A DNA stretch of 64,000 bases, from contig JAFQDE010000010.1 in the NCBI GenBank assembly GCA_017416155.1, positions 1,476 through 65,475 of the forward strand, in the 5' to 3' direction. The notes below the pieces were generated by a model. That model was not told the origin of the DNA and ran no database searches. It saw nothing but the letters and a program-made list of their open reading frames with translations. How positions within the stretch are numbered: position 1 is the first letter of the stretch; every line of letters starts with the position of its first letter. The DNA comes from Tyzzerella sp. Lineage in GTDB: Bacteria > Bacillota > Clostridia > Lachnospirales > Lachnospiraceae. Made by a program: the position numbers and the translations under genes. Positions 1-64,000 of this stretch are shown here, one piece after another.

Positions 1-715
1 GGTATAACAAGTATGCAATACGATGAAGTGCCACAGAAGTCTTGCCACTTCCTGCTGCACCTTGTATTGCCATAATCTTGTCCTTCGTATTACGAATAAT
101 CGCGTTCTGTTCCTTTTGAATTGTTCGGACGATATTCTTTAACTGTACGTCTCCATTTTTCCCAAGCTCCTGCTTGAGAATATCGTCATCGATTTTGACA
201 TCGCTCTCGAACTCATATATCATCTGGTTATTGCGAATCTTGTATTGCCATTTTGAGATAATCTCACCTTCCATGATTCCGCCCGGTGCCTCATAAGATG
301 CTGCACCCTTATCGTAATCATAGAAAAGCCCACTGACAGGTGCGCGCCAATCATAAATGAGCGGCCTGCTCCCCGCATGTTCTGCAAAATTGCCGATCCC
401 AATGTAGAAGTCTTCTGCTTCTTCATCTCCATCATACAAAAATTCTACATTCCCGAAAAAGGGAGCACCCTGCATCTTTTTCAACCGATGCAACTTCAAA
501 CGATTCTCCTCGTTTGTATTTACCTGCGTTACAAGGGCTCGCCGATTATCAAAATCCTCATAACCATACTGGTCCATCTCAGTGTAGTTCTCCCAGTAAT
601 AATCGTTCATACTGATGATGTCCTTCTGGACTTCCTCAATGACAGTACTCATCTCGGCGATCTTACTATTCAGTTTTTCAGTCACAAGTTTTAAGTGCTG
701 TCTACCCTTGGTCAT
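1..715 (-). CDS. helD: HelD-family UvrD-like helicase / RNA polymerase recycling motor (5' part; runs off the window edge)
   Basis: Manual minus-strand translation from ATG at 715 (RBS AAGGAAAGGA): MTKGRQHLKLV...YWENYTEMDQYGYEDFDN, through to the Walker A region KIMAIQGAAGSGKTSVALHRIAYLL near base 1. Absent from the ORF track because there is no stop in the window. Confidence 0.8.
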   Translation of the reverse strand, partial: MTKGRQHLKLVTEKLNSKIAEMSTVIEEVQKDIISMNDYYWENYTEMDQYGYEDFDNRRALVTQVNTNEENRLKLHRLKKMQGAPFFGNVEFLYDGDEEAEDFYIGIGNFAEHAGSRPLIYDWRAPVSGLFYDYDKGAASYEAPGGIMEGEIISKWQYKIRNNQMIYEFESDVKIDDDILKQELGKNGDVQLKNIVRTIQKEQNAIIRNTKDKIMAIQGAAGSGKTSVALHRIAYLLY

Positions 716-730
716 GATGATTCCTTTCCT

Positions 731-1279
731 TTATTTCATCATCTCTATAATACGTTTATCAATTTCTTGTGCAACAATGTACTCATACGTTGCATTTGGA
801 ACATAATGTTTCCATGGTTTACCTTCTGCCATACATTGTCTAATCATACTGGAGGATATTCCTTTTTCCGTCTTCCTCCATAACACCTGAACGTCGTATC
901 CCCATTTTTCAATGCGTTCTTTTTTGCAATCGCCCCACTCATCTAAAATGGTGATAAAATGGCATGCGTCATCCGGAATATAATACCTTACAAGCTCCGG
1001 ACGTCCAATTGGATACGGCACCAAATCAAACGCATCCCGCAGAATTCCCTGTTCAACTAATGCCGCCTCTATCATCTTCATACGCTCATAATAAGTGCAT
1101 GGATTTGCCACATCTCTGCTTCGATTCACATCTGCCTTCTCAACCGGAGATACACTTGGGTCAGGCGAAGTAATTCCAACGATTAAATGTTCACATTTTG
1201 TTTTTGCTGCCATGACGTATTGCAAATGTTCATTGTGAAAGATTTGAAAACGTCCACACACAACGCCGACTTTCTCCAT
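731..1279 (-). CDS. Cytidyltransferase-like nucleotidyltransferase (NMN/nicotinate-nucleotide adenylyltransferase-like)
   Basis: GRFQIFHNEH (HxGH-like), NPxTYYER and ISSSMIR motifs; start moved to MEKVG after a GGAGG RBS. Confidence 0.7.
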   Translation of the reverse strand: MEKVGVVCGRFQIFHNEHLQYVMAAKTKCEHLIVGITSPDPSVSPVEKADVNRSRDVANPCTYYERMKMIEAALVEQGILRDAFDLVPYPIGRPELVRYYIPDDACHFITILDEWGDCKKERIEKWGYDVQVLWRKTEKGISSSMIRQCMAEGKPWKHYVPNATYEYIVAQEIDKRIIEMMK

Positions 1280-1300
1280 AGTCACTTCCTCCACTCCTCC

Positions 1301-2638
1301 TTAGTATCCGATTACAAGTCCCAATAAAAGCAAACCGCTTGTCAGAATCAAGTTCAATACTTGGAATTTAACACTCCATTTTACCCATTTCCCATACTCC
1401 ACATTTGCAAGTCCGAGGCTGATAAGAAGCACTGGATTCGTCGGATAAAATACATTGGAAAACCCATCTCCAAAAGCAAATGCCACCACACAAAGTTGCG
1501 CGGAGATGTCAAACGCCTCTGCGACCGGAACAATCAGCGGAATCAGTAAAAATGCTTTCGCGGAACCGGATGCTATAAAGAAATTCATAATTAACACAAT
1601 CAGATATATAAACAAGATTACCGCCCATCTCGGTAGTGTACCTGCAACATCAATTGCACCGTTTAAAAGTGTGTCGAGTACATTTCCCTCTACCAAAGTG
1701 TATTTGATAGAATTGGCCATCAAAATCATAAGGACTGCCGGAAGCACGCTTACAAGTCCATTCCAAAATGTCAGTGCAAGCTTGTCTCCATTTCCTGAAA
1801 TAAAACTGGCAATCATACCCGCAAATAAAAATGTCAATGCGACGATAATCATCGTGTAATCCTGAAGAACTGTAATCCATACAGAGCTTAAAACAACTGC
1901 GATACCAACAATCATAAGCCCTACAAACAAAACAAGCCCTTTGTTCATTTTGCTGTTATCATGAAAGTCTGTACTTGAAAGCCCGACATCTGCCACATCT
2001 ATCGGTTTTTCTACTTTCTTCGCGTACAAAAACAAGAATGTCATAAGCAGAACGTATACAAGAACAAATGCAAATGTCCGAAACCACATACCGGAAAACA
2101 TCGGAAGCCCAGCAAGTTCCTGGGCCACACCTATGGTAAATGGATTGCAGATACCTGCTGAAAACCCACAACCGATTGCAAGCAAGCTCATTCCGATACC
2201 GGTGAGTGCATCCCATCCCAAACGAATGGCAAGCGCCACGACAATCGGCACCAATGGCACGCATTCTTCAAAGGAACCGATAAAACTTCCCATTGCCATA
2301 AAAAACAAAACAATAAGTGCCATCAATTTATAACGTTCTTTTCCATAACGAAACGTAATCTTATCTAACATGTATTTCATCAGTCCACATTTTTCGAGGC
2401 AATTAAAAACACCGCCAATTACAAGCAAAAATACAATTACTGCAATCAAGGATACATTTCCCTCTGCGCCAAGCACCAAAACTGGTGAAAGCGCCCATTT
2501 CCAAAATGGGATCCCTGCGTCCGGTACAATAAATGTCAGACTATAAGTCAGTACCATAAGTAGAAATATTACCAAGATTGCCGATATAAATGATTTTACA
2601 CTGATATTTAAACCCTTTTTCTCTGTTGTATGATTCAT
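1301..2638 (-). CDS. YfcC-family (C4-dicarboxylate anaerobic carrier-like) transporter
   Basis: About 12 TM segments; NPFTIGVAQELAGLPMFSG and FGDGFSN...PT motifs. Confidence 0.8.
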   Translation of the reverse strand: MNHTTEKKGLNISVKSFISAILVIFLLMVLTYSLTFIVPDAGIPFWKWALSPVLVLGAEGNVSLIAVIVFLLVIGGVFNCLEKCGLMKYMLDKITFRYGKERYKLMALIVLFFMAMGSFIGSFEECVPLVPIVVALAIRLGWDALTGIGMSLLAIGCGFSAGICNPFTIGVAQELAGLPMFSGMWFRTFAFVLVYVLLMTFLFLYAKKVEKPIDVADVGLSSTDFHDNSKMNKGLVLFVGLMIVGIAVVLSSVWITVLQDYTMIIVALTFLFAGMIASFISGNGDKLALTFWNGLVSVLPAVLMILMANSIKYTLVEGNVLDTLLNGAIDVAGTLPRWAVILFIYLIVLIMNFFIASGSAKAFLLIPLIVPVAEAFDISAQLCVVAFAFGDGFSNVFYPTNPVLLISLGLANVEYGKWVKWSVKFQVLNLILTSGLLLLGLVIGY

Positions 2639-2660
2639 AATGTCATTCCTTTGTTAAACT

Positions 2661-3251
2661 TTATCGTATCGCTTCGATTCCTTGTTGCAGATTCTCTCCG
2701 CTTATCATCCCTCTATTACTTGCAACCACATTTCCGTTTTCATCAAGAAAGAAAGTCATTGGAAGGGAATACACTTGATAGTTATACGCACCTTCCATTT
2801 TTGTATCATAATATACCGGAAATGTATAGCCTTTTTCTGTAATAAATGATGTCGCACTATCCAATGTTTCTTGACCGCCGTCCGTCATATTTACCATTAC
2901 AAACTCTACTTCCTGTCCATACCTTTGATACATTTCTTCAAAATCAGGCATCTCCATCTGGCACGGTCCGCACCAGCTCGCCCAGAAATTCAGCACAATC
3001 GGTTTGCCTGCAAAATCTGATAATTTCGCCTCATTGCCATCCTTGTCCGTCATCGTAAAATCCGGCGCGACATCCTGTTTGTCTTCTTCTTTGTCTGCAC
3101 CTTCTTCGCTCTTGTCTCCGTTATTTTCGTCTTCGAGATGAAAAGAATTGTCCTCCACCTTATCCTTCAATCCGTTATACAAAATAGACGCACCCACAAT
3201 AAAAAATGAAAACAGGATGATACCAAGGCCTAATATTTTCTTATTCTTCAT
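2661..3251 (-). CDS. TlpA/ResA-like membrane-anchored thiol-disulfide oxidoreductase
   Basis: N-terminal TM; LNFWASWCGPC. Confidence 0.9.
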   Translation of the reverse strand: MKNKKILGLGIILFSFFIVGASILYNGLKDKVEDNSFHLEDENNGDKSEEGADKEEDKQDVAPDFTMTDKDGNEAKLSDFAGKPIVLNFWASWCGPCQMEMPDFEEMYQRYGQEVEFVMVNMTDGGQETLDSATSFITEKGYTFPVYYDTKMEGAYNYQVYSLPMTFFLDENGNVVASNRGMISGENLQQGIEAIR

Positions 3252-3259
3252 ATAACCTC

Positions 3260-3928
3260 CTAACTGAGCAGTGAAAGAAAACTTCCAAACATTCCTGTAG
3301 CCATTAGGATACCAATGAGTACCAGAAGTCCACCGCTCGCAATATTGATTGTTCTATAGTGTTTTTTAATAAAATCGAATGTCACCTTCAGCCTGTCAAT
3401 AAGAACTGCGCTGATTAAAAATGGAATCCCAAGACCTACCGAGTACGCCACCAACATAAGTGTTCCTTTAAGCACACTTCCCTGCTGTGAAGCTAACATC
3501 AATGCCGAACCTAAGAAGGTTCCTACACATGGTGTCCATCCGATTGAAAAAATAATTCCGAACAGCATTGCTGAGAAGAATCCCATATTTTCCGGGTTGA
3601 ATTTATGGTTGCCACGATTTCCTTGGAAAAGTTTGAACTTAAACACTCCAAGAAAATTCAAACCAAAGAGAATGACAATCACACCGGAAAATACATTTAC
3701 AACAGTCTGATACTGAATCAGAAATCTTCCCACTGTCCCTGCCAGTGCGCCCATCGCAATAAAAATAATGCTGAACCCCAGCACAAATCCAAGTGCGTTG
3801 ATAATGGTTTTCTTTTGTGCCCGTTCACCGCCCCCGGCAAAGTACGAAATATAAATTGGAAGCATCGGTAACAAGCACGGTGAAATAAACGTGATAATGC
3901 CCTCTAAAAACGAAATCATATATTGCAT
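3260..3928 (-). CDS. ccdA: Cytochrome c biogenesis / DsbD-like membrane protein CcdA
   Basis: FISPCLLP and WTPCVG motifs; adjacent to TlpA. Confidence 0.9.
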   Translation of the reverse strand: MQYMISFLEGIITFISPCLLPMLPIYISYFAGGGERAQKKTIINALGFVLGFSIIFIAMGALAGTVGRFLIQYQTVVNVFSGVIVILFGLNFLGVFKFKLFQGNRGNHKFNPENMGFFSAMLFGIIFSIGWTPCVGTFLGSALMLASQQGSVLKGTLMLVAYSVGLGIPFLISAVLIDRLKVTFDFIKKHYRTINIASGGLLVLIGILMATGMFGSFLSLLS

Positions 3929-4060
3929 AAAATTGTAATCTCCTTTTTCAGTGTCTTATTTTTCTAGTATACTATGCTATGATTTTCTTTGCAATTGTTA
4001 TCATTTGACTGAGTTATATTTATCCCTGCCTCGCATATATTAATAGTGGAGGTACATGCT

Positions 4061-4534
4061 ATGAGTGAAAACAGAAAACTACTTATAAAAAGCATTGCCC
4101 TTCCACTTCTTGTGGGTGCCGTAGCAGGCCTTCTCACGCGGAATGCAATGCAGGATTTTGACGTACTGATAAAACCGCCCCTTTCACCACCCGGATGGCT
4201 GTTTCCTGTCGTGTGGACTATTCTCTACACTTTGATGGGAATCTCAGCCTATCTGATAAAAACAACGGATGCCGATGCTGAAGCAAAATCGGATGCCCTG
4301 ATGATTTACAATTATCAACTGATTGTCAACTTTTTGTGGTCGATTTTCTTCTTTAACTTTGAATGGCGTCTGTTCTCGTTTTTCTGGATACTACTCTTAT
4401 GGGTGCTGATTATACTAATGATACGACAGTTTGACAAAATATCGCAGACAGCCGCATATATAAATCTTCCGTACCTGCTTTGGGTAACATTCGCAGCGTA
4501 TCTGAACTTCGGAATATGGTGGCTGAACCGATAA
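4061..4534 (+). CDS. tspO: TspO/MBR tryptophan-rich sensory protein
   Basis: KPPLSPPGWLFPVVWTILY and PYLLWVTFAAYLN motifs. Confidence 0.9.
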   Translation: MSENRKLLIKSIALPLLVGAVAGLLTRNAMQDFDVLIKPPLSPPGWLFPVVWTILYTLMGISAYLIKTTDADAEAKSDALMIYNYQLIVNFLWSIFFFNFEWRLFSFFWILLLWVLIILMIRQFDKISQTAAYINLPYLLWVTFAAYLNFGIWWLNR

Positions 4535-4544
4535 CACACAAAAA

Positions 4545-4584
4545 AGCCGAGGGTTTATATCAAAATTGATATGCATCCTCGGCT
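4545..4584. terminator. Bidirectional intrinsic terminator
   Basis: AGCCGAGG...CCTCGGCT stem between convergent genes. Confidence 0.6.
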
Positions 4585-4595
4585 GATTTCTTTAA

Positions 4596-5720
4596 CTACT
4601 CCTCTTTCTCGAACGCTTCTGCCACTTCGGCCAGCAATTCTCTTATCTTCAAATGTTGCGGACATATTTTCTCGCATTTTCCGCACTTCACGCAATCCGA
4701 TGCTTTTCCCCCATTCTGTGTATGTATTTCATAGTAACAGTCGCTATTCCAATAATTGTGAATGGTTTTCGCATTGAGGTCGGAAAACAGGTCCGGTATC
4801 GCTATCTTTTGCGGACAGACATCCATGCAATATTTACACCCGGTACATGGAATAAGTCCCTGCGCACTGATGATATCGCGAACTTTAAATACAGCTTCAA
4901 ATTCCTCTTCACTTAATGGTTGGAAATCCTTCATGTAACTGATATTATCGTTCATCTGCTCCATGTTACTCATTCCGGAAAGTACCATCATGATTTGTTC
5001 AAAGCTTGCAGCAAATCGAATCGCGTAACTTGCATTACTTCCTCCCTTGAGTTCGTCAAAGATTTTCTGAGCTTCGGCTGGAATGTTTACCAGGTTACCG
5101 CCTTTTACCGGTTCCATAACAATCACAGGCTTCCCATGTTTCACACATACTTCATAGCATTTTTTCGACTCAATACCGATATCATCATAATCCAGATAGT
5201 TGAACTGAATCTGCACCACTTCTATTTCCGGATACTCAGTCAGTATCTGCTCTAAGACCTCGGCTTTATCGTGGAATGAAATTCCCACATGTTTTACTCT
5301 TCCCTGCTTCTTAAATTCAAACGCGTGTTCATACGCTCTACACTTTTTATATTTGGCAAAAAGTCTTGCATCCTGTGCATGAAGCAAGTAAAAATCAAAA
5401 TAGTCCACGCCACAGATTTCCAGTTGTTTTTCAAAAAGCGGGATGATTTCCTCCTCTTTTTCGAAGAAATATGTTGTCAACTTATTTACTAAGACAAAGT
5501 CCTCTCTTGGATAACGTTTCACAAGGCATTCCCGTAATGTAGGCTCACTTTTCTCGTTGATATATGGGTGTGCAGTATCAAAATAGTTGAATCCATTTTC
5601 CATAAAGCTGTCTATCATTCTAGTTGTTTCTTCATAATCCACCTCATTATCTTTCATTGGAAATCGCATACAACCGAATCCAAAGTTCCCTTTAATTTTA
5701 TCAAAGAATTTATTTTCCAT
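4596..5720 (-). CDS. Aldo/keto reductase with C-terminal 4Fe-4S dicluster domain
   Basis: GFGCMRFP, YFDTAHPY; CTGCKYC..CP and CVKCGKCEKICP. Confidence 0.9.
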   Translation of the reverse strand: MENKFFDKIKGNFGFGCMRFPMKDNEVDYEETTRMIDSFMENGFNYFDTAHPYINEKSEPTLRECLVKRYPREDFVLVNKLTTYFFEKEEEIIPLFEKQLEICGVDYFDFYLLHAQDARLFAKYKKCRAYEHAFEFKKQGRVKHVGISFHDKAEVLEQILTEYPEIEVVQIQFNYLDYDDIGIESKKCYEVCVKHGKPVIVMEPVKGGNLVNIPAEAQKIFDELKGGSNASYAIRFAASFEQIMMVLSGMSNMEQMNDNISYMKDFQPLSEEEFEAVFKVRDIISAQGLIPCTGCKYCMDVCPQKIAIPDLFSDLNAKTIHNYWNSDCYYEIHTQNGGKASDCVKCGKCEKICPQHLKIRELLAEVAEAFEKEE

Positions 5721-5856
5721 AAGCCAATACCTCCTCTCATCTCTAGCATACAACGAATAACTCCCTTTTTGCAATAACAGATTTCTTGCATTTCCCATAT
5801 AATTGGAGTATTCTATTGTTAATAAGTATCGTTAATTTTTACTGGAGGGAAAACAA

Positions 5857-7281
5857 ATGAAAAGAACTACTTCAGACATCATGAAAATGATTCAGGAACA
5901 GGACATTAAGATGGTTGACTTTAAAATTGTTGACATCAATGGTCAGTTCCGCCACGTGACGATTCCGGCTTCTCAATTTACAGAAGACACGATGAAAAAC
6001 GGAATCGGCTTTGACGCTTCTAACTACGGATATGCCGTAGTTGAAAAGAGTGATATGGTATTTATCCCTGATTTGGATACTGCACTCATTGACCCATACT
6101 GCGAGATACCGACGCTCTCTATCACAGGTAATGCAATGGTCATCGATTATCCGGAAAATCGTCCTTTAGATCAGTATCCGAGAAACATTGTTCTTGCAGC
6201 TGAACAGTATATGAAAGATTGTAACATTGCCGATACCATGTTAATCTTACCGGAATTCGAATTTCATATGTTCGACCAGGCAGGGTGGTCTATAACACCT
6301 GATTCTATTGGATTCTCAGTAGACTGCGAACAGGCGTATTGGAACAGTGCGAACCAAGGCCTGGGATGCGTCGTTCCTCATCAGAAAAACTATCACGTTG
6401 CAAAACCATTCGACCGCACTTATGAGTGCCGTTCGGAAATGTGTTTAGAATTGGAAAAGATGGGTATCGAAATTAAATACCATCATCCGGAAGTTGGTGC
6501 TGCCGGTCAGTTTGAAATCGAACCGATGCTTGGGCAAATGTCTAAGATGGCAGACAACACCATGATGATTAAATACGTTATCCACAATACAGCACAGAAA
6601 TACGGCATGACAGCAACATTTATGCCGAAGCCGGTATATCAGGAAGCTGGAAACGGAATGCATGTACATATGTTACTTCTCAAGGATGGAGAGCCTGTTT
6701 TCTCTGATGATGAAGGATACTCACATCTGAGTAAAACAGCTCACTACTTTATGGGCGGCTTATTGAAGCATATTTCTTCACTCTGTGCTATTACGAACCC
6801 AAGTACGAACTCGTTTAAGAGATTAGTACCTGGTTTTGAGGCGCCTGTAACAGTTGGTTATGCTACATCTAACCGCAGTGCAGTTATTCGTATTCCTGCA
6901 TATGCGAAATCTCCGAAGCTTCGCCGTTTCGAGATTCGTAACCCAGATGCAACTTGTAACCCATACCTTTGCTACGCTGCCCTTCTTATGGCAGGTATCG
7001 ACGGTATCAAGAATAAGATTGATCCACATGCAAACGGCTGGGGACCATACGACATGAACCTTTATTCATTGTCCCCGGAAGAAAAAGCAAAATTATCTTC
7101 TCTCCCAACCCGTTTGGAAGATGCTTTGGATGCACTCGAGGCTGACCATGACTACTTGACAGCAGGCGGAGTATTCCCGGAACACTTAATTAAGAACTTC
7201 ATCGCTATGAAGAGAAAAGAGTGCTTCGAGATGTCTAAGATTCCACATCCGGCAGAATTTGATAAATACTTCAACTTATAA
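5857..7281 (+). CDS. glnA: Glutamine synthetase type I
   Basis: HHPEVG..GQFEI, ATFMPKP, GNGMHVH, RLVPGFEAP, NRSAVIRIP, RFEIRNPD. Confidence 0.95.
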   Translation: MKRTTSDIMKMIQEQDIKMVDFKIVDINGQFRHVTIPASQFTEDTMKNGIGFDASNYGYAVVEKSDMVFIPDLDTALIDPYCEIPTLSITGNAMVIDYPENRPLDQYPRNIVLAAEQYMKDCNIADTMLILPEFEFHMFDQAGWSITPDSIGFSVDCEQAYWNSANQGLGCVVPHQKNYHVAKPFDRTYECRSEMCLELEKMGIEIKYHHPEVGAAGQFEIEPMLGQMSKMADNTMMIKYVIHNTAQKYGMTATFMPKPVYQEAGNGMHVHMLLLKDGEPVFSDDEGYSHLSKTAHYFMGGLLKHISSLCAITNPSTNSFKRLVPGFEAPVTVGYATSNRSAVIRIPAYAKSPKLRRFEIRNPDATCNPYLCYAALLMAGIDGIKNKIDPHANGWGPYDMNLYSLSPEEKAKLSSLPTRLEDALDALEADHDYLTAGGVFPEHLIKNFIAMKRKECFEMSKIPHPAEFDKYFNL

Positions 7282-7314
7282 TTGATATGATTTGCGTAGG
7301 TTACGCATAAGAAT

Positions 7315-7342
7315 ACGGGGTATGTTTGATGACATACCCCGT
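7315..7342. terminator. Intrinsic terminator hairpin
   Basis: ACGGGGTATGT...ACATACCCCGT between convergent genes. Confidence 0.65.
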
Positions 7343-7381
7343 TATGTTTGAATTCTTCAGGCTTTCAAAAGCCTGTCTATA

Positions 7382-8023
7382 TTATAATTTTGAATATCCG
7401 TAACTGTTTACGATTGCATCGAGATGTTTTCCTTCTTTGCATAGTGGACACTCATTCGGTGCATACGCTCTGTAATCTGGAATGTCTTCTTCTGTAAAAA
7501 TGCTCTTTACTTCAATTCCGCGAACCTGCTTCACAGAACTGAATACTGCGCAGACTCCACATACTTTTCCACCATAATATTCTACTGCTTCAATCGCACG
7601 ATTTACCGATTTGCCCGTTGTAATCGATGGTGCTAAAATTAGCACCTGTGAATTCACAATCATTCTCTGCACATTGTCGCGGAACAGAATGAGCCCACTC
7701 TGATGATACTCCGGAGATATGATGGAAATGTTATTTCCCTTACTGAACGAAAGTGGACTTCCGTCTGCCAAATGCTCAGCCATAAATGTTCCGATTGTAT
7801 CGGTCTCTTCCAGACAAACAATCGTGTCTACTGCGGTATTGTGTATGTACTCTGTTGCCAATTCTTTGGCGGTCTCTCGACAGTTGTTGTGTCTCGCCTT
7901 GACAGTTGACATATCAATATAGGTATTGATATGTGAGTGGCTGGTAGCAAAATGACCTTTCATAATTTTAATTCTTGCTTTTGGATTCTTCTTCGAGCGA
8001 AGGTCTGTTAATCTTTCGTCCAT
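7382..8023 (-). CDS. Orotate phosphoribosyltransferase-like protein
   Basis: GHFATSHSH; degenerate PRPP-binding loop VLILAPSITTGKS; C-terminal CPLC. Confidence 0.65.
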   Translation of the reverse strand: MDERLTDLRSKKNPKARIKIMKGHFATSHSHINTYIDMSTVKARHNNCRETAKELATEYIHNTAVDTIVCLEETDTIGTFMAEHLADGSPLSFSKGNNISIISPEYHQSGLILFRDNVQRMIVNSQVLILAPSITTGKSVNRAIEAVEYYGGKVCGVCAVFSSVKQVRGIEVKSIFTEEDIPDYRAYAPNECPLCKEGKHLDAIVNSYGYSKL

Positions 8024-8127
8024 ATGCTGCCTCCTTTGTGCTAAATTATTTGATAATTTAGTATACCATATTGGGCTCCCGGACGCAATAAATTGTTAAT
8101 ACAATTCAAGAAATTCTTTCAAATTTT

Positions 8128-8964
8128 CTATATATTAAGAAGTGCAAGTGCAACTAAGATTCCTGCAAGTGCAATCCACTGTCTTTTATTCAGTTTTTCT
8201 TTTAAAAAACAGATACTCACAAGACTCACAACAATAATGGCCCCCACGCTAAAAGTCGGATATGCAATCACAGCCGGTAAAGTCTGTACAGATTTAAGCA
8301 GAAACTTTGCCGAGAAGAAGTTAGGCACACCAATCACAACACCGTAAAGGACATGATATTTACTGACCTTCTCTTTTTTGTATATCGCGAGAGCCCAGCA
8401 AAGCACACACGCCATCGCAAATGTATATAATAAAAACTGTGCGGATAACTCCTCATTTCCCACTTCATCATAGACCTTTGACATGCCATTTGCTCCACCA
8501 TTTGCCAATAGTAGCAGAATTAGCCCCCATTTAAATGAAAGATTCGTCTCCTCTTTCTGTGCATTGATGAGTACAATTGCCGAAAGCGCCAACACAGTCC
8601 CGATACTCTGCATCAGGTTCATTCTCTCTCCAAACACAACCAGAGAAAATACCATCGGAACTAATAATCCCAATTTCATAAATGTAGTGGACATCACAAC
8701 GCCATTTCTCTTGATATTTACTTGTAGAAGGACAAAGCCTGCCAAGTATAAGAATCCATTTATTACGCCTAGTCCCAATGTGGTGCTTATTCCCTCCGTT
8801 GCTGGAAAAACGTTTCCCACTCCGCTTGCTACAAGTGAAAGTATCACACATGTAATATAATTGAAGCCCAACATACTAAGGTCATTGTCCACATGGCGCT
8901 GACTAAGGCGCATGATGATAGAAAGCAATGCACTACACATAATTGCTAATATTAAATAAATCAT
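8128..8964 (-). CDS. DMT/EamA-family transporter
   Basis: About 10 TM segments in two repeats ending FGER / LKEK. Confidence 0.8.
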   Translation of the reverse strand: MIYLILAIMCSALLSIIMRLSQRHVDNDLSMLGFNYITCVILSLVASGVGNVFPATEGISTTLGLGVINGFLYLAGFVLLQVNIKRNGVVMSTTFMKLGLLVPMVFSLVVFGERMNLMQSIGTVLALSAIVLINAQKEETNLSFKWGLILLLLANGGANGMSKVYDEVGNEELSAQFLLYTFAMACVLCWALAIYKKEKVSKYHVLYGVVIGVPNFFSAKFLLKSVQTLPAVIAYPTFSVGAIIVVSLVSICFLKEKLNKRQWIALAGILVALALLNI

Positions 8965-8988
8965 ATATTGGTATCCTCTTTTTCTTCT

Positions 8989-9714
8989 CTATTCGTTTTC
9001 TGTGAGCCGACTGTCTCCGCTCTTATAATCGATTGTAATTCCCGGCTGTGCATTATACACATACACATTGAAACACACGCCCCTTCCGTCATCCTCCACA
9101 GAGTAGGCCTCCATCTGCACTCCGCTGGCAACTAGGTTTCTTCCCTCAAAATGAGGTGTTACGCGATACATGACATGATTGCCTGTCTCTTCTACATATT
9201 CTGCCACCATATTTTCAAACGGAAGCATTCCTTCCACGTTCAGATAGCGAGTTCCGGTAATCAAATTCTTTGTGTTGGCATTCTCACCAGTCAATTGATA
9301 CCCAATCAAATGACAGCGATTGTAGAGATATTTTCCATCTACAATATCGTACTTGATTGTATGCCAACCTGACGGCTTCACTTGTCCAATTGCACCGCGC
9401 TCTTCCGTGGGCATAATTTCTAGACCAACACACGCATACGCAACGCCACACCTACCTAATTCATCCAGCTTGGCATACTTTTCAAAGCATTCGGTTGTTA
9501 AGTTATCGAACTCGGGCTTATTGCCGTTCATTTCAACATATGGCTTGTCGGAATACTCTTCTATTGCTGAGTAATTCTGTTCCGATGCACCTGGTAGAAC
9601 GCCTACCTTTATTAGTTCGCTCCTCACAACTAGGAACGCTAGAATGATATATATGGCTATCCTAATCCATTTGGATGCTTTCGCTGGTTTTGGTCTTTGA
9701 TTTTTCACTTTCAT
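8989..9714 (-). CDS. Membrane-anchored DNA/RNA non-specific endonuclease (DNA-entry nuclease-like)
   Basis: LDELGRCG, YNRCHLIG, NLITGTRYLN motifs; N-terminal TM. Confidence 0.85.
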   Translation of the reverse strand: MKVKNQRPKPAKASKWIRIAIYIILAFLVVRSELIKVGVLPGASEQNYSAIEEYSDKPYVEMNGNKPEFDNLTTECFEKYAKLDELGRCGVAYACVGLEIMPTEERGAIGQVKPSGWHTIKYDIVDGKYLYNRCHLIGYQLTGENANTKNLITGTRYLNVEGMLPFENMVAEYVEETGNHVMYRVTPHFEGRNLVASGVQMEAYSVEDDGRGVCFNVYVYNAQPGITIDYKSGDSRLTENE

Positions 9715-9791
9715 TACTTCCTTACATTTCATCGTTAAGAAAATTTTATCATAGATATGAATGAACTTCAAAAGATTTCTTATCACAAAAA

Positions 9792-9819
9792 TGGTAGAGA
9801 ACTAAATTGTTCTCCACCA
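9792..9819 (-). terminator. Terminator overlapping the end of the displaced spoIIID 3' half
   Basis: Minus strand TGGTGGAGAAC-loop-GTTCTCTACCA followed by TTTTT. Confidence 0.6.
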
Positions 9820-9963
9820 ATTCCCCTTCTGCTCCATATGTAAATACTTTTCCTTCGTTGCCATTCCTCCGCGGATATGACGCTCGGATTTGTTCACGTC
9901 TAAAACCTTTCTCGCCTCTGATGCGAGAGTTGGGTTAATTTGCGACAGACGCTCAGCAACATC
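9802..9963 (-). pseudogene. spoIIID: Displaced 3' half of spoIIID (from codon D40)
   Basis: DVAERLSQINPTLASEARKVLDVNKSERHIRGGMATKEKYLHM aligns with residues 40 onward of the SpoIIID at 14310-14585; no SpoIIID N-terminus upstream. Confidence 0.9.
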
Positions 9964-9975
9964 TGCTTGTGTCAA
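9961..9975 (-). repeat. Putative att junction (downstream end of islet)
   Basis: Minus strand TTGACACAAGCAGAT immediately before GTT GCT GAG (VAE). Confidence 0.6.
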
Positions 9976-10056
9976 TATATAACCAAACATTTTTATTTTG
10001 ATTTCCGCTCTTTTAAATAATTTTAGTTTTTGCCTTACCACCAACTTTTTTCTAAA

Positions 10057-11928
10057 TTATAAAGCGATAATCTCTCTTATAACCGCGAAAATTTTTAAAA
10101 ACTCAGTAAAATCGAATTTTCGTTCATTGCTAGCATCATCTAAAACCATCTGTACAAAATCCTCTTTTGACAATGCTATAGATTGTTTGAATTCTGGATC
10201 ATCTTTTAAACTATACACTTTTTCATCTATAATGCCGTTTACCTTTACTTTGTTTTGTATCCCCTTAAATCTCGTTTGATATTTTTGGCATCTGCTAATT
10301 CCACTATCATAGAATTCCTCACCCAAAAATAATCTTCGTCCATTTTTATCTGCCATCAACAGTTGCTCTTTTTTATAATAATGTTCTATAGAAGTATATG
10401 TCCCATAAATTTCCTCATTTACCATTGGAATAGAAAAAGCATAAATGTTCTTTGATATTTGCACGTAAGATGAACCGTCTTTGGAAGTGGATTTAGATAT
10501 ATCTGCATTGTCTCTATCAAACATGCCAATTATTTTTCTATTCGGAGAAATAATTGAAAATTGATTTAACATTTTTATTAAAGTTTCATCACCCATTGTA
10601 TCTTCATATTCATAAAACTCTACTGCCAAATCATTTATACCCAATGCTTTCATTGCAACCTTCAAATGTTTCCAATCAGTTTTACCTTCTGTTATTACTA
10701 AAGGTTTGGTCGACGCTTCCATATCCGACACGAGTTTATGATATTTCTTCGCAAATTGTTCGTTTTCTGATACAAGAATCTGATACACTTCTTCAAACAA
10801 ATCATTACTCTGCGGTTTACAGGATAGGCCACCATTATCCATATCATATATCGAATAGGAAACTTCTTTTTCACTAGAAAATCCTAAATTCAAAAATGGA
10901 GAATGCGAAGTCAGAATAAACTGTACATTCGGAAATAATTTGATTAATTTTGGCAATACATCCTTTTGCATTTTTATATGTAGGTGTTTATCTATTTCAT
11001 CTACTAAAACAATTCCTTTCACTTTATCAAATGTCGTACTTAATCTATCTGCTTGTCTGATTATTTCGCAAAACAGACCTATTAATGCTAGTTCACCAGA
11101 GGACATATTAAATATGGACGGATATATCCATTCCCCATCCGATTGTTTTACAATTTGTATACGTGTTGCACCATTCTGACGAGGTCCTATTCCTAATCTG
11201 ACTGGTGTGTTAACCTTTGTTGCTAACAAGGTCGTAAAGATTCTATTTAGTTGAACAATCATATTACGTGTCTCATCTTCATATAATGAACTATCTAAAA
11301 TAATGTCCATTATCCAATTGGCAATTTCAGGTATACCTGATGTTACCTCAATCGGGTTTATAAGATATCCTGTGAATTCTGAATCTTTCTTAAAATTGAG
11401 CGATATGGTATATGGGTCATTCAGATATCCTGGTTGCTCATATCGATATGCTGGAAAATATGTCAATATATTTTGCTCAAAAAATTTAGTTATCTCTACT
11501 GTTTCAGATATATTGAAGTATTTTAATACATTACGCGTTTTCATTCTATTTTTTATTTCTGCATAAGGAATCGCATTCTTAATCTGCAATGAATTGTTAT
11601 ACTCTTCCTCATCATTAAGGAGTCTCATGTCTATATAGTCTATAATTTTACCAGCATTTTCAAACCGTAAATATACAAAAGAATTTTTACTTGGATCCAT
11701 CATTGTGAGATTAGACGAAACTCGATAAAACTTACTACTAACTCCTTCAAACTCATTTGAGAAAGCTTTCTTTGCTAACTCATAAAATGCATCTGTCACA
11801 TATGAAAGAATAGTGGTCTTTCCAGCACCATTAATACCAGAAAAGATAGATATATTAGCATCACCTAAAGATATCTTTAAATTTTCAAATGGTGCCCTAT
11901 TATAAAACTGAAATTCTATCAATCGCAT
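10057..11928 (-). CDS. ABC/AAA_21-type ATPase fused to a C-terminal TOPRIM domain (OLD/PARIS-like architecture)
   Basis: Walker A GINGAGKT, signature MSSGE, Walker B VLVDEIDKHLH, H-loop TSHSP; TOPRIM motifs ITEGKTD, MFDRD and IEHYY. Confidence 0.8.
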   Translation of the reverse strand: MRLIEFQFYNRAPFENLKISLGDANISIFSGINGAGKTTILSYVTDAFYELAKKAFSNEFEGVSSKFYRVSSNLTMMDPSKNSFVYLRFENAGKIIDYIDMRLLNDEEEYNNSLQIKNAIPYAEIKNRMKTRNVLKYFNISETVEITKFFEQNILTYFPAYRYEQPGYLNDPYTISLNFKKDSEFTGYLINPIEVTSGIPEIANWIMDIILDSSLYEDETRNMIVQLNRIFTTLLATKVNTPVRLGIGPRQNGATRIQIVKQSDGEWIYPSIFNMSSGELALIGLFCEIIRQADRLSTTFDKVKGIVLVDEIDKHLHIKMQKDVLPKLIKLFPNVQFILTSHSPFLNLGFSSEKEVSYSIYDMDNGGLSCKPQSNDLFEEVYQILVSENEQFAKKYHKLVSDMEASTKPLVITEGKTDWKHLKVAMKALGINDLAVEFYEYEDTMGDETLIKMLNQFSIISPNRKIIGMFDRDNADISKSTSKDGSSYVQISKNIYAFSIPMVNEEIYGTYTSIEHYYKKEQLLMADKNGRRLFLGEEFYDSGISRCQKYQTRFKGIQNKVKVNGIIDEKVYSLKDDPEFKQSIALSKEDFVQMVLDDASNERKFDFTEFLKIFAVIREIIAL

Positions 11929-11947
11929 ATAAATCTCTCCTTTTATC

Positions 11948-12649
11948 TTATTCTGTAAACTTATTTTTTTCTTCCATCGGCAAATACTTCACTAGTTCTT
12001 CCACCAACTCATACACCTTTGTTCCCGGTGCAATTTCCGTCGGTGTTTTTCCCTCATGTTCTTTTATAATTCGTTTCGCATATCGAATTGCTAACTTTGG
12101 ATTCCCCTTATCTAAAAGAATATCAAAAATGTCTTTCATATTCTTCTGATATTTGCCGATTCCCAACTCTCGAAACTTATCATTCAGAAAAGAGATATAC
12201 TCTGCTCGATGATTATTCGAAGTGTAGTAGGCAAAATGCAGCATGAACCAAAATTCTATGCATTCGTTACTCCATCCTGCATGATACTGCAATTCTGGAT
12301 TTTCCTTATTAAGGCTATCAATTCTTTCCACCACACCATTGAAACGCTCTGGGGGGAAACTATCCTTATCATATAGACACCAAACTTGCCCTTTTCTAAC
12401 ATTGTTTGCTTTAACATATTCCTCTGCCTTACCAATGACACGCATAGTTTCTGCTTGACATGGTTCAATCTCAATCAAAACCATATCCTTATATACTGGG
12501 TTCTCTTCAATTAACTTTTTAAACCCTTCAAAATATAATGGTTCTGTCTGTTGACCTTCACAGAAAATGTAGTAACGATATTTCTTCAGTTCCAAATGTT
12601 CTTGTCGACGTTTCTTTTTCCATTTCTCCATTCCGGCTTTTTTAGGCAT
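11948..12649 (-). CDS. rloB: RloB-family protein (TOPRIM-like)
   Basis: IFCEGQQTEPLYF, VWCLYDKD, SNECIEFWFMLHF and PGTKVYELVEEL motifs; overlaps the upstream ATPase stop. Confidence 0.85.
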   Translation of the reverse strand: MPKKAGMEKWKKKRRQEHLELKKYRYYIFCEGQQTEPLYFEGFKKLIEENPVYKDMVLIEIEPCQAETMRVIGKAEEYVKANNVRKGQVWCLYDKDSFPPERFNGVVERIDSLNKENPELQYHAGWSNECIEFWFMLHFAYYTSNNHRAEYISFLNDKFRELGIGKYQKNMKDIFDILLDKGNPKLAIRYAKRIIKEHEGKTPTEIAPGTKVYELVEELVKYLPMEEKNKFTE

Positions 12650-13865
12650 TGATTTTCCCCCAATCTATAATTCTTTTGAGGTATGGGTCAGCACCGTACT
12701 TACCTTCAAGATATTGTTTATCAAATTTGGCATCCTTTCGCACAGATTCACCCTTTTCGTTCTTGAATTCTACAAGTGAATAAAGCTTTGAATTTTCTGC
12801 TTTCCCCTTTGCCACAAACCAGATTTCATCTCTTCTAAACACCTCACTGTTCATAGTTGATAAATCATGTGATGTGAATATCAGTTGTGCGTTATTCTTA
12901 TTCACATTCAAATCTGTAAACATATTTATGATATGTTTCAGTAGAATCGGATGTATCTTAGCATCTAATTCATCTATTACAAGAACATTGCCCTCTATCA
13001 AACTGGTTGCGATGAACGGTAAAAGCCCAAACAACTTTCTCGTACCACTAGACTCTTCTTCAAGATCAAGTTCTTCTTCATATCCATCCACAAAATGCTT
13101 GGTATAAACATCAAATCTATTTTCGTTTTCTTCCACACGAAAATTAACAATGTTCAAATCCATTTCTTGTATCATCTGCAGCATTAACTGTTTGATGTTT
13201 TTCGTGTGTTCCACTGCCACTACCAATTCTTGTATTGGATTGCCATAATTCAAGAAATCAATTCCTTCATCAAACCATTCCAATACATCCCTTACTACCT
13301 CGTTTTTACTATATGCGATTCCCAAATACGATAAAAATGGCAAAGTGTCTGACAGTTCATCACTAGCTGTCAATTTTGTGAAATCCCCTTTTAACTCGAT
13401 ATTATTATTATCTCGTTCAAAAAGACCCGAACGTCTTTTAGTACTTAACTTAACTCGATCAAGACTTTCATACACAACTTTTTCTTTCTTGACATACAAT
13501 TGATATCTATACTCTGCTAGTTTTGTACGGAAAAAGATTTCAAACTCTGTTGGTGCATTCTTGTTTTCCTCTGTAAACTTAAATGGTTCGATATTTACGT
13601 TTTTGCGAAACATTAATATGCCTGCGTTATTTGTAGATGCATAAAGCGGACGCAATACCTTACCTACTAATGTTTGTAAAGCCTTTAACACATTTGACTT
13701 GCCACCACCATTCGGACCATATAGTGCAGAAACCGGCAAAAATTCTTCACCGTCTATATCTCTGATTACTTTATCTTCATGTTCTGAAATAGAGGTTGCT
13801 TGCATATCAAACGTCACTTCATCACGAATACTTTTATAATTTTTAACTGTAAATTGGCATAACAT
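12642..13865 (-). CDS. AAA_21 ABC-type ATPase (RloA/AbiL-associated)
   Basis: FTVKNYKSI, YGPNGGGKSN, ESSGT, VIDELDAKIHP, FTSHD, YLEGKYGADP. Confidence 0.85.
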   Translation of the reverse strand: MLCQFTVKNYKSIRDEVTFDMQATSISEHEDKVIRDIDGEEFLPVSALYGPNGGGKSNVLKALQTLVGKVLRPLYASTNNAGILMFRKNVNIEPFKFTEENKNAPTEFEIFFRTKLAEYRYQLYVKKEKVVYESLDRVKLSTKRRSGLFERDNNNIELKGDFTKLTASDELSDTLPFLSYLGIAYSKNEVVRDVLEWFDEGIDFLNYGNPIQELVVAVEHTKNIKQLMLQMIQEMDLNIVNFRVEENENRFDVYTKHFVDGYEEELDLEEESSGTRKLFGLLPFIATSLIEGNVLVIDELDAKIHPILLKHIINMFTDLNVNKNNAQLIFTSHDLSTMNSEVFRRDEIWFVAKGKAENSKLYSLVEFKNEKGESVRKDAKFDKQYLEGKYGADPYLKRIIDWGKINA

Positions 13866-13997
13866 AATTGTTACCTCCATTTTGTTTCTCTTTTCAATAA
13901 CTATTATACTCTATTTTTGAATTTTGTAAACTGTATTTGAGATTTTTTCTCATAAATTCATTTGAAATATCACAAATAAAAAATTAGACCAAAATTA

Positions 13998-14026
13998 GGC
14001 GTGTAATACTCAACGTATTGCACGCC
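13998..14026 (-). terminator. Hairpin after the DUF6870-like ORF
   Basis: GGCGTGTAATAC-N5-GTATTGCACGCC. Confidence 0.5.
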
Positions 14027-14044
14027 CATAAAGTACGATTATTA

Positions 14045-14281
14045 TCAGGTTGAAGAAACCATAATGCCAAAGATATCATTGATACTTTCTCCATCCGAAT
14101 ATTTATTCTGAACCACAATATCCCCCCTACGATGAACATACCAATTAATATTGTTGTTTAAGAGATAGTTCAGCAATTCTTCAACACTATTTGTTTCTGG
14201 GATATTAATCTCTCTCATATCTACCAAGTCTTCTTTGACAACAGTTTTACAATCTACTTTTTTCATCTCTTCTAGTGTCAT
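14045..14281 (-). CDS. Small DUF6870-like protein (family usually found beside recombinase genes of integrative elements)
   Basis: MTLEEMKKVDCKTVVKEDLVDMREINI pattern; GGAGG RBS; family recognised from memory. Confidence 0.55.
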   Translation of the reverse strand: MTLEEMKKVDCKTVVKEDLVDMREINIPETNSVEELLNYLLNNNINWYVHRRGDIVVQNKYSDGESINDIFGIMVSST

Positions 14282-14303
14282 TATTATTTCCTCCATAAAA
14301 ATA

Positions 14304-14323
14304 GGGGAATCAAACGACTCCCC
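14304..14323 (-). terminator. Terminator at the end of the reconstituted spoIIID
   Basis: Minus strand GGGGAGTC-GTTT-GATTCCCC then TATTTTT. Confidence 0.55.
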
Positions 14324-14585
14324 ACCAATTCTTTTTCTCCATATGTAAATATTTCTCTTTAGTTGCAAGGCCACCACGTATATGTCTCTCTGACTTATTA
14401 ATATCTAAAACTTTACGTACCTCTGCAGCCAAAGTTGGATTGATGGCTGGCAATCTGTCTTGACAATCCTTGTGTACGGTTGATTTGCTAATGCCAAATG
14501 CCTTGGCTGTTTGCCTCACTGTTGCGTTATTCTCTATGATATAATAGGCAATTTCAATTGCTCGTTCCTCAATGTAATCCCTCAT
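14310..14585 (-). CDS. spoIIID: Sporulation transcription factor SpoIIID (chromosomal 5' half plus islet-borne 3' half)
   Basis: ATVRQTAKAFGISKSTVHKD HTH and NKSERHIRGGLATKEKY. Confidence 0.95.
   Translation of the reverse strand: MRDYIEERAIEIAYYIIENNATVRQTAKAFGISKSTVHKDCQDRLPAINPTLAAEVRKVLDINKSERHIRGGLATKEKYLHMEKKNWWGVV
14460..14475 (-). repeat. Putative att junction within spoIIID
   Basis: Minus strand ACACAAGGATTGTCAA, centred on codons H38-D40. Confidence 0.6.
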
Positions 14586-14640
14586 AAAACCCCTGCATAA
14601 ATCACTTTTTTACAATCTATGCAGGGAAATTATAAGTTAT

Positions 14641-15303
14641 TCACAAAGTTTCCCGGATAATTTCCACAGGCGCAGAATCTTCTGTGCATACAGAAATCAT
14701 GTGTCCTTTCCATTCCACTGAATACAGATAGCATGTCTGCATGTTTCCATCTCGAAGTACCTTTGCATAACCATCGCCACCTGACAATATACAATCTTTA
14801 TCAACTACCACCTCATACGCCTCAAATCGCAATCCCATACCTTCTCCAGTCATCTTGACATAGCTTTCCTTCATTGTCCATAATTCAAAAAATTTATGGT
14901 TGTATTCCCCTTCAGAGAACTGGCTCAGATACGCTTGCTCACCATCAGAAAAGCACCTCTCCGACACACCCTTCGGTGCCTCGCGAAGTTTCTCTATATC
15001 ACAGCCAACAGGCTTGTCGCTAACTACACAGATAACTAAATCACCTGAATGAGACAAGTTGAATTCAAGTCCTTCGACCATAGGTTTTCCGTGTTCCCCC
15101 ACATACACCTGCGAATCTTGCATATGATAAAGGGCTAGGACTTTCTGTAACAAAAGTCCTACCCCCATACTTTGTCTTCTGCCTTTTTCTTGTTTCAGAT
15201 TATGAATCCGCTGTTGCCTGTCCATGGGAAGTCTATGTAACAACTCCAAATTCGACATCGGATCCGGCAGATTTGATATATCTGCCACATATATCTTTAC
15301 CAT
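14641..15303 (-). CDS. Sfp-type 4'-phosphopantetheinyl transferase
   Basis: HGKP, FNLSHSG, VGCDIE, WTMKESYVK. Confidence 0.9.
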   Translation of the reverse strand: MVKIYVADISNLPDPMSNLELLHRLPMDRQQRIHNLKQEKGRRQSMGVGLLLQKVLALYHMQDSQVYVGEHGKPMVEGLEFNLSHSGDLVICVVSDKPVGCDIEKLREAPKGVSERCFSDGEQAYLSQFSEGEYNHKFFELWTMKESYVKMTGEGMGLRFEAYEVVVDKDCILSGGDGYAKVLRDGNMQTCYLYSVEWKGHMISVCTEDSAPVEIIRETL

Positions 15304-15304
15304 A

Positions 15305-16357
15305 CTATTTCTCTTTATCTTCTTTTGGTTCTACTTGTACACAGTTATCTACCAAGAAGTTACCCACTTTCTCTTGAAGTAAAGCCTCACGAATGGTATC
15401 TTCACCATATGCTTTTACAAATTCGTCTTCTTTATCTTGGTAACCATATTGTTCTGCAAGTTCTTTGACACCTGCCTCATATGCCTTATCGTCAATAGTC
15501 AATCCCTCTTTTTCTGCAATAAGTGCAATTGCAAGTTGCTGTGTCACTGTATTCTTTGCCATTTCTTTTGCACTCATTCCCATTATCTGTGTAAAGAATT
15601 GGTCAATATCCATTCCGTACATCTGTGCATAGTATGAATACTGCTGTTTCATATTGTTTTCGTACTCGTCAACTTTTCCTTCCGGATATTTCTTTACTTC
15701 ACAGTTTTTAATCAGAGCTTCCCACACGGAATTTAAAAGAGTGGTCTCTGCAGATTCCTTATTTGATTTCTCCAAATTTGCTTTAACCTGCGCCTTGTAT
15801 TCTTCAACAGTCTTTGCTTCTGTACCCAATTTTTCCAAAATATCATCTGTAAGCTCCGGTACATTTTTTTCCTTAAGACTCTTTAATGTAACTGTAAATA
15901 CAACATCTTTGCCTGCTAAATCAGCACTTCCATAATTTTCCGGGAATGTAAGGTTAAGGTCAAATTTTTCACCAATGTTATGTCCTACGATACCATCTTC
16001 AAATCCATCAATAAATGTTTTAGAACCGAGTTCCAACTCATAATCCGTTCCTACTCCGCCTTCAAATGCAACTCCATCTTTCTTGCCTTCAAAGTCGATG
16101 ATTGCAATATCACCAAGTTTTGCTGCACGACCTGTCACGTCTGTTTTTGTAGCGAGTATTTCAAGGTCTGACTTAATACTCATCTCTACATCTTCATCTG
16201 TTACAGTAATTTCCTGTACCTTATCAATTTCCAATCCTTTATATTTTTTAATTGTAATATTATCGTTGGAAAGTGCCCCCTTAGTTTCTCCGGCACAACC
16301 TCCAAGCAACGCAAGTGCACATACGCCTGCAATAATTGTAATTAATTTCTTTTTCAT
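15305..16357 (-). CDS. Trigger-factor-like FKBP peptidyl-prolyl isomerase lipoprotein
   Basis: Lipobox LLGG-C; IDFEG..FEGG, LGSKTFIDGFEDGIVG, FPENY motifs; no ribosome-binding GFRxG motif. Confidence 0.8.
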   Translation of the reverse strand: MKKKLITIIAGVCALALLGGCAGETKGALSNDNITIKKYKGLEIDKVQEITVTDEDVEMSIKSDLEILATKTDVTGRAAKLGDIAIIDFEGKKDGVAFEGGVGTDYELELGSKTFIDGFEDGIVGHNIGEKFDLNLTFPENYGSADLAGKDVVFTVTLKSLKEKNVPELTDDILEKLGTEAKTVEEYKAQVKANLEKSNKESAETTLLNSVWEALIKNCEVKKYPEGKVDEYENNMKQQYSYYAQMYGMDIDQFFTQIMGMSAKEMAKNTVTQQLAIALIAEKEGLTIDDKAYEAGVKELAEQYGYQDKEDEFVKAYGEDTIREALLQEKVGNFLVDNCVQVEPKEDKEK

Positions 16358-16499
16358 AGTCTTTCTCCGTTTCTATTAAATTTCGTAATACCCCTCTAGT
16401 ATAACACATTTTTTTCATTTGAAAAGTATTTCTCTTGCACTAAATGTAAAAGAATGATAAAATAGTCTCATTATGTAGAAAGTTTTTAGGAGGTTTGAC

Positions 16500-16943
16500 G
16501 TGACAACAGGAACAATCATATTAATTATAATCATTTTAGTTGTAATTGCAGCATTTGTTGCATTGTATTTTATTTCAAAGAAAGCTCAAAAGAGACAAGA
16601 AGAGACTGAACAACAGATGAAAGCATCTGCGCAGACACTTGCGATGTTGATTATCGACAAGAAGAAAATGAAGATGAAAGAATCAGGACTTCCAGCTGTT
16701 GCTATTGAGAACACTCCAAAATATCTTCGCGGAATGAAGGTACCGGTTGTTAAAGCAAAGGTTGGTCCTAGAGTTATGACTCTTCTCTGCGATGAGAAGG
16801 TATTCCAAATCATTCCTGTAAAGAAGGAAGTAAAAGCTGTTGTAAGCGGACTTTACATAACAGATGTAAAGGGTCTCAGAGGTCCACTTGAAGTACCAAA
16901 AAAAGGGAAAAAAGGTCTCTTTGGAAGAAAGAAAAATAAATAA
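16500..16943 (+). CDS. Conserved single-TM basic hypothetical protein
   Basis: GTG start after AGGAGG; N-terminal TM. Confidence 0.7.
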   Translation: MTTGTIILIIIILVVIAAFVALYFISKKAQKRQEETEQQMKASAQTLAMLIIDKKKMKMKESGLPAVAIENTPKYLRGMKVPVVKAKVGPRVMTLLCDEKVFQIIPVKKEVKAVVSGLYITDVKGLRGPLEVPKKGKKGLFGRKKNK

Positions 16944-16951
16944 CAACACAA

Positions 16952-16985
16952 AAGAGCTTGGAAATCACGAAATTTCCAAGCTCTT
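16952..16985. terminator. Bidirectional terminator
   Basis: AAGAGCTTGGAAAT...ATTTCCAAGCTCTT. Confidence 0.75.
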
Positions 16986-17006
16986 ATTTTTAACTTTATC
17001 TCTGTT

Positions 17007-17483
17007 CTAAAATGTCATCTTCTCGTGTATCGAAAACTCCTTAGAGTCTCTCGGTTTGACATTAATTCGTATCGTGCAATCCGCCAATAGTTCATAATTC
17101 ACATCTAATGTATATTCCGCACGAATGTTGATATTGTCTTTCTTTTCATCCACCACAATCTTGCTTGTGCAGATGCCAAGATTTAACTCCCCCATCGGTG
17201 TTCGGTAAATGCAACGGTTTATCTTCCCTTTTTCAAACACCATATGCATATTGGAAACACCTTTTTTTATTACTTCTAAGGTTTCTCTTCCTGTTAACCG
17301 AATCTGTGTTTTCGTAACTCCCGGAATCCCTTCTGCCACCTCTTCAAAGAAGATATAATGTTTCCCATCTTTAAGGTAGTAAGTACCAGCGCTAACAACT
17401 TCAATTGGCTCATCGTCATTACTCTCCATTTCGTTTACGGCCATTTGAAGACCGGAAATACTCACCAATACATCTTTCGTCAT
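17007..17483 (-). CDS. DUF1934-family protein
   Basis: GTYYLKDGKHYIFFEE and YRTPMG motifs; follows murI. Confidence 0.75.
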   Translation of the reverse strand: MTKDVLVSISGLQMAVNEMESNDDEPIEVVSAGTYYLKDGKHYIFFEEVAEGIPGVTKTQIRLTGRETLEVIKKGVSNMHMVFEKGKINRCIYRTPMGELNLGICTSKIVVDEKKDNINIRAEYTLDVNYELLADCTIRINVKPRDSKEFSIHEKMTF

Positions 17484-17491
17484 ATCATCAC

Positions 17492-18319
17492 CTAGTATTC
17501 TTCTATGTTAATCTGCTTTGTGGTCTCTATGTCATACGGCAAGATTGAATTCGCAAACTGCTTGAATTTGTCGGCCGCATCGCTGACATAGAATGAGTAG
17601 GAACCATGGTCTCCCTCTACATCCGGATTCTCCATATCCTGTTCCTCTAAAATCAATTTGAGATCCATAGCCGTCTCATACGCAGGATTAACCAAAGTGA
17701 TTTTCTCACCTACATACTCGCGAATTTTGGAGCGAAGAAGCGGATAATGGGTACATCCCAAAATCAAAGCATCAATATCTGTCTCCTTGAATGAAGAAAG
17801 ATAATAATCGATAATCTCGTCTGTGACATGATGCTTTTTAAAACCTTCCTCAACCAATGGCACGAAAAGCGGACAAGCCTTCGCCACCACTGATACATCT
17901 GGCTCAATTTCTTGAATAATCTTCTCATACATGGCACTTCGCACAGTCGCTTCTGTTCCGATGACACCGATTTTCTTTGTCTCTGTAACTGCAAGTGCAG
18001 CTCTTGCACCCGGTTCTACCACACCGATAATCGGAATATCAAACTCATCTTTAACTGCATCGAGCGCCAATGCACTTGCCGTATTACAGGCAATCACTAT
18101 TGCTTTGACACCTTTTGTCTGCAGAAAATGAATAATCTGTTTGGAATAGCGAATGATATTATCTTTTGATTTGCTACCATATGGAACACGCGCTGTATCA
18201 CCAAAATAAACAATGTCTTCATTTGGCAAGTTACGCATAATCTCTCTGGCTACTGTAAGACCGCCCACACCGGAATCAAACACACCGATTGGCGCTGTCT
18301 TTTTCACATTCATTCCCAA
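17492..18319 (-). CDS. murI: Glutamate racemase
   Basis: FDSGVGGLTV, ACNTAS, LGCTHYP. Confidence 0.97.
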   Translation of the reverse strand: MGMNVKKTAPIGVFDSGVGGLTVAREIMRNLPNEDIVYFGDTARVPYGSKSKDNIIRYSKQIIHFLQTKGVKAIVIACNTASALALDAVKDEFDIPIIGVVEPGARAALAVTETKKIGVIGTEATVRSAMYEKIIQEIEPDVSVVAKACPLFVPLVEEGFKKHHVTDEIIDYYLSSFKETDIDALILGCTHYPLLRSKIREYVGEKITLVNPAYETAMDLKLILEEQDMENPDVEGDHGSYSFYVSDAADKFKQFANSILPYDIETTKQINIEEY

Positions 18320-18350
18320 AATACTTTTCTCCTTTTACTGTACTTAGCAA

Positions 18351-19340
18351 TTATAAAATCTTAGAAATCTTTAACTGATATTCCGGAATCTCTTTTTGCA
18401 TCTTGAGTGCATCGTTAATATCAAAATCAATAAACTGTGCATTTTGATATCCAACCACACGATTTTTCTTGCCATCAATCAAGCAATCCACCGCTTTCGA
18501 TCCCAAAACAGATGCATATACTCTGTCTTTGACAGTTGGGCTTCCGCCACGTTGCAAATGACCGAGAATCGTTGCCCTCGTCTCTACTCCGGTTGCCTCT
18601 TCAATTCTCTTTGCCATGTTGATAGAATCACCAACACCCTCTGCATTAATGATAATATAATGCTTCTTGCCATTCTTACGATTCTCGATGATATCATTGA
18701 TAATTGCCTGTTCGTCATATTCATGTTCTTCCGGCAAAAGGATATATTCTGCACCATTTGCAATACCACACCAAAGCGCAAGATATCCTGCATCTCTTCC
18801 CATCACCTCAACAATACTGCATCTCTCATGTGATGTTGATGTATCACGAATCTTATCAATTGCCTCCATGGCTGTGTTTGCTGCTGTATCAAAACCAATT
18901 GTAAAATCTGTACATGCAATATCCAAGTCGATTGTTGCCGGGATACCGATAACGTTAATTCCGTATTCTGCAAGCTTCTGTGCTCCGGCAAAGGAACCAT
19001 CACCTCCGATAACAACCAATCCTTGAACACCATATTTTTTCAATATCGTTGCGGCCTTTCTCTGTCCCTCAGGGGTACGCATCTGCTGACTTCTGGCAGT
19101 CTGCAGAATTGTTCCTCCGCGCTGAATCGTATCAGCAACATCCTTTCTCGACATATCTATAATCTCTTCACGAAGCAAACCGTGATAACCACGTCTGATT
19201 CCAAGGACATTTAGTCCATTCGCCAAAGCTGTTCTCACAACTGCACGTACTGCCGCATTCATTCCTGGCGCATCACCACCGCTCGTTAAAACTCCAATTG
19301 TATGAATTGGTTCTCTCATTTCTTGTTCTTTCATAGTCAT
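18351..19340 (-). CDS. pfkA: ATP-dependent 6-phosphofructokinase
   Basis: TSGGDAPGMNA, GGDGS, VMGR, LGHLQRGG. Confidence 0.95.
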   Translation of the reverse strand: MTMKEQEMREPIHTIGVLTSGGDAPGMNAAVRAVVRTALANGLNVLGIRRGYHGLLREEIIDMSRKDVADTIQRGGTILQTARSQQMRTPEGQRKAATILKKYGVQGLVVIGGDGSFAGAQKLAEYGINVIGIPATIDLDIACTDFTIGFDTAANTAMEAIDKIRDTSTSHERCSIVEVMGRDAGYLALWCGIANGAEYILLPEEHEYDEQAIINDIIENRKNGKKHYIIINAEGVGDSINMAKRIEEATGVETRATILGHLQRGGSPTVKDRVYASVLGSKAVDCLIDGKKNRVVGYQNAQFIDFDINDALKMQKEIPEYQLKISKIL

Positions 19341-19377
19341 TTCTCCATTTTTCTATAGTTTCATTATTGTTAGCATT

Positions 19378-22300
19378 TTACACCTTTTCTAATTGTTTTT
19401 CCACAACTTTCACTCGGTCTTTGCCAAAATATTTTTGTACTGCGTCCAAGATGTCTGCATCTACATGAATATTACGATTTGCAGGCAGTCTCTTAACTGC
19501 TTTTTCTTTTGTGCAATATATCACAACTCGGTCAGTTCCCTCGGAATGTTTTAACATTTCAAAGAGATTTGCTTCTTCTGACTGATAAGAAGGAATATCC
19601 GAAAACTGTATCCAAAGTTCACACGGCACATCTTCAAACGGAATGATGGTCTCGCAAATCAGTTTACTAGCTCCGCCGTCTTCCTCTGACACTCGTCCCT
19701 TCACAAATACTTTTGCTTCCTCATTCAGATACTGCTTGCTCTTCTCGTAATCCTTTGGAAATATCATGACTTCCACAGTCCCCATGAGATCTTCGACACT
19801 AATAAATGCCATAGTCTTATTGGTCTTAGTATATTTAATTGTCTTCGCTGCAATCATACCTCCGATAATTGCACGCTCGCCCTCTCGCACCTTCGTATGA
19901 CCATTCTCTTCATCTAATTGGAAATCCATCGTCGTCGCCGTGATGCTCTTTTTCCACTTCGCCTCATATTCTTCCATTGGATGTCCGCTGACATAAATTC
20001 CAAGAACTTCTTTTTCAAATGCAAGCATCGTCTCTTTCTCATACTCACCCACATTCGGAAGTGGTATGTCAAATTCACTCTTTTGCTCCTCGCTTACCAT
20101 ATCAAACAGTGTCATCTGACCGCTCATAGAGTATTTTTTCTCCTGCGTCACCTGGTCCACAATCTTGATGTAAATCATCATGAACTGCTTTCTAGTTCCG
20201 CCAAGGCAATCCAATGCTCCTGCCTTAATAAAACTTTCGATGGTTCGCTTATTTACTTCTTTTCCTGTCAAACGCTCAATAAAGTCTTTGAGATGTTTGA
20301 ACGGTCCATTTTTCTCACGCTCTGCAACAATTGCTTCAATGACCGGACGTCCAACACTCTTAATTGCTGACAATCCGTAAAGAATATTGTTACCACTTAC
20401 GGAAAAATTACCCTCGCCGGTATTGATATCAGGTGGTAATATCTTGATTCCCATCTGACGACAAGTATATATATATTCTGCTACTTTCCCTGCATTATCA
20501 ATCACGGATGTCATAAGAGCCGCCATGAATTCTACCGGATAATAATATTTGAGGTACGCCGTCTGATAAGATACAATCGCATACGCTGCTGCATGTGACT
20601 TATTAAATGCATACTTTGCAAAGTCAATCATCTCATCATATATTTTATTTGCAGTTGCTTCATTGATACCATTTGCAATACATCCAGGTACACCTTCTTC
20701 CGGGTTGCCGTAAACGAAGTTCTGTCTTTCCTTCTCCATGACATCAGCCTTTTTCTTAGACATTGCACGGCGAAGAAGGTCGCTTCGTCCGAGTGTATAA
20801 CCTGCCAGGTCACGCACAATCTGCATAACCTGCTCCTGATATACAATACATCCATAGGTTGCCTTTAAGATAGGCTCCAGTTGTGGACAATCGTATGTGA
20901 TCGCATTCTGGTCGTTTTTCCCTTTAATGTACTGTGGAATAAAATCCATCGGACCCGGTCGATATAGTGCAATGCCGGCAATAATATCCTCGAGACTCTG
21001 TGGTTTCAGTTCCTTCATGAAACTTTTCATACCCGCACTTTCCAACTGAAACACACCGTCTGTCTTTCCAGTTCCAATCGAATCCAATACTTTTTTATCA
21101 TTATAATCAATATAATCAATATCGATTTTCTTCCCTGTATTTTTTTCAACTAAACGAAGTGCATCACGAATAACAGTCAACGTACGCAGACCGAGAAAAT
21201 CCATCTTAAGAAGTCCTAATTCTTCCAATGTCGTCATGACAAACTGCGTTGTCACAGAACCGTCCGAACCTAGTGATAGCGGTACATATTCATCTACCGG
21301 CTCTTGACAAATCACAACGCCTGCCGCATGCATAGATGAGTGTCGTGGCAGTCCCTCCAGGCGTTTCGAAACCTCGATGAGTTCCTGTACCTCCTCATCT
21401 TTTTCATAAAGTTCCTTCAATTCGCTGCTCGCAACTAGTGCCTTTTCCAAAGTCATACCGAGGTCGTTCGGAATCATTTTGGAAATGCTGTCACACAGTG
21501 CATACGGCAGATCCATTACACGTCCGACATCACGTACAACGGCCTTTGCCTTCAGCGTTCCAAATGTAACAATCTGTGCCACATTTTCTGCGCCATATTT
21601 GCGCACTACATAATCGATAACCTCTTGTCTTCTCTCGTAACAGAAATCGATATCAATATCAGGCATGGAAACACGCTCCGGATTGAGAAAACGCTCAAAC
21701 AGAAGCTGATATTTAATAGGGTCTATGTTCGTGATGCCAAGCGTATATGACACAATACTTCCTGCTGCCGAGCCACGTCCTGGTCCAACCATAATTCCGT
21801 TTGTACGAGCATAATTGATAAAATCCCACACAATGAGGAAATAGTCTACATAACCCATATTTTTAATCGTATTTAACTCATAATTGAGACGCTCTGTCAG
21901 GTCTCCTTCCGGATTCTCATATTTCTGATATAATCCATCAAAGCAGAGTTTGTTCAGATATTCCCAGGCCGTGAGACCGTCTGGCACTGCATATTTCGGC
22001 AACTTAGTCACACCGAATTCTATCGTCACATTGCAACGGTCTGCAATTTTCTGTGTGTTTTCAATCGCCTCCAAAGCATACGGAAACAGCGCACGCATTT
22101 CGGCTTCAGATTTGACATAATACTGTCCGCCTTCATAACGCATACGGTCTTCATCTGCAAGCTTTTTACCCGTCTGAATACAAAGCAAAATGTCATGTGG
22201 CTTCTCATCGTCTGCATAAGTATAATGCACGTCGTTTGTCGCCACAAGTTCAATTCCTGTGTCCTGCGACAAGCGAAGTAACTGCTGATTTACCATGCCC

Positions 22301-22851
22301 TGTTCCTGCATGCCATGGTCCTGAAGTTCCAGAAAGAAATTATTCTTTCCGAAGATGTTTTCATAACGCTTGGCGGCCTCCATCGCCTCTGCGTACATGC
22401 CGCGAAGCAGGAACTTCTGAACTTCTCCCGCAAGACAGGCACTGAGCGCAATGATACCTTCGCTGTACATTTCCAAAACTTCCATATCAACACGTGGTTT
22501 ATAATAATAACCATCTACAAAACCTTTGGAAACTATCTTCATCAGATTCTGGTATCCCGTATTATTCTCTGCAAGGAGCACCAGATGATAGTAACGGTCT
22601 TCACTACTGTTTCCTGGAGTCTTGTCAAAGCGAGACCCCGGTGCCACATATACCTCGCACCCTAGTATCGGCTTGATTCCGGCGTTTTTTGCCGCACGGT
22701 AGAAATCAATCACACCATACATAACACCGTGGTCTGTAATCGCCGCACTGTTCATTCCTAACTCTTTCACTCTTGCAACGTATTCTTTTATCTTATTCGA
22801 GCCGTCCAACAGACTGTATTCTGTATGGACGTGTAAATGTGTAAAACTCAT
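19378..22851 (-). CDS. dnaE: DNA polymerase III alpha subunit
   Basis: HLHVHTEYSLLDG PHP domain, GRGSAAGS, MPDIDIDF, YAFNKSH. Confidence 0.97.
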   Translation of the reverse strand: MSFTHLHVHTEYSLLDGSNKIKEYVARVKELGMNSAAITDHGVMYGVIDFYRAAKNAGIKPILGCEVYVAPGSRFDKTPGNSSEDRYYHLVLLAENNTGYQNLMKIVSKGFVDGYYYKPRVDMEVLEMYSEGIIALSACLAGEVQKFLLRGMYAEAMEAAKRYENIFGKNNFFLELQDHGMQEQGMVNQQLLRLSQDTGIELVATNDVHYTYADDEKPHDILLCIQTGKKLADEDRMRYEGGQYYVKSEAEMRALFPYALEAIENTQKIADRCNVTIEFGVTKLPKYAVPDGLTAWEYLNKLCFDGLYQKYENPEGDLTERLNYELNTIKNMGYVDYFLIVWDFINYARTNGIMVGPGRGSAAGSIVSYTLGITNIDPIKYQLLFERFLNPERVSMPDIDIDFCYERRQEVIDYVVRKYGAENVAQIVTFGTLKAKAVVRDVGRVMDLPYALCDSISKMIPNDLGMTLEKALVASSELKELYEKDEEVQELIEVSKRLEGLPRHSSMHAAGVVICQEPVDEYVPLSLGSDGSVTTQFVMTTLEELGLLKMDFLGLRTLTVIRDALRLVEKNTGKKIDIDYIDYNDKKVLDSIGTGKTDGVFQLESAGMKSFMKELKPQSLEDIIAGIALYRPGPMDFIPQYIKGKNDQNAITYDCPQLEPILKATYGCIVYQEQVMQIVRDLAGYTLGRSDLLRRAMSKKKADVMEKERQNFVYGNPEEGVPGCIANGINEATANKIYDEMIDFAKYAFNKSHAAAYAIVSYQTAYLKYYYPVEFMAALMTSVIDNAGKVAEYIYTCRQMGIKILPPDINTGEGNFSVSGNNILYGLSAIKSVGRPVIEAIVAEREKNGPFKHLKDFIERLTGKEVNKRTIESFIKAGALDCLGGTRKQFMMIYIKIVDQVTQEKKYSMSGQMTLFDMVSEEQKSEFDIPLPNVGEYEKETMLAFEKEVLGIYVSGHPMEEYEAKWKKSITATTMDFQLDEENGHTKVREGERAIIGGMIAAKTIKYTKTNKTMAFISVEDLMGTVEVMIFPKDYEKSKQYLNEEAKVFVKGRVSEEDGGASKLICETIIPFEDVPCELWIQFSDIPSYQSEEANLFEMLKHSEGTDRVVIYCTKEKAVKRLPANRNIHVDADILDAVQKYFGKDRVKVVEKQLEKV

Positions 22852-23673
22852 TTATTTCACCTTTATCGATTTATCGTCTATTACTATTTTACCTTCTTTT
22901 AAAAGTCTTCCCACGGCACGCTTAAATGCATTTTTACTAAGGTTAAACTCTTCTTTAATCAGTTCTGGGTCTGCCTTGTCATTGAAAGGCAGCTCACCGT
23001 CCAAATCCTGCAAACGTTTCCAAATCATTTCTGCATCTTTATCCATCTGCATCGGAATCTTATCACGAACACTGAGGTCAAGCTTACCGTCTGCTTTCAC
23101 AGCTGTTACACGCGCCTTAACTGTTTGTCCGACACGGAGTTTCCCATAAACTTCTTTCTTTGGAATCAGTGCAGAAAACTGATTGTCTACCGCCACAAAT
23201 ACCCCAAACTCCTCGCTTGTGTCGTATATTATTCCCTCCACCGTGTCATCCTTCTGATATGGGGAGTCTGTGCGAAGCAAATCATACACTTTCATGGTTG
23301 CACAGAGACGTTCACTCTTATCAATATAGAGAGTCACGAGGCATTTGTCCCCCAGCATCACTTTTGATGTCTGTTGCTTAAACGGCAGGAACAGATCTTT
23401 TTCCAATCCCCAGTTTAAAAATGCTCCGAATTTGTTCGTGTCTGCAACTTCCAGAACTGCCAACTCACCAAGTTCCACCTTCGGCTCATTGGTAGTCGCA
23501 ATCAAACGGTCATCTGAATCTTTGTATAAGAATACTTCCACCGGATCTCCCGGCTCTACTCCTGCCGGAACCTGTTTCCTTGGAAGCAATACTCTCTCCT
23601 CATCGTTTCCAAGATATACACCAAAATCTACTTTTTTCACTACTGTCAATACTTGTCTTTTGCCTAATCTCAT
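22852..23673 (-). CDS. cvfB: CvfB-family S1 RNA-binding protein
   Basis: FGAFLNWGLEKDLFLP; FKRAVGRLLK winged helix. Confidence 0.85.
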   Translation of the reverse strand: MRLGKRQVLTVVKKVDFGVYLGNDEERVLLPRKQVPAGVEPGDPVEVFLYKDSDDRLIATTNEPKVELGELAVLEVADTNKFGAFLNWGLEKDLFLPFKQQTSKVMLGDKCLVTLYIDKSERLCATMKVYDLLRTDSPYQKDDTVEGIIYDTSEEFGVFVAVDNQFSALIPKKEVYGKLRVGQTVKARVTAVKADGKLDLSVRDKIPMQMDKDAEMIWKRLQDLDGELPFNDKADPELIKEEFNLSKNAFKRAVGRLLKEGKIVIDDKSIKVK

Positions 23674-23676
23674 CTT

Positions 23677-24384
23677 CTATTCTCCCATAAACTCTACAAT
23701 CGCATAAGTGCTACCTTCTTTGTCACAAAGTTCCACCACGATACGTTCTTTTTCAACCAACCGTTTCAATACGATTCTATCGCCCAAAACAGCTGCTTTC
23801 TTGTATTCCACACGAAGTTTTTGTACTTCGAATTCTTCTGACAAACCCTCACATGCCAACTCGATATATTTGCTATTATTCACATGTGCATTCGTATCAA
23901 TATGATACCTGTGTACCGGAAATGTGTCAACCTCTAGGGCTCCTTCCGGCACCTTGATTTTTCTGGAAACCTCCTCCATCGAAATCGGAGCACCAACTTC
24001 GTACACTGCAATCTCTTCCTGCGTCGGCTTCACCGGTTTTCCGCTCTCTGTATCTATGTACACCCACAAGGAGTGTGCGCGAGCAAGTTCCTCACCCTCC
24101 GCAGTCTCCATACAAAAATCTCTCGGACCAAACACTCCCTTGAAATCCGTCGCCCATGTAGAGACCTCTATGCTCTCCCCAGCTTGTGGTCGACGCATAA
24201 TCTCCACCTGCCAAGAATTGAGAATCCATGCGCGCTTTCTCTCCACAAGATAGTGATGTCCCACACCGATTGTCTCTGAATTCTCTGTCGTACAATCTTG
24301 AAAATAGTTAATGATTGCAGGAATCTTTATCTGATTGTCTATTCCGCATTCACTGTACCGAACGCGCCCTTGCATTTTGTACAT
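23677..24384 (-). CDS. Acyl-ACP thioesterase
   Basis: VRYSE; HIDTNAHVNNSKY. Confidence 0.85.
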   Translation of the reverse strand: MYKMQGRVRYSECGIDNQIKIPAIINYFQDCTTENSETIGVGHHYLVERKRAWILNSWQVEIMRRPQAGESIEVSTWATDFKGVFGPRDFCMETAEGEELARAHSLWVYIDTESGKPVKPTQEEIAVYEVGAPISMEEVSRKIKVPEGALEVDTFPVHRYHIDTNAHVNNSKYIELACEGLSEEFEVQKLRVEYKKAAVLGDRIVLKRLVEKERIVVELCDKEGSTYAIVEFMGE

Positions 24385-24406
24385 TTATCTCTCCTCCGTC
24401 CTCGGA

Positions 24407-24997
24407 TTAAAAAAAGAACCATCCTATCTTAAAACGGCTGGTCGCAGTCACCATCTCATAAGTATCTTCTTCTAGTACTTTCTTCAAATCCTTTTTTCCT
24501 TTATCCGGCACTACTGCATTTACTGCATCAATAAAGCAGAGATTCGGATATAATACACACCACCAATTTTGCCCTTTTGCCTCGCCTATTTCGATGCGAA
24601 GCGCCTCATATCGGCCCGCTGGAAATGTAATGTCTCCATAAGTCTTGTCGGGAAAGTCACAAGTTGTCACCCTTGCCGTTATCTGATAGTCATAACCTTT
24701 CTCACGAACCACTGTCTCTGCCAGACTCTCAATAGCATTCAAATGACCGCTTGCCCATGTTTTTGTTGTCTCTACGCTGTCAGACTCTGGAATCTCTTCT
24801 TTCATATAGGCAATCACTGCTTCCTTTACCTGCATCTTTAAAGTCTGGTCTTCGTCACTGTCGCTGTTTGCAAGCACATGAAAACGAAACACCTCTTTTG
24901 CCAAATCCTTTTGCATCCGAGACTGTTTTGCATTTACTACAATGCCGGTCACCAACAGAGAAATCAGGATTCCGGCTAATACACTTACCTTTTTCAT
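24407..24997 (-). CDS. spoIIR: Stage II sporulation protein R
   Basis: RFHVLANSDS; GQNWWCVLYPNLC. Confidence 0.95.
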   Translation of the reverse strand: MKKVSVLAGILISLLVTGIVVNAKQSRMQKDLAKEVFRFHVLANSDSDEDQTLKMQVKEAVIAYMKEEIPESDSVETTKTWASGHLNAIESLAETVVREKGYDYQITARVTTCDFPDKTYGDITFPAGRYEALRIEIGEAKGQNWWCVLYPNLCFIDAVNAVVPDKGKKDLKKVLEEDTYEMVTATSRFKIGWFFF

Positions 24998-25027
24998 ACT
25001 CTATGTACCTCCATATTTGATAATCGG

Positions 25028-25055
25028 AGTGTCCCCATATTTCTGAAAAATATAC
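25028..25055 (-). promoter_or_regulatory. Putative sigma-F promoter of spoIIR
   Basis: Minus strand GTATA-N14-GGGGACACT resembles the sigma-F consensus; spoIIR is sigma-F controlled in model organisms. Confidence 0.45.
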
Positions 25056-25063
25056 ATTTATTT

Positions 25064-25738
25064 TTACTTTTTGGTTCGAATCGTATCTGCCACAGATGTC
25101 ATCTGATTATCAATGTGCGTGCTGATAGCTTGTTTCGCAGCTTCCTTATCTCTACGCACAATAGACTCAATAATGTGCTCATGCTCTGCAAAAAGTGTTG
25201 CATGTACCTCTCCTCTCTTGAGATATTCCACACGGTATCGATACATCTGCTCACGCAGATTATATAAAAGTTGAATGAGTCTTTGGTTATCTGTCGCAAA
25301 GTATATGATGTCATGGAATCTTACATCTGCCTCTGCAAGTGCAGTTACATCTTCGCTCTTTGACACTTCTTCAAATTCTTTTGCCGCCTCACGAAGCTTG
25401 TCCACATCCTCCTCTGAGATTCGGTCACATGCGAGTTCCACCGCCAATTCTTCCAATGCACTGCGCACTTCGAGCACATCGCGCAGACTCTTCTCCGTAA
25501 TCTCTGCAACCTCTGCACCGCGTCTTGGAATCATCAGCACAAGTCCTTCCAATTCTAATTTGCGAATTGCCTCACGAATCGGAGTACGACTGACACCCAA
25601 TTTGTTAGCCAGTTGAATCTCCATCAGACGCTCACCCGGTTTTAGCTCCCCGCGAAGAATCGCCTGACGTAATGTATTGAATACTACATCTCGCAGCGGT
25701 AAAAATTGATCCATATCTACTTGAAAATCCGTTCCCAT
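25064..25738 (-). CDS. GntR-family (FCD) transcriptional regulator
   Basis: LGVSRTPIREAIRKLE HTH; FCD C-terminus. Confidence 0.9.
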   Translation of the reverse strand: MGTDFQVDMDQFLPLRDVVFNTLRQAILRGELKPGERLMEIQLANKLGVSRTPIREAIRKLELEGLVLMIPRRGAEVAEITEKSLRDVLEVRSALEELAVELACDRISEEDVDKLREAAKEFEEVSKSEDVTALAEADVRFHDIIYFATDNQRLIQLLYNLREQMYRYRVEYLKRGEVHATLFAEHEHIIESIVRRDKEAAKQAISTHIDNQMTSVADTIRTKK

Positions 25739-25739
25739 C

Positions 25740-26618
25740 TTATTTCCTCCTTACATTGTGTACATTTGCAATATACACTTGCTTTGCAATCTGTAACTCG
25801 CGAATCTTTTGTTGAGCATCCTTTGCTTGTTGGCGCTCTTCAAAGATTCCAAAAACTGTCGGTCCGCTACCACTCATCATTGCATTGAGTGCACCCGAGT
25901 CTTTCATGACATCTTTGATTTGCTCAATAATCGGATAATCCCCGATAGTCACAGTCTCAAGCACATTTCCCATAGACAATGCGACCTTTTTAATATCCTG
26001 TTCCCTTAGCCCTTCCAAAATACCGTCGATATTCGGGTGTACCTCTATTTCCTGTGAATCCAGCTTCTCATACACAGTTTTTGTTGACACACTGATTCCC
26101 GGTTTTGCAATTAATATACAGCACCTTGGAAGTGGCGGAAGTGGCGATAAAATCTCGCCAATCCCCTCCGCAAGCACAGTTCCTCTTATCACGCAATATG
26201 GTACATCAGCACCAAGTAAAACGCCACGTTTCATAAGTTCCTCTTGTGAGAGTCCCAATGAAAACAGGCGATTCATTCCCACTAAAACTGCGGCCGCATT
26301 GGCACTTCCACCTGCCAAACCTGCCGCAACAGGAATATGTTTATCTAATACAATGCGAACGCCCCCTCGAATGTCAAATTCATCCATCAGAAGCTTCGCT
26401 GCTTTATATGCAATATTCGTTTCATCTACCGGAAGATAGAATAGGTTGCATGTAAGTTCAATTCCCGACTTCTCTGTCTTTTCCAACGTCACATTGTCAT
26501 ACAAGTAGATCGTCTGCATTACCATACGCACATCGTGATAGCCATTCTCTCTTCTTCCAAGTACATCTAACCCCAGATTAATTTTTGCAAGAGCCTTTAA
26601 CGTTATGATATCGCTCAT
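25740..26618 (-). CDS. ispE: 4-diphosphocytidyl-2-C-methyl-D-erythritol kinase
   Basis: AKINLGLD, IPVAAGLAGGS, MSGSGPTVF. Confidence 0.95.
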   Translation of the reverse strand: MSDIITLKALAKINLGLDVLGRRENGYHDVRMVMQTIYLYDNVTLEKTEKSGIELTCNLFYLPVDETNIAYKAAKLLMDEFDIRGGVRIVLDKHIPVAAGLAGGSANAAAVLVGMNRLFSLGLSQEELMKRGVLLGADVPYCVIRGTVLAEGIGEILSPLPPLPRCCILIAKPGISVSTKTVYEKLDSQEIEVHPNIDGILEGLREQDIKKVALSMGNVLETVTIGDYPIIEQIKDVMKDSGALNAMMSGSGPTVFGIFEERQQAKDAQQKIRELQIAKQVYIANVHNVRRK

Positions 26619-26673
26619 GTTTTTCCTCGCTTTTCTCGTGTTGTATTTCTTTTGTATCTTGTATACACTCCTT

Positions 26674-28233
26674 TTACAGTATACTCATATTCTCCTTAAA
26701 AATCAATAACCTGTCACCTGGTTTTATCTGTTCTCCACTCACTTCATTCACATCTTTGATAGCATCCATGGTTGTACTATAACGTTTTGCCAACGTCCAC
26801 AGGTCATCCCCTTCTTTTACCAAATATCCCACAATGCTTGGTCGCTTTGCTTCCTCTCCCATATCAATAGGTTCTACCCGTATATTTTGAATCATTTCCA
26901 TCTGTCCTTTCCTCTTGAAAAAACCGTGAAATGCCAACGCCGCCTTCACTTCTATTTCATCTCCACCTTGCAGCGTAATACTGAGTTGTTCTAGATTTAC
27001 AGATATATGATATTTCAAATGTTCATCCGTCTCATTACACTCAATCAGATGTGTAAATGGAACAACACCCTGCCATGTATCAAATGGCATGTTATCATTA
27101 GCCTTTACATATAAGAAACTAATATACAAGGCACCTTCTACCAAAATACCATCTTCTCTCATATCCATTTTATCAACTCGAACATTTCCACTGCTATGAC
27201 ATATCTGCAAAATATCCCCACGAAGTTCCGGAAGCGAAAGTCTCTCCATCACTTTACATTTTGAATGATTCTGAAGTACAAGCCGCTCGTATTCCATAGG
27301 CTTTTTTTCTAATACACAATTGTGCTCAAGAGAATACAGATCCTCAAGAACATCCATTTTTTCTTCTTCATATACAGCAATAAAAAGCTGAAGCGTTCCT
27401 TCTATACCTATGACACGCATTTCGCCATCCTCATCCACTCGCACATCTGCATGTACATCCTCCATATTTGCCTGCACATGATGAAACATCGTCTCATCCA
27501 CTCCATAGCATTCCACACGGCCTTGATACGGAACTGCTTGCTCTATCCAATCAATCTTGCCATCCGGTGATTCATAGAAACAGAACACGAGAAGTTCACC
27601 TATAATCTGTAATTCATCCACTGCAAGCTTTGTGTCTATTCTTCGATTTGCAATATCCGCCCAAAGCATCATGCCAATGGATTCTTTCGTTCCCGGAAGT
27701 GTAATCTCTTCCTTAATCCGATAGGTATCCTTTTTGGACGTTCGAATCTTGAGCATATCCATTTCTTTTTGCTTTTTATACACTCTGGCATTGCTCTCCA
27801 CATCCGTCGGAATCTCCCATGTTTTTTGTTTTTCCGATTCTATTTCCATCTCTACCATTGCTTTAATGCGAAGTTTTCTAGAATGTATCATATGTACATG
27901 AAGTTCCGCCCTTGCACCCTTTACATCCATATTTGTGTCCGCGCCATCTTCAACATATACCATCTCCACAAACGGAATCTTATCTTCAATACTTGAAAAA
28001 GTAGGCTCTATTCCCTCTGCTACATAAAGAATGTGAAACTCAATTTTACCTTGAATACGAAGATAGTTCTCTACGGGTTTTATTTCGTCAATGCGGACAC
28101 GTCCTTCACTACTCACAATTTTTTCTACATCATTTTTACTGTCTGGCACATTGAAATCTTCATCCAACATAAACTGGTCAAAAAGTCTTTTATCCACTTG
28201 ATTTGTCTCCATTTGTCTTGTTATCACTTCCAT
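26674..28233 (-). CDS. sipL: SPOCS (DUF3794) repeat plus LysM spore coat morphogenetic protein
   Basis: Three repeated beta domains with IPF/VPY/VPF motifs; C-terminal LysM YLVKEGDDLWTLAKRY. Confidence 0.8.
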   Translation of the reverse strand: MEVITRQMETNQVDKRLFDQFMLDEDFNVPDSKNDVEKIVSSEGRVRIDEIKPVENYLRIQGKIEFHILYVAEGIEPTFSSIEDKIPFVEMVYVEDGADTNMDVKGARAELHVHMIHSRKLRIKAMVEMEIESEKQKTWEIPTDVESNARVYKKQKEMDMLKIRTSKKDTYRIKEEITLPGTKESIGMMLWADIANRRIDTKLAVDELQIIGELLVFCFYESPDGKIDWIEQAVPYQGRVECYGVDETMFHHVQANMEDVHADVRVDEDGEMRVIGIEGTLQLFIAVYEEEKMDVLEDLYSLEHNCVLEKKPMEYERLVLQNHSKCKVMERLSLPELRGDILQICHSSGNVRVDKMDMREDGILVEGALYISFLYVKANDNMPFDTWQGVVPFTHLIECNETDEHLKYHISVNLEQLSITLQGGDEIEVKAALAFHGFFKRKGQMEMIQNIRVEPIDMGEEAKRPSIVGYLVKEGDDLWTLAKRYSTTMDAIKDVNEVSGEQIKPGDRLLIFKENMSIL

Positions 28234-28245
28234 GCTTTGACTCCT

Positions 28246-28653
28246 TTACTCAAACACAACATTTTTATCAATAAACTCTGTTTTAACCACGATATACGGA
28301 TACGTTGCCCGCTCCAATATCTTTTCATCTTTTGACGGTCCAATCAGGTTCGTGTGTATGTAGATGGCATTTTCTGTCTCATAAAGTTCAGCCACCTTGA
28401 TGCTGTAGCCACTGGTTGACTGTTTACCATAACCCACCGCAATATAAAGTGTGCCATCATCCGCATAAGTCAGTTTGAAAGGATTCTCGTCCTTCTCGTC
28501 AATCATCTCCTCCAGTTCTTCGGGAATGTCCTTATTCGGAACGACCGTAAACTCAATATCTCTCAGTTTTTCCATGCTGATTTTTTCTGTGGAACAGCCT
28601 GCAAATAGGCATAAGATGCTCATACATAATATGGCTAGGATATATTTTTTCAT
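28246..28653 (-). CDS. PrcB C-terminal-domain lipoprotein
   Basis: Lipobox LFAG-C; YGKQSTSGYSI and TYPYIVVK. Confidence 0.7.
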   Translation of the reverse strand: MKKYILAILCMSILCLFAGCSTEKISMEKLRDIEFTVVPNKDIPEELEEMIDEKDENPFKLTYADDGTLYIAVGYGKQSTSGYSIKVAELYETENAIYIHTNLIGPSKDEKILERATYPYIVVKTEFIDKNVVFE

Positions 28654-28716
28654 AGCAACCCCATATATGATTTCACTACTATCATACACAGGATAACGAG
28701 GAAAAAGACCTGGAAA

Positions 28717-28745
28717 TTGCAATATTTCACAATTTATGATATATT
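28717..28745 (+). promoter_or_regulatory. Putative sigma-A promoter of the RyR/TIR operon
   Basis: TTGCAA-N17-TATATT with extended -10 TG; GAGGAGG RBS downstream. Confidence 0.5.
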
Positions 28746-28779
28746 CTTCTTATTATTATAATCGAACGAGGAGGCTTAT

Positions 28780-30717
28780 ATGTTTGAATTTATATGTGTT
28801 ACTGTTGCGATAATTATTATACTTATTGCCACATCTTTTGGAATCAAAAACCGAAACGACATGAGCAAATGGATTTCCTGCGTTTTATTGGGTATTTTCT
28901 TCTCAGCCTTCTTTATGGTATTACCTACAGAATGGGTAAAGGAGGGCAAGATTGTTGAAAATGCAGGGCTTTATTCAATCCTCTCCTCCCTACTTTATAG
29001 TTTCAAGGTATTAGGAGGCAGACAAGATATTGCGCAATTAGAAACAATTGCATTGGACGGTGTTTTTAAAACAATATACATATATGTCAACTATATAATG
29101 TTCGCCTTATCACCTATTTTAGCTTCCAGTTTGATTTTATCGTTTATCGGTGATACCGGCGACAAAATCCGTTATGTCTTTTCATGGTCACCAAAATGTT
29201 ATGTCTTTTCCGAAATTAATGAAAACGCTCTTGCCCTCGCTAAGGGATTAGCAAATAAATCAGGCAAAAAAACATTAATATTTTGCAACGCCAAAAATGC
29301 GGATAAAAGTTTCATTACAAAAGCCAAAAAAACAGGCGCACTTTTACTTTATAAATCCTGCGAAGATATAAAAATCAATAAAAAATTTAGAACATACGAA
29401 TTCTGTCTTATCTCTAACGACGAAGACAATAATCTCAAATTAACTGAATCAATCACTACTAAACTCAAGCCTTCAAAAAGGACTAAAATTATCATTAATT
29501 CGTTTGTTGAAAGCGGAACTAATGTGAAATTTTTGGAAAGTGTTTTTAAATCAAAGAAAAACATCGATACAAACATGGAACTTCGGTGCATTGACGAAAT
29601 AGCTTTGTTTTGTAACCAGCTGATTTATGAGCATCCTCTGTATAATACAAAAGACAATGGCAACAACATTTCCGTAGTTATCATCGGTTGTGGCAAAACG
29701 GGTATGCGTATGCTGAAAACAGTATACTGGGCAGGTCAAATTGACGGATATAGTCTCAAAATAAGAGTGTATGATAAAAACGCCGAAAAAATACGTAAGG
29801 AATTTTATGGACAATGCCCAGGGCTTAAAGATGAAAAAACAATAGGGTTTATCGAAACAAATGTCAACACTCTGGATTTCAAAAAGGAGTTACTGTCTCA
29901 GGAGAACAGTTTAGACGCAACATATATTGTTGTTGCAATGGGTGATGACCAGTTGAATCTTTCCGTATCTGATGATTTATACAGGATATATAGAAAAAGT
30001 CGATCATTTAATGATGGGCAAATGCCAGAAATCTTTACACGTGTTCGCTCGGAGGTTAAAACTAATTCATATTTTGATAATATCAAATTCTTGAATGACC
30101 GCCATATTCATCTTTTCGGCACAACCGAATCCATTTTTTCGGATACAACATTATTTAATACCGAACTTGAAAATATGGCTTTTGCTGTTCATTTGGCTTA
30201 TTGGAAACGTCTGAACACCGAGAAAAGCAGCGAAGAATACAAAGAAGTGTACCGTGACTTCAAAACAAGCGAATATGACCGACGCTCATCAATGGCTACG
30301 GCATTACACATACCTGCAAAACTATGTATGGTTGATGGTATTCCAAAGTCTGATAAGAACATTTTAACGACTGAAAACATCAACATGATTGCAGAATGTC
30401 TTAAAAATGATAAAGATTTATGTAACCGACTTGCTATGAATGAACACAAACGTTGGAACGCATTTATGCTAAGTGAAGGTTATCAGACCGCCACACTCGA
30501 GGATATGATGCTATATTCCAAAACCACGAAAGAACATAAAGATGAACTGTCTATGCTCCATCCTTGCATAACTGATTGGGATGCATTGGATAAGTTGGAG
30601 AAAACATTTAACGAGGCATATAATAAGGATAAGCAATTTAAATTCTATGATCAGGAAATTATAGAAAAAATTCCTGTTATATGGGAAAAAACTCAGGAAA
30701 TGAATGGAGATGATTAA
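28780..30717 (+). CDS. Membrane protein with channel-like TM region, two RCK/TrkA-N-like Rossmann domains and C-terminal RyR repeats
   Basis: Three hydrophobic helices plus a re-entrant-like segment; VVIIGCGKTG (GxGxxG); RyR-like ENMAFAVHLAYW..YDRRSS and LAMNEHKRWNAFMLSEGY..HPCITDWDAL. Confidence 0.7.
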   Translation: MFEFICVTVAIIIILIATSFGIKNRNDMSKWISCVLLGIFFSAFFMVLPTEWVKEGKIVENAGLYSILSSLLYSFKVLGGRQDIAQLETIALDGVFKTIYIYVNYIMFALSPILASSLILSFIGDTGDKIRYVFSWSPKCYVFSEINENALALAKGLANKSGKKTLIFCNAKNADKSFITKAKKTGALLLYKSCEDIKINKKFRTYEFCLISNDEDNNLKLTESITTKLKPSKRTKIIINSFVESGTNVKFLESVFKSKKNIDTNMELRCIDEIALFCNQLIYEHPLYNTKDNGNNISVVIIGCGKTGMRMLKTVYWAGQIDGYSLKIRVYDKNAEKIRKEFYGQCPGLKDEKTIGFIETNVNTLDFKKELLSQENSLDATYIVVAMGDDQLNLSVSDDLYRIYRKSRSFNDGQMPEIFTRVRSEVKTNSYFDNIKFLNDRHIHLFGTTESIFSDTTLFNTELENMAFAVHLAYWKRLNTEKSSEEYKEVYRDFKTSEYDRRSSMATALHIPAKLCMVDGIPKSDKNILTTENINMIAECLKNDKDLCNRLAMNEHKRWNAFMLSEGYQTATLEDMMLYSKTTKEHKDELSMLHPCITDWDALDKLEKTFNEAYNKDKQFKFYDQEIIEKIPVIWEKTQEMNGDD

Positions 30718-30718
30718 T

Positions 30719-31015
30719 ATGTATATACCAAAACCAATTGATACAACAAGTATTCATCTGTCAAACGATTTATTAGAACTCACAGAAATAATCGCCGAAA
30801 ATGTTCACGAAGTTTGGGCGGAAGGTCGCATTAAGGAAGGTTGGACTTACGGAACAGTGCGAAACGATGAAAAAAAAGAAACGCCTTGCCTCGTTCCTTA
30901 TCATGAACTTCCCGAAATCGAAAAAGAATATGACAGGAACACGGCGATGGAAACCATTAAGCTGATTACTAAGCTTGGATACAAGATAAAGAAAGGGGAA
31001 TCATATTATGAATAA
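30719..31015 (+). CDS. Stand-alone RyR (ryanodine receptor repeat) domain protein
   Basis: YIPKPIDT, IAENVHEVWAEGRIKEGWTYG, PCLVPYHELPEIEKEYDR match the RyR repeat consensus closely; ATG 1 nt after the upstream stop. Confidence 0.9.
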   Translation: MYIPKPIDTTSIHLSNDLLELTEIIAENVHEVWAEGRIKEGWTYGTVRNDEKKETPCLVPYHELPEIEKEYDRNTAMETIKLITKLGYKIKKGESYYE

Positions 31016-32000
31016 AGCAACTGATTTTCATCCGGATAATTATGATGCTTTTATCAGTTACAAGCACCAAACAGGTTTTTATATGGCACAAGTAATATAC
31101 GATAAACTTGTACAAAACGGTTACTCGGTATTTATGGACAAAAGATTAGAACGAGGGGAATTTGAACCGCAAATCAAAGCTGCCATTGAAAAAAGTCGCA
31201 ACTTTATCCTTGTTTTGTTCCCGGAAGATTTAGATAATTGCGACAAAAACACCGATTGGCTTAGAAAAGAGGCGGATTGGGCGACAGCCACACCGAATAT
31301 GCATTTTATCCCTGTCTTTTGCGAAGACTTTAAAATTGATGAAGTTAAAGCAGAATTACCTGACTGTATAAATAAAGTTCTTTCTTCTAATGGAATTAAA
31401 ATACATAAAGACTATGCTCTTGATACTGATTTAGACGAGCTATGTGATATTGCATTAAAAAATGCGAATCCGGTAAGACCACTTATAAACACTGAAGAAT
31501 TTTTTAACAGTAATCTCAATGAAAAGAGTCATTTGTCAGTCAAAAGTATTGATATGGCTTTTCATGGTGGCGCAGCCTGGTTAAGAGCAGGTACAAAAAA
31601 AGAGATTTTGGATAGCATTTTGAAAAGAAAAATACCGACACGTATCTTAATAAATACTCCGGAAGCAGCCGAAAGTATTGCCAAACATATGCGTGATGAA
31701 TATGCACTATATTTCCCTTTTGAACAAGCGGGAAAATTGTGGAGTAAATATGCAGCAGACTATTCTGATGTATTGCAGGTTAGAGTTTCATCAATACCTC
31801 TCCTTCGTGTATATCACAACATTAAATTTAATGAAGACCAACTAAAGAATACGCATGACAGAATGCATATAAAATACTATGTTTACCAAAATATGAACCT
31901 GGAAAAATCTTTCGAACATGAATTAAGTAGTTTTTCAAAGTACTATGAAATCTATCAAAAAGAATTCGAATTCCTTTGGAGTTCAAGCACCCCAGTATAG
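31008..32000 (+). CDS. SARM1-like TIR domain fused to a PLD-like (DUF5919/TrmB-type) C-terminal domain
   Basis: YDAFISY, GYSVFMD, SRNFILVL, DWLRKE (E88), FIPV; C-terminus ends YYEIYQKEFEFLWSSSTPV; start overlaps the RyR gene stop. Confidence 0.85.
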   Translation: MNKATDFHPDNYDAFISYKHQTGFYMAQVIYDKLVQNGYSVFMDKRLERGEFEPQIKAAIEKSRNFILVLFPEDLDNCDKNTDWLRKEADWATATPNMHFIPVFCEDFKIDEVKAELPDCINKVLSSNGIKIHKDYALDTDLDELCDIALKNANPVRPLINTEEFFNSNLNEKSHLSVKSIDMAFHGGAAWLRAGTKKEILDSILKRKIPTRILINTPEAAESIAKHMRDEYALYFPFEQAGKLWSKYAADYSDVLQVRVSSIPLLRVYHNIKFNEDQLKNTHDRMHIKYYVYQNMNLEKSFEHELSSFSKYYEIYQKEFEFLWSSSTPV

Positions 32001-32030
32001 AAAAAGGCTATCATTTATGATAGCCTTTTT
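32001..32030. terminator. Bidirectional terminator
   Basis: AAAAAGGCTATCA-TTTA-TGATAGCCTTTTT. Confidence 0.8.
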
Positions 32031-32037
32031 TAACAAT

Positions 32038-33417
32038 TTACTTCTGTCTTATCTTTGGCAAAGCAATGTCATGTCCGAATTTAGAGAGTAAAACAGCCAG
32101 ATTGAAAAATTTAAAAAGTGCTGTAGCATAATTTTCTGTTTTATCAGTTAAGTATACATCTCTGCCGTCAAATTCCGCCCCAAAACGAGCCACAATCTTG
32201 GAGATATACTTGCTGTATGGTGTAATATCATCGTTGCACCAATAAAATTCCTCAAATATTTCGCCCTCATACTGGCCTTTTTTTCTATCGCTAATACGGA
32301 TTTTCCCATTTTCGAGCGTTTCTATCTGGAAGAACATGCGGGAAGATGAAAGAGAACAGCTCGCATCTACTCTACAATAAAGGCCCTTGTTTTCATCATA
32401 GGAAACACCTATTCCTTCCTTCAAAGTGTCTAGTAGAATCTTTGCATCAAGAATCTCCGCCTTTTCTGTCTCTTTATAAGAATAATCCTTATCTTTGTAG
32501 CATAAGAAGCATTTCGCTTTTGTATAATATAAGTCTGCATGAGCAACAAATATCAGCATTTTCAAATATTCAAAAAAGGTGAACGTACTAAGGAAACTAC
32601 CGGTCATTCTCCCCCTAGTAATCCAACCGGAATAACACACCTTTTTGAGGATATGTTCACACTTTTGCTTATCCTTAACTCTCCTTGACAAATGCCTGAT
32701 TGCGCAACCATTGTCATGAACATAAAAGATTCCATCCACTTGATGTAGAGATAATTTCAAATCAGCAGCGCCAAAGAATTTCGGTAACCTGAACGTAATT
32801 TCTTTTTCAGACATTTCTTTTACTATATGTTCAAAAAACATAGCAAGAACCTCTTCCGGTTCCGCAAACTTTGGTGCAGGCTTCCAATCTCTGATTGCCT
32901 TGGCCTGATCGGATTTCTTTTTGAGTTCACATCGAATATTTTCAATATTATCGACAACATAGTCGTAGATATTCTCATCTGCATCCTGCAAAAGAGCAAT
33001 GATAGATTCTTCTGACGAAATACTTCTGAGTGCATTCTTATACGATTGATGTAATTCTTTTAGGGCGCATAGAAAGATAACATCTGATGATAATACTTTT
33101 GATTCTCGTACCGAGACAATCTTCTCGCAAGAATCTATATCAAATTCCTCTTCGCGCACCTCGCTTTTTGCATTGCGTGACAAACGCAATCTAAAATACG
33201 CTGATAATCTGACTTCTTTGGAAAAAATATATCTCAATCGTTCTTCTTCAAATCGTACATAACCTGTATCTGAAACACAAAATCCGGTGTATTTTGTCTT
33301 ACAGAAATCTGCGACTGCTACAACGATATGCGAAGCACAGAGAAACTCACCACCGAATTCATTTTTTATTTCATCTGCCTTTTCTAGAATGGCCTTAAGC
33401 AACTCCGTCTGTACCAT
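32038..33417 (-). CDS. Hypothetical protein: Clp N-terminal-like repeat plus two DUF1828-like domains
   Basis: ILEKADEI..FLCASHIVVAV (ClpN-like); YVHDNG and IRISD motifs (DUF1828-like). Confidence 0.45.
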   Translation of the reverse strand: MVQTELLKAILEKADEIKNEFGGEFLCASHIVVAVADFCKTKYTGFCVSDTGYVRFEEERLRYIFSKEVRLSAYFRLRLSRNAKSEVREEEFDIDSCEKIVSVRESKVLSSDVIFLCALKELHQSYKNALRSISSEESIIALLQDADENIYDYVVDNIENIRCELKKKSDQAKAIRDWKPAPKFAEPEEVLAMFFEHIVKEMSEKEITFRLPKFFGAADLKLSLHQVDGIFYVHDNGCAIRHLSRRVKDKQKCEHILKKVCYSGWITRGRMTGSFLSTFTFFEYLKMLIFVAHADLYYTKAKCFLCYKDKDYSYKETEKAEILDAKILLDTLKEGIGVSYDENKGLYCRVDASCSLSSSRMFFQIETLENGKIRISDRKKGQYEGEIFEEFYWCNDDITPYSKYISKIVARFGAEFDGRDVYLTDKTENYATALFKFFNLAVLLSKFGHDIALPKIRQK

Positions 33418-33428
33418 AAAACACCTCT

Positions 33429-33884
33429 TTAACGCCTTAATATTTCAATAGCTTCTTTTACATTTGTTTCATCTAACCCATCATGGTAATTAGAAGTTTT
33501 CACAAAATGTCCTTCTAAAAATTCTGCACCTAAAAACATGTCATCAAGAACAACAAAATTATCAATATTCGAATGCTCATTAATCCAATGTTTAATTTCC
33601 AGTTCTCTCCTTAAATGTAATTTTGGTGTTTTGTCAAATATGCTGAGACCATATTCAGCAAAAATGGCATCGATTTGTTTGCCTGTAGCACTGCATTCAG
33701 ATGACTTTTTCTCCCAATGTTCACGCCATGATGTAGACAAAACAATATTGGCATCGGTTGCATCAATGACTTGCTTTAACAAAAGCATTCTTGTGGGATC
33801 GATAACAACTCCGTATTCTCCGCAGTTCTGAACATATTTTTCTGAATTTAACACTCCGTCAAAATCAAGAAATATCACTTTCAT
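33429..33884 (-). CDS. HAD-superfamily phosphatase (HAD_SAK_2, RNA-repair-associated type)
   Basis: IFLDFDGVLNS, IVLSTSWR, FVVLDD. Confidence 0.8.
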   Translation of the reverse strand: MKVIFLDFDGVLNSEKYVQNCGEYGVVIDPTRMLLLKQVIDATDANIVLSTSWREHWEKKSSECSATGKQIDAIFAEYGLSIFDKTPKLHLRRELEIKHWINEHSNIDNFVVLDDMFLGAEFLEGHFVKTSNYHDGLDETNVKEAIEILRR

Positions 33885-33887
33885 ACC

Positions 33888-34340
33888 TTACTGCAATTCT
33901 CCCCTCAACCGATAATCTCCATAAAAATCATACCCAATACTATATAACTGAAACGGTTTAGTAAAATCTCCATTTTCATCAATATATGTATACAGCGAAA
34001 GCGATTCATAATCTTCAGCTCCAAATCCCCATGAGTCCATCCAATATCTGCCGTCAGGTCGCACTGTCCAAACCATGATAAATCTGCTGTCATCAATCTT
34101 CTCAAATAAAACTTGATATTTGACAATCGGCTCTATTATAGATTTACCTAGTTCATCTTTTATTTTATCTGTGTATTCGACACCCGGAAATTCGCATATA
34201 TTCCCATCTTTATCCACAATTTGCTTTTTAATATCCTTCTCTTCATTGACAAATATAACGGTATAATCTTGTTTGATAACGAATTCATAATTTGGTTCAC
34301 TGATACAGTATTGGGTTAAATATATCTGTTCTTGCTTCAT
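33888..34340 (-). CDS. Hypothetical protein
   Basis: ORF tightly packed between plsC and the HAD gene; WTVRPDGRYWMDSWGFG. Confidence 0.6.
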   Translation of the reverse strand: MKQEQIYLTQYCISEPNYEFVIKQDYTVIFVNEEKDIKKQIVDKDGNICEFPGVEYTDKIKDELGKSIIEPIVKYQVLFEKIDDSRFIMVWTVRPDGRYWMDSWGFGAEDYESLSLYTYIDENGDFTKPFQLYSIGYDFYGDYRLRGELQ

Positions 34341-34342
34341 TC

Positions 34343-35077
34343 TTATACTAACTCCACATTCTTTTTGATCGTTTCCTGTATGATTGCCTGACACGTCGTT
34401 CCAATCACTTTTTGCTCATCTCTACTCAAATCCTTCGGATATATTGGTTTCCCGTATTCAATCACCACATGTGTCTTTTTAAGCTTTGGAAGATGGTTCT
34501 CAAATATCTCCGCTGAGTTATTAATCGCCACCGGCACAATTGGACATCCAGTCTTCAGTGCAATCTTAAACGAGCCTTCTTTAAATGGAAGCATACTGAG
34601 TTCTTCACCATTATTTCTGGTTCCTTCTGGAAAAATTGCAATGGATACACCTTGTTTAATGTATTCTATTGCCTGTAGAATTGTCTTCATTCCCTGCTTA
34701 ATATCTTTTCGATCAAGGAATAGGCAATAGATATATCGCATCCAAATCCGAAGAGACGGAATCTTTCCCAAAGAATCTTTCGCAACAAACCCCATCAATT
34801 CCTTATACTGCGTACACATAATTAAAATATCAAAAAAACTTCTGTGGTTTCCAACATACAAAGTTGCTTGATTCGGTATGTTTTCTTTACCAATCACAGT
34901 CACCTTGGTTCCACTAATAAAAAGCACGACCTGAAATCCCCACTGAACAATACGCAGGGAAGCATAATCCTTGGTCTTCTTGTTACATTTTCCTACAATC
35001 CACAAAATCGGATATAATAGGTATGACAATAGCAAGAATGTAACAACAAATATTACAGCTAAGATAAAACGAATCAT
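34343..35077 (-). CDS. plsC: 1-acyl-sn-glycerol-3-phosphate acyltransferase
   Basis: NHRSFFD and FPEGTR. Confidence 0.9.
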   Translation of the reverse strand: MIRFILAVIFVVTFLLLSYLLYPILWIVGKCNKKTKDYASLRIVQWGFQVVLFISGTKVTVIGKENIPNQATLYVGNHRSFFDILIMCTQYKELMGFVAKDSLGKIPSLRIWMRYIYCLFLDRKDIKQGMKTILQAIEYIKQGVSIAIFPEGTRNNGEELSMLPFKEGSFKIALKTGCPIVPVAINNSAEIFENHLPKLKKTHVVIEYGKPIYPKDLSRDEQKVIGTTCQAIIQETIKKNVELV

Positions 35078-35091
35078 ATCCTCTCCCCTTT

Positions 35092-35730
35092 CTACTCCAC
35101 CAAATCCTCCATAGTACACCCCAAAACCTTTGCAATACTATAAATTGTATCAACACTTGCTTTGTTAATATCCTTATTACGTTGCTCGTACATCTGAATA
35201 GAGCGAAGACTAACACCGGAACGTTTCGCAAGTTCTGCCTGTGTGAGGCCGTAGGCTGTGCGAATGCGCTTCAAATTAGTTGTTGGAAAATGCTCTTTCA
35301 TACGAGTTTCTATAATATCTACAAACTTGGAAATATCTGCTTCGTGCAAGGTGTAATACATCATTTGCAAGTCCTCAAAAGAAACCACTTTAAAAATATC
35401 GCTGTATTTTCTTCCCGAACACCATTGATAATAAGCCACTGCCCAGCCAATCCAATATTCTCTCGAACGCCCCATATGCTCCTGCAATTCGATATGCAAT
35501 TCTTGCCCCTTGGTTTCTGCCATAACGTCAACTACAACTTCTATTCCACTCTTTCCTGCGAGAAACGCCGGCTCGCCTCGTTCCATTCGTTTACTGATAC
35601 TGCTAACAATAAACAGCTTAACAAAGTCCTCACTTGGAATTCCACAGACATTAACCGCATAATCGAATGCATCACCCAATACAGATTGTGCTTTACTCAG
35701 ATAAATTTCTTGGTATGCGTGAGTCATCAT
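35092..35730 (-). CDS. Protein with C-terminal XRE HTH (DUF3990 partner)
   Basis: LTQAELAKRSGVSLRSIQMYEQ; overlaps the DUF3990 gene by 38 nt. Confidence 0.8.
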   Translation of the reverse strand: MMTHAYQEIYLSKAQSVLGDAFDYAVNVCGIPSEDFVKLFIVSSISKRMERGEPAFLAGKSGIEVVVDVMAETKGQELHIELQEHMGRSREYWIGWAVAYYQWCSGRKYSDIFKVVSFEDLQMMYYTLHEADISKFVDIIETRMKEHFPTTNLKRIRTAYGLTQAELAKRSGVSLRSIQMYEQRNKDINKASVDTIYSIAKVLGCTMEDLVE

Positions 35731-36385
35731 TTTTTATGCCTCCCCTCATAATGTCCTGTATATACAACCCGTCAATTTCTTCCTCCAGCATTTCTAAATA
35801 ACGCTGATTTGCTTCATCATCTCTCGACCTTCGTAAAACATAAAAAATTTCCTTTTCTGCAACGTCAAAGCCTTCATATTTCAATTTTGAGAAAGCATAC
35901 TGTGACTTAATAACAATCTGCTCTCCCAATTTCCCCAGCCTCATGGCGCGGGCCAATTGTTCGACTGAAATACCATTATTTAAAAACGATTCTGCGTAAT
36001 CAAAATAAGAATCATCTGCGCGATATCCTGTAACGATGTCAAAGGCATTCACGTTAACACCAAAATTGTCAATCAGATAGTGCTTCGCGCGTCTTGCTAC
36101 CGGAGTTTTGATAGAGAATAGTCTGTGTTGCAATAAAACGGCAATCCAATTTAGAATAGTATAATCCGGACTATTCAAATTTAGAATATTCAGATATTCT
36201 GTATCTATCGAGTAGCGATTAGAAAAACCATCTTGAAGAGAGGAAACAGCCCACTCTCTTGCGAGGTCATCACTCTGAGTACAATAGAATCCCAGACCAA
36301 AATCATTGTTCTTCTTCCCCAAGCCAAAAGCAGGTACTTCTACAATTTGTTTAGAACCATGGTATAATGTGATAAGTTTATCCAT
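35693..36385 (-). CDS. DUF3990-family protein
   Basis: LYHGS, NDFGLGFYCT, DIVTGYRADD. Confidence 0.8.
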   Translation of the reverse strand: MDKLITLYHGSKQIVEVPAFGLGKKNNDFGLGFYCTQSDDLAREWAVSSLQDGFSNRYSIDTEYLNILNLNSPDYTILNWIAVLLQHRLFSIKTPVARRAKHYLIDNFGVNVNAFDIVTGYRADDSYFDYAESFLNNGISVEQLARAMRLGKLGEQIVIKSQYAFSKLKYEGFDVAEKEIFYVLRRSRDDEANQRYLEMLEEEIDGLYIQDIMRGGIKNDDSRIPRNLSE

Positions 36386-36413
36386 TTCTGTTTCCTCCTC
36401 TTTATTTGATTTT

Positions 36414-36443
36414 ATTGTATCACTACAGTGATACTTTTGTCAA
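36414..36443 (-). promoter_or_regulatory. Sigma-A promoter with embedded palindromic operator
   Basis: TTGACA-N18-TACAAT containing GTATCACT-N2-AGTGATAC (36417-36434). Confidence 0.65.
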
Positions 36444-36471
36444 TGACGAACTTGGCAATAACAAATGTCAA

Positions 36472-37983
36472 CTACCGTCCGTATAAACGTGTAATTCTGG
36501 CAAGTTCTTTCGCCAGTCCCTCCGTCAAATCTTCCTTTTTATAGCGCCATGCCCAGTTATGTATCTCTTCTCCTGAAACACCTGGTGTATTCATACGTCC
36601 TTCACTTCCCACACCAAGCACATCCTGTAATGGGAAAATGGCATATTTCGCAACTGTACCAAGACATGCACGAATGAAATCCCAAGAAATGAGTCCCCCA
36701 TCGGTGTTCATATAACAGCGTACTTTGTCTCTGGAATACTCTTTGGCACTCTCATACCAACCGCGTGTTGTATCATTGTCGTGAGTCCCCGTATAGCATA
36801 CACAGTTTATATCTGTAAATTGATGTGGAAGATAGGTACTCTCTCCCTCTGCCTCAAAAGCAAACTGCAGAATCTTCATACCCGGAAAACCTAATTTCTC
36901 GCGAAGCGCATGTACCTCTGGTGTGATAAGTCCCAAATCCTCTGCAATAATCGGAAGGCCCTTGCCGAGTTCTTTTTCAATTGCGTCAAACAATTCTTCT
37001 CTCGGTCCCGGAACCCATGTGCCGTTTATGGCCGTCTTTTCGCCCGCAGGAACAGACCAATAACTTTCCAATCCTCTGAAATGGTCAATTCGCAGAACAT
37101 CACACATCTTTAACTGCTGGCGGACACGTGCTATCCACCATTTATAACCAGTCTTCTTATGCTTCTTCCAGTCATAAAGCGGATTCCCCCAAAGTTGCCC
37201 TTCCGCGCAAAAATAATCTGGCGGAACTCCCGCAACTGACGTTGGATATCCCTTGCTGTCTAATTGGAATAATCCTTGATTCGCCCACACATCGGCGCTG
37301 TCCAGCGAAACAAAAAGCGGAATGTCTCCTATGATTGTAACCTCTTTTTCGTTGGCATATGCCTTGAGTGCCATCCATTCTTTGTGAAACATAAACTGCA
37401 CAAAGTAATAATATTTTAACTCTTCGGCAAACTGTTTTTTCATCCGTTTTTTCATAGAGGCAGTCGGCTTACGATATCCTTTTTCCCAATCCAGCCATGA
37501 TTTGCCGTCGTGATGGTCCTTGCATGACATATAAAGTGCATAGTCCTGAAGCCAAAACAGATTCGCACTAACAAACTTATGATATTCATTACGCAACTCT
37601 GTACGTGCTACTTTTTCGAAGCGACCTGCTGCCATTCGCAAAATCTTTGTTTTCCAAGGAATGATATATCCGTAATCCACCTTATCACCGCTTCCAGCGG
37701 GACAATCATCTAGGTCCTCTACTCTGAGAAGTCCCAGTTCCAGCAAATGCTCCGGACTTACAAGAAGCGGCTGTCCTGCAAATGCAGAAAAACTCTGATA
37801 CGGTGAATCACCAAATCCTGTCGGTGTAAGTGGCAATGTCTGCCATATATGTTGACCGGACGCTTCCAAAAAATCTATAAATGCATACGCTTCCTTCCAC
37901 AAATCTCCGATTCCATAAGGCGACGGAAAGGATGTTGGATGAAGCAATATTCCTGATAATCTCGTTTGCTTGATGTCACTCAT
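36472..37983 (-). CDS. malQ: 4-alpha-glucanotransferase (GH77)
   Basis: GILLHPTS, LRIDHFRG, IAEDLG, YTGTHDNDT. Confidence 0.95.
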   Translation of the reverse strand: MSDIKQTRLSGILLHPTSFPSPYGIGDLWKEAYAFIDFLEASGQHIWQTLPLTPTGFGDSPYQSFSAFAGQPLLVSPEHLLELGLLRVEDLDDCPAGSGDKVDYGYIIPWKTKILRMAAGRFEKVARTELRNEYHKFVSANLFWLQDYALYMSCKDHHDGKSWLDWEKGYRKPTASMKKRMKKQFAEELKYYYFVQFMFHKEWMALKAYANEKEVTIIGDIPLFVSLDSADVWANQGLFQLDSKGYPTSVAGVPPDYFCAEGQLWGNPLYDWKKHKKTGYKWWIARVRQQLKMCDVLRIDHFRGLESYWSVPAGEKTAINGTWVPGPREELFDAIEKELGKGLPIIAEDLGLITPEVHALREKLGFPGMKILQFAFEAEGESTYLPHQFTDINCVCYTGTHDNDTTRGWYESAKEYSRDKVRCYMNTDGGLISWDFIRACLGTVAKYAIFPLQDVLGVGSEGRMNTPGVSGEEIHNWAWRYKKEDLTEGLAKELARITRLYGR

Positions 37984-38106
37984 GTTTTTATCCTCATTTT
38001 TCGTTCACAATATAAATTATTATACAAAACTATCTTTCCAAAGGCAAGATTTGTGTTATACTAATTAGAAAGGGATTTTTCTCATACATACAAAGGAGTG
38101 ACTATA

Positions 38107-39561
38107 ATGAACAGACGTAATCTAACCCTATTAACTGATTTGTACGAATTAACAATGATGCAGGGATACTTCGAAAGACAGGAAAACGAAACTGTAGTAT
38201 TTGATATGTTTTTTAGGTCTAATCCGAACAAATCCGGCTACTCTATCGCTGCCGGTCTCGACCAAGTAATCCAGTACATCAAGAACCTTAACTTTTCTTA
38301 TGATGATGTAGAATATCTTCGCAGTTTGAATATTTTCAGCGAAGAATTTTTAAATTATCTGAGTGGCTTCCATTTTAGCGGAGACATTTACGCAATTCCG
38401 GAAGGAAGCGTTGTATTTCCAAAAGAACCTCTTATCAAGGTTGTAGCTCCGATTATGGAAGCTCAACTGATTGAGACATCGATTTTAAATATTATCAATC
38501 ACCAATCTCTGATTGCAACAAAGGCTGCACGCGTCGTGCATGCTGCAGAAGGAGATGGTATCATGGAATTCGGTCTTCGACGTGCACAGGGACCGGATGC
38601 AGGACTTTACGGTGCAAGAGCTGCTATGATTGGTGGTTGTATCGGAACCTCCAACGTGCTTGCGGGACAACTCTTCGATGTGCCTGTAAAAGGAACACAT
38701 GCACATAGCTGGATTATGAGTTTTGAAGATGAATATACCGCATTTAGAACTTATGCAAATCTTTATCCATCTGCATGCATTTTGCTGGTTGATACCTACG
38801 ATACATTAAAATCCGGTGTGCCAAATGCCATCCGCGTATTTACAGAAATGCGTGAAGCCGGTATTGAACTTAAGAACTATGGAATCCGTCTTGACAGCGG
38901 TGACCTTGCATATTTATCAAAAAAGGCACGTAAAATGTTAGATGAAGCAGGCTTTGAGACAGCGGTTATCTCCGCTTCCAACGACCTGGACGAATTCCTG
39001 ATTCACGACCTGAAGATTCAGGGAGCAAAGATTACTTCCTGGGGTGTAGGTACGAACCTTATTACTTCCAAGGACTGCCCTTCTTTCGGTGGCGTATATA
39101 AACTTGCTGCAATTCAGCAAGAAGACGGAAGCTTTGTTTCCAAGATTAAACTGTCTGAAAATACAGAGAAGGTTACAAACCCTGGTAATAAGACTGTTTA
39201 CCGTATCTATGACAACGAAACAGGTAAGATTCGTGCAGACTTAATCTGCTTTGTGGATGAGACTTTTGATGTATCTCAGGATCTTCGTATCTTTGACCCA
39301 TTGGAACCTTGGAAAAAGACAAAGCTTTACGGTGGAACCTACCACATGCGTGAAATCTTAGTTCCGATTTTCCAAAATGGTCAATGCGTATACGAATCCC
39401 CAAGCGTTATGGAAATTGCTGCTTACTGCAAGCAGGAAAAAGACACCTTATGGGATGAGACAAAACGTCTCTTCAACCCACATAAAGTTTACGTGGATTT
39501 ATCACAGAAATTATTCGACGAAAAGCAGACCTTATTGAATCAAATGGGAGCTACAGAATAA
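38107..39561 (+). CDS. pncB: Nicotinate phosphoribosyltransferase
   Basis: LLTDLYELTM, EFGLRR, GTHAHS, LVDTYD, RLDSGD. Confidence 0.95.
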   Translation: MNRRNLTLLTDLYELTMMQGYFERQENETVVFDMFFRSNPNKSGYSIAAGLDQVIQYIKNLNFSYDDVEYLRSLNIFSEEFLNYLSGFHFSGDIYAIPEGSVVFPKEPLIKVVAPIMEAQLIETSILNIINHQSLIATKAARVVHAAEGDGIMEFGLRRAQGPDAGLYGARAAMIGGCIGTSNVLAGQLFDVPVKGTHAHSWIMSFEDEYTAFRTYANLYPSACILLVDTYDTLKSGVPNAIRVFTEMREAGIELKNYGIRLDSGDLAYLSKKARKMLDEAGFETAVISASNDLDEFLIHDLKIQGAKITSWGVGTNLITSKDCPSFGGVYKLAAIQQEDGSFVSKIKLSENTEKVTNPGNKTVYRIYDNETGKIRADLICFVDETFDVSQDLRIFDPLEPWKKTKLYGGTYHMREILVPIFQNGQCVYESPSVMEIAAYCKQEKDTLWDETKRLFNPHKVYVDLSQKLFDEKQTLLNQMGATE

Positions 39562-39579
39562 TAAAGGAGTATATCGATT

Positions 39580-40635
39580 ATGAAAATTGTTGTATTAGCA
39601 GGTGGCTTAAGCACCGAGCGTGACGTATCTCTCGCTTCAGGTGCCGGAATCTGTAAAACACTTCGCGAAAGAGGACACGAGGCTTTCCTTTTGGATGTAT
39701 ACCTCGGATTTCCTTACGACGCAGATAAATTAGAAGAAGTATTCACACTTCCGGGTGCGGGACTTGAGATTGCAGAAGGCATCAAAACTACAGAGCCCGA
39801 CCTTGTAGCTATCAAAGCTTCCAGAGAAGATCAGTCTGACTGCTTCCTCGGACCAAATGTAATAGAAATCTGTCGCATGGCAGACATCGTTTTCATGGGA
39901 CTTCACGGCGACGTAGGTGAAAATGGCAAGTTACAGGCAACCTTCGACCTTCTTGGCATCCGTTACACAGGACCGAACTACTTAGGAAGCGCCCTTGCCA
40001 TGGACAAAGGTATTGCAAAGAAGATTTTCAAAATGTCAGGTGTTCCGACACCACTTGGAACATCTATTAAGAAGGCACAAAAAGATGTTGAACTCGCAGA
40101 ACTCGGTCTTAAACTTCCTGTTGTTGTGAAACCATGTTCCGGCGGTTCAAGCATCGGCGTATATATTGTAAATACAGAAGAAGAATACAGAGAAGCAATT
40201 GAAAAATCATTCAAATACGAAGATGAAGTTGTGATCGAGCCATATATCAAAGGACGCGAATTTGCCTGCGGTATCATCGACGGCAAAGCTCTTCCGGTCA
40301 TCGAAATCATTCCAAAGACCGGGTTCTTTGACTATGCCAACAAATATCAGGCAGGTGCCACTGAGGAAATCTGCCCGGCTCCGATTCCTGATGATATTGC
40401 CGAGAAAATGCAACGCGCAACAGAGCTTGCATTCAAGTCATTGAAGCTTGACATCTACTCTCGCGCCGATTTCTTGTTGGACGATAAAGGAGACATCTAC
40501 TGCCTCGAAGTCAACACACTTCCAGGTATGACAGCGACTAGTCTTCTTCCTCAGGAAGCAAAAGCAGCCGGCATCGAATACGGCGAGCTCTGCGAACTGA
40601 TTATTGAAAAATCATTAGCGCGTTATAACGCTTAA
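39580..40635 (+). CDS. ddl: D-alanine--D-alanine ligase
   Basis: GGLSTERDVS, GENGKLQ, GGSSIG, DYANKY, EVNTLPGMT. Confidence 0.93.
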   Translation: MKIVVLAGGLSTERDVSLASGAGICKTLRERGHEAFLLDVYLGFPYDADKLEEVFTLPGAGLEIAEGIKTTEPDLVAIKASREDQSDCFLGPNVIEICRMADIVFMGLHGDVGENGKLQATFDLLGIRYTGPNYLGSALAMDKGIAKKIFKMSGVPTPLGTSIKKAQKDVELAELGLKLPVVVKPCSGGSSIGVYIVNTEEEYREAIEKSFKYEDEVVIEPYIKGREFACGIIDGKALPVIEIIPKTGFFDYANKYQAGATEEICPAPIPDDIAEKMQRATELAFKSLKLDIYSRADFLLDDKGDIYCLEVNTLPGMTATSLLPQEAKAAGIEYGELCELIIEKSLARYNA

Positions 40636-40649
40636 TTGGAGATTTGATT

Positions 40650-42020
40650 ATGAAAGCAATGACACTGCGAGAAATCGCCACTGCATGCAGCGGACATTAC
40701 TACGGTGATATAACCAAATTAGATATGGAAGTGACGGGTGTTGCCATCGACAGCCGAAAGGTAGAAGAAGGTTTCCTCTTCGTACCAATCAAAGGTGCTC
40801 GCGTAGATGGACATTCCTTCATTCCGCAGGTGATGGAAAAGGGTGCCCTCTGCACCTTAAGTGAGGTGGCATTAGAGGATGTTTCTCATCCATACATAAT
40901 GGTAGACTCCTCTGAGCAAGCACTCAAAGACTTAGCCGAACACTACCGCAAAGCCCTGGATATCAAAGTAATCGGAATCACCGGAAGTGTCGGCAAAACA
41001 AGCACGAAAGAAATGATTGCTTCTGTCCTTTCACAGAAATATAACGTATTGAAAACAGCCGGAAACTTTAACAATGAGATTGGTCTTCCACTCACCATCT
41101 TCAATATCCGCGACGAACACGAAGTGGCAGTGCTTGAGATGGGTATCAGCGACTTTGGTGAAATGCATCGTCTCGCGAAGATGGCAAGGCCGGATATCTG
41201 CGTGATTACCAACATTGGACTTTGTCACCTTGAAAACCTTGGTGACCGAGACGGCATCCTTAAGGCCAAGACTGAAATGTTTGACTTCGCACAGCCAAAT
41301 GCAACGATTATTCTAAACGGCGATGATGACAAACTCATTACCGTAAAGGACTGGGATGGATATGCCCCTCTCTATTTTGGATTATCCACAGGGATGAACG
41401 CTTTTGCAAAAGATATCCACAGTCTGTCGCTTAAAGGAACATCCTGTACGATTTGTCTTGGGGATAACTCATTTGAAGTTACGATTCCAATTCCGGGACA
41501 CCACATGGTTTATAATGCACTTGCAGGTGCACTTGTAGGCCTTGAACTCGGATTGAACGCGGAAGAAATTAAAGCCGGCATCGAGGCACTGGTTCCGGTA
41601 TCCGGAAGAAATAACCTCATTGAGACCAACAGCCTTATGATTATCGACGATTGCTACAATGCAAACCCAGTATCAACAAAGGCATCTCTCGATGTACTTG
41701 CGACTGCTGATACAAGAAAAGTTGCTATCTTAGGGGATATGTTTGAACTTGGGGAAAATGAAAAAGAACTCCACTACGGCGTTGGTAAACATGCTGCTGA
41801 GAAAAAAATTGACCTAGTCATCTGTATAGGTGAACTCTCTGAGAATACCGCAAAAGGTGCATCGTATTCTAATACAGAAGTAAGGTATTTTGAGACAAAG
41901 GCTGAGTTCTTATCACAGGCTGACAAATTCCTCAAAAAAGGGGATACCGTACTTGTGAAAGCATCACATGGAATGGAATTTCCGGAGATTGTCGAGAAGT
42001 TGAAAGAATTGTCATTATAA
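40650..42020 (+). CDS. murF: UDP-MurNAc-tripeptide--D-Ala-D-Ala ligase
   Basis: ITGSVGKTSTKE, NFNNEIGLP, DDCYNANP, LGDMFELG. Confidence 0.95.
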   Translation: MKAMTLREIATACSGHYYGDITKLDMEVTGVAIDSRKVEEGFLFVPIKGARVDGHSFIPQVMEKGALCTLSEVALEDVSHPYIMVDSSEQALKDLAEHYRKALDIKVIGITGSVGKTSTKEMIASVLSQKYNVLKTAGNFNNEIGLPLTIFNIRDEHEVAVLEMGISDFGEMHRLAKMARPDICVITNIGLCHLENLGDRDGILKAKTEMFDFAQPNATIILNGDDDKLITVKDWDGYAPLYFGLSTGMNAFAKDIHSLSLKGTSCTICLGDNSFEVTIPIPGHHMVYNALAGALVGLELGLNAEEIKAGIEALVPVSGRNNLIETNSLMIIDDCYNANPVSTKASLDVLATADTRKVAILGDMFELGENEKELHYGVGKHAAEKKIDLVICIGELSENTAKGASYSNTEVRYFETKAEFLSQADKFLKKGDTVLVKASHGMEFPEIVEKLKELSL

Positions 42021-42026
42021 TAAAAA

Positions 42027-42057
42027 GCGACTAAAGTTTAGAATTCACTTTAGTCGC
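42027..42057. terminator. Bidirectional terminator
   Basis: GCGACTAAAGT...ACTTTAGTCGC flanked by A and T runs. Confidence 0.75.
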
Positions 42058-42063
42058 ATTTTT

Positions 42064-43200
42064 TTATTTTTCTAACAATAACTTCGCTCTTGCATGTATC
42101 TGACTTTCAATCAATTTTAACCGATTCTCAGGCAAGTTATAACGTGGATGTTTTCGGAATTTAAAATCTAGTAATTGTCTAAGTCCTTCTCTATGTTCTG
42201 ATGTGAGAACTTTTTTTGCTGTTCCTATAAAATCATCATAAACACATGGCAGTAATGTTTCTGCGTAATTTGCAAAAGACTTTTCTGAATCTAAATCATC
42301 GCCTGCTGCATAATTAAACAGAGAATTACCATGGTCAAACAATGGTGCCGGAGCCGCAATCTTGTTCGTTTTATTATCAACTAAGACCCCGAAATTCCCA
42401 AAATGTCTATCCGTGTTGCAGATAATAGCATCGAACACAAACATATCATGTAATGCCTTTACATACTCTTTTCCAAGTTTTTCATAATACTCAGCTACTG
42501 CCTGCATTCCACCTGTTCTTACAATTCTACCAATCGGCAAATAAGAGTAGTCCTTGCTTGTAAAAAGTTCACAGGTAGAACACAGTAATCCTTCCCATTT
42601 GCTAAGACTATAATCAATCGCATTTATTCCAAGTACTCGTGCCACCTGTACAGCATAATACTCGGAATAAGGCTCATTTCCAGTATTACATGCTCCACTT
42701 GTACCACCTTTATATAACTTAATTGTACTCTCACTTCTTCTCCAACACTTTGGAAGCATACCATTTGTCGTAAACTCCGGACATGAAGCAAGTGATGTGC
42801 GCACACTACTGCCGTAACCAGTAAAGGCAATGAGTGCAAGTACTTTACTAAAACGATTCTCATAAAGATTATATTTCTCGAAGGTACCTTCAAATCCTTC
42901 TTCTACTACCCAATAGCAATCATTGAGCGATAGCCCTTTGGAAACACGAATAATATTCATTGGACGATTTAAGTTCAACCCACATTTGCTCAAAAAATTG
43001 TGAACATAAGCACGATTCTTTGGAATCGTTCTATGCTTGAGCCATTTTGCAATTCCCTCATTTGAAAATTCCAAATCAAGCGGGAGAAGATGCTTCTTGT
43101 CTTCATCATACCACAAAATATTAATTTCAGGAGTATTGCTATCTTCCGTAGCCGAGAAACGAACTAACGGTGTATTAAAATGTCTCAATTCGTAATTCAT
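42064..43200 (-). CDS. HipA-like Ser/Thr kinase domain protein
   Basis: TTNGMLPKCW, LYKG, EPYSE, NTDRHFGNFG, APLFDHG. Confidence 0.8.
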   Translation of the reverse strand: MNYELRHFNTPLVRFSATEDSNTPEINILWYDEDKKHLLPLDLEFSNEGIAKWLKHRTIPKNRAYVHNFLSKCGLNLNRPMNIIRVSKGLSLNDCYWVVEEGFEGTFEKYNLYENRFSKVLALIAFTGYGSSVRTSLASCPEFTTNGMLPKCWRRSESTIKLYKGGTSGACNTGNEPYSEYYAVQVARVLGINAIDYSLSKWEGLLCSTCELFTSKDYSYLPIGRIVRTGGMQAVAEYYEKLGKEYVKALHDMFVFDAIICNTDRHFGNFGVLVDNKTNKIAAPAPLFDHGNSLFNYAAGDDLDSEKSFANYAETLLPCVYDDFIGTAKKVLTSEHREGLRQLLDFKFRKHPRYNLPENRLKLIESQIHARAKLLLEK

Positions 43201-43241
43201 TCCCTCTCCTCCTTTACAAATCCGAACCCTTTTATAACTGC

Positions 43242-43270
43242 ATTATATCCATTTTGCAGAACAATATCAA
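43242..43270 (-). promoter_or_regulatory. Putative sigma-A promoter of the HipA-like gene
   Basis: TTGATA-N17-TATAAT. Confidence 0.55.
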
Positions 43271-43295
43271 CCTCTTTCGGAACAATAGGGGTGTT

Positions 43296-44066
43296 TTACG
43301 GAACAATGCAAAAGAATGACGCGAGACATTGTCCCGCGTCTGGCTGTTCTGTATTCTCTGTTGAGATTGGTGGATCTGTAGCAGTTACATCCTGATTTTC
43401 ACTTGGTGTAATTGTTACACTTGGTGCACTCGTTGATTCTGGTGAACTGGTTGCTGCCGGTTCACTTGGGACAACCGGTGTATTGGTTACTTCATTTGTT
43501 GTCAACACTTTTGACTTACCACCAATTCCAATTTCCCGTCCGTCAGCAATTATCATTTCCTCTGCCTCTCGAATCGGCTCACCACTGAAGCTTCCCCAAC
43601 AAGCAATAATCTCAACAGTGGTTTCTTGCATCACTGCTATTCGAACTGTTCGAGATATCATCTGTGTTCCATTCTCATCAACCACACCGATTTGATCAGT
43701 ATAAAAACTTTGTTCTCCTATCTTGATTTCGCCATAACCTGTAGATGCATTGCCAATCTTTGTCAAAACAAAATCATAGACACCCGGTTGAAGAGTATAT
43801 GTCTTTTCACCCTCGTGTGCCGCACTCGATGTTTCCGTTTGTGGTTCAATTTTCTGAACTTCCAAATCAAAACTCGCCGCCTGTATCTGATTCATGCTAG
43901 AACTCACACTTGCTGTAAAGAAGGCATACGCAGTAAATCCCATCGCAGACATGCAAAGCACAATACATGTAATGGATACTGCCAGTCGTGCGAAAAATAC
44001 CTGTTCGCCCATGATGCCTTTGCCTTCTTCCGGTAATACAAAATACTTCTGATATATTTTCCGCAA
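43296..44066 (-). CDS. SipW-signal protein with a Pro/Ser/Thr-rich tail
   Basis: Hydrophobic segment then TAYA|FFTASVSSSMNQIQAASFDL. Confidence 0.7.
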   Translation of the reverse strand: MRKIYQKYFVLPEEGKGIMGEQVFFARLAVSITCIVLCMSAMGFTAYAFFTASVSSSMNQIQAASFDLEVQKIEPQTETSSAAHEGEKTYTLQPGVYDFVLTKIGNASTGYGEIKIGEQSFYTDQIGVVDENGTQMISRTVRIAVMQETTVEIIACWGSFSGEPIREAEEMIIADGREIGIGGKSKVLTTNEVTNTPVVPSEPAATSSPESTSAPSVTITPSENQDVTATDPPISTENTEQPDAGQCLASFFCIVP

Positions 44067-44083
44067 AACTTCCTCCTCCTTTA

Positions 44084-44779
44084 CTAGTCTAATGTTCCTC
44101 GTTGCGAAGCCAATACCGTGATTCCCAGATCCACTCTCGGAATATCGTCTCCACGATAGTTCGCTTCATTCCCTACTTTCTCCGGCATATACAGAATGAG
44201 TGCCGCATAATCAACGCTATCCTCTCCTGCTTCAGCCTCTAACTGTCCAATGCTGGACGAATATGTGTTTAAGGGTAGCATCTCCTTAGAAGGAGCACTG
44301 CCATTATCTAAATCTTCTATCGCAATCGCTCTCGCGACTTCTCTCGTGAGTGACTGCTCATCCTTCTCAATCAATGCGCCAAACTTCAAATAATTTGGCA
44401 AATAGATTAGTTGTCCTGCCTCATTGACTCCCGGCACAAAATCATTCATATTAACCGAAAGCTGATAGTCAAATTCTACATCGCCTTTATTGACAATCTT
44501 CAAATACACAACCTGCGTATAACCCGGCTCGTAAAGTGCTTCCTCGTCGAATACTTTTGTCTTCTCATCTACTAATACCCATTCTTCATCGCCTTCTGCA
44601 TTAGTAACTTTATAATAAACCTCCAAATCAAAGTCTGCAAATTCAAAACTATTCACAAGTTCCGGCGTCTCGTCCATAAACCACGCAATCGAAGTACCGG
44701 TTCCAAGAAGCCCCCATAAGAGAAGCAAACAGATACTGAGGACAAATGCAACTTTTGTAAATTTTCTTTTTTTCACCAT
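44084..44779 (-). CDS. TasA/camelysin-like SipW-dependent subunit
   Basis: TSIA|WFMDE..N; YEPGYTQVVYLKIVNKG; YMPEKVGNEAN. Confidence 0.8.
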   Translation of the reverse strand: MVKKRKFTKVAFVLSICLLLLWGLLGTGTSIAWFMDETPELVNSFEFADFDLEVYYKVTNAEGDEEWVLVDEKTKVFDEEALYEPGYTQVVYLKIVNKGDVEFDYQLSVNMNDFVPGVNEAGQLIYLPNYLKFGALIEKDEQSLTREVARAIAIEDLDNGSAPSKEMLPLNTYSSSIGQLEAEAGEDSVDYAALILYMPEKVGNEANYRGDDIPRVDLGITVLASQRGTLD

Positions 44780-44789
44780 GCTGTCCCTC

Positions 44790-45437
44790 CTACTCTGTCT
44801 CTGTTTTCTCTATTTCTCTTCGTTTCCTTACTATCAAAATAATTACTACCAGTGCTGCTGAAGTACCAACCCCGGCAATCCAAAGCCACCCTTTTGATGC
44901 ATCACCTGTCTGGGTGCTTCCATCGTCAATCTCTTCCACCAAGAACTCCCAATCGAGATATCCAACTAATTTCTTATAGTTATTGTCAAGGCTTGTCGGC
45001 ACCTGAAGCCCAACCATAAGTTCTGCCTCAGCACCTGCGGCAAGCACGCCGATTTGTCTCCATTCTTTCAATTGTGCTGTCTGGTCTGCCGGTGCCTCAA
45101 AAAGCGGTGTATCGGTTACTTTCTCCACATAAAGATTCAGTTTTGATAAGAAATCTTTGGAATCCTCATGTGCGCCAAGCGCCCGCATAGATATCTTCAC
45201 ATTCTTTTTCGCGTTGTTTTTTACAACAATCTTCTGTGTCAAAGTATCCCCCGGCATCACATCCTTGAATTCCGGAAATAAATCCGTCAAAGAATGCTCA
45301 CTGCCCGGTGTAAAAATGAATTGTCCCGCATTTCCACTATATATTACATTTCCTTCTGCCGCTGTACCTGTAATAGTTGACATTGTCATTGTGAGCAACA
45401 TTACTAATACAAGTACTCCTCTAGTCATCCGCTTCAT
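44790..45437 (-). CDS. Cell-surface-anchored protein (Sec signal; QTGD + TM + basic tail)
   Basis: DVMPGDTLTQKIVVKN TasA-like strand; STQTGDASK-hydrophobic-RKRR. Confidence 0.7.
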   Translation of the reverse strand: MKRMTRGVLVLVMLLTMTMSTITGTAAEGNVIYSGNAGQFIFTPGSEHSLTDLFPEFKDVMPGDTLTQKIVVKNNAKKNVKISMRALGAHEDSKDFLSKLNLYVEKVTDTPLFEAPADQTAQLKEWRQIGVLAAGAEAELMVGLQVPTSLDNNYKKLVGYLDWEFLVEEIDDGSTQTGDASKGWLWIAGVGTSAALVVIILIVRKRREIEKTETE

Positions 45438-46005
45438 CCTGCACCTCCTCTGGCCATCCGAATGCGGTAAATGTATCCGTGCCCTCGATAGGATTATGCT
45501 CACTCTGTACGGCATGAGCGATAATAGACAACTCTAACGTCTTTCCAAGGTAACTATTATCCACCTTGCTTCCCACAATCTCAACCTTCGAGAATACATC
45601 CGGTGTTGTCTGATATGGCTCAACAATACCGGTGTAATAGTACCATCCTTCATGGTATTTCCAATTCGTTTCATCAATATTCAGTTTGAAACAATCCTCC
45701 GCAGAAAGTTCCTGTGAATCCACTCCGTAGACAATCTTCACACGCAAATAAAACGGATGTGTGCAAATGTTCTCTACACTCACCTTCTTGCTCACAATAT
45801 CACCCGGAATAATGTAGACTCCTTCCTTCGGAAACTCCGTTCCCTGGTCTGTTGTCTCGTGAACCACAAACTGAATATCACCGGAGGTCACAACATTGGT
45901 AGCTTTTCCGACTGTGGAGTAATACGCTTGTGTACTTTGGGTGATAAATGTAAATGCAATGGCAATATATGCTATGGTAATAAATTTTAGTCTAAGCTTT
46001 CCCAT
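45421..46005 (-). CDS. SipW-dependent TasA-like subunit
   Basis: TQA|YYSTVGKATNVVTSG; IIPGDIVSK; GWYYY; AHAVQ. Confidence 0.8.
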   Translation of the reverse strand: MGKLRLKFITIAYIAIAFTFITQSTQAYYSTVGKATNVVTSGDIQFVVHETTDQGTEFPKEGVYIIPGDIVSKKVSVENICTHPFYLRVKIVYGVDSQELSAEDCFKLNIDETNWKYHEGWYYYTGIVEPYQTTPDVFSKVEIVGSKVDNSYLGKTLELSIIAHAVQSEHNPIEGTDTFTAFGWPEEVQDEADD

Positions 46006-46032
46006 GTGTAACCTCCTTCCTATTGTAATATT

Positions 46033-46091
46033 CAATCAAAAGACACAATGGACTTGTGTCCTTTGATTGCTCCCCCACAAATGTGGGGGAG
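46033..46091 (-). promoter_or_regulatory. Tandem stem-loop element, copy 1
   Basis: CAATCAAAAGACACAA...TTGTGTCCTTTGATTG adjoining CTCCCCCACA..TGTGGGGGAG. Confidence 0.6.
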
Positions 46092-46103
46092 ATAGTGTTA
46101 CTA

Positions 46104-49100
46104 TTATTCAAAATATTTACCGTAACGTTCAATCATTGCAATCAACTCTTCTACTGTCAGATTTCCTTTTCCAATAGAAACTTTCAGGTATTGTCCTCCT
46201 GCAGTATCAAACATTTTTCTTGATAATTCAGCATATTGTGAAAGTTCTTCATATGTAAACAATCCATATGTTTCGATATCTCTAGCCATCGCTTCGTAAT
46301 CGTAAGTCATCGTTTCTGCCTCTACATCAAAGATATTAAACAATCCACCTACTCCACCCGGCATTGAAAGCATACCATTTACGAAGTAGCAAAGGTGTCC
46401 GGCTGTAACTGGACTCCATGCAGTTGTTGCTTGGTCTTCAAGAATAACATCCACTAACTTAACCTTTTCAAGAACATCGCCATTTTGTTTTGCAAATGTA
46501 TGTCCGATATATTGGTCTGCATTTCTGTCAAGGTATACATATTTATTCAAATCGTAATCCCAGAAACCATGTTCTGAAATAACTTTTACTTCTGTACCAT
46601 CAGAGAAGTAGAGTTTGATTACTTCATAAGTTGCTTCAGGATCATTGTCTACAAACATAATCGGTGCAGAATCCAATGAACCAGTTTCCATGTTCCATAC
46701 TAATAATTGTTCTGTGCCAGTCAGAGAATCGACACGTACTTGTGAACCGTCAGCAAGCGTGATGAGGGTATCTGGGGTAATACAATTTTTCAGTTGTTCT
46801 AAAGTACCCGAACAAAAAGCACTATACTTATATTCTTTATCTTTATTTTCTTCCACAGACCATGTATGACTGAATTTCAATTCATTTCCATTATTGTTGT
46901 CCTTAAAATAATAAGTTATAGCAATAGTTCTTGCTGAATTACCAGTATTAACCAATCCATTACTAGACGAGGCCACAAAGTATAATTTACCGTCACAAAC
47001 AACAGGCATTGCATAAACACTATTGCCAGAATGAACCGCCGTTTCATTCTTGATAGTTAATGTGAAATCATCATTATCATGAGTATAAGTCCAATAATTA
47101 TTGGTGCCATTTTGCTGCCCCTCCTCTGTAGGAGTATAATCAGACAGCGTAATCGTCTTATACTGTTGCTCGGCTACGCTCCAATATTTAATCTGAACAC
47201 CCTCCAACACAGGAGCTGCACCATGCCATGTTCCACCATAGCTGGATGCTACGCACAAACCCGCCTCATAGTTAGATGCAACCAAAGAAGGGCTTTCTTT
47301 ACTCGTCTCTGTACCAGTCACTTTATAGTGAACGATATATTCCTTATCGTTCATCGTTGCGGTCAATTTATAAGTAGTACCACCAGCCACAACCGCTACA
47401 GGAGAAGCAGGCTTAGCATTGCCGTCCACCTTGAAGTCGGTCATATTCACACCGTTTACAGATATTATCAACTTGCTGAAATCCAGAGCGTAACTATTAA
47501 GTCTGTCCAAATCCACATTCAACTCATAAATCCAACCTTCCGTACCATAAGATTTGCCCGTGGTCAATCCATCAGAAGTGTCGGAATAGTTCACCGTAAT
47601 AATGTCAGACTGCGTACTAGGAGCATATTCTCCAACTTCTTTGGTGGAGGTGTCTGTACCGTTGGTATTCTTGTAGGAATACACACAGGTGGTCAAAAGA
47701 GAATATTGAACCTCAGCCTTCCCATATGGTACAGTATCTTTGTTGGTACGATTATCTGTAACAGTTGTCGCATTAACATTGTACTCTCCATCAGCAGGCA
47801 TATAAGCAATACCCAGATTCAATGATTCATTTGTCCCATCATCATTGATATCATGGAGATATTCGGTCTTCTTCATTACCTCATCAATAATGGCCTGCCC
47901 CTCACTAGGTACATACTGTTTGTCGCCCTCGTCAACCCATGCATTTTGAACCAGAGTACCCTCCAGGGTAATCGGGGCGGCCTCGCCACCAACAGAACAC
48001 ATTACAAGAACGCTAAAGCCCATCAATTTCTTGCTGTTGTCATATGTCGAAGCGGTCGGTTTCTGCACCAATATTACGTCACGCAAGATCAAACTGTTCG
48101 CTGCGCCCACCAAAACAGAAGCAACTGCGCCGCCTTCAATACGGGAGTTGTCAATAACGCAGTTGCCACCAGACACATTTACCGCAGCACGCGCACCTGA
48201 AATTCTCGAGTTAAGAATCTGACTATTCCCAGATGCCATTACACCACTCTTTGCGTTATAGTAGCGTGTTTTACCACTTGTATCTGTTTCAGAACGATTG
48301 TCTGAACTTGTTAAATTACTTTTATACAAAGCTGCATAGTCAAAATTCGGACATACAATCTGCACATTATCTAATGTACCATTGTTCAGTATTAAAAACG
48401 CATATCCCATATCTGAAGCCGTCGAATCACTTCCACAAGTCATTGTGAAACCATTTCCATACAGTGCGTAACCATTGGAAACAGTTAGAGAACTAAATCC
48501 ACAGTCATTCAACAAAACAACATTATTCGCCGTTGCGCTAGTAGCAGTAGTTGCATTCACAGCATCCACAACCTCAACAGTTAGTTTAGTAGGCTTGCAG
48601 TAGTTGTAGTCTTGGATGGTAATAGTCACAACACCGGTGCCTTCAAATTTGATCTTACCGTCTTCCCATTTGTCGGTCGTACTCTGCGTAAATGTGCCAG
48701 ATACATTCATATTTTCATTAAGTTTTTCAATTGCAACCCAAACACCTGAAATAGAAATATCTTCAGATATTGTTTCAAAAAGAGAACCTATTGCAATCGA
48801 GTTTCCATTACCCACACGATAAAGGAAATTGCCGGTAAATTTCTTCTTAAACTTCTCTTCGGAATAACCCTCACGTTCAAGAATTTTAATATCCAAGTCA
48901 GGGTAGAGAAGTTTACCTGTACTATCTGTAGTCTGATTAAGGTTTGCACCTTCCTCCTCGGAAATCGGAATATGCTTCACGCCCCAGCCATAACCTGTGA
49001 ACAACTGATTGAAAGGCAGGTAAATATGTTCGTGATCTTCCTTGTGGTCATTTATCTGACCATCTCCATTAACATCAAAGTCCTCAATTTCGGACATATC

Positions 49101-51410
49101 ATGTGTCCAACGAGTACCATTTACAAAGTGATAGCAAGTTGCATTTTCTGTCTTATATCCTTCTCCGTTGAGTACAACATAATTGTATTTTCCTTCAGTA
49201 GGAATGGCTTGTACAGTGCCGTCAGTTGTTGTATAGGTCATATTATCATCATCAACAGCAACAACCTGTGTCAAACGACTGAACTGATAGTCGTGAGTAT
49301 AGGAAGCAATGCTATTATCAACCAATTCGCAATAATAGTAATCGTTCCATTCGTCAAAACGAACGGTACAGGCTTTTGCCGTAATCATAGTCAAATCTGG
49401 AACGGTATATCCGTCAGCATCCTCGGTCATATTGTAGTTCGTTCCAATCATCATACCTGCATAACGATACCAATAATACTGATAGTTTCCACATACATCA
49501 TTGTAAACATCTATCTTTGCAGCAACATGGCAATTATCAAAGTTCACCTCACCTTTACCACGGAACATACCCATAATACCGCCACAGGCAACATCCCAAG
49601 AACCCCAAAGTGCAGAGATCGTATTGGTATTGTCAACAGTGATGTTAGTGAAACTGAGAGTCTTTCCTTCGTCCCCGTTAGAATTACCACCAACTCCTAC
49701 GATACCACCATTGCCGGTATTGTAAACACGAGGATTACAGTGAGTAATCGCAATATTTTTAAAATTAGAATCAACTGCATAAGCAGCGATAACACCCGTA
49801 GGCGTAAATTCTCCATCTGACTCAAAGTGATCAACAGTTAAGTTTTCAATAGTTCCACCGTTTACATAGCCGAACAGTCCCATTGCATCCTTATAGTAGT
49901 TCGGTGTTCCGCTATATCCGCTATTGTAATCACCAAACATTTCCCATGTATTCTGATAGAAATTAGAGATGGTATGACCGTTACCATTAAAGGTTCCACT
50001 AAAGGAACTAACATTACTAACTACATCCTCTACGCCCACGGCATTGTTTCGATCATATTTGTCTTGGTTATTGTAATAGCCGATAGGATAAAAAATGTTG
50101 CCATTCAGGTTAATATCAGCAATCAGTTTAATTGTTTTTCCGGCAAAATCATTATCTTTGCCAACCATTTTAGAAAAACTATTCAATTGGTCGCCATTTG
50201 TAATTATCAGCTCAGTAGCATCCGCATCGTACCAAGTATCATCAGTACCTCCCTGCCAAGCATTTCCTGTATCAGCAACCAATGCAACCTCAGAAAATGT
50301 TGCCATTGCCACACTGACCGCCCCTGTATCAGAGTCATAAGTAAATTGGTTATGTGCAATAAGAGCGTCTTTGTCGGCTACCAAATTCATTTCTTGGTTA
50401 ACGCCATCCTCCACGTGAATCAAGCGATAGTTACCCATGTTCAGATACTGCGGTAAAACTTCGCCGAGATCTACAATGATTGGCACATTATTAGTGTCTG
50501 CAACTCCTTCAATATGCACATCCATAGGAATGAGAATTTCATCATTTACAACGTCAATATCACTGGTTGTGTTCTCGAGAGGCGTTACAGTAAGAGTTAA
50601 CTCGGTAATACCATTCTGCAAAACAACTCCCTCTGGAACAAAAGCAGAAACTTCTCCACCATTTAAAGTAACACCGCCTGCAGGAACCTTGCCTTCAACT
50701 GGTGTAACTGGTGCAGAAGCAGAGCCTCCTGTTAGTATTGTAGGAAATTTAGCTTCTGCATCATAATCACTGCCAAAAGAATCTTTCTCAAAAGGCGCCT
50801 GAGTTGCCAGTGCTGTAATAGTGAACTGACCTGCATCCTCGTTTTGATAGTCATTACCGGCAGAAGTAAGCATATTCATGGCCATGGTCACGATAACCTC
50901 ACCTGACGGATGCAGAGGGCTGGATTGTTCTGCTGCCAATAGGGTACCATCTGCAGTAGCACCACCATTTAATACGTTATTAAGTAAACCTATTACCTTT
51001 AGGTTCTTCAAATCTGAGCGTTGTTCTACATTTACACCGCCCTCAGCAAAGTACACGTTAATAACTTCAGCTAGTTTGCCCACACCATTCTGAGGCGTGA
51101 GAGATAACTTATAGTTAAGAGCAAGTTCACCGGCATTAACCAATTTTATGTACTTAACATCAGTGTATCCCGGCTCCCAATTATCATAGTTGAATATAGT
51201 ATTATGTCCGTCTTCTTCAACATTGCGCCATTCGCCACTATTAAGGTCGTCCGTCCAATACATTTCTAAATCCAAGTTTCCAGCTGTAATAATATTATTA
51301 CTACTAGAGATTTTGTCGCTGAACCACGCAAATGTCGTGCCAATGAGCATAGAAATGCACAACAGCAAGGCTATTACACTATGGAGCAACGAATTTTTAG
51401 TCTTCTTCAT
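46104..51410 (-). CDS. Large SipW-dependent adhesin: TasA-like N-domain, GLUG/beta-helix regions, C-terminal Hint domain plus tail
   Basis: GTTFA|WFSD, WEPGYT; FSGTFNGNGHTISN; CITPDTLITLADG..SEHGF..YFVNGMLSM. Confidence 0.85.
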   Translation of the reverse strand: MKKTKNSLLHSVIALLLCISMLIGTTFAWFSDKISSSNNIITAGNLDLEMYWTDDLNSGEWRNVEEDGHNTIFNYDNWEPGYTDVKYIKLVNAGELALNYKLSLTPQNGVGKLAEVINVYFAEGGVNVEQRSDLKNLKVIGLLNNVLNGGATADGTLLAAEQSSPLHPSGEVIVTMAMNMLTSAGNDYQNEDAGQFTITALATQAPFEKDSFGSDYDAEAKFPTILTGGSASAPVTPVEGKVPAGGVTLNGGEVSAFVPEGVVLQNGITELTLTVTPLENTTSDIDVVNDEILIPMDVHIEGVADTNNVPIIVDLGEVLPQYLNMGNYRLIHVEDGVNQEMNLVADKDALIAHNQFTYDSDTGAVSVAMATFSEVALVADTGNAWQGGTDDTWYDADATELIITNGDQLNSFSKMVGKDNDFAGKTIKLIADINLNGNIFYPIGYYNNQDKYDRNNAVGVEDVVSNVSSFSGTFNGNGHTISNFYQNTWEMFGDYNSGYSGTPNYYKDAMGLFGYVNGGTIENLTVDHFESDGEFTPTGVIAAYAVDSNFKNIAITHCNPRVYNTGNGGIVGVGGNSNGDEGKTLSFTNITVDNTNTISALWGSWDVACGGIMGMFRGKGEVNFDNCHVAAKIDVYNDVCGNYQYYWYRYAGMMIGTNYNMTEDADGYTVPDLTMITAKACTVRFDEWNDYYYCELVDNSIASYTHDYQFSRLTQVVAVDDDNMTYTTTDGTVQAIPTEGKYNYVVLNGEGYKTENATCYHFVNGTRWTHDMSEIEDFDVNGDGQINDHKEDHEHIYLPFNQLFTGYGWGVKHIPISEEEGANLNQTTDSTGKLLYPDLDIKILEREGYSEEKFKKKFTGNFLYRVGNGNSIAIGSLFETISEDISISGVWVAIEKLNENMNVSGTFTQSTTDKWEDGKIKFEGTGVVTITIQDYNYCKPTKLTVEVVDAVNATTATSATANNVVLLNDCGFSSLTVSNGYALYGNGFTMTCGSDSTASDMGYAFLILNNGTLDNVQIVCPNFDYAALYKSNLTSSDNRSETDTSGKTRYYNAKSGVMASGNSQILNSRISGARAAVNVSGGNCVIDNSRIEGGAVASVLVGAANSLILRDVILVQKPTASTYDNSKKLMGFSVLVMCSVGGEAAPITLEGTLVQNAWVDEGDKQYVPSEGQAIIDEVMKKTEYLHDINDDGTNESLNLGIAYMPADGEYNVNATTVTDNRTNKDTVPYGKAEVQYSLLTTCVYSYKNTNGTDTSTKEVGEYAPSTQSDIITVNYSDTSDGLTTGKSYGTEGWIYELNVDLDRLNSYALDFSKLIISVNGVNMTDFKVDGNAKPASPVAVVAGGTTYKLTATMNDKEYIVHYKVTGTETSKESPSLVASNYEAGLCVASSYGGTWHGAAPVLEGVQIKYWSVAEQQYKTITLSDYTPTEEGQQNGTNNYWTYTHDNDDFTLTIKNETAVHSGNSVYAMPVVCDGKLYFVASSSNGLVNTGNSARTIAITYYFKDNNNGNELKFSHTWSVEENKDKEYKYSAFCSGTLEQLKNCITPDTLITLADGSQVRVDSLTGTEQLLVWNMETGSLDSAPIMFVDNDPEATYEVIKLYFSDGTEVKVISEHGFWDYDLNKYVYLDRNADQYIGHTFAKQNGDVLEKVKLVDVILEDQATTAWSPVTAGHLCYFVNGMLSMPGGVGGLFNIFDVEAETMTYDYEAMARDIETYGLFTYEELSQYAELSRKMFDTAGGQYLKVSIGKGNLTVEELIAMIERYGKYFE
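46362..46784 (-). other. Hedgehog/intein (Hint) autoprocessing domain, residues C1543-M1683
   Basis: Block A CITPDTLITLADG, MFVD(46), H72, terminal WSPVT..YFVNGMLSM. Confidence 0.85.
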
Positions 51411-51442
51411 GTCTGTATCCCCCTTTGAATATTGCCATTACA

Positions 51443-51511
51443 GCAATCAAAAGGCACAAAAAATTCTTTATGCCCTTTGATTGCCGCCTATCCCTAGTAA
51501 ATAGAGATAGG
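51443..51511 (-). promoter_or_regulatory. Tandem stem-loop element, copy 2
   Basis: GCAATCAAAAGGCACAA...TTATGCCCTTTGATTGC adjoining CCTATCCCTA..TAGAGATAGG. Confidence 0.6.
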
Positions 51512-51553
51512 TCGGACTTATATCATCTGATTCATCAGATAAATTTTAAAGCA

Positions 51554-53557
51554 CTAAGGTTTAGCTATGTCTTCCCAACCATCGTTAGCAAGGTATCTGC
51601 CAAGTTCACCCTTGAATGTACCGCCAGTGATAGTAACATTCTCTGTGGTAGTCTTTGCATTTCCACCACCGAAAACGACATCATTATTGAATGTACCACC
51701 ATTGATAGTAACATCCACATCAGCAAAACTCTGTCCATATGAATATGAGTAGATAGATAAACCACCTGTACCATTCAGAACTCCACCATTTACAGTCAGA
51801 TTAACATCTGGAGCATCTGCTGGCTTATTGCTAGGCAGTTGAATCTGAACAGCACGAGCACCGGTAATGGTTCCGCCGTTGATTGTACAATTGATAGCAG
51901 CACTGCCGAAAGGACACAAACGGATGGCATTCTTCTGGCTTACAACCTTACCACTATTGATAATCAATTCAGCACCGGCAGAGCAGTCGATAGCAACACT
52001 AGAGCCTGAATTAGTTGTATTGATTACAGTTGCGCCGTCAATCACAAGTTTTCCAGTGTTATTGATAGTGTTGGTGCCATAACCAAAGTTAGGATCGCCA
52101 ACGCCCTCATAAGTAACTGTACCACTCTTAATCGTAAGTTCACCCTTGTTGACAATTGCACTAGATGCAGCTGCAGTTGTGTTCTTAGTAGTAATGGTGT
52201 TGCCATTTAAATCAAGTACTACTGCCTTGTCTGCTGGGACAGTAATGTTTGCTTCACCAAGGTCAACATCCGCATCTAAAATAATGTCTCCACCTTTCGC
52301 AATAGCATCTGCTAATGTAACAGCATCAGCAACCTTCTTAGCACCGAAGGTGTAAGAATACTTGCCGATAGTGATGTACTCGCCGGTCTCGTCGTTCTTA
52401 GGACCAGTGGTGGTATTAGGATCACCTTCGGTCTCATACAGACGAAGCTCAACGGTCAGAGTAGCTCCTTCCATAGCTTCCTGATTTACAGCAAATGCAC
52501 CGCAGGAGAACTCTTTAACAATGCCGCAGAGTTCTTCATAGTTCATAGTAATGCCAGCAGTTTCGAGCATACGGATAAAAGAACCAGCAGGGATAGCTAC
52601 GTCATGACCTAAAAACTCACTGAGCTCGAAAGCGAGCCAACCGGTAGAGTATGAATCATACTGACCTGCAAGACCTGCATCGTCACTGGTTATATCCTTA
52701 TCGATAGTTGCAACGAAGTCAGCATGCCAGTAGCGGTGCTCATTCATCTGAGCAGCGTCATAAGATTCTGTGGTGTTGAAAACATAACCGGTGTCAAGAG
52801 CCACGGTGTTGCCGCCAAGAGTAGTAACTACAGGCATCTTAGATAGAACGGTGGTGCGAGCAGCAGGAACGCCGTCAAACATGGCGTTTGCATCGTACTG
52901 GTTGTCGAAGCTATCGCTTTCAGAAGTGTACTGTGTAGCCATAAGGTTGATACCCAAATCAATCTGCGGTGCAACCTCACCTGTACGGTAGTTTGCTTCA
53001 TTACCTACTGTTTCAGGCATATAAACTACCAATGCAACATACTGTTCATCTGCACCTGCTTCGATGCTACCAGCCTTAGTATAACCAGTAGATAAAATAG
53101 CAGAATTAGTCACTGCGGCACGTGCAGCTGCACGGTCTGCATATGGTGTAGAAACATCGTCTATAGCACCGAACTGGATGTAATCAGAAAGGCGCAGTGC
53201 CTCACCTGCAACATTGATAGATTCGACCTCATTAACAATGTTAATACCCAACTGATATTTCAATGCAAGAGTTCCAAGATTAGAAACCTTTAAGTAAACA
53301 ACTTCTGTGTGTCCAGGTTCCCAAAGAGTGTTTTCTTCAAACACATTAGTATTAGCGGTAACTTTCTCCCAGCTATCGCCATCGTAGTATTCCAACTCAA
53401 CATCAAGATTACCGGACTTGATGATATTGTTCGTGCTGGAAACACTATCCGTAAACCAAGCGAATGTCGTTCCAATAAGCATTGCCATGCACAGAACTAG
53501 TGACAACACGCTTGATAAAAGTGCACGTTTTGTGCTTTTTTTGTTATTCATTTTCAT
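51554..53557 (-). CDS. SipW-dependent TasA-like protein with C-terminal beta-helix-like passenger
   Basis: GTTFA|WFTDSVSS..GNLDVE; WEPGHTEVVYLK; YMPETVGNEAN; repeated TINGGTF turns. Confidence 0.85.
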   Translation of the reverse strand: MKMNNKKSTKRALLSSVLSLVLCMAMLIGTTFAWFTDSVSSTNNIIKSGNLDVELEYYDGDSWEKVTANTNVFEENTLWEPGHTEVVYLKVSNLGTLALKYQLGINIVNEVESINVAGEALRLSDYIQFGAIDDVSTPYADRAAARAAVTNSAILSTGYTKAGSIEAGADEQYVALVVYMPETVGNEANYRTGEVAPQIDLGINLMATQYTSESDSFDNQYDANAMFDGVPAARTTVLSKMPVVTTLGGNTVALDTGYVFNTTESYDAAQMNEHRYWHADFVATIDKDITSDDAGLAGQYDSYSTGWLAFELSEFLGHDVAIPAGSFIRMLETAGITMNYEELCGIVKEFSCGAFAVNQEAMEGATLTVELRLYETEGDPNTTTGPKNDETGEYITIGKYSYTFGAKKVADAVTLADAIAKGGDIILDADVDLGEANITVPADKAVVLDLNGNTITTKNTTAAASSAIVNKGELTIKSGTVTYEGVGDPNFGYGTNTINNTGKLVIDGATVINTTNSGSSVAIDCSAGAELIINSGKVVSQKNAIRLCPFGSAAINCTINGGTITGARAVQIQLPSNKPADAPDVNLTVNGGVLNGTGGLSIYSYSYGQSFADVDVTINGGTFNNDVVFGGGNAKTTTENVTITGGTFKGELGRYLANDGWEDIAKP

Positions 53558-53585
53558 TTCCTCCAATTAAATCTGTCTTAACTAA

Positions 53586-54284
53586 CTAGTCTTCATCAAC
53601 AAATGCTGTTCCGGCTGTCCAGTTAACATAAGCAAACGCCTCGACTGCATTATCGCCTGTATTATCTCTTTGTAATGCATCAGCTGACACAACAATATCA
53701 AACTCATTATTGATTTCAGCCATTTCCTGTTGAGTGAACTCTGTAGGAATATTTACGTTTGTAAATAAGACCTCATCACTACCTGCCGGAAGTTCTCTGT
53801 TAAGATAGAGATACCATGTAGCCTTGTCATCTTGAACAGCCACTTCATCTTCTACCAGAAGCCATTTGCTAGTTATATCTGTCCCAACATTAGCAGCCAA
53901 GCCATAGCTAGAACCCTCAAATAACTCCGTGAAAACAAGAGAGCCACCTGCTGCTTTCCAGCCACCTGCCTTATTCAATGTTACTGCCACACGAATCCAT
54001 TGTGTATAATCACCTGTATTTGTGATTGTAGGATCCTTAGCGATATCATCACCTGGGATTACATCATAATATGTAACACCTGTAGTTGTTTCATTACCTT
54101 CAAGGTCTGTTTCTGATACTTTTACTGAAAATTCAGGATCGGTATCATTTTCACTTGTAGCAACCTTGAATGAGTTGGTAACGCTCTTGGTATCATTAAA
54201 CCAAGCCAATGTTCCCAATGATAAAATTGCAACCAAAGAAACAGCTAACGATGCAGTCAACACTTTTTTCTTATTAAGTTTCAT
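53586..54284 (-). CDS. SipW-dependent TasA-like subunit (candidate major fibre subunit)
   Basis: LGTLA|WFNDTKSVTNSF; IPGDDIAKDPTITNTG; ADALQ; strong AAGGAGG RBS. Confidence 0.8.
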   Translation of the reverse strand: MKLNKKKVLTASLAVSLVAILSLGTLAWFNDTKSVTNSFKVATSENDTDPEFSVKVSETDLEGNETTTGVTYYDVIPGDDIAKDPTITNTGDYTQWIRVAVTLNKAGGWKAAGGSLVFTELFEGSSYGLAANVGTDITSKWLLVEDEVAVQDDKATWYLYLNRELPAGSDEVLFTNVNIPTEFTQQEMAEINNEFDIVVSADALQRDNTGDNAVEAFAYVNWTAGTAFVDED

Positions 54285-54368
54285 CTCTTTATCCTCCTTT
54301 CCCTCATGATATTTATTTCAAAATCATGCTTGCCGGAATTCCAAGAAGCAAACACGATTTCAAAATCA

Positions 54369-55085
54369 CTATTTTTGTAATTCTTTGTTAAAAGCATTTA
54401 CCTTGATATAACAATCCTCACACAACTGCCCCACGCCATTGATATAATGCTTCCTTGCATCCGCCGGCAGATTAGTTAACACTCCAGTATCATTTCCACA
54501 CAGAATACATTTTTCTGTATCTGTCGAAACCTTTTCATATGATTCCTGCCGGGCTGTTTTCTGCTCATCTACAACTTCATCCTCTGCCTTCTTCTTTTTA
54601 AAGAAATCCGGTAAGAACACAATTAGAATAAGTACAAATCCAACTCCTACTGTGATATACATTCCCGGTGGATTCTGAATGAAGTCAGACACATATCCCA
54701 ATAAAGGAATGCTAAACTTCGGCACTCCGATAACATTATTAAAATGCACCGGCGAAGCATCCGCTGTATCATTTGCATCTCCTTTGGTATAGAAGTGTTG
54801 ATTTTCTTCATCCACCTCCACAACTCTATGTGTGGCCACTACCAGATTCTCGTTTAATACAAATGTAATCGGTGTTCCCACCTCTACCTCATAAGGATTC
54901 ACATCCTTTACATAGATGAGGTCTCCCACACTGTAGGTCGGTTCCATACTGCCGGATATAACATTGAACACCTGATACCCCAGTAATCTTGAGCCCATTA
55001 GGAACACGGCACATAGCACAAAAAGCCCTACTAAAAATGTAGAGCTGACATTCCATATTTTCTTTAACAAATCATTGCGTTTCAT
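54369..55085 (-). CDS. sipW: Signal peptidase I, SipW type, with C-terminal CxxC..CxxC extension
   Basis: VISGSMEP, THRV, TKGDAN..D (Ser/His type). Confidence 0.9.
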   Translation of the reverse strand: MKRNDLLKKIWNVSSTFLVGLFVLCAVFLMGSRLLGYQVFNVISGSMEPTYSVGDLIYVKDVNPYEVEVGTPITFVLNENLVVATHRVVEVDEENQHFYTKGDANDTADASPVHFNNVIGVPKFSIPLLGYVSDFIQNPPGMYITVGVGFVLILIVFLPDFFKKKKAEDEVVDEQKTARQESYEKVSTDTEKCILCGNDTGVLTNLPADARKHYINGVGQLCEDCYIKVNAFNKELQK

Positions 55086-55109
55086 CTTAGCACCTCCCCA
55101 TATCAAGCC

Positions 55110-55337
55110 TTAATAACGCACAAATGGTAAGAGAGAAAACCATAGTTTTCGCCTTTTTTTAATCCAATATTTCTGTTCTCTCCCTTTTGTCCTCCCAATT
55201 TCACTCCTTAATAATTTCAATTCTCTTTGAAATCTTAAAAGCCAATTTACAAATCTAGCCAAAATCATACATCCTAAAAACACAATAACTATCACAATGA
55301 TTACGTCTAAACCAAATGAAGCCCCTGTCTGTTCCAT
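55110..55337 (-). CDS. Small membrane protein
   Basis: One TM plus basic tail; ATG overlaps the upstream stop codon. Confidence 0.6.
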   Translation of the reverse strand: MEQTGASFGLDVIIVIVIVFLGCMILARFVNWLLRFQRELKLLRSEIGRTKGREQKYWIKKRRKLWFSLLPFVRY

Positions 55338-56035
55338 TATTGTGTCTCGCTTTCTGCCTGTTCATTTCCTCGCTGACGAGCAAGTTCCTCTTTTAGTGCC
55401 ATTAACTCTTCCATCATCTTGGCACTTTCCACACGCTCCGCCTCTATCTTTGCTCTCTCTGATTCCATCTCCTGCAGTTGTTCTCTCTTATATCTACGGA
55501 ACAATCGGATTGTATTCAGTCCTTGATAAAGAATCAGGAGCATAAAGGGTATGAAAATGCATACAAAATATCCTTGTGTTGTTTTAAGAAATGTAAAGAA
55601 GGTACCAATATTCGGAATTGCCTTTTCATATCTTCCCAGAACATAAGGGTAAGTTACGATTGTCGCATCGTCTGTATCTGTTGTTGTACCGTATGTAATA
55701 AATCCCGGATTACCGTTTGCATCTGTTGTCAAACTTCGAACTTTATGGGTGATGGTCTCTCCAAAGCTCTCCGGATTCTGCGACATGTATGTGATAATGT
55801 CACCCTCTTTGATTGTTGCAGGGTCAACTTCTTTTGCCAGAATCAAATCGCCCGCATCAAAATCAGTCTTGCTCATGGAATCGGATGTGACGATATACGC
55901 CTTGTATCCGAATAAGCTTCTGTCATTTCGATTAAATGTGGTGACTGAAATAATGGTAAATATCATCATGCATACAGCTAAAATGACAACCATCCACACT
56001 AAAATATTTTTTGCGATATTGAATACTTTTTTCAC
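55337..56035 (-). CDS. sipW: Signal peptidase I, SipW type, with coiled-coil tail
   Basis: VTSDSM, ITHKV, TYGTTT; GTG start after AAAAGGGG. Confidence 0.8.
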   Translation of the reverse strand: MKKVFNIAKNILVWMVVILAVCMMIFTIISVTTFNRNDRSLFGYKAYIVTSDSMSKTDFDAGDLILAKEVDPATIKEGDIITYMSQNPESFGETITHKVRSLTTDANGNPGFITYGTTTDTDDATIVTYPYVLGRYEKAIPNIGTFFTFLKTTQGYFVCIFIPFMLLILYQGLNTIRLFRRYKREQLQEMESERAKIEAERVESAKMMEELMALKEELARQRGNEQAESETQ

Positions 56036-56108
56036 AACCAAACCCCTTTTCTTATGCAAATCACGCTTCATTGTCGTCACGTGACTATTTCTCCCTATTG
56101 TGCGTTGA

Positions 56109-56181
56109 TTATACCGCTTAAATCGGTATAAGTCAACTAAAATCGGTACTTTAATCGTGATTATTACCGATTTCTTCGGTA
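56109..56181. promoter_or_regulatory. Paired palindromic operators TACCG-N7-CGGTA plus one half-site
   Basis: TTATACCG-N7-CGGTATAA (56109-56131), half-site CGGTA (56144-56148), TACCG-N7-CGGTA (56165-56181). Confidence 0.7.
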
Positions 56182-56218
56182 TAAACTGTACAATAGTATG
56201 CAGAGAGGTGGTCAATGT

Positions 56219-56533
56219 ATGGACGTAAATTTTATTAGAGACCGAATCTCCCAACTAAGAACAAATCAGGGAATTTCCGAATATAAGATGAGTTTGGACT
56301 TAGGGCACAGCAAGAGTTATGTACAGAGTATTTCTTCCGGAAAGGCTTTGCCGTCCATGGCAGAATTTCTTTATATTTGCGAATACCTTGGCGTGACTCC
56401 TAAGGAATTTTTTGATGGAGATGTGGCAGAACCGCAAATGATTCAACAACTCGTTAACTATGCATTACATCTATCAACTGATGATTTGCTATTATTGGTA
56501 GATTTGGCGAAACGTTTAGACGCAAAAAAATAA
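56219..56533 (+). CDS. XRE-family HTH regulator divergent from the sipW/TasA operon
   Basis: ISEYKMSLDLGHSKSYVQSISSGKALPSM..ICEYLGVT. Confidence 0.9.
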   Translation: MDVNFIRDRISQLRTNQGISEYKMSLDLGHSKSYVQSISSGKALPSMAEFLYICEYLGVTPKEFFDGDVAEPQMIQQLVNYALHLSTDDLLLLVDLAKRLDAKK

Positions 56534-56562
56534 GAGGCAATCATTTGATTGTCTCTTATTTT
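56527..56562. terminator. Bidirectional terminator
   Basis: AAAATAAGAGGCAATCA...TGATTGTCTCTTATTTT. Confidence 0.75.
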
Positions 56563-56580
56563 GTTCTAATGACATATGTT

Positions 56581-58473
56581 TTAATCTAATTCTGCAATCT
56601 CATGATACAGATCTGAATATCTTCCGCCCAACGCAACCAACTCCTCATGGGTTCCGCGCTCAATAATTCTTCCCTGTTCCAGCACCATAATCGCATCTGA
56701 CTTGCGCACTGTCGAAAGTCTGTGTGCAATCACAAATGTGGTTCGATTCTCCATAAGAGCATCCATGCCCTCTTCGATATGACGCTCAGTTCTGGTATCG
56801 ACCGAACTTGTCGCCTCATCTAGAACAAGTATCGGCGCCTTGCTAATCATGGCGCGCGCAATGTTGAGAAGCTGTCTCTGACCTTGCGATAGATTCATAC
56901 CATCATTCTCCAAGACAGTATCATATCCATTTTCCAGATTCATGATGAAGGAGTGTGCGGATGCAACCTTCGCTGCCTCAATGACTTCCTCGTCTGAGGC
57001 ATCCAACCTTCCATAACGAATATTTTCCATAACTGTTCCGGTGAACAAATGGGTGTCCTGAAGCACCATTGCAATGTTGGATCTAAGCAACTTCCGGTCT
57101 ATCTGCTCGATTGGAACACCATCGATTGTGATTGTACCCTCTGCGATATCATAGAATCGAGAAAGTAGATTTGTAACAGTTGTTTTTCCTGCACCCGTAG
57201 AACCGACAAATGCTATCTTTTGTCCCGGTTTGGCGTATAGCGAAATGTTATGTAGTACTTGAACGTCCGGTTTGTATCCGAAACTTACGTTATCCAGCAC
57301 AACATGACCCTTGATTGAGTCAACCGGCTGCAGATTCTCATCCTCTTTTTCCGGCTCTTCAGCAAGCACCTCAAACACTCGCTCTGCACCTGCAAGCGCT
57401 GAGAATACCGTATTCATCTGTGTGGAAATCTCGTTGATTGGTCGGTTGAACTTTTTCGTATAATTGACTGATATGGTGAGTCCACCAATATCGAATCCTC
57501 TTGTCACAACCAGAATAGCTCCCACACATGCTGTGATCCCGTAGGAAATATTACAGAGCTGATGCGTAGCCGGTCCCATGATTCCTGCACAGAACTGTGC
57601 ACGAATCTGTGCCTCACAGAGTTCTTCATTTAGAAATTCAAACTCTTCCACTGCTGTTTCTTCGTGGTTAAAAACTTTAACTACCTTTTGTCCTGTAATC
57701 GTCTCTTCCGCGAATCCATTTAACATACCAAGGTTCTTCTGTTGCTTAGAATAAGCACTTCTGCCCCATTTCATAATCCCCCGGCTGACCATCGTAAGGA
57801 TTGGTGTCATGATAATAGTAATCATTCCAAGTATCCAATTGGTATAAAGCATAAGTATAATCGTTCCCACAATCGTAATCGCACCGCAGATAATCTGAAT
57901 CAATGTTGTGTTCAGCATATTTCCAACAGAATCCACGTCGTTAGAAAAACGGCTCATAATATCTCCGGTGGAATGTGAATCAAAATACCGCACTGGTAAA
58001 GTCTGTAGTTTTTCGTACAAATCTGCACGCATTTTCCGTAAAGAACGCTGCGATACCGTGAGCATCAACCGTTGCTGTAACCACTGTGTGAAAACGGATA
58101 CTGCATAGATTAACGCCATCATTGCGAGTCCACCTATCAGCCCCTGAACGCGACCTGTCAAATCTGTTTCATTTGGGTCATAATATAGAAAAGCGTTCAT
58201 AATCGGGCGCAACATGTAAGAGGCAATCAGCATTGCAAATGTATGGATGATTGCACTTACTACTGCAACGATAAAGAGCGTCCGTTCCTCAGCTATATAT
58301 CCGAGCAACTTCCATAGTGTACTCCATGCGTTTTTCGGCTTTCCGGTCTTACCCATCGCATTTTTTGCCATAGCTCCGCCGCCTCTTCCAATTGTCATCG
58401 TTGCCTGGCTTCTGCGTGTTGAGGTGTAATTCTCATATTTCTTCATGAGACGTTCTCGTTTCTTCTGATCCAT
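56581..58473 (-). CDS. Heterodimeric multidrug-type ABC exporter subunit (TMD+NBD)
   Basis: GSTGAGKTT, LSQGQRQ, LDEATS. Confidence 0.9.
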   Translation of the reverse strand: MDQKKRERLMKKYENYTSTRRSQATMTIGRGGGAMAKNAMGKTGKPKNAWSTLWKLLGYIAEERTLFIVAVVSAIIHTFAMLIASYMLRPIMNAFLYYDPNETDLTGRVQGLIGGLAMMALIYAVSVFTQWLQQRLMLTVSQRSLRKMRADLYEKLQTLPVRYFDSHSTGDIMSRFSNDVDSVGNMLNTTLIQIICGAITIVGTIILMLYTNWILGMITIIMTPILTMVSRGIMKWGRSAYSKQQKNLGMLNGFAEETITGQKVVKVFNHEETAVEEFEFLNEELCEAQIRAQFCAGIMGPATHQLCNISYGITACVGAILVVTRGFDIGGLTISVNYTKKFNRPINEISTQMNTVFSALAGAERVFEVLAEEPEKEDENLQPVDSIKGHVVLDNVSFGYKPDVQVLHNISLYAKPGQKIAFVGSTGAGKTTVTNLLSRFYDIAEGTITIDGVPIEQIDRKLLRSNIAMVLQDTHLFTGTVMENIRYGRLDASDEEVIEAAKVASAHSFIMNLENGYDTVLENDGMNLSQGQRQLLNIARAMISKAPILVLDEATSSVDTRTERHIEEGMDALMENRTTFVIAHRLSTVRKSDAIMVLEQGRIIERGTHEELVALGGRYSDLYHEIAELD

Positions 58474-60206
58474 ACCTGCACCTCCTCGCGCTCTTTCTGT
58501 GAATAGTAGATCTCCTGATAAGTCTCGCAAGTACCGATTAACTCTTCGTGCTTGCCGACACCTACAATTTTTCCACCATCCATGACGACAATCTTATCGG
58601 CATCAATCACAGATGTTATACGCTGTGCAATGATAATCTTCGTTGTTCCATCAAGCTGCTCACGAAATGCCTTTCGTATAGAAGCCTCCGTAGCCGTGTC
58701 AACTGCACTTGTCGAATCGTCTAAGATAATAATTCTCGGATTCTTAAGCAGTGCTCTGGCGATACAAAGTCTCTGTCTCTGACCTCCGGACAGATTTGCC
58801 CCACCTCTTCCAATATCACTTTCATAACCATCTGGAAATGAACGAATAAAGGAATCTGCCTGTGCAATCTGAGCCACGCGAATGATTTCCTCATCTGTTG
58901 CATCCTCTTTGCCCCAACGAAGGTTTTCAGCGATTGTTCCTGAGAACAAGGTGTTTTTCTGAAGTACCACTGCTATATGCTCTCTTAAGTTTTCAAGTGC
59001 ATAGTCTTTTACATTAACTCCATCAACCAGGACCTCTCCGTCATCCACGTCATAGAGGCGTGAGATCAGAGAAACTAACGTTGACTTTCCGGAACCGGTG
59101 GAACCGATAATTCCCACTAGTTCCCCTGCTTTTATATGTAGATTAATATCATCTAGAACATGGTCTGTGTTCTTTTTATAATATCGGAAATTCACATGTT
59201 TAAAATCAATCTCCCCATATCCTACCACCTTATCCTTATGAGAAGCATTTTCATCAGTTAAATCTATTTCTGCGTTCATCACTTCCTGAATTCTTCGGTG
59301 AGAGGCTGCTGCCCTAGCTCCTTGAAGCACAATGTTTGCAAGGAAGTTGAGAGACATCAATATCTGTGACAGATAGGTAATAAATGCTGTCAGCGTTCCT
59401 ATTTCCATGTCGCCCACCATAATCGGCTTTCCTGAGAACCAGATTACTAAAAGTGTTGTTAAATTGATGGCAAATGTCGACACCGGATGCATAAAAAGCA
59501 TGACCTTCAATGCTGACACACTTTTTTCCACCAACGCATCATTGATAACGGCAAACTTTCCAATCTCATATTCCTCACGCACAAACGATTTAATGACCTT
59601 TTCATTCGTAATGGTTTCACCCACGCTATTGTTAAGTCCATCTATCGCCACCTGCATGGTCGTATATCGCGGTGATGCCGTCTTTATAATAATGGTAATC
59701 GCGAGGGCTAAAAACGGAACAATCATAAAAACAACAAGAGCCAGTTTCGGTTCCAACACAAAGGACATGACAAGCGCACCAATGAGCATAATCGGGCTTC
59801 GAAACATACCTCGAAGCAAGGTCTGGCTGAACTGCTGGATATGGGTAATATCATTTGTAATTCTGGTAATCAGTGAACCGGTTGTAAATTCGTCGATATT
59901 TGCAAAAGAGAACTTCTGAATTCTGCCAAATACATCTTTTCGAATGCCTGCTGCCAATCGCGACGAACCTCGAATGGCAAAATTTGCTCCAAGGATTCCG
60001 GTAACTAACATAAAGATAGCTATCAGCGCCATGTAGATTCCATTTTTTATGATATAGCCGATGTCTTCTCGAACTACACCCTCGTTAATGATATTTGCAT
60101 TAATATATGGTAAAATAATTTCGCCAAGTGCCTCTAATATCATAAAAAATGGACCAAGCAAAAAACAATACCAATATTTTTTTGCATGTATTAAGTAATT
60201 TTTCAT
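58443..60206 (-). CDS. Heterodimeric ABC exporter subunit with degenerate site
   Basis: GSTGSGKST, LSGGQRQ, LDDSTS, IAQR. Confidence 0.9.
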   Translation of the reverse strand: MKNYLIHAKKYWYCFLLGPFFMILEALGEIILPYINANIINEGVVREDIGYIIKNGIYMALIAIFMLVTGILGANFAIRGSSRLAAGIRKDVFGRIQKFSFANIDEFTTGSLITRITNDITHIQQFSQTLLRGMFRSPIMLIGALVMSFVLEPKLALVVFMIVPFLALAITIIIKTASPRYTTMQVAIDGLNNSVGETITNEKVIKSFVREEYEIGKFAVINDALVEKSVSALKVMLFMHPVSTFAINLTTLLVIWFSGKPIMVGDMEIGTLTAFITYLSQILMSLNFLANIVLQGARAAASHRRIQEVMNAEIDLTDENASHKDKVVGYGEIDFKHVNFRYYKKNTDHVLDDINLHIKAGELVGIIGSTGSGKSTLVSLISRLYDVDDGEVLVDGVNVKDYALENLREHIAVVLQKNTLFSGTIAENLRWGKEDATDEEIIRVAQIAQADSFIRSFPDGYESDIGRGGANLSGGQRQRLCIARALLKNPRIIILDDSTSAVDTATEASIRKAFREQLDGTTKIIIAQRITSVIDADKIVVMDGGKIVGVGKHEELIGTCETYQEIYYSQKEREEVQVWIRRNENVS

Positions 60207-60232
60207 CGTTATCATCCTTGCATATTTGCATA

Positions 60233-60274
60233 AAAATTTGACAGTTTGATTATACACCCAAACTGTCAAATTTT
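60233..60274. terminator. Perfect 16-bp inverted repeat (terminator or operator)
   Basis: AAAATTTGACAGTTTG-N10-CAAACTGTCAAATTTT. Confidence 0.55.
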
Positions 60275-60288
60275 GTATTTATTTTGTT

Positions 60289-61734
60289 CTATTTTTCTGC
60301 AAGAACCGCCTTCAAGAACTCCCACACTCTTGCAATCGAACTGATACTAATCACTTCATCCGGTGTGTGCACATCTCTCATGTTTGGTCCTAATGAGATG
60401 CAATCCAAGCCTTCAATCTTATCCGCCAACAGACCACATTCCAAACCTGCGTGAATCACTTCAACCTTTGGTGTCACACCTGTCTGCTTTTCATATACTT
60501 TGATACAAAGGTCACGAAGTTTTGATTCTCTTGCATATTCCCATCCCGGATATTCCCCGTGATAAGAGATCTCCCCACCAAGGCTCTTCGTAATCTGCTC
60601 TAGTTTTGCTGCGAGATATTCTTTTGCTGTTGCAACAGAACTTCTAATTGAGAAACATGTCTGAATTCCTTCTGCATCAATCTTCATCACACCCATGTTG
60701 AGCGAAGTCTCTACAAGTCCCGGCAAATCTTGGCTCATTGCCTGTACACCGTTTGGCATCAGGTTGAGGGCTGTGATTGCTTTTTCCTTAGAAGCATCTG
60801 TAAGAACTGCGCATTCTGCCACATCTTTTACTGCAAGCACAATTGCAATGTTCGAATCCGTCACACCATACTCTGCTTTAATCATCGCATTGAATTCTTC
60901 TACTGCTTTTTTCAAGGCATCTACATTTGCCTCTTCCACAATAAATGTAGCATTTGCATTCTTCGGAATGACATTATCCTTCACTCCACCTGCCATGCTC
61001 ACAACATCACATGCAAGCTTATCTTTTATACATAAGAAGAAACGTCCCATCATTACGTTGGCATTTGCACGACCTCTGTCAATTTCAATTCCGGAATGTC
61101 CTCCAAGAAATCCTGTAGTCTTAATCTCGCATACAACACCACTCTTTGAGGTCATTGTCACCGGAATCTTGCAGTCGGCTCTCATACCACCTGCACATCC
61201 CGCTGTGAATACACCTTCGTCCTCTGAATCGATGTTGAGAAGTCTCTTCGCCTTACAGCATGACAAATCAATTGCTGATGCGCCCTCCAAGCCAGTCTCT
61301 TCACAGATGGTAAATACACACTCCAAACGTGGATGCGGAATATCATTTGCATCCAAAAGTGCAAGGCCGTATGCGACTGCAATGCCATCATCGCCACCAA
61401 GCGTTGTGCCGTCTGCTGTAATATAATCTCCATCCACCATGATGCGGATGCTTTCTTTCTCCATATCAATCGTGCATTCCGGAACTTTATCTCCTACCAT
61501 ATCCAAATGTCCCTGGATAATAATCGGTTCCACATCTTCGTATCCCGGTGTTGCCTCTCCGATAATAATCACGTTACCAAGTTCATCCTGCTCGTAATAA
61601 AGTCCTCTTTCTTTTGCAAATGCAACACAGTAGTCACTGAGTTCTTTCTCATGATAAGAAATGTGTGGAATGTTGCAAATGTCCTCGAAAAATCCAAGCA
61701 CCGATGCCGGTTCATATCCGTTTAAAACTCTCAT
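60289..61734 (-). CDS. pepD: Aminoacyl-histidine dipeptidase (M20)
   Basis: QGHLDMV, TTLGGDDG, EETG, IHAGLECG, HTPDE. Confidence 0.9.
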   Translation of the reverse strand: MRVLNGYEPASVLGFFEDICNIPHISYHEKELSDYCVAFAKERGLYYEQDELGNVIIIGEATPGYEDVEPIIIQGHLDMVGDKVPECTIDMEKESIRIMVDGDYITADGTTLGGDDGIAVAYGLALLDANDIPHPRLECVFTICEETGLEGASAIDLSCCKAKRLLNIDSEDEGVFTAGCAGGMRADCKIPVTMTSKSGVVCEIKTTGFLGGHSGIEIDRGRANANVMMGRFFLCIKDKLACDVVSMAGGVKDNVIPKNANATFIVEEANVDALKKAVEEFNAMIKAEYGVTDSNIAIVLAVKDVAECAVLTDASKEKAITALNLMPNGVQAMSQDLPGLVETSLNMGVMKIDAEGIQTCFSIRSSVATAKEYLAAKLEQITKSLGGEISYHGEYPGWEYARESKLRDLCIKVYEKQTGVTPKVEVIHAGLECGLLADKIEGLDCISLGPNMRDVHTPDEVISISSIARVWEFLKAVLAEK

Positions 61735-61817
61735 GTTGTTTCCTCCAAATATTACTCAATACTTATCTACTATTTTAAAGCATCACTTAGAACTTTTCAA
61801 CCTAAAAAGAGACCACA

Positions 61818-62570
61818 TTAAATGGTCTCTTCTCCTGAAAGATGATTTAATATTTCTTTTTTATATTGCAAAAATTCTTCTGTCAGTTTAAAGTCTTGCG
61901 TTCTCGACTTCAGCTCCCGAATCGCAATCTCTTTTGTAATCTCTCCCGGCTTTCCGGTAAGCAAGTAGATTCTATCAGACAGCAATACCGCCTCATCAAT
62001 ATCGTGCGTGATAAATAGGGTTGACAGTTTGATTTTCTCCATGACATCCAGATACCACTCATGCATAGACTGTTTTGTCAGCATATCCAAGGCTGAAAAT
62101 GGTTCGTCAAGAAGTGCCACCTTCTTCGAAAACAGATATGTGCGAAGCAAAGCCGCTCGTTGCTTCATTCCGCCGGACAATTGCGCCGGATACTTCTTTT
62201 CTGTACCATCAAGTCCGAACTCGGCAAAGTAAGGTGCTGCCTTTTCCCTTGCTTCCTTCTTTTTCATCCCACGAATCATCAGTGGGAGTGCCACATTATC
62301 CAGAATCGTGCGGTATGGAAGAAGTAAATCCTTCTGAAGCATGTAGCTGACATTGCCCGGTTTCCCCGTCACGTCTTCATTGTCAATCCACACACTTCCC
62401 TCATCCGGCAGACTTAGACCTGCAATGATATTAAAGAGCGTAGTCTTTCCGCCGCCACTGACACCGAGAAGGGAGACAATCTCTCCCTCGTGAAGTTCAA
62501 TTGATATGTGATTAATAATCTGTTCCTCGTCAAAGGACTTGGATATATCCTTTACTTCCAAAACTGCCAT
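61818..62570 (-). CDS. ABC transporter ATP-binding protein (NitT/TauT family)
   Basis: GVSGGGKTT, LSGGMKQR, LLDEPFSALD. Confidence 0.9.
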   Translation of the reverse strand: MAVLEVKDISKSFDEEQIINHISIELHEGEIVSLLGVSGGGKTTLFNIIAGLSLPDEGSVWIDNEDVTGKPGNVSYMLQKDLLLPYRTILDNVALPLMIRGMKKKEAREKAAPYFAEFGLDGTEKKYPAQLSGGMKQRAALLRTYLFSKKVALLDEPFSALDMLTKQSMHEWYLDVMEKIKLSTLFITHDIDEAVLLSDRIYLLTGKPGEITKEIAIRELKSRTQDFKLTEEFLQYKKEILNHLSGEETI

Positions 62571-62579
62571 AAAGCCCTC

Positions 62580-63587
62580 CTATTCAGGCAGATAATCATT
62601 GGTGAATCCCGTATTTTCCGGAATATCCGTCTCTACCAAATCCTGCTCATTAAGCCAGTTGTAGAAATTATTCCAACGGGTCGCATCAATAACACCCCAT
62701 TTTTCTGCATCTGCCTGATATTTGTCAGCCAAATATTTTTGACTTGCTTCTACTAATTCTTTATCTAATTCCGCATTTGCTTTGCAGAGAATTTCTGCTG
62801 CCTCATCTGGATTCTCAATTGCAAACTCATATCCTTTTGTCAGTGCTTTAAGAAATGCTTTTGCCGTATCTGGTTTCTCCTCTAAGAATTCATTTCCTGA
62901 GATGATTACCGGTGTATAGTAATCGAATACCGGGTCAATATCTGCAAATGCGAAATAATCTGTTTCCAGTTCTTCTAACTCTGTCTTGACACCTGCCCAT
63001 CCGTAGAAAATCCAGATAGAATCCACAGATTTTGTCTTAAGTGCAGACACTTCATCGGTCACAGTACTCGGGATCAATTCTATTTTAGAAAAATCTCCGC
63101 CATCCTTTTCTACCACTTGCTCCAATGTTGCAAGCTCAATTGGTCCGTTCCATGTGGCATAATTGTGGCCTTCCATCCCCTTTGGCGTGTCCATTCCTTC
63201 ACCTTTGCGGGAAATAATTCCGGATGTGTTATGCTGAATCACTGCTGCTACCGCAGATATCGGGAGTGCATTGTCTCCTGATAACGCTGCTGCCATAGAA
63301 TCCTGGAATGACACACCAAACTGTGCCTTGCCCGAAGCCACAAGTACTTCTGCACCGTCTTCCGGCGGTTGCACAATTTCTACATCTAAACCAGCTTCTT
63401 CAAAATATCCTTTTTCTAGTGCCACATAAAGTCCTGTATGGTTGGTATTTGGTGTCCAATCCAAGACAAATGTAATTTTTTCCAAGTCTTTAATGTCTTT
63501 TTCCCCATCCTGCTTTGTTGTTCCACATGCAACCAATGCAAAAATCATTACACTTACTAATAATACTGCTACTATTTTCTTCTTCAT
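62580..63587 (-). CDS. NMT1/THI5-like substrate-binding lipoprotein (probable thiamine-precursor uptake)
   Basis: Lipobox LVA-C; LDWTPNTNHTGLY. Confidence 0.85.
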   Translation of the reverse strand: MKKKIVAVLLVSVMIFALVACGTTKQDGEKDIKDLEKITFVLDWTPNTNHTGLYVALEKGYFEEAGLDVEIVQPPEDGAEVLVASGKAQFGVSFQDSMAAALSGDNALPISAVAAVIQHNTSGIISRKGEGMDTPKGMEGHNYATWNGPIELATLEQVVEKDGGDFSKIELIPSTVTDEVSALKTKSVDSIWIFYGWAGVKTELEELETDYFAFADIDPVFDYYTPVIISGNEFLEEKPDTAKAFLKALTKGYEFAIENPDEAAEILCKANAELDKELVEASQKYLADKYQADAEKWGVIDATRWNNFYNWLNEQDLVETDIPENTGFTNDYLPE

Positions 63588-63590
63588 AAT

Positions 63591-64000
63591 CTAGTTCTCC
63601 TTTTCCCAAGGCATACATTTCTTCTGCAAGAAGTCGACTCCTTTCATGAGCAAAAGGCTGATAACGGAAATCAAAAAGATAACCGCGAACATCTTGTCAA
63701 AAGAAAATGCCTGTTTTACTCGTGTCATATATACGCCGAGGCCTTTGAAGCCACCAAGCCATTCAGAAATCACCGCGCCCACAACTGCATACGAAGCCGC
63801 AATGCGAACCCCTGCAAAGAACTCCGACATTGCGCCTGGAAACTTAATGTGGCGGAAGATTTGCCATCTACCTGCCCCCATCGCACGAAGCATATTCATG
63901 GAATCCTTATCGGCAGACTTAAAACCGTTCAAAAGGCCCACTGCGATTGGGAAAAACGTGGTAATCACAATCAAAATAACCTTCGGTGCCATCTCATAAC
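63591..64000 (-). CDS. ABC transporter permease (3' part; starts beyond the window)
   Basis: TFFPI, AMGAGRWQIF, GAVISEWLGG..GLG. Confidence 0.85.
   Translation of the reverse strand, partial: YEMAPKVILIVITTFFPIAVGLLNGFKSADKDSMNMLRAMGAGRWQIFRHIKFPGAMSEFFAGVRIAASYAVVGAVISEWLGGFKGLGVYMTRVKQAFSFDKMFAVIFLISVISLLLMKGVDFLQKKCMPWEKEN

Follow-up and report, generated by a model that had tools for sequence, protein, structure and literature searches.

An immobilised defence islet within spoIIID of a Tyzzerella genome, bracketed by a chimeric copy of the gene and its displaced native 3' half

Here we describe a 4.5-kb defence islet lodged in the sporulation gene spoIIID of Tyzzerella sp. (GCA_017416155.1; a gut genome referred to Faecalimonas below), within a 64,000-nt stretch of contig JAFQDE010000010.1 (1476-65475; hereafter the window). 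Judged by sequence comparison, the full spoIIID on one side of the islet is a chimera of native codons 1-38 and foreign codons 40-91, the second copy on the other side is the gene's displaced native 3' half, and the islet itself is a fixed mosaic fossil related to two families of large serine recombinase (LSR) elements. We see about an even chance that it is the immobilised remnant, mosaic in makeup, of an element with a DUF6870 gene and three tandem LSRs, that the foreign half came with the insert, and that the recombinases were lost later. What is new here is the right junction, which by its sequence carries an arm of this DUF6870/triple-LSR family.

Results

Table 1. Features of the islet and its flanks (positions counted from the first nucleotide of the window)
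Feature	Position	Strand	Evidence or remark
Flank, DNA/RNA non-specific endonuclease gene, native downstream neighbour	8989-9786	-	Pfam Endonuclea_NS_2 1.1e-23
Native spoIIID terminator hairpin	9792-9819	-	-19 kcal/mol, z = -4.8; overlaps NWW and stop codons
Native spoIIID 3' half (relic), codons 40-92 and stop	9802-9963	-	89.4% nt, 52/53 aa identical to G031
Element-arm motif TTGACACAAGCA, abutting the Asp40 codon	9964-9975	-	Putative attR remnant, DUF6870/triple-LSR family
Single-chain ABC-ATPase, 623 aa, Toprim-like C-terminal domain	10057-11928	-	Pfam AAA_21 1.1e-14
AbiLii (RloB-like)	11948-12649	-	Pfam RloB 5.8e-39; PADLOC AbiLii 1e-29; 8-nt overlap with AbiLi
AbiLi (ABC-type ATPase) of AbiL defence pair	12642-13880	-	PADLOC AbiLi 1.5e-87; Pfam AAA_21 1.9e-30
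Promoter-like site of AbiLi	13930-13903	-	Prediction
DUF6870 gene, orphan	14045-14281	-	Pfam DUF6870 E = 5.6e-12; 28 nt past spoIIID stop
Terminator-like hairpin, rebuilt gene	14304-14323	-	-14.2 kcal/mol; overlaps NWW and stop codons
Foreign spoIIID 3' half, codons 40-91 and stop, 'DCQDRLPAIN...' allele	14310-14468	-	In-frame fusion
Full spoIIID	14310-14585	-	91 aa; Pfam SpoIIID (PF12116) E = 3e-42 over residues 2-82/91
Native spoIIID 5' part, codons 1-39	14469-14585	-	Own start and upstream region
Flank, 4'-phosphopantetheinyl transferase (PPTase) gene, native upstream neighbour	14641-15303	-	Pfam ACPS 2.5e-16

An earlier note on this DNA had pointed to a full spoIIID and a diverged partial copy, each ending in a similar NWW-encoding terminator hairpin, and both observations are borne out (Table 1). 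The full gene is an uninterrupted 91-codon ORF, free of any skin/gin-type interruption, whose product matches the SpoIIID profile (HTH and C-terminal basic region) over its full length; the partial copy shares 39 of 53 aa with residues 40-91 of that product (E = 3e-29), and over codons 42-85 the two are 67% identical in nucleotides. Within the full gene, codons 1-38 are 85.1% identical in nucleotides to G031, the nearest relative among those sampled, 85.1% to G008 and 76.3% to G006; against G031, one codon differs non-synonymously and 16 nucleotides differ in synonymous codons. Codons 42-85, by comparison, are merely 66.7% identical to G031; their best match is G006 (76.5%), the sole species representative with HKDCQDRLP in a scan of 185,579 species genomes for the CQD junction pattern, and the homology to G006 ends at the stop codon. 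GC3 follows the same division, with values of 0.44 for the part holding codons 1-39, 0.31 for the 3' half, 0.49 for the relic, 0.25-0.35 for the cargo and mostly 0.39-0.43 for the flanking genes. It is this low identity to G031, together with the cargo-like GC3, that leads us to regard codons 40-91 as foreign. The switch from native to foreign sequence falls between Val37 and Cys41 and the relic begins at Asp40, so the left and right breakpoints coincide.

The relic differs from G031 by 14 nucleotides in synonymous codons and one in a non-synonymous codon, and joining it in silico to codons 1-39 yields a 92-aa ORF with 90 of 92 residues identical to G031 SpoIIID. Its homology to G031 and to L058, a metagenome contig in which an intact spoIIID is followed by the same endonuclease gene (76% nt), extends past the terminator to 9784-9787. 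Upstream, gene order matches that of G031 (79% nt) across the flank holding the PPTase gene and a trigger-factor-like gene, and the PPTase gene holds the equivalent position in G031 and G006. Empty alleles reading HKDVAERL, which the earlier note suggested looking for, do occur with matching flanks in G031 (PPTase-spoIIID) and L058 (spoIIID-endonuclease gene). Aberrant excision can give elements a previous host's flank, and one might accordingly reverse the polarity, taking the full gene with its CQD half as native and the 9802-9963 fragment as cargo from a G031-like donor. We consider this highly improbable: the fragment runs through its terminator into the flank shared with G031 and L058, before the native endonuclease gene; its GC3 is nearest that of the 5' half and the flanking genes, whereas that of the CQD half lies within the cargo range; and G031 is also the nearest match for the 5' half and the upstream flank, just as its 3' half matches the fragment.

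The assembly is a metagenomic bin (56 contigs, 84% completeness), and the spoIIID 5' half is highly conserved between species, both of which would favour an assembly chimera in which two co-occurring Faecalimonas strains were joined within spoIIID. Such an artefact, already thought unlikely in the earlier note, is hardly credible given that the copies share no exact match longer than 13 nt, that an identical 91-aa chimeric protein is found on 20 contigs (NCBI, ENA and Logan; the longest 102 kb), and that the right junction has the proper form of an element/host boundary.

Both within the genus and outside it, spoIIID is split at codons 38-40 by single-LSR elements with varied cargo, and a split gene, the skin/gin-type feature, was found in relatives G001, G017, G032, G035 and G040. 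On these comparisons spoIIID is a genuine attachment site, as had been proposed. The window's AbiL cassette (13954-11930) is 68-73% identical in nucleotides and 69-81% in amino acids to cassettes of single-LSR spoIIID elements, and it recurs in the same order and orientation in five LSR elements (L084, L090, L097, L117 and L132) and a healed locus (L072). The arms of this family, attR ending in GTAACGACCAMA before CAT AAR GAT and attL beginning with GATGTAACAAAATAGAACGG, were absent from the islet by motif search, and an nhmmer profile from 19 attR arms found no match upstream of the relic. Likewise, tblastn detected no LSR or LSR remnant in the islet even at E = 50, and the other LSRs of the genome are merely 24-25% identical to the spoIIID-type LSR. 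An LSR2/Toprim similarity (E = 0.015) was too weak and was treated as noise. As the islet holds no recombinase, its excision is now impossible and none is expected during sporulation. Today the chimeric SpoIIID is probably expressed from the native promoter, with developmental excision not needed, and the cell probably retains two defence systems at a site that has lost its mobility; SpoIVA and Spo0A are present in the genome, so sporulation is plausibly under selection.

The cargo, described earlier as AT-rich and defensive, fits both terms: GC content is 0.29-0.38 in the 4.5 kb between the spoIIID copies and about 0.37-0.45 outside them, and the bracketed DNA encodes AbiLi, AbiLii and an ATPase-Toprim protein. 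Membership in AbiL follows from adjacent ATPase and RloB-like genes that both match their profiles. The 623-aa ATPase matches the PADLOC PtuA-type ATPase (1.5e-31), while residues 372-621 match only PADLOC retron-type Toprim models (RT-Toprim_I-C, 1.7e-24), with no Pfam Toprim at E <= 0.01; we propose it as a candidate OLD-like nuclease. No counterpart of its gene turned up among the related elements that were inspected. The first terminator-like site past the last islet gene is that at 9819-9792, with none predicted between 10057 and 9819, and islet transcripts probably end at this terminator of the relic.

A second element family, seen in IMG/VR contigs, combines a DUF6870 gene, three tandem LSRs and a spoIIID 3' half from Asp40. 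In L164, L170, L171 and L172 the three LSRs end about 60 nt upstream of the junction, and in L164 and L171 the DUF6870 gene is visible ahead of them. In the window, the DUF6870 gene is present and the arm TTGACACMAGCA is joined to the Asp40 codon; where three tandem LSRs would stand between the two, the window has AbiLi, AbiLii and the ATPase-Toprim gene. The corresponding arm in the four contigs, TTGACACCAGCA, agrees with the window at 11 of 12 positions, or 13 of 14 with the following GA, and does so over three different host spoIIID halves. Across the junction, the window's ATTGACACAAGCA followed by GATGTT compares with CTTGACACCAGCA followed by GAC or GAT in L164, L170, L171 and L172. At the right junction, similarity between the two spoIIID copies also covers ACACAAG just upstream and then CA before GAT, a stretch that, going by the related elements, is part of the element arm. 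The CA had previously been taken for a locking 2-bp insertion, a reading that finds no support, since it is conserved in the junctions of the four related elements. A dyad in the reconstructed attP (TATATATTGACA-CAAGGAT-TGTCAAGACAGA, 9/12) was also dropped, being equalled by 4.5% of random pairs and requiring removal of this same conserved CA.

A search of 400 other Lachnospiraceae genomes found no copy of a 20-nt junction pattern, so that the 11/12 arm match is not expected by chance; of the four viral contigs with this pattern, L165, L166 and L168 have neither spoIIID nor an LSR, and their matches were set aside as chance. DUF6870 homologues, for their part, lie directly upstream of an LSR gene at all four loci in the genus and at 12 of 13 loci in other Lachnospiraceae genera. 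We also weighed an origin with no site-specific event, namely homologous recombination in the 5' half and an illegitimate join, with a donor carrying a CQD-type spoIIID and downstream defence genes, and with coincidental breakpoint positions. The CQD-type allele is indeed an ordinary chromosomal gene in G006, and the regions adjoining spoIIID differ among relatives. This origin is nonetheless very unlikely, as both breakpoints fall within codons 37-41, the site of two LSR families, the arm matches independent elements, and G006 has no downstream DUF6870 or AbiL, its homology stopping at the stop codon.

Taken together, native codons 1-39 are followed at the left end by the foreign 3' half and that half's terminator, and then by the DUF6870 gene typical of the triple-LSR family, and the right end joins this family's arm to the native 3' half. 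In the explanation that we favour, recombination between a DUF6870/triple-LSR element and spoIIID would have taken place at the Lys39/Asp40 codons. The element's circle would most likely have captured a 3' half and terminator from an earlier CQD-allele host, such that the foreign half entered as part of the inserted DNA and insertion swapped the C-terminal half of the gene without breaking it; the recombinases would have been lost afterwards through deletions and exchange of cargo. Contig records show near-identical CQD-type 3' halves on slightly different 5' halves. Several observations count against this explanation: the window's DUF6870 is 41% identical to that of L164, the arm beyond the proximal 12-14 nt matches the triple-LSR family at 8 of 15 positions, cargo rather than a spoIIID half lies upstream of DUF6870 in L164 and L171, and no complete triple-LSR element at spoIIID with its left end was recovered. 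Furthermore, the AbiL cassette is of the single-LSR family type, which calls for one or more additional recombination events. A circle with an element arm and a host-type arm is an attR-like site, of a kind that canonical LSRs are not known to recombine with attB, which also weighs against the proposed route.

Searches for a parent returned no free or complete element. With the junction-proximal LSR as query, only partial IMG/VR contigs were retrieved, and among 399 Clostridia genomes its best matches were 33-37% identical, with no adjacent spoIIID at the eight loci fetched. DUF6870 gave no relative in a metagenome scan and no tblastn match in phages and plasmids. Matches to spoIIID in a phage collection from faecal viromes proved to be ordinary host fragments with intact genes.

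Split spoIIID has demonstrably been healed in the genus: G029, G015 and G013 have a full spoIIID and a 5' relic, with a 31-aa LSR remnant retained in G029, and LSRs are in decay in L097 and L119. A history of this kind, in which a triple- or single-LSR element split the gene, a separate later event restored it with a foreign 3' half and the recombinases decayed, is a tentative alternative for the window that we regard as possible, if doubtful. The restoring event could possibly have been repair of a recombinase-made break on a foreign spoIIID template, or attL x attR recombination with incoming DNA; a break at the core would explain a switch exactly at codons 38-40, and phages and plasmids offer spare spoIIID templates. 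However, the copies in the three healed forms are 98-100% identical to each other and thus self-copies, whereas the halves here are 67% identical, and the DUF6870 hallmark 28 nt past the foreign half, along with the cargo-like GC3, makes joint arrival simpler. Of the gene replacement suggested by the earlier note, then, one part stands, in that identity and codon composition place the 3' half used by the intact gene on the inserted side of the crossover; that half may have come with the element or through later repair.

Discussion

Both e14 and phage 21 rely on tyrosine integrases, and excision of the element is possible. When integrated in the icd gene of Escherichia coli, e14 (and phage 21) provides the 3' end of its target and the gene stays functional (PMC6379469, citing Hill et al. 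1989). Both gene-restoring features of this kind are found in the window, a displaced 3' fragment at the far end and an in-frame copy on the element side, and even the pseudo-3' fragments are alike in size (163 bp in icd, PMC6379469, and 162 bp here). Unlike e14/icd, the window has a site of serine-recombinase elements and no longer any recombinase, its two 3' halves show only 67% identity, and the gene hit encodes a developmental regulator.

LSR elements inside mother-cell sporulation genes include skin in sigK, gin in gerE (Bacillus cereus, with GirA/B/C and GirX) and SPbeta in spsM, gin carrying three serine recombinases (PMC5595907, PMC5025042, PMC6957869), and for Ruminiclostridium cellulolyticum one published sentence mentions a skin-like element located in spoIIID (Galperin et al. 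2022, bioRxiv 10.1101/2022.02.25.481979). Relatives of the window have spoIIID split in the same manner; the window itself, with an uninterrupted gene and no recombinase, shows the fossil left after escape from that arrangement and not an intervening element that still works. Streptococcal ICEs carry three tandem, co-oriented serine integrases at the element end and insert site-specifically inside genes, with very short repeats, disrupting mutT, traG or hsdM (Ambroset et al. 2016, PMC4701971). L164 and L170-L172 likewise carry a three-integrase module beside spoIIID, whereas in the window the triplet is lost, and what is left is the junction arm and the small DUF6870 gene that lies upstream of such triplets. 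Finally, in 'grounded' defective prophages and defence islands at integration hotspots, integrase loss fixes host-useful cargo at a former att site (PMC6379469), much as AbiL and the OLD-like ATPase-Toprim candidate are fixed here; the window differs in coupling grounding to a chimeric rebuild of the target and in a cargo mosaic from two families with one target.

It is a speculative and rather improbable idea that some DUF6870/triple-LSR elements are natural 'gene-swapping' integrators with a working spoIIID 3' half in their attachment site. If so, integration would replace the C-terminal, DNA-contacting half with the element's version (the CQD allele beside the recognition helix) and free the host from developmental excision; SpoIIID target choice could change, or the gene could become refractory to either recombinase family, and the near-identical CQD halves on different 5' halves would mark repeated insertions.

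Accounts of elements splitting sporulation genes usually treat the arrangement as stable, with the host reliant on timed excision. This locus appears to show an escape route, in which a xenologous half completes the regulator, the recombinases are lost and the cargo stays as a fixed defence islet. Codons 37-41 of spoIIID, a short conserved stretch, emerge as the target of two unrelated serine-recombinase modules, with cargo mixing there, which would offer a concrete mechanism for the formation of a defence hotspot next to a core gene of development. In the chimeric SpoIIID, moreover, nature has in effect carried out a domain swap in a regulator that is small and has been studied well.

Anatomy of the spoIIID locus

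The islet, a 4.5-kb segment bracketed by a full spoIIID and a second copy of its 3' half (also called the fragment or relic below), has a GC content of 0.29-0.38 versus about 0.37-0.45 outside, and neither a recombinase gene nor a remnant of one was found within it. Its source is a 2.07-Mb genome bin that is 84% complete. The two copies are 67% identical in nucleotide sequence across codons 42-85, with 13 nt as the longest stretch shared exactly. Together with the features tabulated here, this bears out the earlier note's description of a diverged second 3' half, an NWW-encoding terminator hairpin at the end of each copy, and AT-rich defence cargo between them.

Features of the spoIIID islet and its borders
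Feature	Position	Strand	Details
Full spoIIID	14310-14585	minus	91 codons; Pfam SpoIIID, E = 3e-42
Second spoIIID copy, residues 40-91	9802-9963	minus	39/53 aa identical to full gene, E = 3e-29
Terminator-like hairpin, full spoIIID	14323-14304	minus	overlaps NWW and stop codons
Terminator-like hairpin, 3' fragment	9819-9792	minus	overlaps NWW and stop codons
DUF6870 protein gene	14045-14281	minus	
AbiLi	12642-13880	minus	PADLOC, 1.5e-87
AbiLii/RloB	11948-12649	minus	1e-29
ABC-ATPase with Toprim-like C-terminus	10057-11928	minus	623 aa
Hairpin 5' of spoIIID	14590-14627	minus	16-pair stem
ORF containing the relic	9802-10044	minus	80 codons
Right junction of the islet	9976-9958		ATTGACACAAGCA|GATGTT

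The hairpin immediately 5' of the spoIIID start codon holds a likely ribosome-binding site (AGGGG) in its 3' arm, and its T-run extends into the ATG. Relatives remain similar in nucleotide sequence across the hairpin, to about 14626-14643. It may be the terminator of the PPTase gene or a regulator of spoIIID translation. The ORF that contains the relic starts in element-derived sequence (TTG, with an internal ATG at codon 19), and no ribosome-binding site for it is obvious by eye.

Native and foreign halves of spoIIID

We compared each spoIIID segment with G031, the nearest sampled congener. In the full gene, nucleotide identity to G031 is 85.1% over codons 1-38 and 66.7% over codons 42-85; the 3' fragment reaches 89.4% (52/53 aa), and its similarity to G031 and to the metagenome contig L058 carries on through the fragment's terminator. 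Joining codons 1-39 to the fragment yields a 92-aa ORF with 90/92 residues identical to G031 SpoIIID. The full gene has a GC3 of 0.44 in its 5' half and 0.31 in its 3' half; the value is 0.49 in the fragment, 0.25-0.35 in cargo genes and 0.39-0.43 in most flanking genes. Taken together, these measures show the working gene to be chimeric and the fragment to be its displaced native 3' half. The reverse polarity, with the full gene's 3' half native and the fragment foreign, is unlikely beside such values. So is an assembly error; the exact chimeric SpoIIID occurs on 20 contigs from several sources. The closest match of the foreign half is G006, at 76.5%, and its junction sequence HKDCQDRLP (hereafter CQD-type) was found among 185,579 species genomes in G006 only, besides the islet's own genome. 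We infer that the fragment has not been drifting for long, because its nucleotide differences from G031 number 14 in synonymous codons and 1 in a non-synonymous codon.

An empty allele, whose absence from relatives the earlier note named as counting against its reading, is present in two. In G031, an intact spoIIID that reads HKDVAERLSQ comes after a PPTase gene; in L058, an intact spoIIID precedes a Schlafen/AlbA_2-type remnant and an NS-endonuclease gene, the same gene that follows the relic in the window (76% nt). Schlafen/AlbA_2 plus HATPase_c_4 genes recur beside spoIIID (L006, 11-1417; L058, 1686-2153; L047, 5044-6483; L032, 4021-5706; L033, 6517-8028), being chromosomal neighbours in G031, L058 (the remnant) and virome contig L047 and cargo of the single-LSR elements described below in G035 and G032.

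spoIIID as an attachment site

Among 36 other genomes of the genus, at least ten hold only separated spoIIID halves and six hold a full spoIIID plus an extra 5' fragment; a full spoIIID plus a 3' fragment is seen in the window's genome only. Both halves lie on one contig, 4.5-22 kb apart, in G001, G017, G032, G035 and, from another family, G040, and in each a co-oriented large serine recombinase (LSR) of about 520 aa adjoins the 3' half (domains Resolvase, Recombinase and Zn_ribbon_recom). The junctions of these single-LSR elements read ..GTA CAT ATG GAT GTA ACA AAA TAG.. at attL and ..GTAACGACCAMA CAT AAR GAT GT.. at attR, which places the crossover within the His38 codon. At least 20 further such junctions, with varied cargo, were found on metagenome contigs. 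These split genes with abutting recombinases mark spoIIID as an attachment site, as the earlier note proposed. One published sentence mentions a skin-like element in spoIIID of Ruminiclostridium cellulolyticum (bioRxiv 10.1101/2022.02.25.481979); beyond it, our search found no other published mention of spoIIID as a target.

Several neighbouring observations concern the target gene itself. In L056 (G103:C52), a split spoIIID (18339-18461 and 1591-1740) has its 3' half at a distance of 16.6 kb, behind an LSR that shares 47% identity with the genus type. About 170 nt upstream of the split gene stands a diverged full-length spoIIID paralogue (18633-18875, 63% aa), seemingly a spare copy. In L097 (4369-4678), only the last ~42 LSR codons, with an AbiL cassette upstream, precede the 3' half; the element appears dead, and its spoIIID may be permanently split. 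Furthermore, full-length spoIIID homologues occur on Clostridium perfringens phages vB_CpeS-CP51 and phi3626, on Bacillus phages and on large Clostridium botulinum/sporogenes plasmids, and might serve as templates in exchanges with spoIIID on the chromosome.

A second element family and a mosaic islet

Upstream of the relic, a profile built from 19 attR arms of single-LSR elements has no match. A different layout is seen on IMG/VR contig L164, where MazF and DUF6870 precede three tandem LSRs (559, 574 and 524 aa) and a junction (CTTGACACCAGCA|GACGTT..) leads into a spoIIID 3' half whose first codon is Asp40. This layout returns on L170, L171 and L172 beside three different host halves, with the junction TTGACACCAGCA|GA in all. 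The window's element arm is identical to this family at 11/12 positions, or 13/14 with the GA that follows, and further out only 8/15 match; the 20-nt junction pattern occurs once in the window's genome and is absent from 400 other Lachnospiraceae genomes. On this resemblance we assign the right junction to the triple-LSR family, in which the crossover has to fall within the Asp40 codon, at a distance of 4-6 nt from the single-LSR crossover. The CA at the window junction is among the positions matched to the triple-LSR arms, and its reading as a locking 2-bp insertion is not supported. The MazF/PemK-like toxin gene of L164 (764-1174; recognised by eye from its N-terminal sequence) directly precedes the DUF6870/triple-LSR module.

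On the left side, the DUF6870 gene follows the foreign spoIIID half, which has its own terminator, by 28 nt. Homologues of DUF6870 lie immediately upstream of an LSR gene at 4/4 loci in the genus and 12/13 in other genera; the window has it as an orphan. The AbiL cassette, at 13954-11930, shows 68-73% nucleotide and 69-81% amino-acid identity to those of five single-LSR spoIIID elements (L084, L090, L097, L117 and L132), which share its order and orientation. The healed locus L072 carries it too. None of the AbiL-bearing single-LSR elements compared has a counterpart of the ATPase-Toprim gene. With a junction and DUF6870 of the triple-LSR kind and AbiL as in single-LSR elements, the islet reads as a mosaic bearing marks of both families.

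Related cargo was seen elsewhere. L054 (G018:C52) carries a frameshifted AbiLi remnant (5221-5620; residues 275-406, 61-85% aa) directly upstream of an intact spoIIID, followed outward by 203-aa and 559-aa ORFs (PLD-like and SWIM-zinc-finger-like by eye), and is a further decayed islet at spoIIID. The L084 element holds, between AbiL and the recombinase (4607-6276), a nucleotidyltransferase-like gene and then a Cap15-type cyclic-dinucleotide receptor effector (Pfam, 1.7e-19). A gene for a colicin-DNase/WHH toxin, next to one for DUF6985, is also part of this element.

Origin of the foreign half

Two routes could have brought in the foreign half; plain allele replacement is unlikely. In the one we favour, an element circle would have picked up the 3' half, together with its terminator, from a previous host with a CQD-type allele and joined it next to DUF6870. 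Recombination of this circle at the core with the spoIIID of the present lineage would give exactly the observed order, with loss of the recombinases afterwards. This route is preferred because DUF6870 tightly adjoins the foreign half, the GC3 of that half is cargo-like, and in other assemblies CQD halves of almost the same sequence are joined to 5' halves that differ slightly. Against it, an element arm joined to a host-type arm makes an attR-like site, and we know of no canonical serine integrase that pairs such a site with attB. In the less favoured route, spoIIID would first have been split by a canonical insertion and healed afterwards, through repair or recombination that drew on a foreign spoIIID. 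Healing of spoIIID is indeed common in the genus but uses self-copies: the 5' duplicates in G029, G015 and G013 are 98-100% identical, whereas the window's half is xenologous (67%). The choice lies between these two, with capture on the circle ahead.

Known systems and present-day function

For the outcome, the nearest precedent is e14 at icd, described in the cited passage as supplying the 3' end of its target and leaving a 163-bp pseudo-fragment behind (PMC6379469); for the machinery, the closest parallels come from gin, which sits in gerE and has three serine recombinases plus GirX (PMC5595907), and from streptococcal ICEs with their triplets of serine integrases (PMC4701971). The window locus is not a working intervening element, since its gene is intact and it lacks a recombinase; it has the features of a gene-restoring insertion, in which the half would have belonged to attP.

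The islet should now be unable to excise, because it has no recombinase and the other LSRs of the genome share just 24-25% identity with the spoIIID type; efficient deletion by homologous recombination is improbable given the divergence of the spoIIID halves. The genome encodes SpoIVA and Spo0A, and spoIIID would be transcribed from its native upstream region to give a chimeric protein. The CQD-type variant is presumably functional, because the sole spoIIID found in G006 has the same junction. Past the last islet gene, no terminator-like site comes before that of the relic, and the islet's AbiL and ATPase-Toprim proteins presumably act against phage.

Follow-up and report, generated by a model that had tools for sequence, protein, structure and literature searches.

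The acyl shift of both inteins and Hedgehog is assisted by a threonine in block B. In Hedgehog, C143 is required as well, and the aspartate D46 activates the cholesterol hydroxyl in the transfer step (PMC12054796). The sterol-recognition region (SRR) behind the Hint domain of Hedgehog is a membrane-peripheral amphipathic helix-loop-helix, and Hedgehog without it performs hydrolysis only (PMC7242414). BIL domains have not been described with an obligatory tail domain like the one reported below (PMC2362128), HINT domains are common just before the C-terminal toxins of secreted and phage MuF-type proteins (PMC3482391), and DdrB of phage P1 offers a proposed precedent for a phage head protein whose C-terminal peptidase removes itself (PMC5512222).

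The window, that is, the whole stretch of 64,000 nucleotides analysed here (Tyzzerella sp., assembly GCA_017416155.1, contig JAFQDE010000010.1, positions 1,476 to 65,475), encodes a large secreted fibre protein (Table 1). The last 226 residues of this protein are confirmed to be a genuine Hedgehog/intein-type Hint domain followed by a tail lacking annotation. This Hint-plus-tail cassette goes unrecognised by Pfam and NCBIfam and is never mentioned in the source names that were seen, in which carrier genes are annotated by their N-terminal parts alone or as hypothetical, and no description of it was found in the literature searched.

Table 1. Coordinates of the fibre gene and its parts within the window.
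Feature	Position	Strand	Basis
Whole gene of the 1768-aa secreted fibre protein	46104..51410	-	ORF list and translation
Stop codon of the fibre gene	46104-46106	-	Translation
SipW-type signal peptide and start of TasA/camelysin-like domain, residues 1-104	51099..51410	-	PF12389, TIGR04088
Passenger, residues 105-1542	46785..51098	-	Without Pfam family
Scissile bond between N1542 and C1543 (predicted)	46782..46787	-	Translation and conservation of C1
Hint domain, residues 1543-1683	46362..46784	-	PF01079 E 5e-5, superposition on 1AT0
Gly-rich junction PGGVGGLFNIF and acidic helical tail, residues 1684-1768	46107..46361	-	Model helices, invariant residues

The fibre protein and its operon

The N-terminus of the fibre protein is matched by Peptidase_M73 of Pfam (PF12389, 30.5 bits against a cut-off of 22.5, residues 7-104) and by the SipW-cognate signal peptide of NCBIfam (TIGR04088, 19.5 against a cut-off of 19). 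With this signal peptide, a camelysin-like N-terminal domain and an operon containing an S26 peptidase, it shows the features of SipW-dependent TasA/camelysin proteins; the operon is completed by neighbouring TasA-like genes and a weak S26 match at 54369-55106. The same operon is present in a congener (locus L032), and the cassettes of fibre-protein orthologues are 84-91% identical. The passenger has no significant Pfam match, and the GLUG / M26_N-like resemblance of its residues 380-1100 (Atlas feature search, 0.88) is to be read as a lead and not as a finding.

Residues and fold of the Hint domain

The original prediction placed the start of a Hint domain at C1543, hereafter C1, with D46 and H72 at the spacing known from Hedgehog. 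This is borne out at exact coordinates, C1 being encoded by codon 46782-46784, D46 (D1588, within IMFVDND) by 46647-46649 and H72 (H1614, within VISEH) by 46569-46571. In an alignment of 121 homologues conservation begins exactly at C1543, itself 100% conserved, and is preceded at position -1 by G, S or N only; the residues seen there more generally (S/G/N/E/T) are likewise small. Each of C1, D46, E71, H72, S124, T127 and N150 is kept by 261/261 homologues, and C1 and H72 are retained by 16/16 distant genome copies and by the phage and archaeal copies as well. The domain ends with WSPVT..HLCYFVNGMLSM and then PGG, where S140, M141 and P142 are conserved. As had been foreseen, there is neither a His-Asn pair nor a Cys, Ser or Thr at +1 at this MLSM-PGG end, and the protein stops 85 residues further on; splicing by the cassette is excluded because both the terminal Asn and the +1 nucleophile are lacking. 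A second Cys, C132 (C1674), occurs in 256/261 homologues and is replaced by Asn in 14/16 distant copies; as a counterpart of Hedgehog C143 it was rejected, since it lies at the wrong position and is lost in other clades.

Two positions qualify the likeness to Hedgehog. At position 69 the 261 homologues have Ile (252), Val (8) or Leu (1), never Thr, and the distant copies Ile, Val or Ala, so that the cassette lacks the block-B Thr (TxxH) that serves as a criterion of the Hint superfamily. The replacement of this Thr by Ile had been recognised from the start, but the suggestion that S70 stands in for it fails, because position 70 varies (S/Y/T/G/D) and the invariant neighbour is E71. D46, whose lack of conservation had been named in advance as a refuting condition for the Hedgehog comparison, is invariant only in the clade of the fibre protein and is not a family-wide feature: it is kept by all 261 clade members and by 4/16 distant genome copies, the other 12/16 carrying H48, while the phage copies have Asp at 48. 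This clade-specific swap of D46 against H48 or D48 provides natural variants of the putative general base with which the chemistry can be tested. It could be argued that, with the Thr that assists the acyl shift replaced by Ile, Val or Leu in every member, the domain is a structural or binding module that leaves the precursor intact; this is highly unlikely, as a domain without catalysis would hardly account for the absolute invariance of C1 and H72 across all clades and for a conservation boundary exactly at C1.

An AlphaFold2 model of the cassette built on a 35-sequence alignment (mean pLDDT 87.7, pTM 0.81), which replaced a single-sequence model of pLDDT 35, has a Hint core rich in beta strands, with five to six helices behind it in the tail. 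All 32 PDB representatives retrieved with VIA-align at Z >= 2 are Hint domains, with a best Z of about 15, and Foldseek likewise matches the model to Hint structures (E 2e-8, TM by target about 0.8). The superposition on Drosophila HhC that had been proposed succeeds (1AT0, Z 14.8, rmsd 2.1 A over 138 residues, Hedgehog residues 258..402 onto model residues 9..152) but is no better than that on inteins and BIL domains, which superpose equally well (Z about 15). Fold search with this predicted structure thus does not separate HhC from either of them. In the superposition Hedgehog C143 falls on M141/P142 of the cassette, a Met/Pro position. Searches of PDB sequences added little, 1AT0 being reached by the whole-cassette profile only at E 0.41, where it is outranked by designed repeat proteins, and the profile of residues 88-150 yielding chance matches alone (glycerol kinase, uS19); the supposed likeness of WSPVT to the YAPLT motif of Hedgehog could therefore not be demonstrated by sequence search. 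In the Pfam scan PF07591 and PF13403 (Hint_2) have no match in clade-A members, and a phage copy matches Hint_2 weakly (E 1e-4).

The tail domain

The tail spans 85 residues (P1684-E1768), and its helices are modelled at pLDDT 70-96. It had been described as helical and amphipathic, of which only the first part holds: its net charge is -4 to -15 (mean -9.4) and its pI about 4.1, a composition that points to an acidic and soluble domain and not to a hydrophobic-amphipathic or lipid-like one. D169, Y173, G174 and K201 are invariant across all clades and K206 nearly so (15/16 distant copies). The expectations that the tail always follows Hint and is not some unrelated known domain are both upheld, as it accompanies Hint in every alignable full module (261 proteins and the distant genome, phage and archaeal copies) and has no Pfam, NCBIfam or PDB sequence match. 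Nor is there detectable homology to the Hedgehog SRR, and when the tail alone was used in the ESM Atlas feature search every score was below 0.9. No new fold is claimed for it, because the wide PDB search barely covers residues past 153. A tail-only search among short proteins gave 61 matches, mostly on small contigs; among the six that were read, five start inside or just after Hint, two of them at M141, and resemble truncated gene calls, and only P0318, a gene for a signal peptide plus tail, looks like a real stand-alone tail. A two-copy complex prediction for the cassette, run without controls, scored 0.00 and is evidence neither way on self-association.

Distribution of the cassette

The Hint-plus-tail unit forms 2,839 clusters at 50% identity, and in gut Clostridia thousands of large surface proteins end with it. 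It is the extreme C-terminus of 250/261 proteins, and the residues beyond it, where present, contain no membrane or LPXTG anchor; most carriers show no other recognised surface anchor. Pairs of cassettes have a median identity of 75%, yet 924/1770 share no upstream similarity, and the carrier N-termini include SipW/TasA, type IV pilin-like and plain Sec signals. The cassette is therefore a mobile unit on otherwise unrelated, usually secreted proteins. It was present in 16/399 genomes sampled from the class, with only 1-3 copies per genome, and in 10 loci no neighbouring gene proved to be conserved. Carrier genomes have four sortases or none, a mixed pattern which makes sortase presence or absence uninformative as a clue to the role of the cassette.

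Copies were also found in phages and in an archaeon. In eight IMG/VR phage contigs, retrieved with the broader alignment A2 (a scan of IMG/VR with the narrow alignment A1 gave nothing), the cassette ends a 760-822-aa protein without signal peptide; the gene sits in the terminase-portal operon and, in the six contigs examined, between the portal gene and that of a giant polyvalent protein. Cleavage ahead of the cassette would give such a phage protein an N-fragment of 530 aa. No match was obtained by tblastn among 50,697 GenBank phage records. The archaeal copy ends a Flg_new adhesin beside aIF2-alpha, L44e and PAC2 genes on a 1.17-Mb archaeal contig. Since its carriers include phage proteins that lack a signal peptide and are encoded in a terminase-portal operon, as well as a protein of an archaeal chromosome, the general acceptor cannot be any of three that the original prediction had put forward, a sterol from the host, a bile compound or a polymer of the wall.

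Two further explanations were considered. The cassette might help its passenger to fold or assemble, or keep it docked at the export or assembly site, and then leave, like the intramolecular chaperone domains at the C-terminus of phage tail spikes. Its C-terminal placement on very long, repeat-rich or beta-helix-like passengers, its presence on a phage virion-module protein and the lack of a conserved partner gene are consistent with such an aid; this is nevertheless improbable, as passengers of unrelated structure would hardly share one folding aid, and neither Pfam nor NCBIfam assigns the tail to a known family of chaperones or oligomerisation domains. Alternatively, cleavage could free Hint plus tail as cargo, with the tail acting as a small effector or binding module. 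This would parallel the HINT domains that precede toxins in secreted and phage MuF-type proteins (PMC3482391), and the position of the phage copy, which follows the portal gene and adjoins a toxin-rich polyvalent protein, as well as the stand-alone P0318, could be cited in its favour. The polarity is, however, opposite to that of polymorphic toxins, the C-terminus being constant and the N-terminus variable, and with no conserved downstream immunity-like gene in the 10 loci, no PF07591 match and no toxin-like features in the acidic helical domain, we consider cargo release very improbable.

Evidence for and against a Hog-like transfer

In a Hog-like transfer, the C1543 thioester would be attacked by a specific nucleophile other than water, for which the tail provides the position and D46 the activation, and the C-terminus of the fibre protein would end up covalently attached. 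Candidate acceptors are small molecules, glycans and wall components with a hydroxyl or amine group or, as in the Tetrahymena BUBL/BIL system, the lysines of other proteins. Several observations are in keeping with this. Within the clade D46 stands at the exact Hedgehog position, C1, D46 and H72 with their flanking sequence align ungapped to 1AT0, and PF01079, the Hedgehog Hint family, is the top Pfam family in 35/35 members scanned. The obligatory post-Hint domain with its invariant polar residues mirrors the layout of Hint plus SRR/ARR, and a giant-virus Hint protein matches both parts jointly (TM by query 0.74, 232 columns). Hog proteins with ARR regions are known from protists and giant viruses, the Gaeavirus protein A0A3G5A239 being one of them. 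Most carriers also miss any other known anchor, and the genus g99 carries 2-3 cassette genes with no sortase in the two genomes checked. On the other hand, Hedgehog's T69 and C143 position have no match here, PF01079 stays under its gathering score on the fibre protein (23.4 against 29.7 bits, E 5e-5), HhC is no closer in fold than inteins are, and the tail is acidic instead of hydrophobic. Furthermore, with members in a phage head operon and in an archaeon, one envelope, sterol or bile acceptor would not serve them all, and the few copies in few genomes are unlike a general sorting pathway. Taken together, we regard such a transfer as somewhat unlikely. What survives of the Hog-like ligation originally predicted is the Hint domain, its C1/D46/H72 residues and PF01079 as the best family, while T69 and C143, an amphipathic tail and a discriminating fold are wanting; ligation to an acceptor may occur, though the evidence does not point to it. 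It is also unlikely that the cassette is a prokaryotic counterpart of the Hog domain, and the closest prokaryotic relative of this eukaryotic Hedgehog autoprocessing domain, providing helper-free, sortase-independent covalent attachment to an acceptor chosen by the tail. If it were, surface and virion proteins would have their C-terminus turned into a thioester and handed to that acceptor.

Proposed self-cleavage and release of the passenger

We tentatively favour a self-contained autoprocessing cassette that cleaves itself and releases its passenger, and it probably cuts itself off with no requirement for a sterol or a cell wall. Cleavage between N1542 and C1543 is the likely chemistry. We infer that, after export and folding, the C1543 thiol would attack the N1542 carbonyl, an N-to-S acyl shift in which H72 and probably also the invariant E71 would assist, and that resolution of the thioester would part a 25-kDa Hint-plus-tail fragment from the fibre protein. 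The mature passenger would usually be freed by water or a generic nucleophile, with the acid or His at 46/48 as the putative general base, and the tail may be the cassette's own domain for docking or regulation, holding the precursor or setting its timing, and not a binder of sterol or lipid.

This proposal draws on the Hint fold, on the invariance of C1 and H72 in the 261 homologues, the 16 distant copies and the phage and archaeal copies, on the onset of conservation at C1, on the missing splicing residues, on the C-terminal position with no anchor behind it, on the mobility of the unit, on the lack of a conserved neighbouring gene, on the proposed DdrB precedent, and on an independence of the envelope suggested by the phage head operon and archaeal copies, the mixed sortases and the acidic soluble tail. 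Against it, plain hydrolysis needs no obvious general base at 46/48, nor, as far as can be seen, a domain of 85 residues in which D169, Y173 and K201 never vary and K206 hardly does; a base at this position and a conserved tail domain fit acceptor selection better. Giant adhesins with a Sec signal alone would float free after release, the missing block-B Thr might slow or prevent the acyl shift, and the phage and archaeal copies may work unlike the cassette of the fibre protein. Should the cassette merely cleave, it would set the true mature C-terminus of these adhesins and represent a new self-removing maturation tag, phages included.

Comparison with known systems

The class 1 inteins Npu DnaB (4O1R) and Mtu RecA (2IMZ) share with the cassette the fold (Z 14.8-15.4), Cys1 and the block-B His, whereas the cassette has no C-extein, terminal Asn, +1 nucleophile or insertion into a host protein. 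PT-HINT (PF07591) is similar in being a Hint autopeptidase near the C-terminus of large secreted filamentous and phage head proteins; the cassette differs in that its C-terminus is constant and not polymorphic, PF07591 does not match, and no conserved downstream immunity gene was present in 10 loci. BIL domains (2LWY), together with BIL2 of Tetrahymena BUBL (6Y75/6TMM), have the same fold (Z 14.9-15.3), and they are bacterial Hints of secreted proteins whose reaction is cleavage or ligation in place of splicing, as predicted for the cassette, although the cassette lacks the C-terminal His-Asn of the A type and the fibre protein has no match to Hint_2, the profile of the B type. The Hog domain (PF01079; 1AT0, 6TD6) agrees with the cassette in its C-terminal place on a secreted protein, a variable N-terminal passenger, the Cys start, the D46/H72 spacing, the absence of a terminal Asn and a helical region of 50-100 residues after Hint. 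It differs in that the cassette has Ile for T69 and Met/Pro at the C143 position, falls below the PF01079 cut-off, loses D46 in its sister clades and occurs in phage and archaeal genomes too. Unlike Hedgehog, moreover, the cassette belongs to hosts that make no sterols, and where the Hedgehog SRR is membrane-peripheral, the tail of the cassette is acidic and soluble.

The Hint domain of the fibre protein and its predicted reaction

Re-translation confirmed exactly the coordinates and residues of the Hint module predicted at the C-terminus of the fibre protein, whose last 226 residues (the cassette) comprise the Hint domain (C1543-M1683, numbered below from C1543 as C1) and an acidic helical tail (P1684-E1768). 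The N-terminus carries a signal peptide of the SipW type (TIGR04088, 19.5 bits) together with a TasA/camelysin-like domain (PF12389, 30.5 bits), and the surrounding operon contains TasA-like genes and a weak S26 signal-peptidase match, an arrangement that is the same in a congener genome (G008, locus L032). Residues 380-1100 of the passenger resemble GLUG-motif/Peptidase_M26_N regions of ZmpA/B/C-type proteins (Atlas feature search score 0.88, a lead only).

Features of the fibre operon and its surroundings in the window
Feature	Position	Strand	Basis or remark
Fibre protein ORF, 1768 codons	46104-51410	-	ORF listing and translation; cassette encoded at 3' end
Codon of C1543	46782-46784	-	translation
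Hint domain	46362-46784	-	translation
Tail, 85 residues	46107-46361	-	translation
Passenger, including residues 380-1100	46785-51098	-	possible likeness to GLUG-motif/Peptidase_M26_N regions of such proteins as ZmpA/B/C
241-aa ORF, downstream in operon	44790-45515	-	signal peptide; C-terminal hydrophobic segment, then basic residues (…STQTGD…RKRRE); candidate fibre anchor of membrane or sortase type
HipA-like kinase gene, directly downstream of operon	42064-43200	-	HipA_C E 7e-7, slightly below cut-off

That the Hint module is real is borne out by family and fold searches alike. PF01079, the Hedgehog Hint module, is the top Pfam match of the fibre protein's Hint (E 5e-5, 23.4 bits, below the cut-off of 29.7) and the best family for 35/35 members of A1, the cassette alignment, among which Intein_splicing reached at best E 0.02 and the Pfam scan matched neither PT-HINT nor Hint_2. 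An AlphaFold2 model of the cassette based on the 35-sequence alignment (pLDDT 87.7, pTM 0.81) retrieved Hint domains only in Foldseek and VIA-align. The model does superpose on the Drosophila Hedgehog Hint domain, as proposed (1AT0; rmsd 2.1 Å over 138 residues, VIA-align Z 14.8), but equally well on the Npu DnaB intein (15.4), Tetrahymena BIL2 (15.3) and a C. thermocellum BIL (14.9), and because these scores are tied the fold establishes Hint but not Hedgehog specifically. We place the cassette in the Hint superfamily; its layout is Hog-like.

The Hint domain ends in MLSM-PGG, with no Asn and no +1 nucleophile, and splicing is therefore excluded. C1543 and N1542 probably form a thioester, and the cassette probably separates from its passenger. 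Cleavage at N1542|C1543, as originally predicted, is thus favoured; ligation directed by the tail becomes a rival to the preferred reading, in which water or a generic nucleophile would effect release and the tail would serve as a docking or regulatory domain, a scheme we hold tentatively, at somewhat less than even chances. Less weight is given to three further alternatives: a Hint that does not cleave, release of a cargo, and a role as chaperone.

A mobile cassette with diverse passengers

HMMER searches against 1.84 billion representatives yielded 2,839 cassette clusters at E <= 1e-3, of which 1,325 remain at the stricter E <= 1e-30, and a word-indexed search found more than 2,000 long proteins with the cassette. 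In 60 sampled proteins its median pairwise identity is 75%, and the upstream 600 residues show no similarity in 924 of 1,770 pairs; no conserved neighbouring gene was found across 10 loci. The cassette is a mobile unit. Its passengers include camelysin-type, InlB B-repeat/Flg_new, SLH, dockerin and type IV pilin-like proteins; since the pilin-like P0164 (417 aa, N-terminal KGFTLIEMMVV) ends in the cassette, pilins can also be passengers.

The cassette forms the extreme C-terminus in 250 of the 261 retrieved proteins, and no membrane or LPXTG anchor follows it in any of them. Most carriers lack any other known anchor, which is better accounted for by Hog-like transfer of the passenger to a selected acceptor; this main rival to release by water or a generic nucleophile is in our view the less likely of the two. 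The remaining cassettes are trailed by a conserved domain of an unknown family (about 87 aa; P0179, P0184, P0189, P0235, P0259, P0230) or by a His/Asn/Gly-rich low-complexity extension ending in RRRGR (P0186, P0190, P0209, P0219).

The cassette is present in 2/41 close relatives, in 16/399 genomes and 10/219 genera of the class sample (1-3 copies each), and in 0/400 further genomes of a phylum-wide sample. GTDB species representatives hold 404 cassette loci, and the best 80 of these are nearly all from gut MAGs (Faecalimonas, Oscillospiraceae, Christensenellaceae, Lachnospiraceae, Ruminococcus flavefaciens) of ruminants, chicken, rabbit and mouse. Genus g99 (loci L023, L024, L025; genomes G155, G232, G128) carries two or three giant cassette genes in tandem; no sortase was found in G155 and G232, the two of these genomes checked, and sortase content across carrier genomes is mixed.

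Full cassettes with 40-43% identity also occur in a phage lineage, on eight IMG/VR contigs (L113-L120). In the six examined, the carrier is a 760-822-aa protein without signal peptide, ending in the cassette (e.g. L115:4378-6681), and its gene lies in a phage head operon, after those for the large terminase and the portal and before one for a giant protein (at least 1,990 aa), which in L115 contains PBECR5, PBECR3 and ART-PolyVal domains; polyvalent proteins of that type are predicted to be packaged and injected (PMC5512222). The phage cassette folds in the cytoplasm. An archaeal copy (L107:1-3708, contig JBMNHS010000001.1, 1.17 Mb, from a MAG labelled Methanomethylophilaceae archaeon) is 59% identical, closes a Flg_new-repeat adhesin and adjoins genes for aIF2-alpha, PAC2 and ribosomal L44e. 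This setting suggests that an entire adhesin gene passed from bacteria to archaea. The phage and archaeal contexts, together with the mixed sortase content, argue that the cassette depends on no specific sterol, bile compound or component of the envelope, and they speak against the host sterol, bile compound or wall polymer originally envisaged as acceptor.

Conserved residues and the tail

C1, D46 and H72 are each present in 261/261 close homologues. Conservation of D46, named beforehand as a refutation test, holds at this range but fails in most of 16 more distant copies from genome searches (E 1e-38 to 1e-54), which all retain C1, H72 and the tail: D46 occurs in 4/16, His at 48 in 12/16, and C132 is replaced by Asn in 14/16. 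Phage copies lack D46 and have Asp at 48. The cassette tree places the fibre protein and the archaeal copy in a D46 clade (support 97/96) and the phage copies in a clade of their own (99/99), and leaves a further group with mostly H48 subclades; D46 and H48 clades meet within single g99 tandem clusters. D46 is clade-specific, not family-wide. Positions 46 and 48 point the same way on the strand, and what is conserved here may be the need for a base, which Hog-like transfer would explain better than release by water or a generic nucleophile.

Hog-like transfer would likewise explain better why polar residues in the tail do not vary. D169, Y173, G174 and K201 are invariant in the distant copies, with K206 in 15/16. 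The tail, modelled by AlphaFold2 as five to six helices, has a net charge of -4 to -15 (mean -9.4) and a pI of about 4.1. It accompanies Hint in all distant genome copies and, as far as Pfam, NCBIfam and PDB sequence searches show, matches no known domain. Most short proteins that consist of the tail alone reflect truncated gene calls; P0318 (L136:6001-6348), a stand-alone 115-aa gene flanked on a 150-kb contig by genes for GH77 and RF-1, encodes a signal peptide directly followed by the tail, without Hint, and may be either what a deletion left behind or a tail protein in its own right.

Comparison with Hedgehog and other Hint proteins

The literature on related Hints covers BIL-A/B, Vint and PT-HINT as well as a group of C-terminal Hints in proteobacteria (PMC2362128); no description of the Hint-plus-tail cassette was found in the literature searched. 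A Gaeavirus sp. protein (A0A3G5A239, BFVD), annotated as "Hedgehog/Intein (Hint) domain-containing protein", resembles the cassette model over its Hint and its tail alike (TM by query 0.74 over 232 columns, 20% identity). As a lead only, this suggests that the two-part layout predates the Clostridia clade, and the protein is a possible link from the cassette tail to post-Hint regions of eukaryote-associated Hog-like proteins.

The Hedgehog active site consists of C1, D46, T69, H72 and C143 (PMC12054796). The cassette profile aligns with 1AT0 ungapped from C1 through D46 (ilfvDsd versus ILFMDRN) to H72, but at an E of only 0.41. Unlike Hedgehog T69, position 69 is Ile, Val or Leu and never Thr in the 261 homologues, and S70, suggested as its stand-in, is variable, the invariant neighbour being E71. 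Hedgehog C143 has no counterpart in the 1AT0 superposition (258..402 on model 9..152), where it maps onto M141/P142; a second Cys particular to the D46 clade, C132 (256/261), lies eleven residues before that position. Finally, the sterol recognition region of Hedgehog is a helix-loop-helix with amphipathic, membrane-peripheral helices (PMC7242414), whereas the tail of the cassette is acidic and unlike it.
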